From Massalongia carnosa (taxonomy: Eukaryota), in contig OZ287083.1 of the NCBI GenBank assembly GCA_965645245.1, forward strand, positions 930,001 through 994,000: 64,000 bases of DNA, given 5' to 3'. Under the pieces are notes generated by a model, which saw only the letters and a list, made by a program, of their open reading frames with translations, searched no databases and was not told the origin of the DNA. This document shows positions 1 to 64,000 of this stretch, piece after piece. The first letter of the stretch is position 1. Every line of letters begins with the position of its first letter. A program made the position numbers and the translations under genes.

Positions 1-681
1 TGACACTAAACTATTTTAAGATATGTTTTTATTTTACAAATACATCAACCCTCTATAACCCAACTATATATCGTCAATTTTGCCCCGTTTTTACTCCGTA
101 TTAGTAATAACCTTTAGTAATTGAAATATCGATTTTACAATTTGTTTTTGTAAAGCTCGTAAATATTCCAGCATAAATCATTTCAAATTTACTGGTCGAT
201 CTCTCCCTAACCTCCCGTTTCGATATTTTCGTCATCGAGCTGACCTAGCATCCATTCTCTAGTCGCGATTTTGTTATCAACAATAAATTTAATCAAAATA
301 TTATTTCCGATCCTAGTATTAAACAACATTTTTAAAGTAATTGTGGTGTCGATATTTTGTTTCATGTTTAGGATTTCGTTGACATAATGTATGCAATTCA
401 TCAATAAGTGTTCTGGCGTTTGACGTTCGTTGCAGCGCCCTGTGCATTTTGACGAATTATTATCTTTCAATCGGTGCGATATGATCGGAAATAACCGTGC
501 CCGAATTTCATTTGCATAATAGTCGCAAATATCAATTTCGAACAATTATTCGACAGATAATAAAAACTCGATTTGCCCGGCTGCATTTCGAATTTCTCAT
601 AGTATTTGCCTTTTGACTTGCATTGTTGCCATTGATTCGCCCATGTGGCTAACATATTTCGATTTATTTGACCCTTTACAT
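1..681 (-). mobile_element. AT-rich degenerate LINE (Tad1-like) 3' fragment, copy 1
   Basis: Minus-strand frames give 'QMKFGHGYFRSY' and 'KCTGRCNERQTPEHLLMNC', the C-terminal Cys/His domain of Tad1-type ORF2. Frameshifted. Aligns by eye with 896-1583. Confidence 0.75.
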
Positions 682-850
682 TCAAAAAATCGTTCTGACT
701 ACTAGTCCTGAAAACACTGCTGAAGATTTATTGAAAAATAAATCAATATGGGAGTATTTATTTGACCCACGAATAGTTCGAAAGGATGAATCGTGGTTCA
801 AAGTCGTCGCACACGGTGTAAACTATCCAATATTTGATGAAAACATGCAA
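682..850 (+). mobile_element. Probable LINE ORF1 (gag-like) fragment
   Basis: 'DLLKNKSIWE...ESWFKVVAHGV' resembles the central region of Tad1-type ORF1. It is inverted relative to its neighbours. Confidence 0.4.
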
Positions 851-1860
851 TTTTATTTCTTTATTTATTCATTAAGTGTATTCAACCTAAGGTTATGACA
901 CTAAACTATTTTAGGATATGTTTCTATAATACAAATAAATCAACCCTTTATAACCCATCTATGTATCGTCAATTTTTCCCCCGTTTTTACTCCGTGTTAG
1001 TAACAACCTATAGTAATCGAAAAATTATCGATTTTACAATTTGTTTTTGTAAGTTCGTAAATATTTCAGCATAAATCTTTTCTGATTTTACTGTTCGATC
1101 TCTCCCCAACCTCCAGTTTCGACAATTTCGTTATCAAGCTGTCTTAGTATCTCCATTTTCTAGTCGCGATTTTGTCATTCACAATGAATTTAATCAAAAT
1201 GTCATTTCCGATTTTTGTATTAAACAACATATTCAAGTTGATCGTAGTACCGACAGTTTGTTTCATGTTTTGAATTTCATCGAAATAGTTAATGCAATTC
1301 AATAACAAGTTTTCTGGCGTTTGTCGTTGATTGCATCGATTTTTGTATTTTGACGAATTATAATCTTTCAATCGATGTAAATATGATCGAAAATAGCCAT
1401 ATCCGAATTTTAATTGCATAATAGTAGCAAATATCAATTTTGAACAGTTGTTTGATAAATAATAAAAACTCGATTTTCCAGGTTTCATTTCGAATTTCTC
1501 GTAGTATTTACCTTTTGATTTGTATTGTTGTCATTGATTAGTCCATGCGGTTAGCATATTTTGATTTATTTGTTCTTTTACATAATCAAATGTTATCGCC
1601 GAGAACTCGACAACGATTTGATTATGGCCCGTCTTTGCTGTTTTGTCTGCAATTTCGTTTCCGGTAATTTTTTAATGACTCGGAACCCATTGCCAAATCA
1701 CCTGATAATTGCTTTCAAATAATCGTTTTGCGAGCTTTCGAATTTGGTTTGCAAATATATGATTAGTCAAGTTCTGAATTTCGTTCATCGCGTTTATACT
1801 ATCAGAAAAAATCCAAATCGTTTTTTCTAAGTTCGATAAAATGTAAGTATTCGACAATTT
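851..1860 (-). mobile_element. AT-rich degenerate LINE 3' fragment with RNase H remnant, copy 2
   Basis: RNase H-like 'IWIFSDS...QWVPSH' (1672-1857), C-terminal Cys/His domain (1144-1488), and an (AAAT)n-like tail at about 851-873 on the minus strand. Confidence 0.8.
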
Positions 1861-1941
1861 ATAGACCTATTTCGGATTTATTTCTTCTTGATTCAATATA
1901 TTTGAAAGACTTGGCTTTATAAGAGAAGGTATCTAAATGCG

Positions 1942-3422
1942 ATGATAAATTTATTCAATCAGCAAAACGCGTTCTTGAATGAACATAGCGAAAAGAAGGA
2001 AAGCTTGCGTGAGAAAATCAAGGAGTATCTTGATCGTGTGGGCACTGTGGGTGACCCGGTGGCGTTACAGTTGCTGAAAAGTTCAGCGGAGCTTTTGCAA
2101 GCGCAAAAGCAGATCGACGACGAAGTCGCAATGGCGCCCAATATCCACATAGACACTCTACAATCTATTCAACAAATACCGACACGCAAAGAACAGAAGG
2201 ATACAACTCCCCAAAGCTACGTCGCTGCCGCCACGGGGCGAGGACGTGATGGACCCGCACCCCCAGCGAAGAAAAATGTCAAGTCCCAACCGACTTCAAA
2301 GGACAAAACACCTATACCGAAGGAAGCGCGACGCGCTCGAGAAATCACTGTTCATATAACGGAGAATGCAGATAAGGAAAATATGAAGCTGATGCCAACT
2401 AAAGAGCTGGTAGAAACATTGCAAAATGGAGCGGAAGGAATACGAGGAGTGTCGCACTTGTTAAATGGTGACATAAGGTTTCACACGGAGTCATTGGAGG
2501 CAAAGAAAATTCTTCAGGAAAAGACCGACTGGACCCGCATGATGGCCGCCTCCGCAGCGGTGAATACTCGTACCTTCACTGTAAGGGCAAATAGAATCAG
2601 GGTGGAAAATATCAAAGTAGCCAATCAATCAACTGCTATCGCGTACCTGCAGGCCGCCAACGCACGCCTGCATCCTGACCTCAAGATCATCAAAGTAGCT
2701 TGGTCAGTCAAGGTTATCAGGGAGAAGAAAGCATACTCCACGCTACACATGGAGGTCGCTACCGCCGAGATGGCCAACCGGCTCATCTCCGAGGGTCTGA
2801 TAGAGGACCACGAATTAAAAGACTGTGAGCGTTTTACACGCGGTTGCACCATGACCCAATGCTTCAATTGTAAGAAATATGGCCACAGAGGTAAAACATG
2901 TCGCAATCCCGCCGCTTGTGGTCACTGTACCGGTGGATATCAAAGTAAAGAATGCAACTTGGAGACAACGGGGCAATACCGTCGATGTGCCGTATGCGGA
3001 GAGAAGGGACACGAGGCGTGGTCTACAGCATGCAAAATCAGAAAGGCTCAAAAGGGAAAAACTGAAATTGCTGTGCAAAATCGCGCTCCACTATACACAA
3101 TCGAGTCACAATCGCCCTCATTCCAGTTTCGAGGAGCGCCGACACTCGCAGCTACACAAACGAACGAAATTTCGTCAACATGGAAGATTGTGAAGGGCAA
3201 GGAAAGAAAAATGCACAACGCGGGGCTCTCAGCCGATTTATCACCGGGCTTCCCCGAGGAGAGCAAGTATCAACCTGGACTAATATAGGCATTATGAATC
3301 CTAAAAATATGATCAAAGCCTTAGCAAAACCAGCGCTAGGTAGACCCCGCGCAGAATCCGTAGTAACGACAGGTACCCAGGCCACCCTAGTCACAGTAGT
3401 CGAAACCATAGAAATCCTATGA
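1942..3422 (+). pseudogene. LINE-A ORF1 (gag-like), frameshifted near the 3' end
   Basis: ORF 1942-3288 has CFNCKKYGH and CGHCTGG. Its C-terminus continues in frame 3180-3422 ('IMNPKNM...AKPALGRP'), matching LINE-B ORF1 'IMKPMNM...AKPILGRP'. Confidence 0.85.
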
Positions 3423-5992
3423 GGGACACAAAATCCCTCTCGATATTGCAGTATAATGTCAGAAATGACAAAGTGAGTACTATGATACCCCTCTTAGCAG
3501 ACGCAAACACCCAGGACTATGATATCATTATAATACAGGAGCCGTGGCGCAACCTATCCGCCCCCATATCGCTCAGTTCACATCAAAGTAGCTTTCACCT
3601 TATATACCGCTCAGGAGGCGACACCAGAGTGTGCTTCTATATCAACGATTCAATAGACACTGACAGCTGGGAAGTAGAATTTCCCTCGGCCGACATGTGC
3701 ACGCTAAAAATAGAAACATTCACTGAAGGCGTAGCGGAGGTGATCAATAAACACAACGTATACAATCCCTCCTCTGCCTCCTATTCGTCTACTGAAAGTC
3801 CCTCTACTCTATCGACCGCTCGGAGCATGCTAACCCAAGGCGTGCATCATATCCTGCTTGGTGATTTCAATCTGCATCATCCATTTTGGAACGGTCCTTC
3901 AAGACCTACACAATATGCTGCAGCGGATCAATTGTTAGATATCATCGATGAATTCAATCTCTCGCTAACGTTGCCGAAGGGCACCGTAACATGGGAAGCA
4001 AGAAACACGTTTAGCACGATCGATCCAGTTTTCATGTCAGAATATCTAGATAAAAGACTTGAACACTGCATGACCAGACCAGAATTAAATTAATAGTCCG
4101 ATCACGTACCGATATCAACCCGCATCCTACTCGGTAGTGAGTCGCAGCCAAAAAGTAAACGCAGGGCATGGAAACTTCTAAATTTGGAAAAATTAATGGA
4201 AGCCGAGCGCCACGCACCTCCACCGACGTCTCCCTGCACACCTGCCGAGATCGATACGTATACAGAATCGATTCAAAAATTCCTACAAAATGTCATCAAT
4301 GTAGCCGTTCCATGCGCGAAACCTAGCGAATATGCTAAGCCTTTCTGGACAGAAGAATGCAATATTGCCACCAAAGCCACACGAAAGTTACGCTACATAT
4401 AGTCTAACACACGAGATCCAGCGGACTGGTCTAACTACATAAAGTCTAATGACAAGAAACAGAAAATTATCCAAAAAGCAAAGAGGACAAATTTTCGTCA
4501 AGAGATCAGTAAGGCTACCGAAACGCCTCAGGGTCTGTGGCGGCTAGCGAAATGGGCCAAGACAAAAGTCACTCAGCTAGAGAAGTACCCAAAATGCCGA
4601 CTTTAAAGTTCAATAATCAAATAGCAGACACGTTTGATGAGAAAGCCGAAATGCTGAAAAGCATTTTCTTTCCCGCACCACCATCGGCCGACTTAAGCGA
4701 TATAGAAGGATCCTTCTATCCAGCATCGCCGCACTGTCTAATGATCATCACCAGGTCAGAAGATTCGAAGGCCTTGCATCGGCTCAAGCCCGATAAAGCA
4801 CCTGGTCCTGACGGCATATCTAATATAGTACTCATATAGTACTCAAGGCATGCGCGGAAAAACTTGTTGAACTATTAACACCTCTGTTTCAGGCGTGCGT
4901 TACACTTTTGTAACATCCCCGAGCCTTCAAAATAGCAAACACAATAGAATTAAGAAAAATAGACAAAGGGAATTACACCAGTCTAAAGGCTTACCGATCA
5001 ATTGCATTACTCAAAACTCTCAGCAAAGTAATAGAATATATCATAGGATCAAAAATAACCTATTTAGCGGAAACACATCGGCTCCTACCCGACACACAGA
5101 TGGGAGCGAGAAAGGGCAGATCTACAGAATAAGCTCTAGAGTTGTTAACCGAACAGGTTCACACGATTTGGGGACAAGGAAAAGATAAAGTAGCCACACT
5201 TTTAAGCATGGATGTCGCCGGCGCGTTTGATACAGTTTCACATCAAAGACTAACGCACAATCTACGTAAAAGAAAAATCCCGAAATGGATTACTGATTAG
5301 TTAAACAGCTTTTTAAATGATTGTAGCACAACTCTAGCTATAAATCGAAAAGCGACCGGACGATTAGCGGTGAGAACTGGTATACCACAGGGCTCCCCTC
5401 TCTCATCCATCCTTTATCAATTCTATAATGCAGATCTATTGGAAATATGTGATCGACCAGGCACAAATACAAGTGCCATAGAATTTGTAGACGATGCCAA
5501 CATTTGGCATACGGAAAAAGCACCGAAGAGAATTGCAAGACTCTGGAGTCAATACATAGACAATGCGAAAAGTGGGCTTCCCGACACGGATCTCTATTCG
5601 ATCCGACGAAGTACGAACTCATTCTACGCCGCGGAATGGGTTGGGTTGGGTTGGGTTATTAAAATAAGAACCCAACCCAATAGGTTTTGGGTTGGGTTGG
5701 GTTATTGTTGGGTTACCCAACAGAAAAGGGTACTGATATATGGACACCCTATCCGCTACCTAGACTCACCCTCTCCGGCTACCTAGACACACCCCTTCCG
5801 GATTTTCAATCATTGTAGATTTATTTTGATGACTATCACAAAGTAAAATGTAGATTATAGATAAAACATTTATTTCGTTGACGTCGAACTACCATAAAGA
5901 CTATCACAAATTCATATGCTATCTTCTATGGAATATCGAAGTATGTCGCCTATTCATCGCTTCCTATTCAAAACTCGTAAAGAAAGTCTCTC

Positions 5993-6192
5993 NNNNNNNN
6001 NNNNNNNNNNNNNNNNNNNNNNNNNNNNNNNNNNNNNNNNNNNNNNNNNNNNNNNNNNNNNNNNNNNNNNNNNNNNNNNNNNNNNNNNNNNNNNNNNNNN
6101 NNNNNNNNNNNNNNNNNNNNNNNNNNNNNNNNNNNNNNNNNNNNNNNNNNNNNNNNNNNNNNNNNNNNNNNNNNNNNNNNNNNNNNNNNNNN
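5993..6192. other. Assembly gap (200 N)
   Basis: Run of N. The true length is unknown. Confidence 1.
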
Positions 6193-8889
6193 ATGGAAGC
6201 CGACCCCTTCTTGTGCGCGTTGCAATCCTCTTATTCCTATCGCGTTGCTCGGAAATGGAGTTTCTGTGATTGTAAGTTCGTTTCTTACTTTTCTGTAGAA
6301 TAATTAGCTCAAGAAGACACGAAAGTAAGTGACCCGATACTTACATCTCGCGCAGAGACCTGCTCAACCTGCGATGACCCGATCTGCGTTAACTGATCCT
6401 CGTCATTGTTATCGTCTTCATTATCACTAATGTAGACCTTCTGAAAAACATGTGTTAGGTCTTCATGTCGCCTTTGCATCTCATTAGTCAAATCCTCAAG
6501 ACTCATGCTTTCTTCTTCTTCCAATCAACGTTTAAACTTGCATCTGCATTCTCCTTCTGATCGTAGAAACGAACCATCATCATCGCCGAGAATGTATCCG
6601 GATAAAAATTCTTGCGATGATCGTAAAGGGCTCCCGCAACGCTAAAAACGCGCTCACATCCAACGCCAGCGGCTGGTACAGCAAGGATGTCCCTGGCAAC
6701 CATACTCATTTGTGGAAATTCCGGCTCGAGATCTTTCCACTGTTGTAGAATAGGACCCGAACGATCATGCATCGCTATGTATTGTAAATAAGTTGAACAC
6801 AATAAGAAAAGACCTGATTTATTGTATCAGTTAACCTACCTCGCTGACGATAGCAGTTGAACTCGTCATCTAGAGCGAGGGGAGTAGCATTATTCGTACT
6901 CAGAAGAAGATCCAGATTATTCAAGTCTCGAATGACCGCGACATCACGCCCGCGTACTTGTGAGGTTTGAGAATTCTCGTAGATATCGAATTCCGCTTCC
7001 AGAGATTGCCAATATTGATCTTCCCATCGACTTTCCCCATAGGGCGCATCCCAATTGGGACCCTTGAAAATTAGGTCCTTCTTATTGGGAGATAGCAATG
7101 CCGCCTTTCTATATAGATAACCTAATGACCCCTGAGTTTTAGAATAGTATTGACGTTATTTCGTTGCAGCCGCCTCGATGTCATTCAATAGCGCACGTTT
7201 CCACGATACTCGCTTACGAGATAATCTTGCGCGAGCTTGATCCAGATTATCGAACAGCTTATTGTAGATCTCGAACACCTGATGAATGGTCGGTTGCTTT
7301 TATTGACCAATCATCTTTGTGAAGACGCAGAATAGCTTCGTTAAATCGATAAGATATTCTATCTGTGACCATTCCACGTCGAGCAATCTCAAATACTCGG
7401 CTTCATGTTTATCATGATATCTATTCAGCGCTTGTCGCAACTTGAGCGCTCGAATTAACATGTGACATGTAGAGTCCCATCGAGTATTTACATCTTGAAA
7501 AAGCTTAAGTACTGTACCGCTGACCGAGTTTCCAGTGCGTCTCTCTTCGTCATTCAATGCTCGTTGAACAGAGTAGAAGTTCTCCTTACGTAAATTGCTA
7601 CTGTTAATGTAAACAGCTAATGCTCGAACCTAATCGAAATTTAGAACGACTACCACAACGACTACCACAAAATAAATCTTGCCTTAGCTAGCGTAAGGGG
7701 AACTCCAGGTGTCGGGTTTTCGAAATCCCGTCTATCTTGCTTATCATCCTAACTAGTTTTGAAATCGGCATTTTTGGGATTAATATGAATACACCCAAGT
7801 AGCTGTTTCACGGCAAGTTGAATTACATGCGATAAACCAGGCACTCGTTGTATCTCATTAGCATCAGTGTATAGAAGTGCCAAGGCTCGATTGCTTCGTA
7901 TCATTCGTCGCAACTCATCTACCATCGTTGTGTTATTAGATGCACTGTCCGTGGTTAATGCCAAAACACGATCTTCAATAGAATATCTAATTAAAACGCT
8001 GTTCAATACTTCAGTAAGTTTTATTCCCGTGTGTGAGCCTTCAACGTGTTCGAAGGCAAGAAGCACTTCGTGATAATTCCATTTATCGTCAATAAAGTAA
8101 GCATTGATGGCCAGATAACCTTGACGATTAAATGACGACCAACAATCCAAAGCCAGAGAGACCTTTGAACTACCCCTAGGTAGCCTCTCGAGCAAAAGCG
8201 GAATAATCTCTTGACTTCGGGTCATCAAGCGATTCTTGATTGTCGATGGTGAAGGAAACTGTACATTATCGAGCAGACAGTTGAACGCTCTTTGCAATTC
8301 GACATTGGCGACACTTCGTAACGGTAGCCCAAGAGCAACAATCATACGAAGCAATTGCGGCGTGAAATCGTCCTTTTTTAGTCTACGCCCGTTGAGAGTT
8401 AAGGTCTCTTGTCTTTTTGCTTCAATCTAATATTGATTATCAAGGCAAGTAATGTGGTAGTCATTGTGGTAGTCATACTTCGGCACGATATTCAACCTTT
8501 AAGGAAAGTTGCTTCATTCCTTTCAATATCGACGTCTTTTTACAGGACTCGGAATTTAAGTGATTAGTCATGCAGTTATTTTCGGAGCCCAGTGAGGGAT
8601 GAGTCAAGACCAGGGAGCTTCGCGAGCAGATTATTTTGGGATTACTATCGCCTATAGTGGCACCTTCCTGAAACTCTTTCAATTCCGCCGCCTTTCTTTT
8701 GGTCGATCCCCAATCGATCTTCTTCATCGCCTTTCTACTCTTCTCTTCATTAGCAAAATGCCATCTCGTACTTCGCCATCATTCCATAAACTCCTCGCTC
8801 TTCTCGGCCACATATGCGTAGTATCTGGTGGGTATGCCCATAACTTGAGGATTGTGTATCTCTGAATCCATCATCTGCGAGCTGCTCAT
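6193..8889 (-). pseudogene. hAT transposase, intron-containing and disrupted; 3' limit uncertain
   Basis: Motifs SLALDCWSS, TTDSASNN, DVNTRWDST and the dimerisation domain ARDILAVPAAGVGCERVFS. Degenerate BED-like finger near the N-terminus. Premature stops at about 7749 and 7300. Confidence 0.9.
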
Positions 8890-8920
8890 TGTTGCGAATC
8901 ACGAGGATTATATATATAGG

Positions 8921-8995
8921 ATGTAGCAGTAGGAATGTAGCAGTAGGAATGTAGCAGTAGCAATGTAGCAGTAGGAATGTAGCAGTAGGAATGTA
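8921..8995. repeat. 14-bp tandem repeat (ATGTAGCAGTAGGA) x5.4
   Basis: Directly visible, just upstream of a TATA-like (TA)n run in front of the hAT transposase ATG. Confidence 0.95.
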
Positions 8996-9449
8996 ACTTC
9001 ATTGACTAGATTATGCTGCGATAAAGCATTAATAACTACGTTTACATTCTAAAAACTCAGTCAAATCCAACGCATGCATACATATTCTACCTAAACTAGC
9101 CAACCCAACCTAGTCATACTGAACCTAACCATACCCAACCTAACCTAGTTGCCACGGGCGACTACTGATAACCTGTTTGCTTGCCTGTTTGCTTTTACGA
9201 GGTACTTAGGGACAGTCCCCCCAGACCGTCCCCCCCCCCCCCCCCTTGTGGTAAATCTTTGCTAGTAAACAGCCATTTCACTGCTTATCCAGGGTGCGTA
9301 CAAGTTAGTAATGCAACTGCCAACAGCACATTAAACTCTTTTCGGTTTAAATCGTATGACGTGTTATTGCTACTAATAATTACTCTACTCGGTCTGATAA
9401 AGCATACCCTCACCCTCACCCTCACTTACCATTTGCCCTTGCCTATAAG

Positions 9450-10912
9450 ACAATCGGCGCAGAAAATATGTGATGAGGTGCGGAAAAAACAGTTAGATCA
9501 GGAGATTTTGTGCAATCAACAGTGAATACGCAATCCTAGATTGATCGATAGTAATGCTTTTACGCTACTCAATGGGAAAATTACGCATCATGCCATTGGC
9601 CTCGTTTCAAGAGAACTCGATGCCGTCAAATCATTAGCTGAACTGATCCTTTCTATTGTCCCTAATTGTGGAAGCTGTGTTTATGATTGTGAATTGCCTT
9701 TAAGGTACGGTCTCCCATGCAAATGCTGGTTGTATAACTGCATCATCGACTCGGTCCCTATTCCCGTTTCCCTCATTCACCCCCGCTGGTTTTTTGATGG
9801 CCTACCTTATGTGGTCTCTTGGCAAATGACCTTCGATTTCGCTCGCAGCTCGGAGCCCGAGGTCGAAAAGATCGTCGATGAGGTCGAAGGAACGGGAGAG
9901 ATTGACTCGGATAAGGCTAAGGTCGAGCTCGAAGAAGGCATGTTGAGTGAGGATAGATTTCGCCGCGGGGGCCTTGATTTGCTACGTTCTGTGGCATTTC
10001 AATCTATTGGCCTGCATCAATCAATACAAGATTCTCATTGAAGGGAGGAGTACGCCCGCGAGCATGCTCACATCGTTGAAAATTGCAATAAGAAATGGCA
10101 AAAGAAGGAGCTGGTAAGACCTCTCATCCCCACCACACTCCCCGACGAAATTCGGCCCAAAGAAAACCTCATGTATAAGAAAGGAGGGAGTCGTCGACTT
10201 GCCTACACTGGTCGAGCGGCAGCTGAGGCTAGAGAAACTGACAGCGACGTACTAGGCGAAGGGACTCTATTGAATAAAGAAGGAGGCTTAGATATAATAG
10301 ATTGCGTGCTGGGGTGACGATGAGGTTGAAGGTAAAACAGAAGGTGAAACAGATTGTAAAATTCACGATCTTGCGAAGTTATTGCGCTCGGGTCGGCTAA
10401 TATTGGGTACATTAGGTTTAGGAGAAAAATTAGTTATGGAGAGAATTGAAAACGCGTCTATCGACTCCGACGACGATGACGAGGTGCAGTATATAAACAC
10501 TCAACCCATTCTCGGTCGCTCTATGGATCCTATGCTTCCTTCGGATGACGAAAATGATATTATTCTTACATCAGAAGCATCGTCGGATTCGCTCGAAGAT
10601 ATTGACGATGTGCTTGCCAAGCATAGTCAAAAAGCCCTACCTCAGGCAGCGCCGGCTCCATCTCTTTATAGTCTTAGCCAAAACGTGCGCGCCAGTCAAA
10701 TTCTCCCTACTTCCTCTGCAACAACGCGAAAGTCTCGGGGTGTGGCGAAGAAATCAAAGGCTCAGTTGGAGTTGGAATCTCAACAAAGAGTCGAGAAATT
10801 AGTCAAACAGGCTAGGACTCAAATGAGAAAGGTGACCAAAACCATGAAGCCTAGAAAAGATGATGTATCGCAATTGGCTGACGAGTTTTTGGAGTTGAAG
10901 TCATCGCAATAG
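9450..10912 (+). pseudogene. Mutator-like (MULE) transposase C-terminal remnant inside the hAT
   Basis: SWIM-like 'CVYDCELPLRYGLPCKCW...IHPRW' followed by charged C-terminal segments. Stops at 9525 and 10041. No DDE core seen. Confidence 0.65.
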
Positions 10913-11047
10913 GTAGATTTATAGGTGTTGAATACACCTAGTCAGTAGTAGCAACATTATTAATACGTAGTATAACTGCTAGCTTGTACGCACCCTGGAT
11001 GAGTAGTAAAATAGCGACTGTCCCTAAGCATCTCGTTGCTTTTAGAT

Positions 11048-11270
11048 ATGGCACCGAAGACTCCGCGCAAGCATACGCGCAAACCTGCGCGAATTCCAAA
11101 CCGAACACTCGACAGAATACCCGGACCAGGTGCCAGAACTGGTGCGATAAGAAAACCAACCACCAGGAAGAGTATGCCTGGTGGTAAGTAGATGGTATAG
11201 TTGAGAATACGTAAGATACTAACGCCGATCGCCACGCTGATAAGTCAAGGTTATTGATTACCATTACTAA
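11048..11270 (+). pseudogene. Histone H3-tail-like exon with intron, truncated (hAT cargo)
   Basis: MAPKTPRKHTRKPAR...IRKPTTRKSMPG, then GTAAGT donor (11184), CTAAC (11219) and AAG acceptor (11244). Reads RKSMPG-VK if spliced and RKSMPGGK* if not. No histone fold follows. Confidence 0.45.
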
Positions 11271-11727
11271 GCATGTGATTTGGGTAACCCAATGAAAACC
11301 CAACCCGAACCCAACCCAACCCAACAATAACCCAACCCGAATCCAACCCAACCCAACCCATTCCGCGGCGTAACTCATTCACTTGTCTAGAAATCCCAAA
11401 AGATTCAATATGGCTGAATCTATCAACATTGCAAGCACCGAAATTGAACCAAAAACGGACATTAGAGTCTTAGGCTTATAAATTGACACCAAATTGAAAT
11501 GGGGACCGCACGTTCGCAAAACGCAAAAGAAAATGATTAAACAATCCATGGCATTGACAAAAATCTTCACATCGACTTGGGGTGCCACCTTCACCAATGC
11601 AAGGCAAGTTTACAGCGCCGTAGTACGTCCGGTCATGACATACGGGTCAACCGTATGGCACATGCCCAAAGAAGTCAAAAACGTCAACGAGCAAGCTCTC
11701 CGTTATGCAAAACAACTGCCTTCGCAC

Positions 11728-12064
11728 TGTGGTGGGGCGAAATGTATCATCTATGGTCAGGTGACATGGCAGGCCTGTGTGGGGATAAAACGGGATTTTT
11801 GCTGGCGTTCTCTTCATCATCTACGGACATCATCTTCTATCACCTACGCTGTCATTATCATCGTCGTGTCACGTAGTCATCGACACACGTTTATTTCCTG
11901 CATCAACTAGTCGTTCAGTCGTTCAGTCGTCGAGTTCTTTTCATGTCTATGCAGTCGTAGGACAATTTAGACGTTTATGTGTGTGTATATTCACTGCTCA
12001 GTTCGCTATCTATTATCCCGTACCACCACCTTCCATTAGCACGTACGACTACCCTTCTTTAACA
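11728..12064. mobile_element. 337-bp non-coding insert in LINE-A ORF2, solo-LTR-like
   Basis: Splits 'CLRT/IAGAFKA'. Ends TGT...ACA. No clean 5-bp TSD. Confidence 0.55.
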
Positions 12065-12862
12065 CCATAGCCGGTGCCTTTAAAGCCAATCCCATTCCAG
12101 TTCTTGAAGCATAAACATACATAGCACCCATAGATGTACACCTCGACACGCTACAGGCGCAGGCCAGATATCGACTCTGAGCCGGAGGTCAATCGAAGGT
12201 CATTTCTTCCGCATGCAGCAAAATAGTTAACAAACTTCAAGGCAAGGCAGGTCGCAAACGCCTTCAAAAACCCACTCCGGGAGAGCTGAAGCACACCTGG
12301 GCCAAAAACCTACTGATCAACGCAAAAATCGTTCAACCACCCAAAGCACACCTACCATGGTCCGACCCCTCCCCAGCGAATCTCCGCGAAGTCTTCGTAG
12401 CAGCGTTGGCTCGTCAAAAACAAATGCAGACAATTAAAGCACGACAGCTGAAAGTCTGGAACGACTCGTGGAGTGCATATCAAAATCGCGTCACCGACCC
12501 CTCTATAGCGCATTTACAATTAGTCCCACTGAGCAAAAAACGACTGAAAATACACACGCTGCTAAAAAAGGCAGAAAGCGCCCTGACAATACAGATCCGC
12601 ACCGGTAAGATCGGTCTAGCTGACTTCCTCTACTAGCGAAGGGTCCCCGCCGTCACCTCACCGGCCTGCCCATGTGGCTGGGATAGACAAACTCCAGAAC
12701 ATGTAATTATGTTCTGTAGACTTATTGACAATAGAGAACAGATGTTTTGCGCCGCTGGCACGAACAACTATCAACAGCTGACCGAAAAATCAAAAACTCT
12801 AAAGATATTAACTGCTTGGCTAATGAAAACAGGTCTACTGACCCAATTCTCACTGGCATCTA

Positions 12863-14201
12863 CAGTCCCGTGCCAAAAGCCTGCGGCCCAACCCGTGATT
12901 TTCGTGATTTCACGTTTTCAACTCATCAACCCCCTATCTTCCACCTTATCATTTCACCATGCTTCCTGCTTCTTTGACCCCCATAAGTTGTAATCGGCCT
13001 CATAACACTGAATTGACGCCATATTAATGTGGTATGATTGTTGGGGCCCAGGCGTTGGGGCACACACCGACCGAGATTGGGAAGACTATTAATTTCACTA
13101 AATCGACCGCGCAGAGCACCATTCAGAAGCACTCAATTCGCAACGACGGCGTGTCTAAATCACGTTCTGGACGGCCTGAAGTACTGTCAGAACGCGATCG
13201 ACGTTATATCATCAAGTATGCACGAATCAATCCACGAATCACTTATACACAAATCAAACTATAAATGGGGCTCGGCTGCAGTCGTACGACTATTTATCGG
13301 GCACTCAAACTGTATGGTTTAACTAACTGGGTGGCTAAAAAATGACTTTTATTGACGCCTGAGGTGGCCAAGAAATGATTGAATTGGTGCTTGCTGCGGC
13401 GTGAGAAGACTTTTGAGCAGTGGTCAAGAGTTATATAGTCGGATGATTGCTCGGTAGAAAAGGGGTCAGGAAAACAGCGTCAGTGGGTATTCAGATTGCC
13501 GAAAGAAAAAAGGAATAAAAGAGATGATACAACCTGTCCCCAAAGGCGAAGGAGTCAGTGTCATGGTCTGGGCAGCTTTTTAGGGAGATAACAGGTCAGA
13601 TCTTTACAAATTGGCTCGTGATTTTGCTGCGAAGAAGATGGGGTACTCGGCGAACTCATATATGGAATTATTGAACGATAATCTGCTTAGAATTTGGCAA
13701 CCGGGCCTCATTTTCATGCAGGATAACGCACCTATACATAAGGCTAAAAAGGTAATAGAATGGTTCAATAAGAACTGCATAGAGGTCATCGATTGGCCCC
13801 CCTATTCACCTGATTTAAATCCTATCGAGCACGTTTGGTATGTGCTCAAAAAGCTCGTCTGTCAAGTTAACCCGAACATAGATTTGGTGATCGGCAGTGA
13901 TGAAACTGTTCGTGAGGTACTTTGGGAAGCGTTAGAAGAAGCCTGGATGTTGATAGATGTGAAAATGATGAGGAGGTTAATAGAGAGCATGAATAGGAGG
14001 ATAAAAGCGTATATAGCGTCGGAAGGATGGTATACTAAATATTAAAAATCAATTTTTGGGGGAATTCTCGTTTAGCATGTATGAAATCATTATATAAAGT
14101 TTCAAGACATTTCAGCATTCGTGACGTAGTTGATTGTTGATTGAATAGAATGATTGAAATGTTAGTGGGGTGCGGGGCCGCAGACTTTTGGCCTAGTACT
14201 A
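12863..14201 (+). mobile_element. Tc1/mariner (DD34E) transposon, decayed
   Basis: TA TSD at 12861-62 and 14202-03. Imperfect ~27-bp TIRs with core GCCAAAAGYCTGCGGCCC. Transposase motifs SGRP, MQDNAPIH and WPPYSPDLNPIE, with 34 residues between D and E. Stops in the 5' half. Confidence 0.93.
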
Positions 14202-14442
14202 TACACTATTGTACAATTAACAGTAGTTTGACTTCTCTTTTCCTTCTTCTCTCACAAGGCGTCACAGTTCTTGCATGATTTTCGCTCTGCGTCTCCTATC
14301 CGACGTCGACCTGGTGTCACATCGGACAGGTATCAAGGGATATAGTTTTTACACCTGAAAAAGGGTTTCCATGTAATATAACTTAGATAACTTTGCCCGC
14401 ATGGGCCGGCCTACGCCCGGTGACATATCGGAGTATGAATAC

Positions 14443-14481
14443 ATCATCATCATCATCATAATCATCATCATCATCATCATT

Positions 14482-14512
<31 letters not shown>
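14443..14512 (+). repeat. (ATC)n microsatellite, the LINE-A 3' tail
   Basis: About 23 units directly after the conserved 3'UTR motif. Confidence 0.9.
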
Positions 14513-14513
<1 letters not shown>

Positions 14514-14738
14514 AGCATGCTTATTATTGAAGGTATGGATTATATGTGAGCTATCTACTTACGCCGCGCAACGGTTCAGGTTTCTCTACTGGAAACCCAA
14601 CCCGTTTGTGGTGAACCCTATGATTTTTGGTGTCCGGGTTGAGTTTTGAAAGAAAAACCCGGTGGCGAAAAGCAGTTTTGTGGCGAAAACCCAACCCGTT
14701 GCGCGGCGTATATCTACTCATTATATAGCAGTCATATT
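14513..14738 (-). mobile_element. Diverged copia LTR fragment that hosts the MITE
   Basis: With the MITE removed it reads 'tagcatg...attgaaggta...gctat...tatagcagtca', paralleling the copia-3 LTR at about 35232-35295. Confidence 0.55.
14560..14710. mobile_element. 151-bp hAT-type MITE
   Basis: Perfect 15-bp TIR TACGCCGCGCAACGG. 8-bp TSD TATCTACT at 14552-59 and 14711-18. Internal AACCC motifs. Confidence 0.93.
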
Positions 14739-15639
14739 TGTAACAGTTCGACCATGCGTGGTGCGGACGGCAGGACCTACAGCGAACATAGGAGTCCTAG
14801 TTATAGTAGAATAGAGTTTGGTCTGCGGACTAAGTATTGTGTCTTTTGGTAGGGAGGACAGGTGGCGCAATGGTAGAAATCTATTCACTATCTCGCTTCG
14901 TCACAGAATACTTAGTCATCAATCGTTGTACTAGTCGTGAGTTCGATTCCTGACTTGAGTTCCTCGCTTTTTCGCCTCGCTTCGACGGATTGAAGCTAGG
15001 ACGAAACGGGAAAGCGTTGGATAAAAACTCTCCATGTCGGATCGGCGAGGGCCGTACGCTAAAATGAGCCCATTATTCGGGGCTAACTATAACTGGAAGC
15101 GGCTAGGGGCTAGCCGCAGCTAGACGGGCGGTAGTGTAACGGTTCGACTATGTGTGGTGCGGACGGCAGGACCTACAGCGAACATAGCAGGAGTCCCAGT
15201 TATAGTAGAATAGAGCTTGGTCTGCGGACTAAGTATTGTGCCTTTTAGTCGGGAAGGACAGGTGGCGCAATGGTAGAAATCTATTCACTGTCACGATTCT
15301 ACACGGCACGACCTCGGCACTCGGCACCGCCTAGGGCAATCGTAGATGGAACACGCAGGTGCTTTCGATTTCGTTCCCGCGGCTGCTAGAAGGTTCCATG
15401 ACGACTATACCACATGGGTACTAGCGCAGTAGAGGATATATAGGGGCAGGTTCTGGTTGTCGATTGTCTTTTTCCTTCTTCATCTTTATTGTATTCGTTT
15501 CTAGTGTCCCTATGACTTGTCTCTAGGTAGATCATAAAATTACATTAAAGATCGTCTTCATCTATTATCCTACGTGAGGGATGTAAAAGAACTCACCGAA
15601 TCGAGGACTGAAGAAAGAACGACCCTTTCATTAGGCAAG

Positions 15640-16274
15640 TCGTACGAACCAGAGCCAGAACCACCAGAACCAGAAGGCCGCCACCCCTACAGCGTGGCAC
15701 CCAGAACCAGAACCAGAACCAGAACCAGAAGGCCGCCACCCCTACAGCGTGGCACCCAGACCCAGAATCCGAACCCAGAGGAACCATCCTCGGTGGCGGA
15801 TGTAAAAGAAACCCACATCGGAACGACAACAAGCGACCCTTGCACTAGGCCAGTCACCCAGAACCAGAACCAGAAGGCCGCCACCCCTACAGCGTGGCAC
15901 CCAGACCCAGAACCAGAACCAGAAGGCCGCCACCCCTACAGTGTGGCATCCAGATCCAGAACCCGAACCCAGAAGAACCATCCTCGGTGGCGGATGTCAA
16001 AGAAACCCACATCGGAACGACAACGAGCGACCCTTGCACTAGGCCAGTCGTACGAACCAGAACCACCAGAACCTTCAGAACCACCCAGACCCAGAAGAAC
16101 CATCCTCGGTGGCGGATGTGAAAGAAACCCACATCGGAACGACAACGAGCGACCCTTGCACTAGGCCAGTCACCCAGAACCAGAACCAGAAGGCCGCCAC
16201 CCCTACAGCGTGGCACCCAGACCCAGAACTCGAACCCAGAAGAACCATCCTCGGTGGCGGATGTCAAAGAAACC
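15640..16274 (+). repeat. Modular repeat array, continuing at 21478-21780
   Basis: (CCAGAA)n linkers join two recurring modules, each present in five copies. Confidence 0.9.
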
Positions 16275-19200
16275 TATTGTAATTGAAGCTCTGCTGGCAT
16301 AGTAAAAAGCTCACTTTTGAAACGATTGCTCTTTCTATCTACCTATCTAAGGACCGTGTTTATATAGATAGAAAAACATGCCGAAAACCGTTCTCCCTAT
16401 GACTCACCTTCCTGCTTCCTAGAAATCTAAGATTGGTGATTGACTCATATCCAATTTATGACTCGATGGGAATGTTCATTGAAGTTTTGCGGTGCTTCTC
16501 GAGGTCGTTATGTGTTGCCTAATGTTCTTACCAACGCACTAATCCCAATGCGGTACCATGTGACTCTGAGCACTTTACTAGGCATCAGTCGGGTGACTTT
16601 GCACATTACAACACTCCACTGCAAAGTTGCCAGGTGAGTAATAATATCCTAAACGCCGGTTTCCAATCTGATTTTGTGTGGCCTATGTGGTCAATTTAGG
16701 TGGCCTTATAATGAAGCGTCCTCCATCTTCCTATGCCTCTCTTAGGCCTAATTTCTCGCGCAACTTTCGAAAGATAGGTGCCGCCAGTGGTTTAGTGAAG
16801 ATATCTGCCACCATATCGTGAGTAGATACGTGCTGTATAGTGGCATAGTTTTCTTCAACGACCTCCCGAAGATAATGAAGCTGAATATCCATATGTTTGG
16901 ACCGACTATAGTGCTCAGGGTTTTTTATCAAATCGAGCGTACCCTGGTTGTCGCCATTTAGGATAATTGGTAGGTTCATATCTTTGGAGAAGTTCAACTC
17001 TCCGAACCATCTAGTTGCCCACACTATATCTTTTGAAGCCTGGCACATGGAAGAATACTCTGCTTCCATGGTAGATGTGACGACTGACCGTTGCCTCTTA
17101 CTGGCCCATATAACTGCCCCGTTTCCTAGCATCAGAACGTGGCCATATGATGATTTTCTATCATGGTTATCACCATACGCTGCATCAGCATAACTAGTGG
17201 GTCCGGTGTCATTGGGTTCGTAGGTAAGTGCCAAATTCGTGGTCCCATTCAGATATTTTATGAGATGGTCTACCGCGTTTCGGTGCCTAATTGCTGGATC
17301 GTACGTATATTGACTAAGCTTTCCAACTGCTTGGGCAATGTCTGGTCGCGTGTTGATCATCAAAAACATCAAACTCCCTATCCGTTCTTGATATTCTAAT
17401 TGGTTTGTCCTAGGTTCGTTGACGATGGCAGGACTGCATGCATCATAGTTGATCATAGGGGTAAGGACTGAATTTGCTTTATCCATCTTATATTTCTGCA
17501 GGAAGCTGCGAATGTAAGATGATTGGTCAATCATTATTTTGTCTTTCTCGCGACGTATGCGAATCCCTAAGATGAACTTTGCTGGCCCTAAGTCTTTCAT
17601 ATTATATTCCTTTATTAGTAGACTTTTGAGCTCCTTTATGGCTGTCATGCTTTTGGAAAATATCAGAAAATCATCAACATAAAGGCTAATGATAACGTGG
17701 GTAGTATGATTAACGAACACACAATTGTCTCCTGAGAGCGCTTTGAAACCAATAGATGTTAGATAATTGGTTATCTTTTTATTCCATCCTCGGCCAGATT
17801 GTTTGAGACCATAGAGTCCTTTCAGAACGTGCAACACATGGTTCGTCAGACGTGGGGGAAGCACCAAGCCTTGGGGAGGCTCCATATAGATTTCGTCATC
17901 TAGGGAGCTTTGCAAGTATGCGTTTGGTGCGTCCATTTGCTCAATATGGAAGTTATATTTACATGCGAAATATAGGAGCATTCGTAAGGATTCATACCTT
18001 AGGGTGGGTGAAAACGTGTCCCCATAGTCTGTCCCGGGGATTTGTTTGAAGCCCCTTGCTACTAATCGTGCTTTATAGCGGTCAACATGGTTAGTAGGGG
18101 TGTATTTCACTTTGAAGACCCATCTAGCGGTGATGATGTTCTTATCTGCTGGTCTTTCAATATATTTCCATGTATTATTGGCGGCGAGAGCATTTAATTC
18201 GTCTTGAATAGCAATTTTCCATTTGCGATGGTCAGTGCATTGCATGGCCTGATTATATGACTGCGGCTCGTACACTTTAGATGGTTGTTTTGCTATATTT
18301 GCCCGGTCCCGGTCCTTTTTGTTTCCATAAGAGTTATCGAATTCGTATCGGTTATACACATCTTTCCTGCGGTTGGAACGTCTGGTAGGTGATGAAGAAG
18401 GGGTCCTATTTGTCTCCTGAGTTTGGTTGTTTTGGTGCTGGGCACCTGCATCATCTTGGTGCAGATTACCCTGAGCACCTGCATCATTATCCTGATGCTG
18501 AATACCATCGCCCTAGTGCTGATCACCATTAGTAGGAACTCCCACTTGATCAGTAGTAGGGTGGTTGGTTGGTGGTGACGATTCATTGTCATCGGAAGAG
18601 TCATCGTCATTTAGGACGACGGACGGGGATGATAGGCCTTTTGTAAGTAAGGATCCCCCCGGTCTTTTTTCATCAAACTTTATTGAAGTCTGAATTTCCA
18701 CCTTTTTTGTTTCCACATTGTATAACCTATATTGATTGCTTGAATGATACCCGGTGAATATTGCCTGATATGACACATTATCTAGTTTTGAGCGTTTTTC
18801 CTTTGGGACATGCACAAAAGAGACGCATCCGAACGTACGAAAAGTGTTGATGTTAGGTCTTAGCCCGGTCCAAGACTCATTAGGCGACGTGGTGTTGGTG
18901 GCAGGTAAGAAGTTTCTGAGGTGGTTTGCTGCTACTGCTGCTTCCCCCCAGAAAGATTGTGGCAATTTGGCCCATACCAACATAGACCTTACCATTTGAA
19001 CAATGGTTCTATTGAACCTTTCGGCGACACCGTTCTGCTGGGGCGTGTATGCGGTGGTTGGCTCCATACGAATTCCTAATGGCTGAAGTTGCTCTGCGAG
19101 ATATTTATACTCTTTGGCATTATCAGCACGAAAGCGAATGATTTTGAGCCCCTTTTCCAACTCGACCATTGCCTTCCAGTCTTTTATGATGCGGTATATG

Positions 19201-21477
19201 TCTGCCCTACTTTTCATACAGAAGAGCCAAGATTTTCGGGTATAGTCGTCTATCAAAGAAACGAAATAGGTATGCCCACCTAAACTGGCCTTATTATATG
19301 GACCCCAAACGTCAGTATGTATTCTATCGAGTGGTCTATTTGGCTTCGAGAAAGGAATTTTGCTGATTGTACGGGTTATCTTAGTTAAATTGCAAATCTG
19401 GCACGGTAGGTCCAGAATTGCCTTTGAAAATTTCTTCCCTGTTGCTTGTTGAAGTCGTATATCATTGGGGTGCCCCAATCGTGTGTGCCATAACCAATAT
19501 TGGGCCTCATTGGTGGCCTCATTGGTGGTCTCTTTGGGTGCTCCCACTGGATCGCCATTGATACAGTGAGGGGTAATAGGAGGAGGAGTTTTGGGTTGAA
19601 TTTCGCCGGAGGAAAGCGAGGTCAGATTTGTGGTTGATTTAAGGTTTGCCGGTGATTCAAGGCCATCTAAATCATCATTTTCATCATGGGCTTCGAGGGC
19701 CACATGAGATGTGTGGAGGAAGTACGCCCGTCCCCTAAGAATTCCGGTAGCGACCAAAGTACCATCCCTGAAAATCTCGACACCTCTCCGGTTAAGTGAA
19801 ACGTTCAAACCCTTCCGATTAAGGGCTGCAATTGATAGCATGTTGACGTCTAGTTCAGGCACGAATAGAACGTCTGTCATCCGGATATTTTTCCCATCGA
19901 TATTGGTGCAAATCGTACCTACTCCTACGGAGAAGAGTTTTTCGCCGTTTGCAATTCTAATGGTGGTCCGGTATGGCTTGATTTGGGTGAAGATCGATTT
20001 GTTGTATGTCATATGCCTGGAGGCTCCTGAGTCAATTACCCATCCAGGTGAGTGTTGATCATCTTGCGCCATCCACGCACTATCCTCACTATCACTATTC
20101 GATTTATCCTTTGCTGCTCGTGCTGCCCCCCTTCCTCTCGGTTTGTTTTTGGACTGCTTGTTATCACTCTTTGATTTTCGGTTATTTTCTGGTCTAGGTT
20201 TCACCTCATTAGGGTGATCTTTGACCCATTTTTTACCTTCATCTGTGTTGTCCTGCCAGTCCCAGCAATCATTGCTATTATGCCTCTTTGAGCAATGTGA
20301 GCATTTGGGGATTGCCTTACCCTTGTTAATGGCCTTATTGGCCGTCTCGGTCTCTTGCCCATCTTTTAGTCGTTGCTCCACCCGTTTTAGGCTTTCCAGA
20401 GTCTTTTCTAATGTGGGATCACCAAGGTCTTCAAGGATGAACTTCGCGGTGTCATAAGCTGGGTCCTTAATGGCGTTCATGAGGGTCATGGCCACAGACA
20501 GATCTGATGGCTGTTCTGAAGTCTTTATATCTGCGATTTCCATCGCAAGGTTCTGCAATTCATTGGCGACCTCATCGATGGGTTGATCGACTGACATTTC
20601 ATATGTGTAGAATTTTCTGTGAAGCACACATATTCTGCTTTTGGCTTTGACTCCATGGACGGTCCTCAATGCTGCCCAAACATCCTTTGCGGTCTCCTTA
20701 TTCCTAACAGTGACATATTGAGACTTTTCTATATTGCCCCTGATCCAGAGCTGTGCCTGAGTGTCATCAGTAAACCATTCCTCATAGTCTTTTGGATAGG
20801 TGACAGGGTCTGGAGAAGAAATGGCCCCGTTTACTATCCTCCACATCCTTTTAGATTTGAGAAGAAGTTGCATGTCATCGGCCCAGGTCAGATAGTTGTT
20901 GGACCCAAGCTTCGGCTCTACTTTATAGTCTCCTTTTCGAATGGCTTTTGAATATGATCCATCAGGGGTTGTGCCCTCTTTCGCGGGAGCTGCGGAATCG
21001 CTCCCTTTTCCAGACATGGTCCAATAATAGGAAAACTGATGGATGGAACGAAGAGAAGTATGGCTTCGTAACTTTGAAAACAACAGAATAGATAGATTAA
21101 TTTATGCGGAAGAAAAAATTGCTTTCCGGGCTCATAACCTATTGTAATTGAAGCTCTGCTGGCATAGTAAAAAGCTCACTTTTGAAACGATTGATCTTTC
21201 TATCTACCTATCTAAGGACCGTATTTATATAGATAGAAAAACATGCCGAAACCGTTCTCCCTATGACTCACCTTCCTGCTTCCTAGAAATCTAAGATTGG
21301 TGACTGACTCATATCCAATTTATGACTCGATGGGAATGTTCATAGAAGTTTTGCGGTGCTTCTCGAGGTCGTTATGTGTTGCCTAATGTTCTTACCAACG
21401 CACTAATCCCAATGCGGTACCATGTGACTCTGAACACTTTACTAGGCATCAGCCGGGTGACTTTGCACATTGCAACA
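16275..21477 (-). mobile_element. Ty1/copia LTR retrotransposon (copia-1), nearly intact
   Basis: LTRs at 16275-16613 and 21140-21477. TSD AAACC at 16270-74 and 21478-82. PBS GGTTATGAGCCC. Gag-PR-IN-RT-RH domain order. Confidence 0.97.
16731..21083 (-). CDS. Copia-1 gag-pol polyprotein, broken in the IN-RT linker
   Basis: 18513-21083 has CSHC-H-C, WVIDSGAS, LWHTRLGH, DNAKEY and QNGVAER. 16731-18359 has KARLVARGF, LYVDD and ADIFTK. Confidence 0.93.
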
Positions 21478-22236
21478 AAACCCACATCGGAACGACAACG
21501 AGCGACCCTTGCACTAGGCCAGTCGTACGAACCAGAACCACCAGAACCTTCAGAACCACCCAGACCCAGAAGAACCATCCTAGGTGGCGGATGTAAAAGA
21601 ACCCCACATCGGAACGACAACGAGCGACCCTTGCACTAGTTAGGCCAGTCGTACGAACCAGAACCAGAACCAGAACCAGAACCACCAGATACCAGACACC
21701 AGAAACCAGACAGCAGGCACCAGACACCAGAAACCAGACAGCAGGCACCAGACACAAGACACCAGACCCCAGACACCAAAGCACTAACTGGACCGAAATT
21801 ACCGGAAAATCGACGAAAGAGCTTGGAAAGACACGGGAAACCTTGGCAAAGAATCGGAAGCACTTCAGCTAATGAACCAGTTTTACCGCTGACTACTGAC
21901 TGCCTGCACCGCTTGCACCGCCTAGTTCGCGCTCAGGTGATCGCGATTTAAAGCGAAGGGTAGTGTCACGATTCTACACGGCACGACCTCGGCACTCGGC
22001 ACCGCCTAGGGCAATCGTAGATGGAACACGCAGGCGCTTTCGATTTCGTTCCCGCAGCTGCTAGAAGGTTCCATGACGACTATACCACATGGGTACTAGC
22101 GCAGTAGAGGATATATAGGGGCAGGTTCTGGTTGTCGATTGTCTTTTTCCTTCTTCATCTTTATTGTATTCGTTTCTAGTGTCCCTATGACTTGTCTCTA
22201 GGTAGATCATAATATTCACTATCTCGCTTCGTCACA

Positions 22237-22614
22237 TATATAATCTCTCAAAAGATCTTTAATGCATTTTGCCTTTAAGACACGAAGATCAGCAGAACTT
22301 TTTAATTTGTTTATGAGGCACGTAGATCATCAAGACTTTGTAGTTTGTTTATGAAACACGTAGGTAAACAGGACTTTAGAATTTGCTTATAAAATACGTA
22401 AATCAGTTGAACTTTGTAATTTGTCTATGAATACTGTAAACAATCGCTTCTGTCTCTCGTACACATGAAGATTTAATATGTCTCGTTAATAGAACCTTTG
22501 ACGATAGAAATCGATGCATAATTGTTTTAACATTGAATGCAGCGAATAAATCTGCTTCGATTTCTATGTGATCGATAACGCTTTTTCGAGCTCATAATCT
22601 ATTGAGATAGATAT
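22237..22614 (-). mobile_element. Old AT-rich copia 5' leader remnant
   Basis: Mutated PBS (plus strand gagctcataatc, about 22588-99) next to an LTR-like end 'tattgagatag'. About five degenerate ~38-bp tandem units at about 22250-22435. Confidence 0.55.
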
Positions 22615-24607
22615 TGTCAGGGTCCTGGCCTGACCCGACATGCTCTGGTAGTCACGGGATAGGGTGACTCGCCTAAGCAGTAGCGCGCGTCGCTTGACTG
22701 GCTATCGCGCCACGGTAGATTATGTTTAGGATAGATTTAGCGATGATTATTCTTTTCTTTCCTTCCTTGTAGTTAAATTCTAGTTCATAGCTACTGAATA
22801 ATATCAGGGCAAGCTGCCTGACATAATTTAACTACCTTTAATGCTTATCAGAACTCTTCCAGTCTTCTAGAAATTCCAGTACATTTAAATAGGAACAACG
22901 ACCTGCTCCTTCAGCTTTCCAGAACGACCACTCGTGAGAATCCGAGCTGGTTCTCACTCCAGAACCTTCAGAACTTCCAGAATCGAAAGACAGAGCTCTT
23001 TCACCTCCAGAGCACAGTCATGAGTTCGAAAACCCCCCTGACTGCTCGAAAGGCCGGCGCTCCCCGCGAAGACGCTCAAGCAGGCCCTGCCTTTAACACT
23101 CGCGCCCGTTCCATGTCCCGTCATTCAGCTCGCTCTGATAACATGCCAGGGACGTTCGAAGATTCCGAGCTTACACCCGGTGAGCAGATGGGAGACGCGA
23201 CAGAATGTACACTAGAAAAGACCCCGAAGGCTGGGTCAGGAAAAGAGAAGGAAGGGGCTCGCGAGATTGATATCTCGGAACATCCATACTACGAACGGGA
23301 AACTCGGACACATCCCGCGCGACACAAAACCCGCAACCTAGAAGACTTCCGTAATGCCGTCCTAGACGAGAACAAAGGTCCTCGTTGGTATGAGTTTTTG
23401 TCTAAAGCAATTCTCTATGACAAAACACTGTACGGAAAAAGCTTCGCGCTTCATGAGAATCTTATCAAGACCAAGAAGCATTTAGAACAATATAAGCAGA
23501 TTAATGACCGTTTCGTTGACGAAAAGGATGAAGACGAACGCCAAATCCTTCTTGCTCAGGAAGAGCTTTCGCATAAAGAAATTGAGTTGGAAGAAGCCCT
23601 CCGGGCCCAACAGGACTTACAGAAAGAGAAGGAGAAACTTGAGCGACGGCTGGCAGCTCCCGGCCCCTCTCGTGGCCAACGGGAGGACACTGCTACAACC
23701 CAGAGCACCACTATAAATCCCCAGAACTGGCGTCCATGTGGCATTCACCCCAGCAAGCCTCTGAAAGGCGAAGACGCTGAGGAATATAGTCCTTGGCAAT
23801 ACTCACTCCGAAACAAGCTTAAGACCGATTCTCCGCTTTACGCCAACGAGGGCGAAAAGGTCAGTTATGCTCTATCGCAAATGGAAGCGCCTATCTTTGG
23901 GGCTATGCACTCCTGGGTCGCCGACATGGGCTCTCACCATTGACGCTCTGTTCGACGAGATCGAACATTATATGGGCATACATCTCCAGAGCCGAGATGC
24001 CAAGAAAGAACTCATCACCATCACAATGAAAAGTGGTGAAAGTGTAAGCGAGTACTATCATCGAATTTTTAAGCTTTGGCAAAAGGCCAAAACCCCCATC
24101 GACGAGAGGTTAGAGAAGCTTCTTGTAACATTGAAGCCAAGCATCTCTAATTCACTGATGGGGTTCAGTTTTCACCGACTTTCGTCCCTTGCTCGACGAA
24201 GCTAGGAGAATCGAAGATCGACGCAAGGATATCGCTCACTACTTTCCTCGGCCAGAGAAGTCTGGTCCGTCAAAGAACTCTGGTCGCGAAGGCAAGTCCT
24301 CGAGTGGACAAACCTCCATTTCCGATTCTCGTCAATCGAGTGCAAAAGAGAAGAAGTCGAATGATCATCCAAACTCCAAGTTCAGCGCCACGATAGTCAA
24401 ACCCGCTGGTTGGATAGGGGTTTGGTACGATCCTGACCCCAACCCCAAAAAGTTAGAGAAGGAAGAGCGAGAGACATTGTCGCATCAGGGACGCTGTTGG
24501 GCATGTCGGGGGTCAGGTCATCGAGGAAACGACTCGATCTGCCCTCAATTTAAAGAAAAAAAGCTTAACACTACAAGAGTTTTTGAGATAGACTCTGACT
24601 CCGAGTC

Positions 24608-24647
24608 GGGAAAAGCTTAGTCCTTGATCAAAATCGCGATCAAGGAC
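24608..24647 (+). promoter_or_regulatory. -1 ribosomal frameshift signal between gag and pol
   Basis: In-frame slippery heptamer G GGA AAA, then a 10-bp stem GTCCTTGATC/GATCAAGGAC. The -1 frame is open into the protease ORF at 24689. Confidence 0.85.
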
Positions 24648-26736
24648 GTCTTAAGAAAGATGTCATTTGTGAAATTGGTAGCGCTGAAATGAAGACAGTA
24701 ATGGTGTCTCGTTGTGCTGTTCTCGATACTGAAAAGAAGATCGAGGGCAAGCATCTAGTATTTAAAACTAGCATAGCTGGAATTAAAACTCATCTACTTG
24801 TTGATAATGGAAGTGAGGCTGAGCTCATTGATGAATTCTTCGCGCGTGTAAATAAACTGAACACCTCTAAATTAGAAAAGGGGGTTAAACTGACCCTTGG
24901 AAACGGAGAGGTTGCCCAACTTCTCACGAGGACCGCCTTAGTCGACGTCAAATCGGGGATCATCAAGAACAAGTCCTTTGCTATGTAGCGAAACTGGACT
25001 TATACGCGATTATTCTAGGAGATGGGTGGCTACAAACTCACAACCCCAGCATTGACTGGAAAGAGCGAACTATGAAGTTTAACTCTGCCTATTGCTTGGA
25101 AATGGGATGCCTTTCGCGTGGAATAACCTGCAACGGATTTGCTGTTGGAAGTAGGACAAAGAATAGATCGGAACAAAAGACGATATCGAAGTCCTTCCGG
25201 TCAATGCGAAACATTTCTTTCGGATGGTTAGGAAGAAAGATCACGAGGGATACTTATGGACTCCCCGAGAACATAAGACCTTCTGTGCCACAAGCACTGG
25301 GGCCGTCACCTCAAAGGATTATGACAAGTTTATGAAAGGCAAACCCGAGTACTCCCGCGAAGAATTGTTGAAGAAAATTCCCTCAGAGTATCATAGCATG
25401 ATAGATGTCTTTATGAAGCACAAAGCAGACGAACTACCGGAACATCGTAAGGAGGATCACGAGATCAACCTCATGGACGGAAAAGAACCCCCTTATGTCA
25501 GGAACTATAAGCCTATGTCAGAACAGGGGTTGGAAGCTGTCAAGAAGTATATTGACGAACATATGGGAAAGGGATTCATTCGTCCTAGTTCGTCGACAGC
25601 AGCTGCTCCAGTCCTTCTAGTTCGAAAACCAGGTGGTGGACTGAGATTTTGTGTGGACTATCGAGCCTTGAACGCCATCACAGTAAAGAATCGATATCCT
25701 ATTCCCCTAATTAACGAGACGCTCGGAAAACTCTCGTAGGCAAAACGCTTCACGAAAATAGACGTTATTACGGCATTCAATCATCTTCGAGTAAAAGAAG
25801 GACATGAATGGCTTAACGCTTTAACACAAGATATGGCCAGTTCGAATATCTAGTCATGCCTTTCGGTTTATGCAATGCTCCAGGGACTTTTCAGAGTTAT
25901 ATAAATAATTCTGTTCGGGAATATTTAGACGTCTTTTGTATTGCTTATCTGGATGACGTCTTGATCTATAGTGATAATGAGGAAGAACATTCAGATCACG
26001 GCTTGAAGGTTCTTAAACGCTTGGAGGAACGAGGACTCCAAGTTGACATTGACAAATGTGAATTCTCGGTGTTTAAAGTAAAATACCTCGGACTTATAGT
26101 CACCACTGAAGGAATACAAATGGATTCCGAGAAGATTGAAGCGATTTTGAAATGGGAAACTCCGGAGTCCGTGAAGGTCGTGCAAGCTTTTCTAGGCTTT
26201 GCAAACTTCTATCGACGATTCATATCAAAGTTCTCTCAGCGTACAAGATCTCTGACGGAATTAACAAAAGGGGAACAAATAACGACCAAGTCGGGCAAGA
26301 AGAGAACCCGATATAACGTGTTTATCTGGACCGAAGATTGTAAAAAAGCTTTCGAAGATTTGAAAGAGGCCTTCACTACTGCACCAGTGTTAGCGCACTA
26401 CGATCCTTCTCTAGAGACATGGATAGAAACAGACTCTTCGGATTTCGTCACTGCCGGAGTCTTATCTCAGATGCATGACGGAGTGCTCAGACCGGTAGCA
26501 TATTTCTCCAAGAAGATGACACCGGCCGAATGCAATTACATGATATATGATAAGGAACTCCTCGCTATCATAAAGAGCTTCGAGGTCTGGCGGGCCGAGG
26601 CAGCAAGTGCTGCACCTGACCAGCCAATCAAAGTTTATACTGATCATATAAACCTGGAACACTTTATGACGACAAAGCAACTGAACCGCAGACAGGCCCG
26701 ATGGGCTGAATTCCTTTCGGAGTTCAATTTCAAATC

Positions 26737-26907
26737 TGTGACAAAGCGAGATAATGAATAGATTTCTACCATTGCGCCACCTGTCCTTCCCGACTAAAAG
26801 GCACAATACTTAGTCCGTAGACCAAGCTCTATTCTACTATAACTGGGACTCCTGCTATGTTCGCTGTAGGTCCTGCCGTCCGCACCACGCATGGTCGAAC
26901 CGTTACA
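26737..26907 (-). mobile_element. Solo LTR of the TRIM family inserted in chromovirus pol
   Basis: Reverse complement of the 15135 LTR. Flanked by AAATC (one extra A on the right). Splits 'EFNFK/IMYRPG'. Confidence 0.93.
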
Positions 26908-28838
26908 AAAATCATGTATCGACCGGGCAGACAAGGCGAAAAGCCGGACGCACTTACTCGACGTTCTCAAGATCTGCCAAAAGGGTTTAACGATCTCGAC
27001 AACAACATCAATTCCAGACATTGCTACAGGAGCATCAACTGGACGATGACGTAAAGAAGGCTTTATCAGTGATCTTCTGTGCAAACACAAGAACACATGA
27101 CACTGACGAAGAAGCTGAAGAACCTCAGGACATCGAGGACACTGAAGAAACTCAGGACATCGAGGATGATGAAGAGGCTCAGAGTCGGATTCTAGATGAA
27201 ATCCTGGTGAAAGAACTAGGCGACAATTCGGAAGAAGATCCATCAGCGAAACCTCTAGAAGAACTAATCGAAGAAGCTTATGAAAAAGATGAAGTGGTTC
27301 AAGACATAATCGCTGCCAAAACACGAGAACTTCGCAAGCTTCCATCGCATCTTATAAAGAAAGGGATCAAATTAGCCATGGGAGATCTCAAAGTGAAAGA
27401 TGAAAGACTATATGTTAAAGAAAGGTTGTATGTCCCAGATCATGAACCCCTTCAATTATGCCTGTTGCAGAAACATCACGAACCTCCTCTGCAAGGACAC
27501 CCGGGATATAAAAGCATGTATCAGTCACTGATGGAAAACTACTTCTGGTTCGACATGAAAGATCACTGCAAAAGATACGCAGTGAACTGCTCCATTTGTC
27601 GAAGGTCAAAATCATACAATGTCAAGAAACAGGGCTTACTGAATCCTCTACCCATACCGAACAGAAAATAGACGTCTCTTTAGACTTTGTGGAGTTTTTG
27701 CCGGAATGTCGGCGAAGGAATAGAGTGTATCAACACATATTAGTGATAGTAGACCGTCTAACCAAAAGACGATTATACGAACCGCTTACGTCACTCTCCA
27801 CCGACGAATTAATGGACGCCATGTCTCGACGACTCTTCTCCTCGTATGGCTTTCCATTGTCAACGGTAACCGATCGAGGCAGTCAGCTGACTGCTCATCT
27901 GTGGAAAAGAATTTGTGAAAGATACGGGGTAAAGATAAAGTTCTCTTCAGCGCATCATCCAGAAACGGATGGTCAAACTGAGAATGCAAATAAAGTAATG
28001 AAGAACTACCTTCGATCATACATCAATTATGCTCAGAACAACTGGGTCGACTATCTTTCAGATGCCGAGTTCGCCGTCAACAATCATGTTAACGTTTCGA
28101 CAGGAATGACACCATTCTTTGCAGATCACGGCTTTCATCCTCGTTCAGGAATAGAGCCTCCAGGAACATATGAAGAAAAGGGAAAAGCCGAGATACTTCA
28201 TGCTGACAAAATAGTCGCTCGCCAGGAAGCAATGCGAGAACGGTTAAGAAATCAGCTAACATGGGCCCAGGAAGAACAAACACGACATGCTAACAAAGAT
28301 CGTCAACCGCATCCAGAATACAAAGTGGGCGATTTAGTGTACGTTAATGCTAAACATTTCGCATCAGAGCGTCCAAGTCGTTCCCTCGGGTTTAAAACGT
28401 TGGTCCCTGGAAAATTGTTAGGATAATCGATAACAAGGCATATGAGCTTGACATACCACAGCATTTAAAGAATGTGGGACTCACCCCAATATTTCATCCA
28501 TGGAAGTTGCATCTCGCTCCGTCGAATCCATTCCCAGGGCAAGTACTGCCTCCCGGCCCACCTGTCTTGATCACCGAGAACGATGAGGAGGCAACACATA
28601 AAGAGTGGGAAATCTTAGAGATAGTGGACTGTCGAGAGAGAAGGAAATTTGGGGTACAGTATAAGGCCACATATATTGGAAATTGGGACGAATGGAACGC
28701 CGACCCACCTTGGCAACCATGGACCGACTTCAGAAAGTCTATCGAAAAGGTTCTGCAATATTATAGAGAACATCCTCGAAAACCGAAGGCGCCAGAGGAC
28801 CTCACAGGGATGGATCAGACGATCGATAACGTCAGACC

Positions 28839-31800
28839 ATGCTTAGACCTATCATGAATGTGAGCGTCTTTAGCCAACTGGATGGCAGCCTGATTATCTG
28901 CCTTCAGCTGTATTGGAGAGTCAACCTGATGCTTGCCGTTTTCGCGAATGTTGACACTGGGATCGAAGTATTTAGCAAAGCCTATATCCTTCATTAGCTG
29001 AACGAGCCAAATGCCCTCTTTAGCACATATGGATAGAGCCATGTATTCTGCTTCGGTGGTTGAAGTAGCAACCGACTTCGGCTTTCTGCTCATCCATGAT
29101 ATAGGCCCTCCTCCTAACATGAATACATATCCTAAAATCGATTTTCTCTCAAGTCTATCGGCCGCGTAATCTGAATCGGAATATCCAACGAGACTATGAT
29201 TTCTCTCTGTTCCGTAGAGTATGCCAAGATCGATGGTGGATCGAACATATCGAAGAAGTGCCTTTAGCGCATGACCGTGATGAATAGCAGGATCGCTTAA
29301 ATATTGGCTTGGCCTTCCAAGAGCGAATGCTATATCTGGTCATGTGTGAATCGCTGCGTACATGAGACTTCCAACGATTTGCTGATACTCCTTTTGATCT
29401 ATGCATTTGTCGGCTTTTCCAGCTGGTCGCAGTGAATCGTAGCCATTCATGGGAATTTCGGTAGGCCTATGCTTGTCAACGCTCATGTGCGTTCTTTCCA
29501 TCACATCTTTGAGATAGTGCGTTTGATCCATTCGGAGTATGCGATTCTTGCGATCTCGGGTGACTCGAATGCCTAGAACTTTTGACACTTCTCCTAGATC
29601 TTTGATGCTGACGGCAGTGTTGAATTCTCGTTTGAACCAGTTGATTTCCTTCATCATCTTGGCGGCTATCACTAAGTCATCTACGTGCATGAATATAATG
29701 ATACCTTTGACAGGATGAGTGAATAAGCATGGATCGGAAGGGCATTGTGCGAAGCTTAGCTTGATCAGCTCATTGGTGCAGCGGCTATGCCATTCTCTGG
29801 CGGATTGCTTTAGACCGTAGAGACTTTGCAGAATCTGAAGAGCTCTACCGGGGGCGACCTTGACTCCTTCCGGTGCAGTCATGTAGATGGTATCCTTTAG
29901 GGATGACTGAGTGAATGCATTATTCACATCTACTTGATGGCATTCCAAATTCTCCAGGGCTACTATAGCGAGTACTGTGCGTAGAGTGTCTGATCTTACC
30001 GTGGGAGCAAAAGTGTCCGCATAGTCGATGCCGTATTTCTGGGTAAATCCACGGGCGACTAATCTTGCCTTTAACTTCTCCAACGAGCCGTCGATATTCA
30101 GTTTGACCTTGCATACCCATTTGCAAGTGACAATATTCGTTTTTGGAGGGGGTACAGCTTCTTTCCATGTCTTATTGCTAATCAGCGCGTTGATCTCGGT
30201 GTCCACTGCTTCCTTCCATAACTCCCCCCACACTCGATCATTCACCGCTTCGCGATAAGATCTAGGTGTTGATATGTTCTTTCCTGACGAAAACGTATTT
30301 GCTGACATGGCGACTCCCATTTGAGATGTCCATCTTCGTCATTGTCTTTGTCATCAGCGAATAATGCTAGGAAGGCGCGAGGTATTTTGAAAGCCGGTTC
30401 CTCGGGAGCTAAATCTTCATTGGATCGTTTGCGCTTAGGCATCGCCACATGTGAGAATATGGGTGCGGTTGCGGCAGGAGCTGATGTGGCTGCAGCGTGA
30501 GCTGGGTCATTCGTGATTTGGGCTGGATCGGGAATTGATGTTAGTGGTGCGTCTTCGGTGACATCATTGTTTGGATTTGGTTGGCCAGGAGCTTCATGTG
30601 TTGGTTGATCTTCGTTGCTAGGAATCTCCACATGTAAAAATCTTTCCAAGATTTTGGCAGCAGGTTCGCTGTCTTTCATCTCTTTTTGTGGTCTTCCTAC
30701 TGGGCGTCTCTCGGGTAACATGTTGAGAGTCTGCTTTCGCAGCTTTAAATCCTTGTCGCCACCCTTCAGATTTTCATCAAACTTCACCACATGACTTCTG
30801 ATAACTCTCCCTAGATCAGGTGCCCAGAGACGATACTGCTTGGTAGTCTCCTCTACGTATCCCATGAACACTCCTACCCTTCCTCTATCCATGAACTTGT
30901 CCCGTCTTCCTCCTGCAGGCAGCGATTTGGGGTCGACGTATGAGTAGTATTTGCAGCCCCAGACGCGGATGTGATCAATGGATGGCTTGATGCCGGTGAA
31001 AGCCTCCTCTGGTGTGCTTGTATTGCCGTCGAGAATTGGTCCACATCCCGTACGATTGCGAAGATATGCGTCCGCTTCCATAGCCTCCTTCCAGAATTCG
31101 ATAGGGAGTCCTGCGTCCTTTGTCATGGCTCGCACCGAGTTCTCGGTGGTGCGGATGCCCGCTCGGCGACTCCGTTTTGAATGGACATATAGGGTACGGT
31201 GTATTGTGGGACGATGCCGATTGAAGAGCACCATTCGTCCAATGTGGCCTTCAATTCGGTAGCATTATCGCTTCGTACAGCCAGCAATCGTTGTCCGCTT
31301 TGCAGCTCGACCTTTAGCCTCCATTTCCGCAGTTCTCCTGGTGCTTCTTCTCGTTTCTTGAGCGGAATGGACCATATCTTTCTGGAATATTTATCCACAA
31401 TTTCCAGGAAATATATGTATCCTTCTTGAGAAGCAGGCAAAGGGCCGCAGATGTCGATAGAGACTAACGCCAAGAGAGAGGTTTTTCGTTCGGTTGTCTT
31501 GCCTCTTTTATTGGTGAGCTTGGTGAGGGCGCATACCTCGCAGACGTGATCTTCATCTTTGCTGATTGGAATGGGCTTTTCTAGAGTGGTCACTTTGTAC
31601 AGATTGCGCAGCTTTTCTCGACCTAAGTGGGCAAATCTTCGGTGCCATAGCCTGTACGTTTCGAGGATCTTGTCAGCCTTGTTTGGAGTGGGTATTGACG
31701 CTGTTTCGATATTCATTTGCTCATGTGGCAGGGACGCTGAATCCGCGCCGCGCGGTTTTACCTGATCCTGCATGCTTGGAAAGGCAGTGTCATGATGCAT

Positions 31801-33805
31801 TGATACGGTTAAAGCAAATTCATCGAGATCTTTTGCGATTTCTCGACAATATATACTTCCCCTCGCTGTCGTGTTTCCAAGATTTCCTTACCTTGCTTAT
31901 CATGCATTCGTAGCCCATGCTGATTGAAACTTCCAATGAGACCCTTCTCACACATTCGCCTGCCAGATAGAAGATTAACCCCCAACTTGGGGACGTAGAG
32001 AACAGAAGTAAGAAATCCTCGATTGCCATGCTTGTCCTTAATCACACATGTCCCGCGATGATGAGCGTATAGCTCTCTTCCGCCGACCTTTATCTTTCGT
32101 CTTCTGATTCTGGTCAGAGGTCCACTAAAGAGTTGAAGAGCGTCAGTCATATGAGACGATGCACCGGAGTCAGCTACCCATTTTGATCTGGGGATCTTAC
32201 TGACTGCTTCTCCAGAGAGAGCCGCAGTTTCTTCGGGGTCATCATCATTGCTCGATGCGAAATCTTCTTCTTCGTCTTCCTCTTCTGATTCGTCGGCGAG
32301 ATAGCTTCGATGGCGCTTGGCGGATTGCTTGCCGATTCTCTTCTTCCTCTTTGCCAGGTCTTTAGCATGCGAACGTGCGCTCTCTAGGAAGTCACATTCT
32401 TTCATTCGATGAGACTCGTCCCCGCAGATGAAGCAGCCCTTTCTTGATTCTTCTTTGTCCTTTGCTCCTCTTCTTGAGCTCGTGGAGCTATCGCGCTTGG
32501 GCTGTTTTGATTTGCTGTGGCTTCTTGAGAAATTGAACGGCCTTCGCTCTCGCTTTTGCTTTGCGAGCAGAGCTTCTTCGACCTTTGATTGTGTCAGCTG
32601 CATTTCCTTGTCTTCTAGTCTTTTTATGCCGATTTCGGCATCTACCCCTCAATCGCGTCAATTCCGTCTTTGATGACGGCGTATTCAGCCGGGAGCGATT
32701 GTAGAAGCAGTTGAAAGAGTTGCTGAGTGGAAAATGCATCGCGAAGTTTGGGCGTGGCCATGATGACCTTGTCTCTCAACAACAGAAGTTCCCCCCATGC
32801 CTCCTGAATGGTGGTGTTTTGTTCCATCTTGTATGACACCAGCTCTTGGAGATATTGTCTTCCTGATGTGGGAAGTATGTTGCTGTATTTGTTGAACAGC
32901 GAGGTCCATTTCTCTGCCGCTGTTTTCATTGCCCGTACGCGTTCTTGATCGAATTGACCTAAGCAAATGGTAATGAGATAACATGCCTTCGCGTTATCCT
33001 TTTTCCAATTTTCTGATTCCACGATTGGGGTACCTGGAGTGAGAGGAGTGCTTGTCTTCTCCTTTCCTTTTCCATCAATGCTCAGTTTGTTCATTTGCTG
33101 CTGGAGAAGTGCTGTTGGATTGAGGTTTGGCTGTGGGTCGCTGATGGTGTGGAAGATGCCCTCCGCCTCGAAGTGCATTTCGGCTAGTTCGAACCATCTT
33201 TGATAGTTTTCCCTAGTTAAAATGGGCAAAGGTCTTCTTTTAGCTAGATCGTCTGCAATTTTTGTCATTTTGTAAGTTGTGCTTGTTGTTTTCCTTCGTA
33301 TCAAGCTGCCGAAAGTGCGTGTGCTGATTTTTCCTACCTAAGGGAATCGTAATGAGCTGCCGAAGTGCTGATTCTTCCTATCTAAAGGAATCGTATTCGA
33401 GCTACCGAGATGCTGATTCTTCCTATCTAAAGGAATCGTAGTCGAGCTGCCGAGATGCTGATTCTTCCTACCTAAAGGAACCGTAGTCGAGCTGCCGAGG
33501 TGCTGGTTTATCCTACCACAGGAATCGTAAGGAGCTGCCGAGGTGCTGATTCTTCCTACCTAAAGGAATCGTAGTCGAGCTGCCGAGATAGCGATTTGCG
33601 AAGAGCTATATCCTTTCCTGATGTTCGGAAGCTTGTTGACCGGGCTCATAACCAGTTTAAAGGAGACTCTGGTTGCAAGTAATCGCATTGACTGTATAGC
33701 TATCTAGAATAGGTTCATTGAACATTCGACATGTTCAATGAACAAGGCTTAGCGCCATCTAAGCGACACCCAATCCCAGCTGTACAAATCAACCGCTATT
33801 TAACA
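28839..33805 (-). mobile_element. Ty1/copia (copia-2), frameshifted and 3'-truncated; outer LTR edge uncertain
   Basis: Gag 32642-33304, CFICGD-H-C, WVADSGAS, LWHRRFAH, SDNATE, KARLVARGF, HVDD. RNase H stops at 'DRSKH'. PBS GGTTATGAGCCC at 33642-33653. Confidence 0.93.
33303..33590. repeat. ~43-bp tandem repeat (about 6.5 units) in the copia-2 leader
   Basis: Unit is approximately GAGCTGCCGAGRTGCTGATTCTTCCTAYCTAAAGGAATCGTAGTC. Confidence 0.9.
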
Positions 33806-33994
33806 AATACATTAAGTTCGTTTATAATATTAATTTCAAGTTTAACATTACACGATATACATAACAATTGACATCTTAACGACTCCTGACGAGTCAGACC
33901 CGGCCGTCGCTTTTTTACGATATAGGTAACATTTTATATTGTTTGATATAACCTTAAAATATTAATTAATCGGGATAATTAAACTTAAGTTAAC

Positions 33995-34039
33995 GATGAT
34001 AATGATTATGATGATGATTCTTATTCCGATGTGGTAGTA
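33995..34039 (-). mobile_element. Very short LINE 3' end remnant
   Basis: Minus strand reads ATCGGAATAAGAAT plus (CAT)n, the same terminal motif as LINE-A and LINE-B. Confidence 0.6.
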
Positions 34040-34041
34040 TA

Positions 34042-37000
34042 ACGTATTTTATCACCGGATGAACTTTATCACCGGATGAACACACCTCCAGAAATAGTAA
34101 TTACGACCTAAAACTAGAATATCTCAATGAACAATGAATATAAAGCTATAAAAATCATATGAGAGGGTAAATATCATTGTACGAACACGATACAGCTACT
34201 CCTTAAACTTAGAAGGAATCACTACAGTGCGCCCGCTACGAGCTACTCTCGTTTCGGGCAGTTTCGGCTCGATAAGAGGTGGATCCTCCAGTTTTCGCTC
34301 TATAGCTATAGTAGCTTGCTTCTTTTAATCCTTTTCTGACTGCTCTTCAAGCCTAAGCTGCTTATTAAGCTCCTTCTACTTCGTACGAGCTTCTTTTTCG
34401 CGCTGCTTCTGCTCCAGCTTTTCACCCCGAGTTTTCTGCCTAGTTTCGCGCCGTTCCTGAGCTTCCTGAGCTTTGCGCTCCCTCTCAGCAGGCCGATTTT
34501 GACGCTCTACTTCCTTTTCAAGCTTCTCCTGTTCTTTCTGAGCCTCGAGCTCCTCTTGACGGGTCCGAACCGCAGCAATTTTAGCCAGAGAAAAGAACAT
34601 AGCCTGCCCGGGCTCATCTTTGACAAATAGACCCATCGGTTTCCCCCTTCTCCGGCGTTTTTTTTCATCTACTAGTGCTGTACGAAGCCCAACAATCTCG
34701 TGTTCCAGTATATCATTTTTAATTGCTAGTTTCTCGCTTGCTCGAATCACCAAATCCAGTCCTGCAGCTATGTCGGTCGTTTCGGATCGAGTCGCTTTGA
34801 CTGCTCTTCGTACACCTCGTACTGAGCCCGGAGTCTTTTTCTTAGATTCGCTATCGCTTTGAATTGGTGATGGAGTCTTCCTTTTGAGTTGTATATGACC
34901 TTTTCGGGGCATAGTGGGTAAACCGCAGTGGCAGCGAAAGCTGAGCGTATATTTTCAAAGCTTAGGGCTGTTTTCCATGCCGTACGGAACATAGACCAAA
35001 AGCTACGCTTAGTAACTCGAGAGAAGCCCTGGCTCGACTGGATCAAATGGTCAATTTGGTTCGAATAGGCGGTAGAGAGCGGTGAGAAGATTCCAACATC
35101 CAGGGGCTGTAACCGATGTGTAGAATGCGGGGGCAAAATAGCTAGAATAATCCCATGATTATCGCATAACTCGATAAACTTCATGTTTACATTGCTCGAA
35201 TTATGAAATATAAATTCACTTTGTAAGTATAGTAGCATGATTGTCATTGAAGGTAATTATCTATGTAGGCTATTTACCTGCTTTTATAGCAGTCACATAA
35301 CAGTAATGCTGTAGGCCTCCCATAGCTGCCTGTTAGGCACCTTCCATAACTGCCTATTAGGCACCTCTTATAGATGCCTGGCAGGCACCCGTGGGACTCA
35401 CGATGGATGCCTATATTAGTGGTAGTCTGACCATCTAACAGATGGTAGCCTTACCATTTAACACTCCCATTCAGCCATCTTTGAGGCTATTCGGGAATTA
35501 ATTTCCTCTTTGAGCTTAGCTCATGCCAAGCATTGCAAAGGGTTTAGCGGCCAGTAGCTTCGTAAGCCAATCTGCCACCATCTCTTTGGTTCTTTATTTT
35601 GAACACCCAGCGACCGGTGATCACCTTTCGATCAGTCGGTGCCCTTTCTAGTGTCCAAGTTTCATTCTCCACTAGCGATTGATACTCGGTCTCCATGGCC
35701 TTTCTCCATTGATCCCAGTGGGGTGAGGACATAGCCTCTTTCAGTGTCAAAGGATCAGCGAAGCCCTCATTGTCCTCGCCTCCTGCCAGGGTTGCTAGAA
35801 CCCGCACCATGTGCTCATGGGATTTCGGGACCTGGTTTGAACTGAATACGGTGTTGATGCTGGGGCGAATGTTCTCCAGTGCTCTTTAACTGGGGACCCT
35901 TATTCGTCCAGATCTTCGAGGTTCGATGGGCTGGCGAGGAATGTCCTCCACTTCATCGGAGTCACTCTCCCCCCCATTCTCCTCTTCTCGGCCTCCCCCC
36001 GAAGCATTTACTCCCATTGGATGTAGCACTATCCGTGGTGCTGGTGGGGCCGTTTCATTTTGAACTTCCGAACTTCTCGATATTTCAGAGCTCGGAGTTT
36101 TTTTGGAGACAACGAAGATGGCGGATTATGACTTTTGTTTTCATCAACAAAATCATCTGGGTCATCAAACAAAGCATTATCGTCTCCCTCCCATGGAATG
36201 TCGGCCAGGTCCCAGGCCTTTTTGTCCTTGGAATCATATATATTGCCTTCGTCGACGGTGATATCGCGACAAACATGGACTTTTCCAGTGAGAGGATCGT
36301 AAATTCGATACTGATTGTTTCCTTCATACCCAACAAATATCCCCTGCCAGGACCTATCGTCCAGCTTCTTGCGCTTCTCTTTTGGGATATGTACCCACGT
36401 CCTAGCCCCGACCGTTCTCATGTGGCCGAGGAAGGGTTTCGCATTATTCATGCGTTCATATGGAGTGACCTCGTCAACCCCGGGACTTCTATTCTTGATG
36501 TACCCGGCCGTCTTCAGGACCTCCCCCCAAAGGGACTTTGGGAGCTTTTTAGCCTTCATCATGGACCGAGTGGGGACCATGAGGGTATAATTTTGCCTTT
36601 CGGCCTTCCCATTCTGTTCTGGCACATTTGGTGCCCGGGCCTCCCACTGGATGCCTTCACTCTTTAGGAATTCCTGGAAGTCACCACTGGTGTACTCCCC
36701 TCCTCCATCAGCTCGGAGTCTCTTTATTTTCTTTCCCGATTGATTTTCTATCCATGTCTTGAACTGCTTAAAACATTCGAAGGTTTGACCCTTTGTTTTC
36801 AGCAGGTAGATCCACACTACCCCGGAGAAGTCGTCTTTCATCGTAGCATAAAAACGTTCACCGAACCTTGTCAGTGGAAATGGTCCCCCTAAGTCGCTAT
36901 GCACTATTCCGAGAAATTCTGTTGCTCGGGTTCGTGGAGTGCGATTTATTTTCCGCTGTTGTCTTCCCATCATGCATGAGCCGCATACTTCTTCTGGTAT

Positions 37001-39960
37001 GGGTCCTTCGATGGTGACTCCATTGGCTAAATGATTTAACTTTAGGAGGTTTGGGTAGCTGAGATGGCCGAGTCGTTCGTGCCATGTTTGGATAGGGGCC
37101 TTTGTACCGTTTGTGGTGGTGAGGGCCCGTGCTTCGGTAGGGCTAATAGTGGTTGTCTGCAAAACATACTGATTATTTATTGTTTTGGCCAGTCCAACCA
37201 ACTTTCCTTTATGCACCAGTTGAGCGGGCTCGTCGTCCGCCATTAGGTACGTTGATATGCCCTTTTTGCCGAGTTGTATTGTACTGATGAGGTTAAATTT
37301 TAGGTCGGGGGCGAAAAGGACGTTGGTCAAAATGAGGTCCGTTACACCTCCATTTCCATTGTCCATTGATACGAGTAGAGAGCCTTTCCCCTCTGTCGAT
37401 AACACCTCTCCGGAACCTGTTTCTAAACAGCTATTTTCGCTCCGAAAGGTCCCTTCTTGAAAGAGATCTTTATTGCATGTAATGTGCGCGGTGGCACCGG
37501 AGTCGATCAATAGATCGTGGGCATTCTTGGGGCCTCGGTACAGATTTGCCATACAAATAAGCGGTGTTTCCTGGGTTCTTTTCCCGGAACATTCCCTTAT
37601 TGTACAAACTATTTGGGGTTTCGAGGTTTCATTACCTCCTTTCTCTTCGCAAACGCGTTCCAGGTGGCCGGTCTTACCACATTTCCTACATGTGGCGTTG
37701 CTATGCCTGCATTTCCCGGAGTGGTTATAACCACAATATTTACATTTGCTCTTACCCTCTTCAGTGGGGTTCTTATTCTTCTTTGCCTTCAGCATGTTAG
37801 CTATGGCAACAGGGTCCTAGCGCATGCGAGCTTCTTCGTCCTCCAGGTTCTTCAGTAGTCCATCCAGCGCAGGGAATTTATCCTCCCGCCGGGCCTGTTC
37901 GTTCAGGATGGTCAGGTAGGTGCTGAATGAACTACCGAGTCCGTTGAGAAGCTTGAGCACCACTATTTGCTCGACAGAGAGGGAAATGTCGGTGATCTCA
38001 GCCTTGATATCTTTGACTAGGCTACCGTACTCCTCAATGGTCTTGCACTTTTCATAACTGATCTCCTCTAGCCGGTTGAAGGTGCTCCATTTAGCACTCC
38101 AGTTCTTCGATATATAACGGGTCTTCAAATGCTCCCAGAGGTTCTTGGGATTCCAGATCTCACCGTTGGCTAGGTCCCTCATCGACAAGAACTCTTGCTG
38201 CACGCCGTCAGTGCACATCTTGCCTATCTTTCCTACTACTCTTCTTTGCTTTTCCTCGAACTCCAGTCGATCAAGGTCCCGTTCATCCCGCTTATCGAGC
38301 TGATCCGGTGTTTCTTCCAGAGACTTCGTCATCATCAGAACTCTTTGATGGAAAGGGAATCTCTCGAGGTATTTTCCGGGCCCCAGTAACATAACTCCAA
38401 AGTTCCGCTTCCTGCAGGGCGAAGGCCATGTCTCTGGACCATTTCTTATAGTTCCCGCTCCCCATCAGTTTGGGGAACGTGTATAGGCTCTCCCCTTTAG
38501 CCATGATGCTACAAGGAAGACGAAATGAGGAATAGGGCAGTGACCCTGTGGAATGGACTGATGCTTTGACTTTGGCGCGGACGGAGGTAGGGAATATATG
38601 TAGTATAGAATGGAGTAGATGGAGGGATGGAGGTAAGTTGGTTGACAATCAATGTGGAGGCTTTTCAGACGTAGCAGAAGTAAGCCGGGCTCATAATCTA
38701 TGAAATATAAATTCACTTTGTAGGTATAGTAGCAATGATTGTCATTGAAGGTAATTATCTATGTGGGCTATTTACCTGCTTTTATAGCAGTCACATAACA
38801 GTAATGCTGTAGGCCTCCCATAGCTGCCTGTTAGGCACCTTCCATAACTGCCTATTAGGCACCTCTTATAGATGCCTGGCAGGCACCCGTGGGACTCACG
38901 ATGGATGCCTATATTAGTGGTAGTCTGACCATCTAACCGATGGTAGCCTTACCATTTAACACGAATGACCATCCATAATCAATAGGCGCCTAGCGTTACC
39001 TGCCTTTTTGCGCGTAATCGGTTCGAAAAGCTTTAAAAGCCAGGAAAGCCCCAGTTCTTCATTGGTCCAGCCCTTTTTGGATACAGCAAAGTAAGCTTCA
39101 TCTGATGAGCAGTCATAATCTTCGAGCCAGGTATCTTGTAGATCGTACGAATCCCCCTAATAGATCAAAGCTAGTGTTAGAGCGCTACCGTCGGCGCAAA
39201 TCGTAGCCAAAAGGGAGATGAACTCGCGAGATCCGTCCTGACTCGAACCGAGCGTCTTTTTGCTTCGAAGGTAATCAATCGATACGATACGCTTCATAGT
39301 ACGACATATACCCATTAGGAAGCCTTTTTCATCGAAGTTGTATATGTTCGAGGGCTTGATATGGTATTTTTCGATCTTCTCCTGGAGCTAGGGGGTCTAG
39401 GGTCAGTTCAGCGGCATAAGCATAGGTTATAGGGAAATGAGGGGAAATGGGCTAGTAAGACTGCAAAGTAATGTTCAAAATGCTTAGAATTATCCGCAAT
39501 ATGCCTAGATTAGTCGATATTGCGTAGTAATACGCTTGTAAGCTCATTTTCGTAGCGCTCTAGAAATCGATAGACCCAGCACTTCCCGATGTGCTTTCTC
39601 ACGGACTCCACAACCAGATTTTCGAGTATTTGAGGAGTGGGATGAATACCCCGGTCCGAAAGCTCTCGAATATGCTCAATGAGGACCGATTCTTGAGCAT
39701 TGGTCAGTAGCTTATGATGTCTAGAGTGAGCTCCGGCGCTCGAGACGGTTTCGCCTTTGAAGCGACGCGTTAATGTCAAACGAGGTACGCTATGCTTTTT
39801 AGCAGTAGCAGCAAAATTAGGAGCTTTCTGGGATTTTAAATCAATAATCGCTTCCTGAATAGCTGCTTCGTTGACCATTTTAGACCAATTGGAATATTGT
39901 GGGTTAATTTTGGTTGGTGTGTTCATCCGGTGATAAAGTTCATCCGGTAATAAGATACGT
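34042..39960 (-). mobile_element. pogo/Fot1-like DNA transposon, decayed, carrying copia-3
   Basis: 45-bp TIRs ACGTAT...CCGGATGAACACACC with an internal tandem repeat. TA on the left. HTH region 39510-39878. DDE_1 motifs YNFDEKGF, IMDGHSS and PPHSTHRLQPLDVG. Confidence 0.93.
35202..38961 (-). mobile_element. Ty1/copia (copia-3) with internal deletion of RT/RNase H
   Basis: LTRs at 35202-35463 and 38699-38961. TSD CGAAT at 35197-35201 and 38962-66. PBS GATTATGAGCCC. Gag, PR (IDSGAT) and IN are present. 'RWVFKIK' joins directly to 'KEMVADWLTK' at about 35590. Confidence 0.95.
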
Positions 39961-40162
39961 TGATTGATTGATTGATTTATTCTTATTCCGATATGACACC
40001 GGCCGAAGGCCGGCCCATGCGGGCTGTCTATGTTTATCATACAAGGAAAACCCTTCTTGGGAATAAAAACCCCGTAGACTACGCACTACCTCCGGAGCCT
40101 CGCTGGCAACAGGCTGCTCTCTGTGATCGTTTTTCTTTAGAATCCTTGACGAAAATGAGAAG

Positions 40163-43100
40163 TTATATCTCGTATAACATTTGCGATGCTAGTGAGAACT
40201 GTGTTAACAAGTTTGCTTTTATTATCCATGCAGTTAGCTTTTTCAGCATTTTCGACGAACGCGTAATCGTCCGGTAGTCGTGGGTGCCCAATTGTCTGAG
40301 CAGCTCATATCTGCCTTCGATTAGTCTGCAGTGTAATATGATGTGTTTGGCAGTCTGTTTCTGCCAGCCACACGAGCAAGCTGGAGTCATAGCTCCCGGA
40401 ACCCGACGATTGAACAGGAAGTTTGCCAAACCTATTTTCTCAGTGCGGATTTGCGTGGTTAGCGCGCTTTCCGCCTTCATCAAGTTGTCATGAATCTTCA
40501 ATCTAGTTCTGTTGAGTGGTCCGAGCTGTGCCTCTGTTGGGTAGGGAACGCGGTCCTGATACGCCTTCCACCTGGTCTCCCAACGCTCCTTGATTCGTAC
40601 TGTAATGGTCTTTGCGTGCTTTCCGATAATTCGGCGTGCCGTGATGTATTTCTCGAGACGGACAGGGTCGGGTCCTGACCAGGGTCGGGGCGGCGGCGGT
40701 ATTGCGGCTGGGGCTTCGTTGTTTAGCATCTTGCTGGCCCATTCGTGTTTTAAATCTCCTAGGGTGGGGCGTTGTATTCTTTTGCGTCCTGCCTTGCCTC
40801 GTAGCTTGTTCGCTATTGTGCTGCAGGCAGTGGTGATCAGTTTCGCTTGCCCTGAGGCCCGTAGGCGGTATCTTGCTTTCATCTGCAGATGATCCAAGTG
40901 TAGCTCCATAGGGGCGATGAAAGTTTCCGCTTCGAGAACCTCGACGGGTGTTGCTTTAAACGCTCCTGCCACAGTGCGTAGGCATTTGTTCTGCATGACA
41001 CTGAGTTTGGACATCGTGGCCTTGTTTTTCTTGATTTCCTTGGGCGTGTGCCACACGGCGCTTCCGTATGTCATTGCCGGGCGGACGACGGAGGTGTAGA
41101 CCTGCCGGGCCTTTGCGAAGGATGCTCCCCAGGTGGATGCCGAGATTTTTGTGAGCGCTAGCGACTGCGACGTCATCTTTTCCTGCGTCTTCCGTATATG
41201 AGCTCCCCATTTTAGTTTTGTGTCGATTTGTAGGCCCAGTACTCTTATGTCCGTTTTTGGTTCAATCAGATTGGTTTCAATTTGAATAGTGGCCGTCATG
41301 TTGAATTTCTTTGGATTTCTTGACAAATGAATGAGTTCATATTTATCCGGTGCAAATACGGAGCCATGCCGTGTCGCCCACAATTCGCATTTCCTGTGAA
41401 TTCTTTCAAGAGTTCTGCAATTTTCTTCCGTGCTTTTACCGTATGCCAACACGTTTACGTCGTCTACGAATCCCAGCGCACTCGTGTTCGTGCCGGGTCT
41501 CTGGCATATCTCTAATAGGTCCGCGTTGTAGAACAGATACAGAATAGGGGAAATGGGCGAGCCTTGAGGAATGCCCGTGCGCACTGCGAACTCCCCGGTT
41601 GCTCGCCGATTTATTGCTAATGTGGTTTTCCTATTCTCCAGAAAGCTTGCTGTCCAGTCTGTGATCCATTTCGGAATTTTCCTTTTCCGTAGATTGTGTA
41701 TTAGCCTACGGTGAGACACCGTGTCAAACGCACCTGCCACATCCATGCTGAGTAGGGTTGCCACCTTGTCGTTGCCTTGTCCCCATACGGTGTATACCTG
41801 TTCTGTGAGAAGCTCGAGTGCGGACTCGGTGGATCGCCCTCGCCGAGCACCCATTTGCGTGTCGGGCAAGAGCCGATGCTGTTCCGCTATGTGGGTGATT
41901 TTCTTTGCGATGACCGCTTCTAGAACTTTACCCATTGTGTTCAGGAGAGCTATAGGCCGATATGCCTTTGGGCTGGTGTTGTCTTTCTTTCCCGGTTTTT
42001 TGAGCGTTATCGTGTTCGCTCTTTTGAACTCGCGAGGATGATACGCTTGCGTGACGCACGCCTGAAATAAAGGGGTTAGCAATTCTGCTAGCTTTGTAGA
42101 GCATGCCTTGAGGATTTTGTTGGTGATCCCGTCAGGACCCGGAGCCTTGTCGGACTTGAGGCATTGTATGTTTGCGATCACTTCGTTCTTTGTGATCATC
42201 ATGGGACAATCCGCGGCAGCGGGGTAGAATGACCCAGGTATGTCGCTCAGGTCCGCCGGCGGTGGTGGGGGAAAGAACTTGGCTTTCAGCATTTCCGCTT
42301 TTTCTTCGAACGTCTCCGCCGTCTGCCCTCCGTGCCTCAGTGGCGGCATTTTCGGTATCTCGCGGGGCTTCTGGCTTCTATCTTTTGCCCATCTTGCCAG
42401 CTTCCATATGCCCAGCGGCGACTCGGTGACTGCACTGATCTCTTTGCGGAATGAGAGCATTTTTGCTTTTCGGATTATCTTTTGCTTCTTGTCGTTGGAC
42501 TTCATGTACGCTTTCCAGTCGTCCATGTGACGCGATGACGACCAGGAACGGCGCAATTTGCGAGTCTCACGGATGGCGCGATTGCATTCTTCGTTCCAAA
42601 AAGGTTTCGCGTATTCGCTGGGTCTGGCCCAGGGGACGGAGGCGGCTATGATTTTCTGAAGATACTCTTGGATTGTCTGAGCATACTGGTCAATTTCCTC
42701 GGCGGAGCGGGGGTGGGTGACGGGCGGGGCGTTGCTTTCTGCCTCTCTCAGTTTCTCCATGTTCAGCAGTTTCCATGCTCTGCGCTTGACTTGCGTTAGC
42801 TGTTCACTACCGAGAAGAATGCGGGTGGAAATCGGGATGTGATCAGAGGATTGGTTCATTTCCGGTCTCGACATGCAGTGTTCTAGTCTTTCCGTCAGGA
42901 ATTCCGACATAAATACTAGGTCTATGGTGCTAAAAGAGTTCCGAGCCTCCCATGTAACGGTCCCTTTGGGCAGTGTAAGTGAGAGATCGAATTCTTCTAC
43001 TATATCCAGTAGTTGGTCCGCGGCTGCGTGTTGCGTTGGCCTTGTGACTCCGTTCCAAAATGGATGGTGAAGGTTGAAATCGCCGAGGAGGACGTGCTGT

Positions 43101-43525
43101 GCATCTGCGGCGAGTTGCTGACGAACAGCCGGGAGCGTGGAGGGGCTGTCTGTGGATGAATAAGAAGACGGGGACGGGTTATACACGTTATGAATGTGCA
43201 ACGTTCTCGTAACACCGTCGGTGCTCACGTTCAATTTCAACGTGCATAGGTCTGCGGTTGGGAATTCTACTTCCCAGCTTTCCGGGTCGATTTTCTCGTT
43301 GACGTAGAAGCATACGCGTGTGTCGCCGCCGGGGCGATATAGAAGGTGGAATCCGCTTTGGTGAGAGCTAAGAGTGGTCGGGGCGTGCGTGCTCCGCCAT
43401 GGTTCCTGTATTGCTATAACGTCGTAGTCCTGCGTGTTTGAATCTGCCAAAAGTGGTATCATTGTACTTACTCGGTCGTTTCTGACGTTGTACTGTAGTA
43501 TGTTAATGGAGTTTGTGTCCTTCAT
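40163..43525 (-). CDS. LINE-B ORF2: AP endonuclease, reverse transcriptase and C-terminal Cys/His domain (~1120 aa)
   Basis: Uninterrupted frame with GDFNLHH, SDHIP, PQGSPISP, FVDD and CSCG...HIILHC. Start taken at the ATG overlapping the ORF1 stop. No RNase H motifs seen. Confidence 0.95.
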   Translation of the reverse strand: MKDTNSINILQYNVRNDRVSTMIPLLADSNTQDYDVIAIQEPWRSTHAPTTLSSHQSGFHLLYRPGGDTRVCFYVNEKIDPESWEVEFPTADLCTLKLNVSTDGVTRTLHIHNVYNPSPSSYSSTDSPSTLPAVRQQLAADAQHVLLGDFNLHHPFWNGVTRPTQHAAADQLLDIVEEFDLSLTLPKGTVTWEARNSFSTIDLVFMSEFLTERLEHCMSRPEMNQSSDHIPISTRILLGSEQLTQVKRRAWKLLNMEKLREAESNAPPVTHPRSAEEIDQYAQTIQEYLQKIIAASVPWARPSEYAKPFWNEECNRAIRETRKLRRSWSSSRHMDDWKAYMKSNDKKQKIIRKAKMLSFRKEISAVTESPLGIWKLARWAKDRSQKPREIPKMPPLRHGGQTAETFEEKAEMLKAKFFPPPPPADLSDIPGSFYPAAADCPMMITKNEVIANIQCLKSDKAPGPDGITNKILKACSTKLAELLTPLFQACVTQAYHPREFKRANTITLKKPGKKDNTSPKAYRPIALLNTMGKVLEAVIAKKITHIAEQHRLLPDTQMGARRGRSTESALELLTEQVYTVWGQGNDKVATLLSMDVAGAFDTVSHRRLIHNLRKRKIPKWITDWTASFLENRKTTLAINRRATGEFAVRTGIPQGSPISPILYLFYNADLLEICQRPGTNTSALGFVDDVNVLAYGKSTEENCRTLERIHRKCELWATRHGSVFAPDKYELIHLSRNPKKFNMTATIQIETNLIEPKTDIRVLGLQIDTKLKWGAHIRKTQEKMTSQSLALTKISASTWGASFAKARQVYTSVVRPAMTYGSAVWHTPKEIKKNKATMSKLSVMQNKCLRTVAGAFKATPVEVLEAETFIAPMELHLDHLQMKARYRLRASGQAKLITTACSTIANKLRGKAGRKRIQRPTLGDLKHEWASKMLNNEAPAAIPPPPRPWSGPDPVRLEKYITARRIIGKHAKTITVRIKERWETRWKAYQDRVPYPTEAQLGPLNRTRLKIHDNLMKAESALTTQIRTEKIGLANFLFNRRVPGAMTPACSCGWQKQTAKHIILHCRLIEGRYELLRQLGTHDYRTITRSSKMLKKLTAWIIKANLLTQFSLASQMLYEI

Positions 43526-45144
43526 AAACATCCTTCTTCCATTACGTCCGTTGCAGGAGCGGTGCGGGTGATTAGTCCTTGGTCGTCGAGGGGGGGAGGT
43601 GTGTCGGGGGTCGGCGGGGAGGGTTGCAGCGGGTGGGCGGCGGGATTGGTGCGGGTGGGGGCGGGTGTTGCAGCCATCGTCGTTGACGTGTTGGGTGGTC
43701 TGCCTAGAATGGGCTTTGCCATTGCTCTTTGCATGTTCATGGGCTTCATGATCTCTGTGTCCTTCCACGACGTTCCTGTTGGGCGGCTTGGGCCTGCCGG
43801 CGATACTTCATGAGAGCCGGCTGGGGCGGTTTTTCTTTTCTTGCTGCTGACAACTTTCGGGATACCATTGACAGGGCTTTCCGTTGCCTCTCCTAGTGCT
43901 GCATTGCTTTCTTTGTCAGTTGGGGCCTGGGACGAAAAGATGAATGATCGTGCTACGATCGGGTCGCCCGTAGCGAAGAGCTGCGACGAGCTTTTCCTAG
44001 CCTTCTCTATCTTGCTCATTTCTTGTATCCTGAGTTTGCATGTGGGGGCCCACGCTACGTGGCCTCTCTCGTCGCAGCATGCGCATCTCTTCTGTCTACC
44101 GGTTGTTTCCGGGTTGCATTCGTTGGTCGGATGCCCGCCGGCGCAGTGGCCGCACGCCGTAGGATTGCGGCAACGTTTTCCTATATGTCCGTATTTGTAG
44201 CAGTTAAAGCACTGCGTCAGCTTGCAGCTCTTCGCAAATTTTTCGCAGTTCTTTATCTCGTGGTCGACCAGGAAGCCTTCGTTAATGAGGCGGTTGGCCA
44301 TAGCAGGGGTCTCTACTTCTATGTGCAGCGATGAGTATGCCTTCTTTTCTTTGATAGCCCTGAACGACCAGGCGATCCTCGTGATTTTTAGGCCTGGGTG
44401 TAATCGTGCATTAGCTGTCTGCAGGTACTGTATGATTTGATTCTGATTGGTGGCATCGATATGTTCCACCTTGACTCCGCTAGCTCGTACTGCAAAGGTG
44501 CGGCGCTGGACCGTGGCTGACGCTGCGACCGCGGTGATCCACTTGGTGTTCTCGTGTAGGGTCTTCTTGATCTCTGCTGATTCTGCGTGGATCCGTATGT
44601 CCCCGCTTGTGAGTCGAGATATTCCCACTATTCCTCCGACATTTTTCTGCAGCGATTCCACCAGCTCCTGGGTGGGCAGCTGTCTTACTCTTTCTCGATC
44701 GGCCTCATTGGTGAACCGTAGTGTGACCTCCCGGGCTCTTTTGGCCTCGCTAGGGGATAGTTCTTTGGTTTTTTGAGGTCTTGGGTGTCTTAGATTGTAC
44801 GTTGGGTTGGGCCCGACTTGGGCTCGGGATGTCGATGGGGTTGCCGCGGTGGCGTAGCTTGTGGTGGGCTCGTTGTTCTTTCTAACGCCTTCCATGCGAT
44901 TGAGCGCGTTCTTTATGTCCCGTAGGGATTCCGCCACCATGCTGGTGTCTTCATTTTCCGAGTTAATATGGATCTGCGTCTGCAACGTGGCTTTTACCTC
45001 ATTTAACAAAGAGTGCGCCACTGGGTCTCCTGAGCTGTTGCCAAGCTTTAAATACTCATCTATCTTTGCTCCCAAGAGCTTTATCGTCTTCTCCTGCTCC
45101 TTCTTGCGTCTCTCGCGGTCTTGTGTAGATTTGTTGATCATCAT
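43522..45144 (-). CDS. LINE-B ORF1 (gag-like, three zinc knuckles)
   Basis: 540-aa ORF with CFNCYKYGH-C, CGHCAGGH-C and CACC-H-C. Confidence 0.95.
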   Translation of the reverse strand: MMINKSTQDRERRKKEQEKTIKLLGAKIDEYLKLGNSSGDPVAHSLLNEVKATLQTQIHINSENEDTSMVAESLRDIKNALNRMEGVRKNNEPTTSYATAATPSTSRAQVGPNPTYNLRHPRPQKTKELSPSEAKRAREVTLRFTNEADRERVRQLPTQELVESLQKNVGGIVGISRLTSGDIRIHAESAEIKKTLHENTKWITAVAASATVQRRTFAVRASGVKVEHIDATNQNQIIQYLQTANARLHPGLKITRIAWSFRAIKEKKAYSSLHIEVETPAMANRLINEGFLVDHEIKNCEKFAKSCKLTQCFNCYKYGHIGKRCRNPTACGHCAGGHPTNECNPETTGRQKRCACCDERGHVAWAPTCKLRIQEMSKIEKARKSSSQLFATGDPIVARSFIFSSQAPTDKESNAALGEATESPVNGIPKVVSSKKRKTAPAGSHEVSPAGPSRPTGTSWKDTEIMKPMNMQRAMAKPILGRPPNTSTTMAATPAPTRTNPAAHPLQPSPPTPDTPPPLDDQGLITRTAPATDVMEEGCL

Positions 45145-45191
45145 TTGTACAAGCTCGACCGTACGTTATGATACTATCTCAACAAAACTTT

Positions 45192-46112
45192 GGATTGATT
45201 GATTAATTGATTTATTAAATCAGTCAATCACTTCAAAATCCTTCCTGCGAAAACTAAATAAAAATGATTCAATGCATAAGATAATATCTGGCTTTCAATA
45301 AGATACGTTAGTATGTACATGGAAAACCTTTTGAGGAAGAAAAACCATGCAATCCTGTGTCCAGCCGAGGACCCTCGGGGGTCCCAGCCGTGTGCTCCAT
45401 GAAAAAAACTTTGACCCAAGGCAAGTATGAAAAATGAAACAAAGAATGCCTACTGTTAGCAGTATAGATGCTGTGCTGTCAGCGAAAATTGTGACAACAA
45501 ACCTGTCTTCATTAGCCATTTTGTGACTAATTTCATTGCTTTAACTCAGTGATTAATCGATAGTTGTTTGTGTCTATCGTATTTAGCAGAGTTGGTCTGT
45601 TGTCGTTGAGTTTGCAAAACATGATCACATATTTTGCAGTCGGTTTGTGCCAGCCACATGAGCAGTTCGGGGACGAGACGTCTAGGACTCGGCGTCTATG
45701 TAGGAAGGCGGCTAGGCCTATCTTTTCTGAGCGTATCTGAATTGCTAGCGCGCTCTCCGCTTTGGCTAGAGTTTCGTACAATTTGATGCGTTTTTTGGAT
45801 AGTGAACCTGATTGTGCCGGGGTGGTAAAGGGTGTGCGTTCCTGATATGATCTCCACGAAGCCTGCCATGCAACTGTGTCGTTTTTTTATTTGAGCTGTT
45901 ATTTTGTTGCGAGCGGCGCGTGCCTCCCCTATGTCTCGGGCGAGATTCGGTGGGGATTCGGCCCATGGTGGATTTGGTGTCGGTGTTGGAGGTTTATGTG
46001 CTTCCGATGTGATTCTCTTGGCCCAGGCGTATTTCAGCGTTCCTGGAGTGATGACTGGGGCCCTCTTGCGTCCTGCCGGACCTCGAAATTTATTGGCTAT
46101 TTTGTTGCATAA
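45192..46112 (-). mobile_element. LINE-C 3' fragment, decayed
   Basis: 'AESALAIQIRSEKIGLAAFL...CSCGW' matches the LINE-B C-terminus. (AATC)n-like tail at about 45193-45215. Confidence 0.9.
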
Positions 46113-46553
46113 TGTCAAGGACTGGGTTGGGAATTGAACTAATGTTCCTAGGAATTGGATTGGATGATCAAGATGTCTTTATTAATGAGGCTATAGCTAG
46201 GAGGTGGTTTGCTATACAAGACGTCGGACGAGGAGTCAGCTATCTACTGGATATGTCCTCTTTTTATACCTGAGCCAGCCCCTTCTTTCTCATGTTTTAC
46301 CTTTACCCTAGATGAGAGATTTTGGTGATGGTGGCGGCGATAAGGTGGAGCGATAAGTGGGCCAGTGGATGTGATCGTTCTAGCGATAAGAGGGTATAGT
46401 GGAGTGAGGAGATTGGTGGAGTGGAGTAAGGGGTTTATTCAGACTCATACCGAGGATGAATCTGAATAGGCTTTCAGGTGGCTTTTACCTCGATCGCCGC
46501 TTGGCGGTTCGGGGTAATCAATTAGGTTTTAACTCAAACTTTATTTCATGACA
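46113..46553 (-). mobile_element. Probable solo LTR truncating LINE-C; right edge uncertain
   Basis: TGTCA...TGACA ends, non-coding, minus-strand TATAAAA at about 46262-68. No clean TSD. Confidence 0.5.
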
Positions 46554-47193
46554 CATGCATTTGTAATGAAACTCTTTTGACCATTTTGACACAGGCGTTG
46601 TCTTGTCTGGGCCTGTAGTTGATCTAAATGTATGTCAATTGAGGCTATAAATGTCTCTGCTTCTAGGACAGCTATACTTAAGTTATTTTTATTCGGTTTT
46701 TAATTTTAATTTATTCAATTTATCTACGGTTTTCGTAGATATTTTGTTGATAAATTTTTATATACTAATACATTTTAAAAACTGAACTAATAAAGAAATA
46801 TTTTAATAACTTCTGCATCAAATTCTGAGTTGTGAATCGATTCAGTCGGTTTATTTTTTATCGTACAGTTTCGAGGTTTAAAGTTCGATCATTAGGATCG
46901 ACTAGAATTCATGATCGACAATTTTTCAACCAGCGATCGATTATGAAGCAGAGCATACAACATCAAAATACCCTTAGCCGAAGTTACAGAATGAAGTCAG
47001 CCTGCATGAGAAGGGTATTAGGCCTGTGAAGGTAAAAAATTCCTCGTTCTCTTTATATCAGGAACCGAATTCGTCTTGACTTCGCAACTATTCATGACAA
47101 GACTTGAAACTCATATCTATTTGCCTTATTATTATTAGAGGAAACTTCACGTATCTCGACTCTTTCATTTGTTAGATTGCAAACATACGAGAA

Positions 47194-50100
47194 ATGCTTG
47201 AGGTTACTCTTGCAGTGATAGGTTCTGCTCGAGCCGGAAAATCAACTTTCATACAGTGCGCACTCGATCTAAAGAAGCCAGTTACTTCTTCGTACTCTAT
47301 AAAAAAGGTTTCGCTTGAGGGCGTTGTTTATTTACTTCGCCTGCTTGAGTTGCAGGTAGATGATTTGAGATCAGTCAAAGATTTTGGTATTCAGTGGCCT
47401 CGAACAATAAGCAAAGAAGCCACCCCCCGAATCGATGGCGCGCTCGTATTGTGTGATGTGATGGATCCAGGCAGCTTGTTAGATGTCTCAGAGTTGTTAA
47501 GTAAGCTCGCAGTTTTTTTCTATTAGTTTGTAGTAGGTATCGTTGAGGTTCAATGTCAATATTAGCCAGGTGTTTTACTCTCTCTGTTCGCGCTCTCTAG
47601 GCTATCGTTAGTAGTAATGCTTATTGTTGGGCACCACGAATAGAGGCATGCTTCAATGCTGCGATTCCTACCGTTCTAGTTTCGTCCAAATGCGACAGCC
47701 CGCGCAAGTCATGGCGAATCGATCAACATCTGATTGACATTGTTTGCAAAAACATAGATGGTCTAGAATCGTTCCAAACGTCGGCAAGCTGCCCCGAGAC
47801 ACATAAGCGCTGTGTTTCCGTCATATTGAGGACCATTATGTTTGGAAGAGCTGGTAAGCTAAAAAAGTCTTTTGCCCCAGACATGCACTATCGTCTTCTT
47901 TCAAAAATGGTCTCACTAGTATTTTCGCTCGAAAAACACATTCGAAGAGTAGCTTGAACTTCTCGGAAGCTACATTTTTCTTCAAGATATTGAGAGATAC
48001 TGCTAAGTGAAAGATAGAGCCCTCGACGGCCTTTACTCATCATTCTCCCGCACGCACTTTGACTAACCAGCAACACTTTAAGACCCCCCAAACTTCACAA
48101 ATGAATGTAGTGAAGAGCAGACACATCCGGGCCACCTCGGAACTTGATTTCTCGAATGCGCGGAATATCGGTTCCGGGTCCTTGGCCTCGAATGCCTCAA
48201 ATCCAAACGCTAAAGCCAGATACAGTGAGCAATTAAATGATTACTCCCATCTCGCTGCCATCTCTCCAACGGAGGCATCAATGGAGCCTTGCTTTCAAAT
48301 GATAAGTTATTCCTCCGGTAATAGTGACGATGAAGTTATGGCGATGCCATCAAGTCCTGGCAGTGGCTGGCCCACTCAGGTTGCCACTTCCGTAAATGGC
48401 CTATCAAAGACATCACCCCCTGCGATGAGCACAATGGTATTCACATCCACCTTAGAAACATACGAGTACTCAGAGGAACAGATTTCAGACGTTGATCTCC
48501 TAGATTTAGGTGGTAAATTACGAAGCTCATCCGAAAGTAACGAGGCAGGCTCGACTTTTGATGAGTTGGTAGATCGACTTTTATCCCCGTCTATGTCAAA
48601 ATTAGACACTAAGTTTATGGCTGTCTTTTTGTGCTTGTATCGAAAGTTCGCCGCACCGTCAGATCTCATGTCCGCAATAATAATCCGCTTCGAGGCATTA
48701 AACGGCATTCACTACCCTCAAATTCTTCGAATTACATCTCAGCTTCGATATCTTAATGTTCTAACCCAATGGATCTCAGAGTATCCCGGCGACTTTGCGC
48801 ACCCTCTAACTCGTAAAAGTATCACAGGCTTCATATCAGAGTTGGCTGGGACAAGAATATTTGCTATTGCAAGAAAGGAGATGAGTGCGCATTTAAATAT
48901 TGTGGCAAATGATGACGATACAGAATGGGCCTGCTCAGATACACGCAGAAGCAGGGCTAGTACTGTTGGAAGCTTTCTAAGCATTTCTTCTAACCAGAGC
49001 TCCACATCAACATTTAACGCTGATTCGCCAACAGGAGATATCTCAAGTGATACAGCACTAGACGAGTCTGTGCAGCCGGAATCTGCTCGAAACTCCACAA
49101 CAACATCCATAGCCTCAAGCCCGTATAGATTAGGAAGCCTTTCAAAGTACTCATTTCGAACGCTGCTGACTTCTGTCGAGAGCGCCCAACGTCAGGCCCA
49201 GCTACTAATTCCAGTATCAAGGAGCCCTCTTACAAAAATCCAATGGCATCAATTTATGGAGAGCACCGATGATGATGTTGCGCGCGAGCTTACGCGAATA
49301 GACTGGATAATGTTTTCTTCGATCAGACCCCGTGATCTTATTCGGCATGTCAGTCTATCTGTACACCAAAAAGAAAAATGTAAAAGTCTTGAAAATGTCG
49401 ATCGAATGATCAATCATTTTAATCATGTTGCATTCTGGGTTGCCAACATAATACTTTTACGGGACAAACCAAAGCATCGAGCCAAAGCTTTGGAGAAGTT
49501 CATCGGGGTTGCGTGGGTTAGTTGATGTTCTGGACCCTTTTACTGCTACTGATTCAAATAATAGAAACTTCGCTATCTTAATAATTATAATTCATTAGGT
49601 GCCATTGTTGCAGGCATCAATGGCACAGCGGTCCATCGTCTGGCACAAACCCGGGAGTTGGTTCCGTCTCAAGTTCAAAAAGAATTCATGCGGCTTGAGA
49701 TTCTCATGGGAACTCAGAGGAGTCACTTTGCATATCGGTTGGCTTGGGGGAATACCCTGTCGGAGCGCATTCCGTTTTTGCCGCTTCTTCGGCGAGACCT
49801 CGTATGTGCTGAAGAGGGAAACCAGACTCATCCAGGTGGAGATACAGACCGCATAAACTGGAAGAAATTCGACGTTATGGGGGAGGTCATTGTGGGCATC
49901 CAAAAAAGTCAGGGAACCCCATATTCCACAATAAGACAGAATGAAGATGTGCAAAGGCTCATCTTGGATGGAAGATTTCCTAAAGATGAAGATGTGAGTC
50001 TCTCCTGTTCCAGAAATCTGCTCGCGCCTCTCTTCTTTCGACACCAGTGTTCATGTCATCAATGGAATGATATAGCCTCTTACACTTCGTTTGCTTAGCT

Positions 50101-50224
50101 CTCATCAGAACTCTGAAGAGACTTGCTAAACCCCCTCTAGGAACTCTACAATCGTAGCATTCAGATAGAAGGACCCCGAGCTGGTGAGAACGTTAGAAAA
50201 ATGTTCCCATGGTTTCAACGATAA
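47194..50224 (+). CDS. RasGEF-domain protein with an N-terminal small-GTPase-like domain; 5' end uncertain
   Basis: P-loop GSARAGKST, SKCD, REM-like 'FDELVDRLL...FLCLYRKFAAP', and CDC25 domain 'ARELTRID...NNYNSLGA...IPFLPL...INWKKF'. In-frame introns at 47501-47643, 47854-48017, 49517-49564 and 49994-50140. Confidence 0.9.
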
Positions 50225-50399
50225 ATCATCCACGGTATTTCTGAGTGAAATTATAACGATAACAGATTTTTTCAAATTGTAAATTTTACATTAATAATGA
50301 ATAACGAATACAGCTAAAATTCATAGCACTCTATACTTCCTACCAATCGATGTATCAATTTATCCTCACTTTCAATTGCCTTCGTAACTTCTTATTCTA

Positions 50400-51060
50400 T
50401 CACGTCATTCTACTTTTTAAATCCAGTGTATCCAGGTAAGTTTTACGATATACGTTGCCGTCCAGGTTAGAGTGTCGGTTTAATGACGTCCACTTCGGCT
50501 CATCTTTGAACAGTCGCATTGCCTTGATGAACTAAACCAGGTTCGTTAGTCCAGGAGGAAGTGCAAGAGAGCGTCACGAGCGTCGAGAAAACGTACATTG
50601 CACGTATCTGTAGTAAACCGGTGATATAGCCCAGCAGGTAGAACGATCAGGTCCTCTTTCTGAACCCGGATTCGAATCCAACTGTCGTCCCCGTCCCTGA
50701 CATCGAAGAACCCCTCCCCCTCCAGGATGTATCGGATTTCCTCATCCTCATGCAGATGCTCCATGAAGAACATTTTCACCTTCTCCTCGTAGGACGAACC
50801 CATCGTGTCGGACGAAACGGTAATCTCGTCTCGGTTCTTGTAGGAGCGTTCCGCCGCGAGGGAGTCGACCGCCGCGAGCGACGGGCAGTGGCGATAGAGT
50901 AGGCCGAGCCGCGCCAGATGGTCCGCGGACACGGAACGTCCCGAGTCGTGGTCCTCGCGCTGATCGCCCTTGAGAGGAAAGCGTGTCAAGCCTTTTGCAG
51001 AACGCAACCGGGTGGTGTGGAGAGGCTTACCGGAGCTCCGTCGTACCAGTATGCTTTCAT
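50400..51060 (-). CDS. ADI1: Acireductone dioxygenase (methionine salvage)
   Basis: MKAYWYD start, '[16 protein letters not shown]...PAGLYHRFT', last exon '[13 protein letters not shown]'. Two introns. Confidence 0.95.
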
Positions 51061-51362
51061 GTCTGCAAGCAAGAAATCTGATGAAATACGTTACAGTTAC
51101 GATAGGAAAATAATATGGTGTGGTTTCCCGAGGATATTCTGTACAGCGTACTTTCGTATACCTTTTGGTGGGTACTGAGGGAGGGGTAAACCCGCTTCAA
51201 CTTGTCATTAGCGGATTTACTGCCTAAACTTTTCACTTTCCCAGACGCACCTCACCACCAAAAAAGCGCCCAAGAGCGTCATCATGTCTATTCCTCCAGC
51301 AGATCATATGCATGCTATAGTTAACCTCATTCGCGATAAATCCACCAGCCGTGGAAATCTCG

Positions 51363-52337
51363 ATGCCAGGGGGGAAAAAGAAAAAGGCCGTCGATGAGCC
51401 GACCTCCGGGGCACATCGTCGCAAGAGGGGTTCAGCCAAGCACTCCACTACGCCATTGGCCGCAGCCAAGGATACTTTGGTACAATGCAGAAGAAGACCC
51501 GACTCTCCAGAGCATAAGGCGCCTTTTCGCTCACGGAGCACCTTCGTTTCGCCCCTAGAAATCGGCATTTTCTCCGCTCTTCAACATCCCTCCACCTTAA
51601 ACAATCAACCCCTCAAGTCCGCCAGATCTACTCCTCCTCAATACCGCCGGGAGAGGAACACGCCGTTGACACGATTTTGCTACTTCACGCAGCTTCCGCC
51701 CGAGATCCGAAATGCAGTATACCACCTCCTACTCACCAGCGCCCGGCCGATCAAGTTTCCGCGGTTGACGCGAAACGCAGCCTCGCGCGCGGCTCGGTGG
51801 CGAAACTGCAGCTCTGCGAAACGGCGGGCGGGCTTCAAGTCGATCTTTCTAGAGCTGCTGCGGACTTGCAGGCAGCTACACGACGAGGCCAGTGGGATCC
51901 TCTACGGCTGCAACGTGTTCAAGTTCCGGAGCTGCTACAGCGAGGGGGGAGGACCCAAGGAAGTGGTCCTACCGGCGCGCCACTTGCATCTGCTAAGGCA
52001 TATCAAGTCGTTGGTGATTTCGAGGGAGGAATGGGTGGCGAGGTTCCTGAAAGGGTTCCAAAGGGACGGGATGTGGCTGGAAACCTTTGAGATCACCTGG
52101 TTTGGGTGGAACCGCTTCTTCCTTCGGAATAGTGGGCTACTCTCCCAGGCTCTGCAGGGCATGCATGTGCGGAAGCATCTTATCGTCAAGGTGACGGGGG
52201 AAGCTCGGATGGAAAAGGCAATGATGCTGGAGCTCGAGCAAACCACGAACGCGGCAAGGGTGGAGATTCATCGCCCGGTCAGAGTAGTTGCGGGAGGGAA
52301 ATCGGTGGAGCTCACCGATGATGATATTGGGGATTGA
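51363..52337 (+). CDS. Hypothetical protein with a fungal F-box-like motif
   Basis: 'FTQLPPEIRNAVYHLLL...LLRTCRQLHDEASGILYGCNVFKF'. Long GC-rich ORF. Confidence 0.75.
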   Translation: MPGGKKKKAVDEPTSGAHRRKRGSAKHSTTPLAAAKDTLVQCRRRPDSPEHKAPFRSRSTFVSPLEIGIFSALQHPSTLNNQPLKSARSTPPQYRRERNTPLTRFCYFTQLPPEIRNAVYHLLLTSARPIKFPRLTRNAASRAARWRNCSSAKRRAGFKSIFLELLRTCRQLHDEASGILYGCNVFKFRSCYSEGGGPKEVVLPARHLHLLRHIKSLVISREEWVARFLKGFQRDGMWLETFEITWFGWNRFFLRNSGLLSQALQGMHVRKHLIVKVTGEARMEKAMMLELEQTTNAARVEIHRPVRVVAGGKSVELTDDDIGD

Positions 52338-52636
52338 TGTGTCTATCTGCCAGGACTTCTAAGTTTGGGATACTTTGCGGAAGCATCTCAAGCATTTGCC
52401 GCTGGGTTTAATGGGTCAACAAGCAAATTTATCAGTTGCGCGCGATAAATACACTAGTGTTAAAATTTACGAGCTTGCCAGTGAACAACGCGCACAAGCA
52501 TCCTCGTAAATCTAATCATGTTCCACAAGCCGTATAGCACAATTCAAGAAGCTGTCGCTCTACCATAAATGCTCTCCTTCATTGATCGTCCAACTGCGTT
52601 TCAAACTCGTCTTCATATTCCCCAACCGAGTCGTTG

Positions 52637-55600
52637 CTACGAATCCGCGCCGTCTACATCCGCCGAGTTGTCAGTAGACCTGGCGGCAGCAGCAGCCGCG
52701 TCATCCTCCTCAGCATCCTCATCATCGCCGTTGGCAGAGGTTTCAAAACCGCTCTGGTTCCTGATCGATCTGGACGTGGATGAACGTCGGATCGGTGGCT
52801 TTGAGCCGCCTGGCTTTGACGCGTGGGAAAATACATCATCGAAATGGTGGGCGGCTGCGGTGAAGGGAGTCCGTGGTGTTTGTGGTAGACGGCAATTGAT
52901 GCCGGTATCGTGAATCATCTTGGCAATTAAACCCGTCCAACCGCATTGATGGCTGGCGCCCGAACCTCGGCCAGTGTCTCCGTCGAAATACTCGTAAAAC
53001 CACAGATAGTCTATCCAGTGAGAATCGAGGTCCAGTATGTCATTACCGTGGTTGACAGCTCAGCGGCCATCCTCACCACGCACAAACAGGTGCTGCAGCC
53101 GATGCTGGATCTCCTCGGCAACATGGCCAAGATGCATGAACACCCCTGAACCTGTGGGACACTCAACCTGCAAAGAGTTGCCATAAAACATGTGGTAGCG
53201 AAGCAGAGACTCGACTAGTAACTGGTTTACCGCAAACCATATGGGGCCGCGCCAATTGGAGTTGCCGCCAAACAGTCTGCTGTCCGAGTCGCCAGGCACG
53301 TATCCAACCTTAAATTAAATTCCTGTCCATTTACTTCCATCGAGTACGGCTTCTTTTCGTGATACTTGGACAACGATCGAATGCCATGATCTGCAAGAAA
53401 TTCCGTTTCGTCCAACATTCTGCGAAGAATCTTGATCAAACGCTCTTTGCTTACTAGTCAAAGCAATAACCTATCGTTCTTTCCACGCCGTTTCATGCTT
53501 GCAATGTTGCGTTCCGCAATATCGTGGCGATTTTCAATGAACCAATTCAAACGTCTCTGGAAGGACGGGAACTTATCAATCACCTCCAGCTCCAACGTCA
53601 TAACAGCATAAAGCGGTATTAAACCCACGAGTGAGCGTACCGGCAACTGTTGAGTTCATGGACCACCCCAAGATATTGCATCGTAATAGAACCCATCTTC
53701 ATTATTCCACAAAGAAGTCTCCTTTCCCCCTGCTCGGTGAGTCATTGTATCACTGATAAGGATGAAATGTTCAAAGAACTTGGAAGCAATATCCTCATAT
53801 ATGGCGATGCTTTGCGAGCTCAAGTGCAATATTTAGCATTGACAGGCAATAGAAAGCCATCCACCCGGTACTGTCTGCTTGTTCCAGAACACCGCCGGTA
53901 GGTAATGGCTCCGAACGATTGAAAAGACCCATGTTGTCAAGTCCGAGAAATCCGCCTTCGAAAACGTTCTTCCCTTCGAGGTCCTTCCGGTTCACCCACC
54001 AGGTGAAAGTCAGTAGAAGTTTCTGAAATACTCTTTCCAGAAAACCAAGGTCTATACGTCCATATATTTTCTGCTCAATCTTGAAAATTCGAAAAACGGA
54101 CCACGCATGCTGCCATCGTTAGCTATATACAGTTTAAGAAACACTTTGCCTTACCACAGGAGGATTGACATCCCCAAATTCCCACTCACATATGCTGGCA
54201 ATTGCCCATTAGGATGCATATACCACTCTCTAGTTAGGAGGTCTAGTTGTCTTTTGGCAAATTCCGGGCCGATCATTGCGAGAGGTATTGCGTGAAACGC
54301 AGTGTCTGCTAAATATCAGCAGGACCGAAGAAAAGACAGCCGGTCAAAGAAAGAACATATTGAAGGCTAGCGAAGAATGCGTAATGTCTCAAAACTGGGC
54401 TGTCTCAAGGCTTTTGAAAGTGAGAGATCGCAAGGATCTCATGAATATCGATTAGGAATCATCTTGAAGAATGAATATTGCATTATCCTGATGTTGTAAC
54501 ATACTGGAAAGAAACGGACTTCTAAGCACTCATATTTTCCCCTTCGAAGTGGTTTTGCGTCTGATTCTTAAGCATAGAACAAAGAAAGAACAGAAGTGGG
54601 AAAGCAAAGCAGTATACGAGTGTTTTCCAGTTTCCACTTACCCCATGCAGCAAAAAAAGGATACTCCCATGAATCTGGCATGGAAAGTACAGCATCCAGA
54701 TCCAGATGCTTCCAGTTTTGATTGCGTACCGCCATCCTTCCTGCCGGTGGAGGTGGCATGCCTGGATCGCCATTGGCCCATTGATCCCAGATGAAATGGT
54801 AATACTGCTTCGTCCACAGCATGGATGAAAGCGCCTGCCGCTGGATGTTGCGGAGATCATCAGCCATTGGGAGAGGGCTGATGCGCCAGAAGAACTCATC
54901 AGCTTAAATTTTCCGCTGTTCGATGATATCGTCGAATAACTCCTCATCCAGATAGCCTTCGTACTTCTTTGAAAGCCTGAATCGCACGACAGCGCATTCG
55001 CCAGATTCTACGCCATGGCCTTCGTTGAAGGTGTACCACGCGGCACTCTTAGTACCTTTGCAATGAGGGTTGATAGCACCTTTTTCTCCGTTGACAATGA
55101 GTCTATGAAATGCATCTTTAACATATGGCTGTGGATTTTGTGCTCCATAAAGTAACTGGTAGTTGGTATCATTTTCAGTGAAGAGCATTTTGGGCTGAAT
55201 GTCCACGCCGCTTTCCCCTATGCCTGGAGAAGGCGACAGTTGAAAAAAAGGATCTCCAAGTTTCCAATGTTTAGATTGGGCGGTCAGAGGGGCAATTTGA
55301 CGGATTGAAGGCTTTCTCCCCGCTTTCTCCTGACCCCATGTCCAGGTGTTGCGAAACCAACCCTGCGGTATAATGTGCAAGGGCGCAGCTTCTGGTCCAC
55401 GGTTGTAGGCGGTGACTCGGAAAAGTAGTTCTTCTTCATCGTCGCCTTCCTTCGCAGTCTCAATGAAAATATCCCAATACCGATCTTCGTTAAAAACACC
55501 GGTATCAATTAATTGGTACTCCTTGTCTGTCTTGCCTCGCCTTGCATTTTCCTTATTAAATCTTCGTAGGGAAAGGTCGGCTGGGGATAGTTGTACAAAA

Positions 55601-56109
55601 ACTTCATGTACGAATGCGTGGGGACATTATCGAGATGAAAATGCGCTTCCTTGATTGATTCGCCATGGTTCCCCTGCGGATTAGAAAGTCCAAATAGCCT
55701 CTCCTTTAAATAAGGGTCCTTCTGATTCCAAAAACTGAATGCGATGTTCTGCAGGGTGTGTGAATAACATACACCCGCAATACCATCCTCCCCCAACGAA
55801 AAGCGCGGGATCTCGCATCATCATGAGAAAAGTGGCTCCAGGCATCCCCGTTCTCGCTGATTCAAGACTCAGCTCAGAGTGTGTAGACATTGAACTAGTA
55901 GGCCAACGAAGCTCACGAGTAGTCCTCTCACATTATGGGTGTTTTGGTCACTGAGCTTCTCATCCATCAGTATATGCGCGGCGTAATTCACCTGATTGCC
56001 TTTCAGCCACATATGGACCCCACTTCTTCCAATATTTCTTCCGCTTACGATCGTCCTTCAATCGCTTTTCCTCTTCGCAGAGATATTCATGACGGTCTAC
56101 AATAGCCAT
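52637..56109 (-). pseudogene. Glycoside hydrolase family 63-like gene (yeast YMR196W-type), multiply disrupted
   Basis: [64 protein letters not shown]. In-frame stops at 54904 and 53458. Frameshifts near 55550, 53795 and 53305. Confidence 0.88.
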
Positions 56110-56630
56110 TGTAGTGACCAAAGATCAAGGGTGAATGAATACAAAGGGATGGGTGGAGAAGCCAGTGAAAGCCAGTCATCTGCCGTTGAGGACAGGGATG
56201 AGAGATGCTCGTTAGATTTGAGCCTGAACGGAGTACTTCAACAACAAAACACTTCGGCTATTCACATACCTATATGCTTTCAGTTCTCAATGGATACATG
56301 AATATAAGTATTCGATTTTCGTGGATCAAGGGATTAAACGGCATTTACAGAGTACGTCACTGCTAAAAGGCCCAGGCTGCAAGGTACCTCTCGCTTATCT
56401 TAAAATTACCCGCGCGCTCCAGAGAATTCGCACGATGCCAATGATGGCACCATTGGTAACGCAGCTATCAAACTGTACAACTCGAGTAACTTAATTCTCG
56501 TAGAATAGGCATTTGAAAACCCAGTTTCGAACACTCGGGGGAAAAAAAGATACTTAGTTACAAGCATGATGCTCTACACTTCCACTCCCCTATATTTTCT
56601 GTATTCTCTGCCCTGGGTAGCTTTGTAGCG

Positions 56631-57523
56631 TCATAGAGCATCGGTCAAAAGCTTGTTCATCTTGGAAATCTTGGAGGACACGCTAAGATCGATTGTTCGG
56701 TCTCCAATTTCGACCACCAGCCCCCCCAGGATATCCGGGTTCACCTGTTCATTAATCAGTAAATATACTTCTTACAGCTATGCGTTAGAATCCGACCTTT
56801 GGTACTACTTTCAGCTTCTTGCCCTGACTGTACTCCGATTTGGCAACCGCCGTTTCTAAGCGCTGAAGCGTCCTAGTGTCCAGTTTCTAACATTTCATCA
56901 GTCACCAAATCTAACCGGAAGAAGAAACAGGTTGGATGCTAGACGAACAGATGCACTTGTAACCGTCAAGTCCACCTCCCCCCTCGCAGCACCCATAAGT
57001 GTCGAGAATTTCTCGCAGACTCCTTGCAAAATCCCAAGCCGGTTGTTCTCTGCCAAAGTTTTCAGGAAATTCTTGACGGTATCCCCTTTATCAACGCCTC
57101 CCATATGCTTTTGAAGTTCTTGCACGATCTGGGACTTATCGCCCTGCGTTAAAGTAGGAGCGGTAAGAATGACTGGTAGCTTCGGGTCTCTCTTGAATAC
57201 CTCAGAGAGAGCAGCCAAGGATTTGGAGGTACTGTCAAGTGTCGAGGTTTTGACAGCTGCTGTATACTAAATCAACCATTCCTGTCAGTTTTCACATGTT
57301 GTAGAGACCGCCGTTCTAGGGATTATCATTGCTTGGCAAAACACACCAGAGCACTCGCGTAGGTCCCATCCAGACCAAACAGAGCCACTGGAGGTTTTGA
57401 ATCTTGTGTTGAAGCAGCTTGAGCGTACGTTCGAAAGGATGAAGATACAATTGACGCTTGAGCGCAAATGCATCGCCCTATCAGAGATCGCGCTGCCCGT
57501 ATTTTAGTTTGCGTTGATAGCAT
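56631..57523 (-). CDS. ATP5: Mitochondrial ATP synthase OSCP subunit
   Basis: 'KPPVALFGLDGTYASAL', 'NFLKTLAENNRLG', 'VNPDILGGLVVEIGDRTIDLSVSSKI'. Multiple introns. Confidence 0.96.
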
Positions 57524-57998
57524 AGCGGATAAAAGGAGCTGAAAATATAATAGCAGCACAGTCGGCGAGTTTTGGGGGAGCAACAAATCAATCGTACTTT
57601 GTTCCGTAGTTTATCGACCGACGTTTACGGCCGGAAGAATCTTTTGACGAGGACAGCTCTTTTCTAGCGTACTCACGTGATTCATGCTCTCCTGAATTCA
57701 AACTCGTGTTTAATAGCCTAGCTCTTGAGAAATCCATCTGGAATCATATATTGAGTAATTCTAGTCTAGTTTAATTACCAGAAGAGGGTAATCATGTTTT
57801 CCTCCCTTTGATCGTTGTAGCGTCGCTGATATACTTAGGAACATTACTTGAGAGTTTACATGATTCTCGTTATCTCACTTACACCCATGGTATCCCCCTT
57901 CCAATCGTCTAGAGCCTTCGGTGCCTTCAACATAGGCCTAATGTCGTACTCACAAAAATACTTCACAGCTCAGTTTCATGAATGAAGGGGATGTCGCC

Positions 57999-59018
57999 CT
58001 AGTCACTTTTGAGCATACTGTCAACCAAATCGCCCAAAGGACCCCAAAAATCCTTGCCACTTGCTAGGTGGTGCTCATGGATGAAGAGAACATAATGCTT
58101 AAAGCTTGTGTTAAGGTGCGGCTCGAGTCCTAGTTGAACAATAACTGGATAATGATGGCAGTAAATATGGGCGTAGACTCGATAAAGGCGCTTGAAAATT
58201 TGACGAATCAGCACGGGAAATGCTTTTGGAAATGCAACCCCTATTGAATATCAACAAGGTTGCTCGAAACATCTGTGGCGACAAGTTCACCAATTCGGCT
58301 GGGGAACATTGACTCGTTGTCAATATTTTCTTGCACCCATGCCATGAGATGTTCGACGTATTCAGGGGCAGGCATCTTTGTAGGTCGCTTAAAATTTTCC
58401 GAGTCCTGCCATAAATACTCAAATCTGCTGAAGCTTAGTTTATGATCGCTTCCCAAGGAGGCGAATATTATCAGCAACCCACTCATCGGTTGCCTTCATT
58501 TCTGGGCAGGACTGTGGGGAACAGAACTCGGTGATTGATCCATAGAGGAGGTTGATCTGGTTATAGAAGTCGACCACTACATAGCCGAAATGAGACTTGT
58601 AGGTGCTTGATGGGGAAAGACGTGCGCCTTGGTATGAGGCCACTCACCTACCATTGACGGCGAGCCATTCGCTCAAATCTTCCCCTTCCGGTAGTCTTAC
58701 AGCCTTTCGAAGACTACCGCTCCCCAGCGTCGCCTCGGCAAACTGACGCAATTGATAACTGCTAGTACCCTTGTTGGCATTCCTAGGCTTGAATTGCCCT
58801 CTTGTCCGCGCATTGCTAGACGCATCCTCTTGTAAGCCGGAAGGGTCATAAATTTTCAGTCTTTGACATCTCATAACTTCAAGCCCATCTCAAGCTTGAT
58901 ATACGCTCGCATCATCATGTAAGAATGACTGAGCCAGTGTGAAGACCGGTGGGAGAACTTTAAGAGATACATCAGGAAAAGGTGGGAAGACGAACATTGT
59001 AGTGATGAACGAAGTCAT
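57999..59018 (-). CDS. MOB1: Mob1 kinase activator
   Basis: '[27 protein letters not shown]', '[11 protein letters not shown]', '[15 protein letters not shown]'. Short first exon MTSFITT, intron-rich. Confidence 0.96.
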
Positions 59019-60581
59019 GCTCTACTTGCTCAAGCCCTGAGCTGGACGAGGGTGGGTCTTTTACATTCCTTCTGGTTAGCCTAGTAACCTCCATTGAAAG
59101 ATCTCTGCTTGTGACCATCTTATTGCCATTAGCACTTACACAGAAATATGACTGATTCGGAAAATGAGCGTAACGCCTCAAGTGGTATTGAGATTGTACT
59201 CGAGGATCTGCGCCAACAATGTTTTGTTAAACTAGGTTTGTATTGACATATTTAAACTTTTATCTCCACCTAAAGTCCGAACGTTGGTCCTGGTCTCTCT
59301 GACAACCGTTTATGCCAGCAAACATCCAAAAGATATGCCAAATCGCTTATTTCATCGTTTCATGTCACTACGTTCAATCAAAAACACTTCAGTTAATTAC
59401 ACTGTCGTCTTCTGTCATTTTCTTCTTTTTCCTTTTTCCGTCATTCCGGTTCCTTTTCAAAAGGCACGAGTGTGGGAAAATCACAGATGCAAAAGGCAAA
59501 GAAAGATAACTCCGCCCGATTTTAGTGACACACAGTGCCCATTTATTTTTGATATTTTTTTTTTTCACCCGCGTGAAAGTTTCATGTGGACGGAGATAGA
59601 AGGGACGATCGGGGTGAAAGTAGAGGTGAAGGATCAGAAGAATGGAGATGAACAGGAAATGAGGGTACTCCGCACACAATCGTCCCTACGAGAAATCATA
59701 CATCTGCATAGCATAAATTTCCTTTCGGTGGGGAAGGGGGCTACGAACGTAACAAATGGTGGGGAGTTGATTAGATGCTCGGGGTGTCTAGAATTCTCTT
59801 CTATTTTAGGAAATGATTTAGTTAAGCTTTTCTAAACCTTCAGGTAAAATCTCATTAAAACTTCAAGGCTCTGCGAAGTAATTTCAAGGTTCTACTCGAT
59901 CAAACTAACTGCAAAGTGTCAACCCGTGCCAAGACTGTGTCAAGGTCTCGAAAGGGGGTCTTCCATCAAGAGAGGCTTGCAAGAGGGAGAAAAACACTGA
60001 TATCCCCTTTCAACATGTAAATTGGTTGGTAAATCAGGATCTTGATTAAGTGAAGCTGAGGAAGCCACAAGCTCAGACGTGGAGTTGTTCTGTCGCTTAC
60101 TAAACCGGCTTATTTCAGCTTCATCATTGCAAGCTAGATTCTCTCGACTCATGTAAGGTATTTCAATGACCAAACCGTTCGGATATGTCCTAAAGATAGC
60201 ATAACTGCGCACGGGATTCAGACAAGGCAGCCAGCATATTCATAATGAGCGGCCCGTACTCGTTCCATCTGTGGCATGACCCATACATGATGCTTTCGGA
60301 AGACGTAAGTATACAGGATAATAGTGCTACCAAAGATTGTGGTTCAGGGCAGGAGACGAAACGTGCGCCAAAGGGCCTCGGTGTGACATACTTGGCAGTA
60401 ACTTGTAAAGGTCCTTTGGTTGCTATATTCAAGACGTGCAGGGAGACTTAAAGGGGTCTGCTCATACCGCCATTAGGAGCCTGACTTCTCCAAGCAGATA
60501 AGAGTGGGTGAGTCTTCAACTCAAGATCCCTGCATTTATTATTGTTTCTCGACAATGACCTAAGTGGGAGGCTCATAAGTT

Positions 60582-63101
60582 TTAGATTGGAAAACTACCC
60601 GCTTCCATTTTCTCGTCAAACCCTGATGTAGCACCATAGATTCGCAAAGGTACTGTAATGTCAAATATCTCACAAGGGATTCCTTGCACGGCAGCAATAA
60701 CGGTGTCTCGTTCATCTCTTGCAATCTCTTCGAGTAAATTCTCATCAAGTTCATGAGATTCAGAAGCGCTCCCGTTCGGACTTGTAACGAACTCAAACCG
60801 CAATACCCATTCTAGACTGACACCTGAAGTCACAAAATCCGGAGTGGCGTTGATGGGTACAATAGGAGCAAAATTGACCCTCGTCGCAAAAATTGTGGAT
60901 TCCGCGTTCGAAGCGTGGATGCGACGAGTGACACGCTGCACTGTGGCTTTCGAACGGAGAGCTATAGTAGGGTCAATGATTTCAAAGCTTTCAAGAGTGG
61001 CACGCAGCGAATAACATGAGATCTCCGAATCCTGAAAGTCAATTGTTGCGAAGATAGCTTCGCCAAGACGATATGCTGAACGTGCGAGAACTATCACAGC
61101 TACACGAGCACCAGCCCGTGTTATCTCGAAGCGATTTGCATCACATCTTGATGTTGCGGAATTGCTCTTAAGTAAGGCTAGCTCAATCGCACCCATAGTC
61201 GTACTCGGCGGTTCTGAAGTAGGTGTGAGCACACTCTGATAATTCTCGGTGGGAGAGAGAAGTCCGAGGCCCGATTTCTGGCGATTACCATCAAGAGAAG
61301 CCCCGACATAGGTAAGAAAATCGTCAATGGAAGCTTCAGAGGTTTCTGGGTTACTTGTATTCGTTATAAGCGCATTTGGTTTTTCTTTTTCGCGTTCATC
61401 GGTGCTGAAAATTGATGCAGCATTATGCAGAAGAATATAAGGGGACATCAGATCATGGCCTAAAATTTCACCCTGGCCTAGGTTATGTCAGACAAAAATT
61501 CATGTGGGCGAGAAAAAGGTCTTACCATTGACCCCAGACAGAACTCTGAAGGGAATATTAACATTCTGAACATGGTGTTGTACGCTGTCTCTCGCCGCTC
61601 GCTGTGTACCAATAATTAGTCTGTAGGATACCTTCATTGCCCTCCCTTTGTGGGTTGGCGGTATTCCTCTGGGCAAGGGGTGGCGAAATTTATAGCTTTT
61701 ACTCTCTCCTGGCTTTAGCTGCAAATTTACAAAGAGTACTGACTGTGGGGTTGAGAGAATTGGGATCGATTTCGTACCGGCCGTATCTTTTGTTTCCCTG
61801 ATACTGCTCAATTCATTGCTTCCCAGAAACCCACCAAGAGACTCCCCAATGCTCCCCCATCCAATACCACCAAAGAGCCCGCCTTCGCGCTTGACGGATT
61901 CGGCTCTAACAACACCCCCACCGCCTTGGCCACCTATGATGCCTTTTCTTTTCACTTCTTCAAAAGGTGCCTGGTTCACGAGAGATCCATCCAGCGTAAA
62001 GGAGCCTGCTATCTGTCCGTATCCCATCATAAGAGTTTCGGCTGCTTTTTCACTGTTCATGGGACCAAGCAGTGATAATTGGCGCGCATGAGGTCCATTA
62101 GTTGACAAGCGACTTGGATCTTGGGAAATGTATTCTGAAGCTAACGTTTCTAAGGAGTTGTTGCTAGTGGTATAAAAATCTATGCTGCTTCTAGGCGTGC
62201 CACTCATACTTATCGGTGACAGGATTCTAGTAATGGGTTTGAGCGATTCTGTAGCGTTGACAGACTCATTGTTTGGAGACGGAAATCTTAACGATGGATC
62301 CACTAACTCGTATGGAGAGGTTTCAGAGTATGAAGCGACGGAATTTGGGAACCTGAAGCTTGGAGAGGTTGGCTCCAAAGCTTTTCGTTCAATGCTTGAA
62401 CCATTCGTGCTTGTTTGCCCACTAGATTGTATCCTCACTCTAGCCTGAACCCTGGGATGATCAAAGGACACAGACGCTCCCAACGAAGAAGGTATCCCAG
62501 CGACATATCCATTTGCTGCCGCTGTCAAAAACTATAATAAATAAGAATTCCGCAGAGAATCCTTACCCAATAATGCTCCCGGGTCTGCTCCATTCCTTCG
62601 AGGCAAAACCTGCAAGCTGGCTGCCCGGTTGTGACTCCTGCCCGGACGATTGGTTCCCTGCGGTTGACCATCTGGATAACCATTTATGGGATTGGTCGCT
62701 TCCCCTCCTAATGACACAATTGAAACCGATCTCTTGTGATTATGTCCTTTCGAGCTGAAGTCCTTCCATGGTTGTTCGGAAACCTCTGTGCTCTGGATAT
62801 GCCTTGTGGCTACTGAAGAGCCGAGTGACCATGTAGGTCTATGTGCGGCAGTAATATGATGGAACGTCTTCGTAGTCGTTGCAGTGGGGCTTTGAAAGTG
62901 ACCCGCCGGGATTTGTAAGGGCAGTGAGTTCTTCCATCGTCCTCGACCTGAACCAGCACTCTTTAGCCGGGGAATGGGCGATTGTGGTTGACGAGCGCGC
63001 GAAGTTTGAGAAACGTTTTTGAAAGTTATTTTACACTCAATCTCCTCACCCGCGAAAACCGTTGAGTTTTTCCATTGGACAAAGACTTGGATGTTGGACA
63101 T
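60582..63101 (-). CDS. RGP1: Rgp1 family protein (Ric1-Rgp1 GEF subunit)
   Basis: 'IQVFVQW...VFAGEEIECKITFKN', 'LMMGYGQIAGSFTLDGSLV', 'PILSTPQSVLFVNLQL', 'LEWVLRFEFVT'. Two internal introns. Confidence 0.9.
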
Positions 63102-63524
63102 CTGCACAAATTAGCGGAACAAGGCTCCGCTTGTGGAAAGTCTAGGGTCACGCTGCATGGAATAGCATTTTGACAGAGTACATAGTAAAGATATGACAGA
63201 CCGCATGCTTAAGTTTAGGCTATGTATAAAAGTACTTCAGACACTAAGTTGGGATTCGTTTTCATAACGTTTGCCTTGCTCCTATGCAGCGATGTTATAT
63301 ATAAACATAGATGCGTGTTGATAAAAAGCTGCTTCTACAAATACATCCTATACAAGAGCCGAGAAAAGTCGAGGGAAAATGTGTTTGAGTTGTGATCTAT
63401 GCACTTGCATGGTGAAGGGCCCTTGTATTGACCGTTGATATGGTTTTAGTTCGGTACTGAGTCAGTCCTTGAGGTTGTTGAACTCTGCGGCACAGTATCT
63501 CCCCTCAACACTTTGTATCCCTGC

Positions 63525-64000
63525 TCAGAGTATCCTCTCCGATAAAGGCGATGAAGAGCTAACTATTGAGCGCTCTTCTGTTGTCGGATCCAAATCCCAG
63601 GGAACCTTTCTAGTTTTCAACGCTCCAAGGATCTGTTCTCTTAAGGGGATGTTCCCTTCTGGGCTCTGTCCATTAGAACGCCGGTTAGCCTTTCCGACGC
63701 CCATAACCCTCCATTTCTTAGGCGGTTTTATTCCAATCTCGACCATTTGGCCCCATATGTTTTCCCCTCGCCGGTCCCATCTTCGCCGCCTCTCCGCCTC
63801 CTCCTCTTCATTGGCTTTCCACTTGCTCTTCAGTATCCTCCGGATGGCCTCCGGTGAAACCTGAAAATGTTCCGCAAGTACGGGAGTGGTATACTTATCT
63901 GGATACTGAGAGCGTAGAGTCCTGATCCCCTCAAGCGCATCTGGCGAAAGCCGCTTGCGAGGGGACCAGCCAGAAGAACCAAATTTCTTCAGCAGAGCCG
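63525..64000 (-). CDS. RRG9: Rrg9/neugrin family mitochondrial protein; 5' part outside the window
   Basis: '[16 protein letters not shown]...[21 protein letters not shown]'. Confidence 0.9.

Follow-up and report, generated by a model that had tools for sequence, protein, structure and literature searches.

A probably self-priming TRIM with a putative tRNA-type Pol III promoter split across its LTR/interior junction

A short non-coding retrotransposon in the genome of Massalongia carnosa carries tRNA-like letters on either side of the border between its 5' LTR and its interior, which raises the question of whether these letters form a Pol III promoter and, if so, which RNA it would make. An initial annotation of the 64,000-nucleotide stretch of DNA analysed here (the window) had proposed that an A box in the LTR, together with a B box and a run of five T (T5) in the interior, directs a ~115-nt Pol III RNA or recruits TFIIIC, and its author knew of no fungal equivalent. 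Here we describe the element and its copies throughout the genome, together with a second, unalignable TRIM family that has the same layout, and we propose that the Pol III product may be the genomic RNA of the element itself.

The element, which we call family A, is 570-571 bp long and consists of two LTRs of 167-172 bp, an interior of 228 bp, a primer-binding site (PBS) as well as a polypurine tract (PPT); no stop-to-stop frame of 150 aa was found over it (window 14739-22236, Table 1). An exact 5-bp TSD is present at 22 of 32 family A copies, and the LTR ends were defined from these. Several other repeats surround the element. A DDE_3 transposase fragment (window 13584-14045) and a MITE-like small inverted-repeat element (~14560-14712), the latter also found within a solo LTR (L147), lie just upstream. 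The nested element that splits the 3' LTR comprises ~1.7 kb without pol, with LTRs of ~253 nt, a self-complementary PBS and Pro/Glu-rich repeats, and is itself interrupted by a Copia element (~16271-21477, minus strand). From 22616 to ~28860 there is a Ty3/Gypsy element whose PBS is self-priming and whose frames are broken; a family A solo LTR lies within its pol region. The boxes and the anti-primer hairpin described below are both absent from two other self-priming LTRs of the window.

Table 1. Features of the family A TRIM (window positions) and of related loci elsewhere in the genome
Feature	Position	Strand	Basis or remark
5' LTR of family A TRIM, TG...CA	14739..14905	+	repeat comparison, TSDs
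Weak TATA-like element	14801..14809	+	first TATA base 26 nt before self-primer; function putative
U3 'anti-primer' arm	14817..14823	+	complements first 7 nt of self-primer; outside predicted RNA at 5' LTR
Self-primer, predicted 5' end of genomic RNA and start of R	14828..14838	+	11/11 complement of PBS
T4 of motif CCTTTTGG, common to family B	14844..14847	+	read through at 5' LTR in the model
Degenerate A box (A1)	14847..14857	+	19 nt after primer start; lacks invariant A14; aligns with perfect A box of family B; role putative
tRNA-like 5' piece	14856..14876	+	tRNA positions 1-7, perfect A box A2 (14863-14873), D-loop letters
TRIM interior including PPT	14906-15134
Primer-binding site, self-complementary type	14907..14917	+	1 nt after LTR end
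tRNA variable-loop/T-arm-like piece, B box 14940-14950	14934..14950	+	T stem unpaired; 16-nt identity with tRNA-Met
Interior T5, candidate leaky Pol III terminator	14968..14972	+	5' arm of predicted hairpin with 15007-15016
Polypurine tract	15122..15134	+
3' LTR, first part, interrupted by nested element	15135..15288	+
3' LTR hairpin (15216-15233) over primer copy, 9-nt spacer, T4 (15243-15246)	15216..15246	+	predicted end of genomic RNA; termination presumed from yeast data
Nested LTR element splitting 3' LTR, foreign to TRIM	15289..22214	+	5-bp TSD 15284-15288 / 22215-22219
Final 17 nt of 3' LTR	22220..22236	+
Family A solo LTR within Ty3/Gypsy pol region	26737..26907	-	A box only
Family B reference copy	L196:1405-1995 (G000:C16 ~595.5-596.1 kb)		also L195, L197-L199; solo LTRs among L200-L224
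tRNA gene with D-arm insert, Arg-TCT-like	L143 (G000:C5 ~454.9 kb)	-
tRNA gene with D-arm insert, Trp-CCA-like	L145 (C8 ~422.4 kb)	+
tRNA gene with D-arm insert, Arg-ACG-like	L186 (C1 ~3481.5 kb)	+

The A-box 11-mer at 14863-14873 has identical copies at 15263 and at 26769-26779 (minus strand), while a B-box 11-mer with one mismatch is found at 14940-14950, 35 nt inside the interior. Because the B box and T5 are interior, the complete set exists only behind the 5' LTR, and the 3' and solo LTRs carry the A box alone; on all of these points, including the identity of the A box in the three LTR copies of the window, the initial annotation was correct. Taken singly, the B box is near chance in the 64-kb window, with 6 matches against 3.65 expected (12 of 100 shuffles reach 6), and the A box has 3 matches against 1.05 expected, all three being copies of one LTR. 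The A..B pair at host spacing, by comparison, appeared in 14 of 20,000 dinucleotide shuffles of LTR plus interior and in none of 756 non-TRIM 400-nt tiles of the window, and the pair plus T-run in none of 20,000 shuffles for family A, and likewise none of 20,000 for family B. Across the genome, loose A..B patterns are also matched by two repeat families besides the TRIMs, which shows that chance can produce such pairs where repeats abound. The comparison with host tRNAs recommended in the initial annotation was made against 30 host tRNA genes, and the two boxes turned out to be the two longest exact matches of family A: 16 nt of the B-box region with tRNA-Met (L099; 1 of 2,000 shuffles) and 14 nt of the A box and D-loop with two tRNA-Arg genes (L142, L143; 0 of 2,000 shuffles). 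The distance from A to B box is 77 in family A and 42-126 in host tRNA genes (n=31).

The identity of a tRNA gene was considered for the element and rejected, with ARAGORN and Rfam blank and the stems mostly unpaired. ARAGORN predicted no tRNA in the window or at any of 30 family A loci, and Rfam gave no match up to E 10 on 14700-15300, including no 5S similarity. No cloverleaf can be drawn for family A: the D stem lacks a partner, the T stem has one Watson-Crick and two wobble pairs of five, and the acceptor stem has four and one, respectively, of seven. The boxes agree with the consensus in both TRIM families, whose acceptor, D and T stems remain largely without pairs. Members of the tRNA-derived SINEs (SINE2) keep their A and B boxes while the tRNA stems decay, but such an identity is rejected by the LTR-PBS-PPT-LTR anatomy of family A, which, unlike SINE2, has integrase-type 5-bp TSDs and no LINE-like tail. 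There is also no sign of tRNA-gene targeting, with no tRNA gene at or within 1.5 kb of any of the 30 best full-length copies.

An indication of where the replicating RNA begins comes from the PBS, which is complementary at 11 of 11 positions to the LTR segment listed as self-primer in Table 1; the complementarity is perfect in 52 of 60 copies and was reached by 2 of 20,000 shuffles. No exact minus-strand match of at least 9 nt to the 30 host tRNA genes, an incomplete host set, was found. Such a self-complementary PBS, which the initial annotation had overlooked, is the hallmark of Tf1-type self-priming (PMC4600332) and would place the 5' end of the replicating RNA near 14828 and not at 14856. 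The start of the primer is in turn complementary to an arm in U3, over 8 contiguous bp in family A (15 of 20,000 shuffled U3) and over 5+6 bp in family B (14 of 20,000 shuffled U3). In family A each of these pairs is kept in 146-151 of 152 LTR copies, and in both families the core anti-primer stem ends 9 nt before T4. The stability of the free hairpin region is unremarkable in family A (67 of 500 shuffles) and unusual in family B (2 of 500). Predicted folds of a family A RNA starting at the primer give a primer:PBS pairing probability of 0.84-0.85 and a 3' LTR hairpin probability of 0.89, whereas the primer:PBS probability falls to 0.00 for RNAs starting 10-33 nt upstream. In family B the favoured start is at the hairpin loop, and primer:PBS pairing forms with upstream starts as well. 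These folds are consistent with self-priming from an RNA 5' end at the primer. Priming by the 3' end of the RNA was also considered and was dropped, since the hairpin masks that primer copy (probability 0.11 on the PBS).

Family A copies are numerous in the genome searched (52 Mb, 25 contigs), where the A-box 14-mer has 365 exact occurrences, almost all of them within LTRs and two within tRNA genes, and where there are 56 exact LTR-end/PBS junctions. The two LTRs are identical in 9 of 47 two-LTR copies, which indicates that the family moved recently. In a comparison of 61 distinct copies with a mean identity of 95%, chosen by similarity or exact PBS and thus biased, the A box is intact in 47, the B box in 57, T5 in 55 and all three in 38. 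In this biased sample the A box diverges by 3.6% per site and the B box by 1.5%, compared with 3.8% for U3 and 2.6% for the distal interior; CpA/TpG and CpG sites account for much of the difference among copies. In the comparison of boxes with flanks that the initial annotation had proposed, the boxes showed no better conservation than the rest of U5, at low power given copies 95% alike, neutral decay and biased sampling. Variants common to both LTRs of a copy were treated as pre-insertion changes; U3 has 18 of these and R-U5 has 4 (p=0.04 relative to changes in one LTR), with none in the 21-nt tRNA-like piece (p=0.57 against the rest of R-U5, p=0.14 against U3). Public contigs contributed the same family A and its CpA/TpG hot spots only. 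A subfamily with a different primer, hinted at by public contig ends, was discarded when its genomic matches proved to be a MITE in a solo LTR and an unrelated site. An autonomous partner with a family A LTR was likewise discarded, the examined exact junctions all entering the TRIM interior, whole or cut, and a 5.3-kb autonomous candidate (L061) appears to be a TRIM that has received an insertion at its PBS. Among rearranged copies, L038 is a head-to-head inverted family A pair sharing a partial LTR, and L025 is a tandem LTR-interior array.

A second family was discovered by a scan for self-complementary PBSs in flanks, a procedure blind to A and B boxes. Family B is 591 bp long with an LTR of 186 bp and is represented by 5 copies with interior among 49 matches; an exact TSD is present in 3 of 4 tested copies, and one copy has inserted in U3 of a family A copy (L124). 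Alignment of the two families revealed no significant similarity (score 23 against a null of 22.9; 136 of 300 shuffles), and the primer/PBS pair of family B, of up to 19 nt, is entirely different from that of family A. The order of the layout is nonetheless the same in both: anti-primer hairpin, self-primer, T4GG, A box, LTR end, PBS, B box and T-run. Counted from the 11-nt primer, T4GG lies at +17 in family B and at +16 in family A. The perfect A box of family B begins at the last T of T4, +20 to +26 from the primer start, and is present in 16 of 29 LTR copies, although among the 5 full copies the 5' A box is perfect in just 1; the perfect box A2 of family A sits 16-17 nt past the position that aligns with it. 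One G separates the LTR end from the PBS in family B, and in all five interiors the B box stands behind GTCG and is followed by a T-run 26 nt later (27 in family A). From the primer to the 3' LTR T4 there are 426 nt in family B and 420 nt in family A. The longest matches of family B to host tRNAs are again its two boxes, both of 11 nt, a length reached by 48 of 2,000 shuffles, and tRNA stems are absent. Searches for a third TRIM family led back to families A and B, the sole other match being one unrelated single site, and pattern scans of viral and metagenome sequence returned 11 and 27 loci, respectively, with no TRIM among them (phage tRNA-like RNAs, tRNA genes and SINE-like repeats).

Coding elements of the same genome served as controls. 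Among 20 loci around coding Ty3/Gypsy RNase H matches, 16 have an LTR pair, and the 4 without a pair were left out. Thirteen of the 16 have a self-complementary PBS of 7-9 nt, with a TATA at -33 to -54 in 12 of those 13; the remaining 3 have no mapped self-primer, probably because the repeat found is part of the LTR. Since coding Ty3 elements self-prime, helpers of the right priming type exist. No LTR A box was found in the 16 elements, and in none of the 13 with a mapped primer does anti-primer pairing exceed 4 bp. A B box occurs in the leader of 1 of 16, as a perfect T-arm hairpin. This element (L225, G000:C8 ~102-108 kb) is a coding self-priming Ty3 without an A box, in which the T-arm mimic lies 47 nt after the 5' LTR and has a 5-bp stem and a 7-nt loop that reads as a B box. 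Neither TRIM shows similarity to the 20 coding-element loci beyond inserted TRIM copies, and no helper could be assigned. The shuffle statistics, the second family with the same layout and the absence from coding Ty3 LTRs together support, at the level of sequence, a split tRNA-type Pol III promoter across the LTR/interior junction. In this respect the initial annotation stands, its layout being above chance and recurring in family B, whereas the ~115-nt product that it assigned to the promoter has to be revised.

We propose instead that Pol III makes a genomic RNA of ~420 nt, from the self-primer (14828) to the hairpin-assisted T4 of the 3' LTR, and put the probability of this reading at roughly 0.55. 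The element would be a non-autonomous self-priming TRIM whose type-2 Pol III promoter exists only at the 5' LTR, where TFIIIC would bind the interior B box and an LTR A box, leaving 3' and solo LTRs silent. With TFIIIB on the TATA-like element, Pol III would start at the self-primer (~14828) and pass the T4 that follows 16 nt after the start, as no upstream hairpin would have been made yet, and the interior T5 would leak. In the 3' LTR the transcribed U3 arm would fold over the primer copy, hiding it from the PBS, and this hairpin would turn the T4 into a terminator, giving the ~420-nt RNA with an R of ~20 nt. The 5' end of the RNA would then pair with the PBS, and cutting by the RNase H of a Ty3/Gypsy helper would yield the primer, as in Tf1. 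An RNA of ~145 nt ending at the interior T5 would be a likely side product.

Several of these steps can be set against yeast data. According to work on yeast termination, T4 and T5 act weakly as terminators when there is no hairpin 0-7 nt before them, and release at T4 is stimulated by a hairpin 0 or 7 nt upstream but not by one 18 nt upstream, the 9 nt seen here lying outside the set (bioRxiv 2021.08.27.457903). By the same yeast criterion (bioRxiv 2021.08.27.457903) the interior T5, at which the ~115-nt RNA of the initial annotation would end, would be a weak terminator; it is also predicted to form a hairpin arm with 15007-15016, and it is reduced to T4 in 3 of 61 copies, one of which has identical LTRs, the change converting a wobble to a C-G pair in the predicted hairpin. 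In yeast the distance from the start to the A box is given as 12-20 nt, and TBP is allowed a window of 20 bp (bioRxiv 2020.04.17.046805), whereas the perfect A box of family A is 35-36 nt from the primer start, beyond that range, and the degenerate box at +19 lacks A14. The predicted structure upstream of the interior T5/T4 is -7.6 and -10.0 kcal/mol in families A and B, compared with -11.6 and -13.2 at the LTR T4. A conserved interior T-run with structure upstream of it would be awkward for a full-length Pol III RNA, and, the T-run being kept in place with some structure before it in both families, a short RNA is likely. In a tRNA-type SINE from metagenome contigs, probably of fungal origin, internal T5 runs are found in 6 of 7 copies, so that a T5 need not stop a retroposing RNA. 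The predicted R would leave ~9 nt for strand transfer once the primer has been cut. The proposed ~115-nt RNA from 14856 to 14970 would lack primer, PPT and R and would start too far downstream; what survives of that proposal is a short RNA as a probable side product.

The genomic-RNA reading has to be weighed against other uses of the same letters. Pol III might use the perfect A box, starting at ~14845-14856 and stopping at the interior T5, in which case an RNA of 115-145 nt would be the main product, serving as a decoy or, if it started at the primer, as a donor in trans of strong-stop DNA, and Pol II would make the genomic RNA. The perfect A box is canonically spaced for a start near 14845-14851, the position of the interior T-run is constant in both families, and family A has Watson-Crick pairs at four inner positions of the acceptor register; among 31 host tRNA genes, moreover, the first run of at least five T is a T5 in 16, longer in 12 and absent in 3. 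However, a product from 14856 would be without primer, folds of 147-152 nt are not more stable than shuffles (z 0.19, -0.07), the T5-to-T4 changes would improve a hairpin of the genomic RNA, and the family B A box lies at a distance from the primer start that would make a Pol III start fall on the primer. On this evidence a short main product is unlikely.

Nor do we think it probable that the boxes only bind TFIIIC, as a chromatin barrier or anti-silencing anchor, with Pol II transcribing from the TATA-like element. TFIIIC residence is reported to depend mainly on the B box (PMC11724288), and in the 61 copies the B box is better kept than the A box; the TATA of family B, 37 nt before the 11-nt primer, also lies where the Pol II elements have theirs (-33 to -54). 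Family A, however, lacks a TATA spaced as in the coding elements, and TFIIIC binding alone would leave unexplained the T4GG that both families have 9 nt after a hairpin, the A box and the T-run behind the B box. Rather improbable is the view that the tRNA-like pieces are RNA structures or relics, derived from a captured tRNA or SINE piece or from a T-arm mimic in a helper leader, and serve folds for priming or packaging. The tRNA-like 5' piece at 14856..14876, with its A box, does overlap with the 5' arm of a stem in U5, and the full-length fold (z -2.6) pairs the B box to interior sequence downstream; the perfect T-arm hairpin described above occurs in one coding Ty3 family, and the tRNA part of Helenus-1_AmAr, as given in the supplement of its description, starts with the same 8 letters (PMC10886601). 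Against these stand the T stems, unpaired in both TRIMs while the boxes fit the consensus in two families that cannot be aligned, and the lack of any resemblance of either TRIM to the coding-element loci except where a TRIM copy has inserted. That the motifs arose by chance in an ordinary Pol II TRIM is very improbable: single boxes are common and loose pairs recur in other repeats, but the shuffles and tiles yielded no complete arrangement and the tRNA matches extend to 16 and 14 nt.

Other Pol III-type loci came to light in the same genome and in public data. Three host tRNA genes (Table 1) are interrupted, within the D arm or directly behind it, by inserts of ~45-55 nt that start with GTAAG and end with AG, one of the three with a clear CTAAC branch motif; these look like spliceosomal introns, and no report of spliceosomal-type introns within tRNA genes was found in the open literature. 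L187, L188 and L189 (G000:C3:2374683, C5:1349183 and C14:533559), with a similar match at C2:2682553, are related single-copy A/B-box loci with shared flanking motifs, terminal T-runs and no Rfam match, and may possibly represent an unrecognised Pol III RNA family. At L190 (G000:C8:1264774, minus strand) an A/B-box leader is followed by a C/D-box snoRNA-like segment below the Rfam cut-off, a layout that we take to be like that of yeast SNR52. The metagenome SINE (L149, L157-L161, L171), all from one metagenome, is tRNA-headed and ~600 nt long; its tail is a CTAT repeat, and it shows RIP-like changes besides the internal T5 runs. The phage tRNA-like RNAs of viral contigs L131-L141 have acceptor and T arms, but their central insert is long and varied. 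In several of them ~19 letters around the A box agree with those of the family A TRIM, a likeness that is probably convergence on the tRNA consensus.

To our knowledge, Cassandra is the only TRIM for which Pol III use has been demonstrated. Its promoter and that of Ajax, as described, are 5S-derived, of type 1 and placed with the terminator wholly in the LTR (PMC10886601, PMC7215508), whereas family A has no 5S similarity in Rfam. Cassandra RNA is reported to start in the 5' LTR and end in the 3' LTR with an 18-nt duplication, near the ~20-nt R predicted here, and Ajax is tRNA-primed (PMC10886601, PMC7215508), unlike family A with its self-complementary PBS. A closer parallel is Helenus, or TRIMp3, a group of TRIMs of 311-1263 bp with tRNA-type A and B boxes for which Pol III use is inferred (Kojima 2024, PMC10886601). 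The belief that no fungal equivalent had been described was wrong in general, since fungal Helenus families appear in that work, with a different layout (PMC10886601). Helenus resembles family A in its degenerate tRNA fold, its 5-bp TSD in fungi and its solo LTRs, but in the elements described both boxes lie in each LTR (PMC10886601), whereas family A has the A box alone in the LTR and the B box in the interior. The Helenus elements covered there also use cellular tRNA primers and have no complementarity to their own tRNA-like part, in contrast to the self-complementary PBS of Ty3/Tf1 type in family A; and in fungi they ride on Copia and have hosts that, in that account, are all Basidiomycota (PMC10886601), while the TRIM host here looks like a filamentous ascomycete, to judge by 2EXR/DUF7730 domains and by a mitochondrial tRNA order usual in Pezizomycotina. 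Tf1/Tf2, Tj1 and other Ty3/Gypsy elements of the Tf1/sushi group have a PBS complementary to the 5' end of their own RNA, as predicted here, but are described as autonomous and Pol II-transcribed (PMC4600332), whereas family A is non-coding, with tRNA-type boxes and an anti-primer hairpin not seen in the coding elements. Judged from its sequence, the element would work like a TRIMp3 and yet be no member of Helenus, Cassandra or Ajax. A search of the openly accessible literature found no description of the split self-priming layout.

If the model is true, Pol III parts alone would solve the problem of starting in one LTR and stopping in an identical other, and the choice of the Pol III start site would be coupled to tRNA-free priming. 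TRIMp3 would extend to ascomycetes and to helpers of the Ty3/Tf1 type, and it would be understandable how whole-tRNA screens of LTR libraries could miss the class; dozens of mobile TFIIIC sites per genome would also be expected. The two families in one genome lead to predictions of RNA ends at nucleotide level. Tentatively, they may belong to a possibly pan-fungal class of self-priming Ty3/Gypsy parasites transcribed by Pol III, in which a promoter completed at the junction, a start that defines the primer, a hairpin-gated T4 and an interior T-run attenuator yielding a short primer-bearing RNA would act together.
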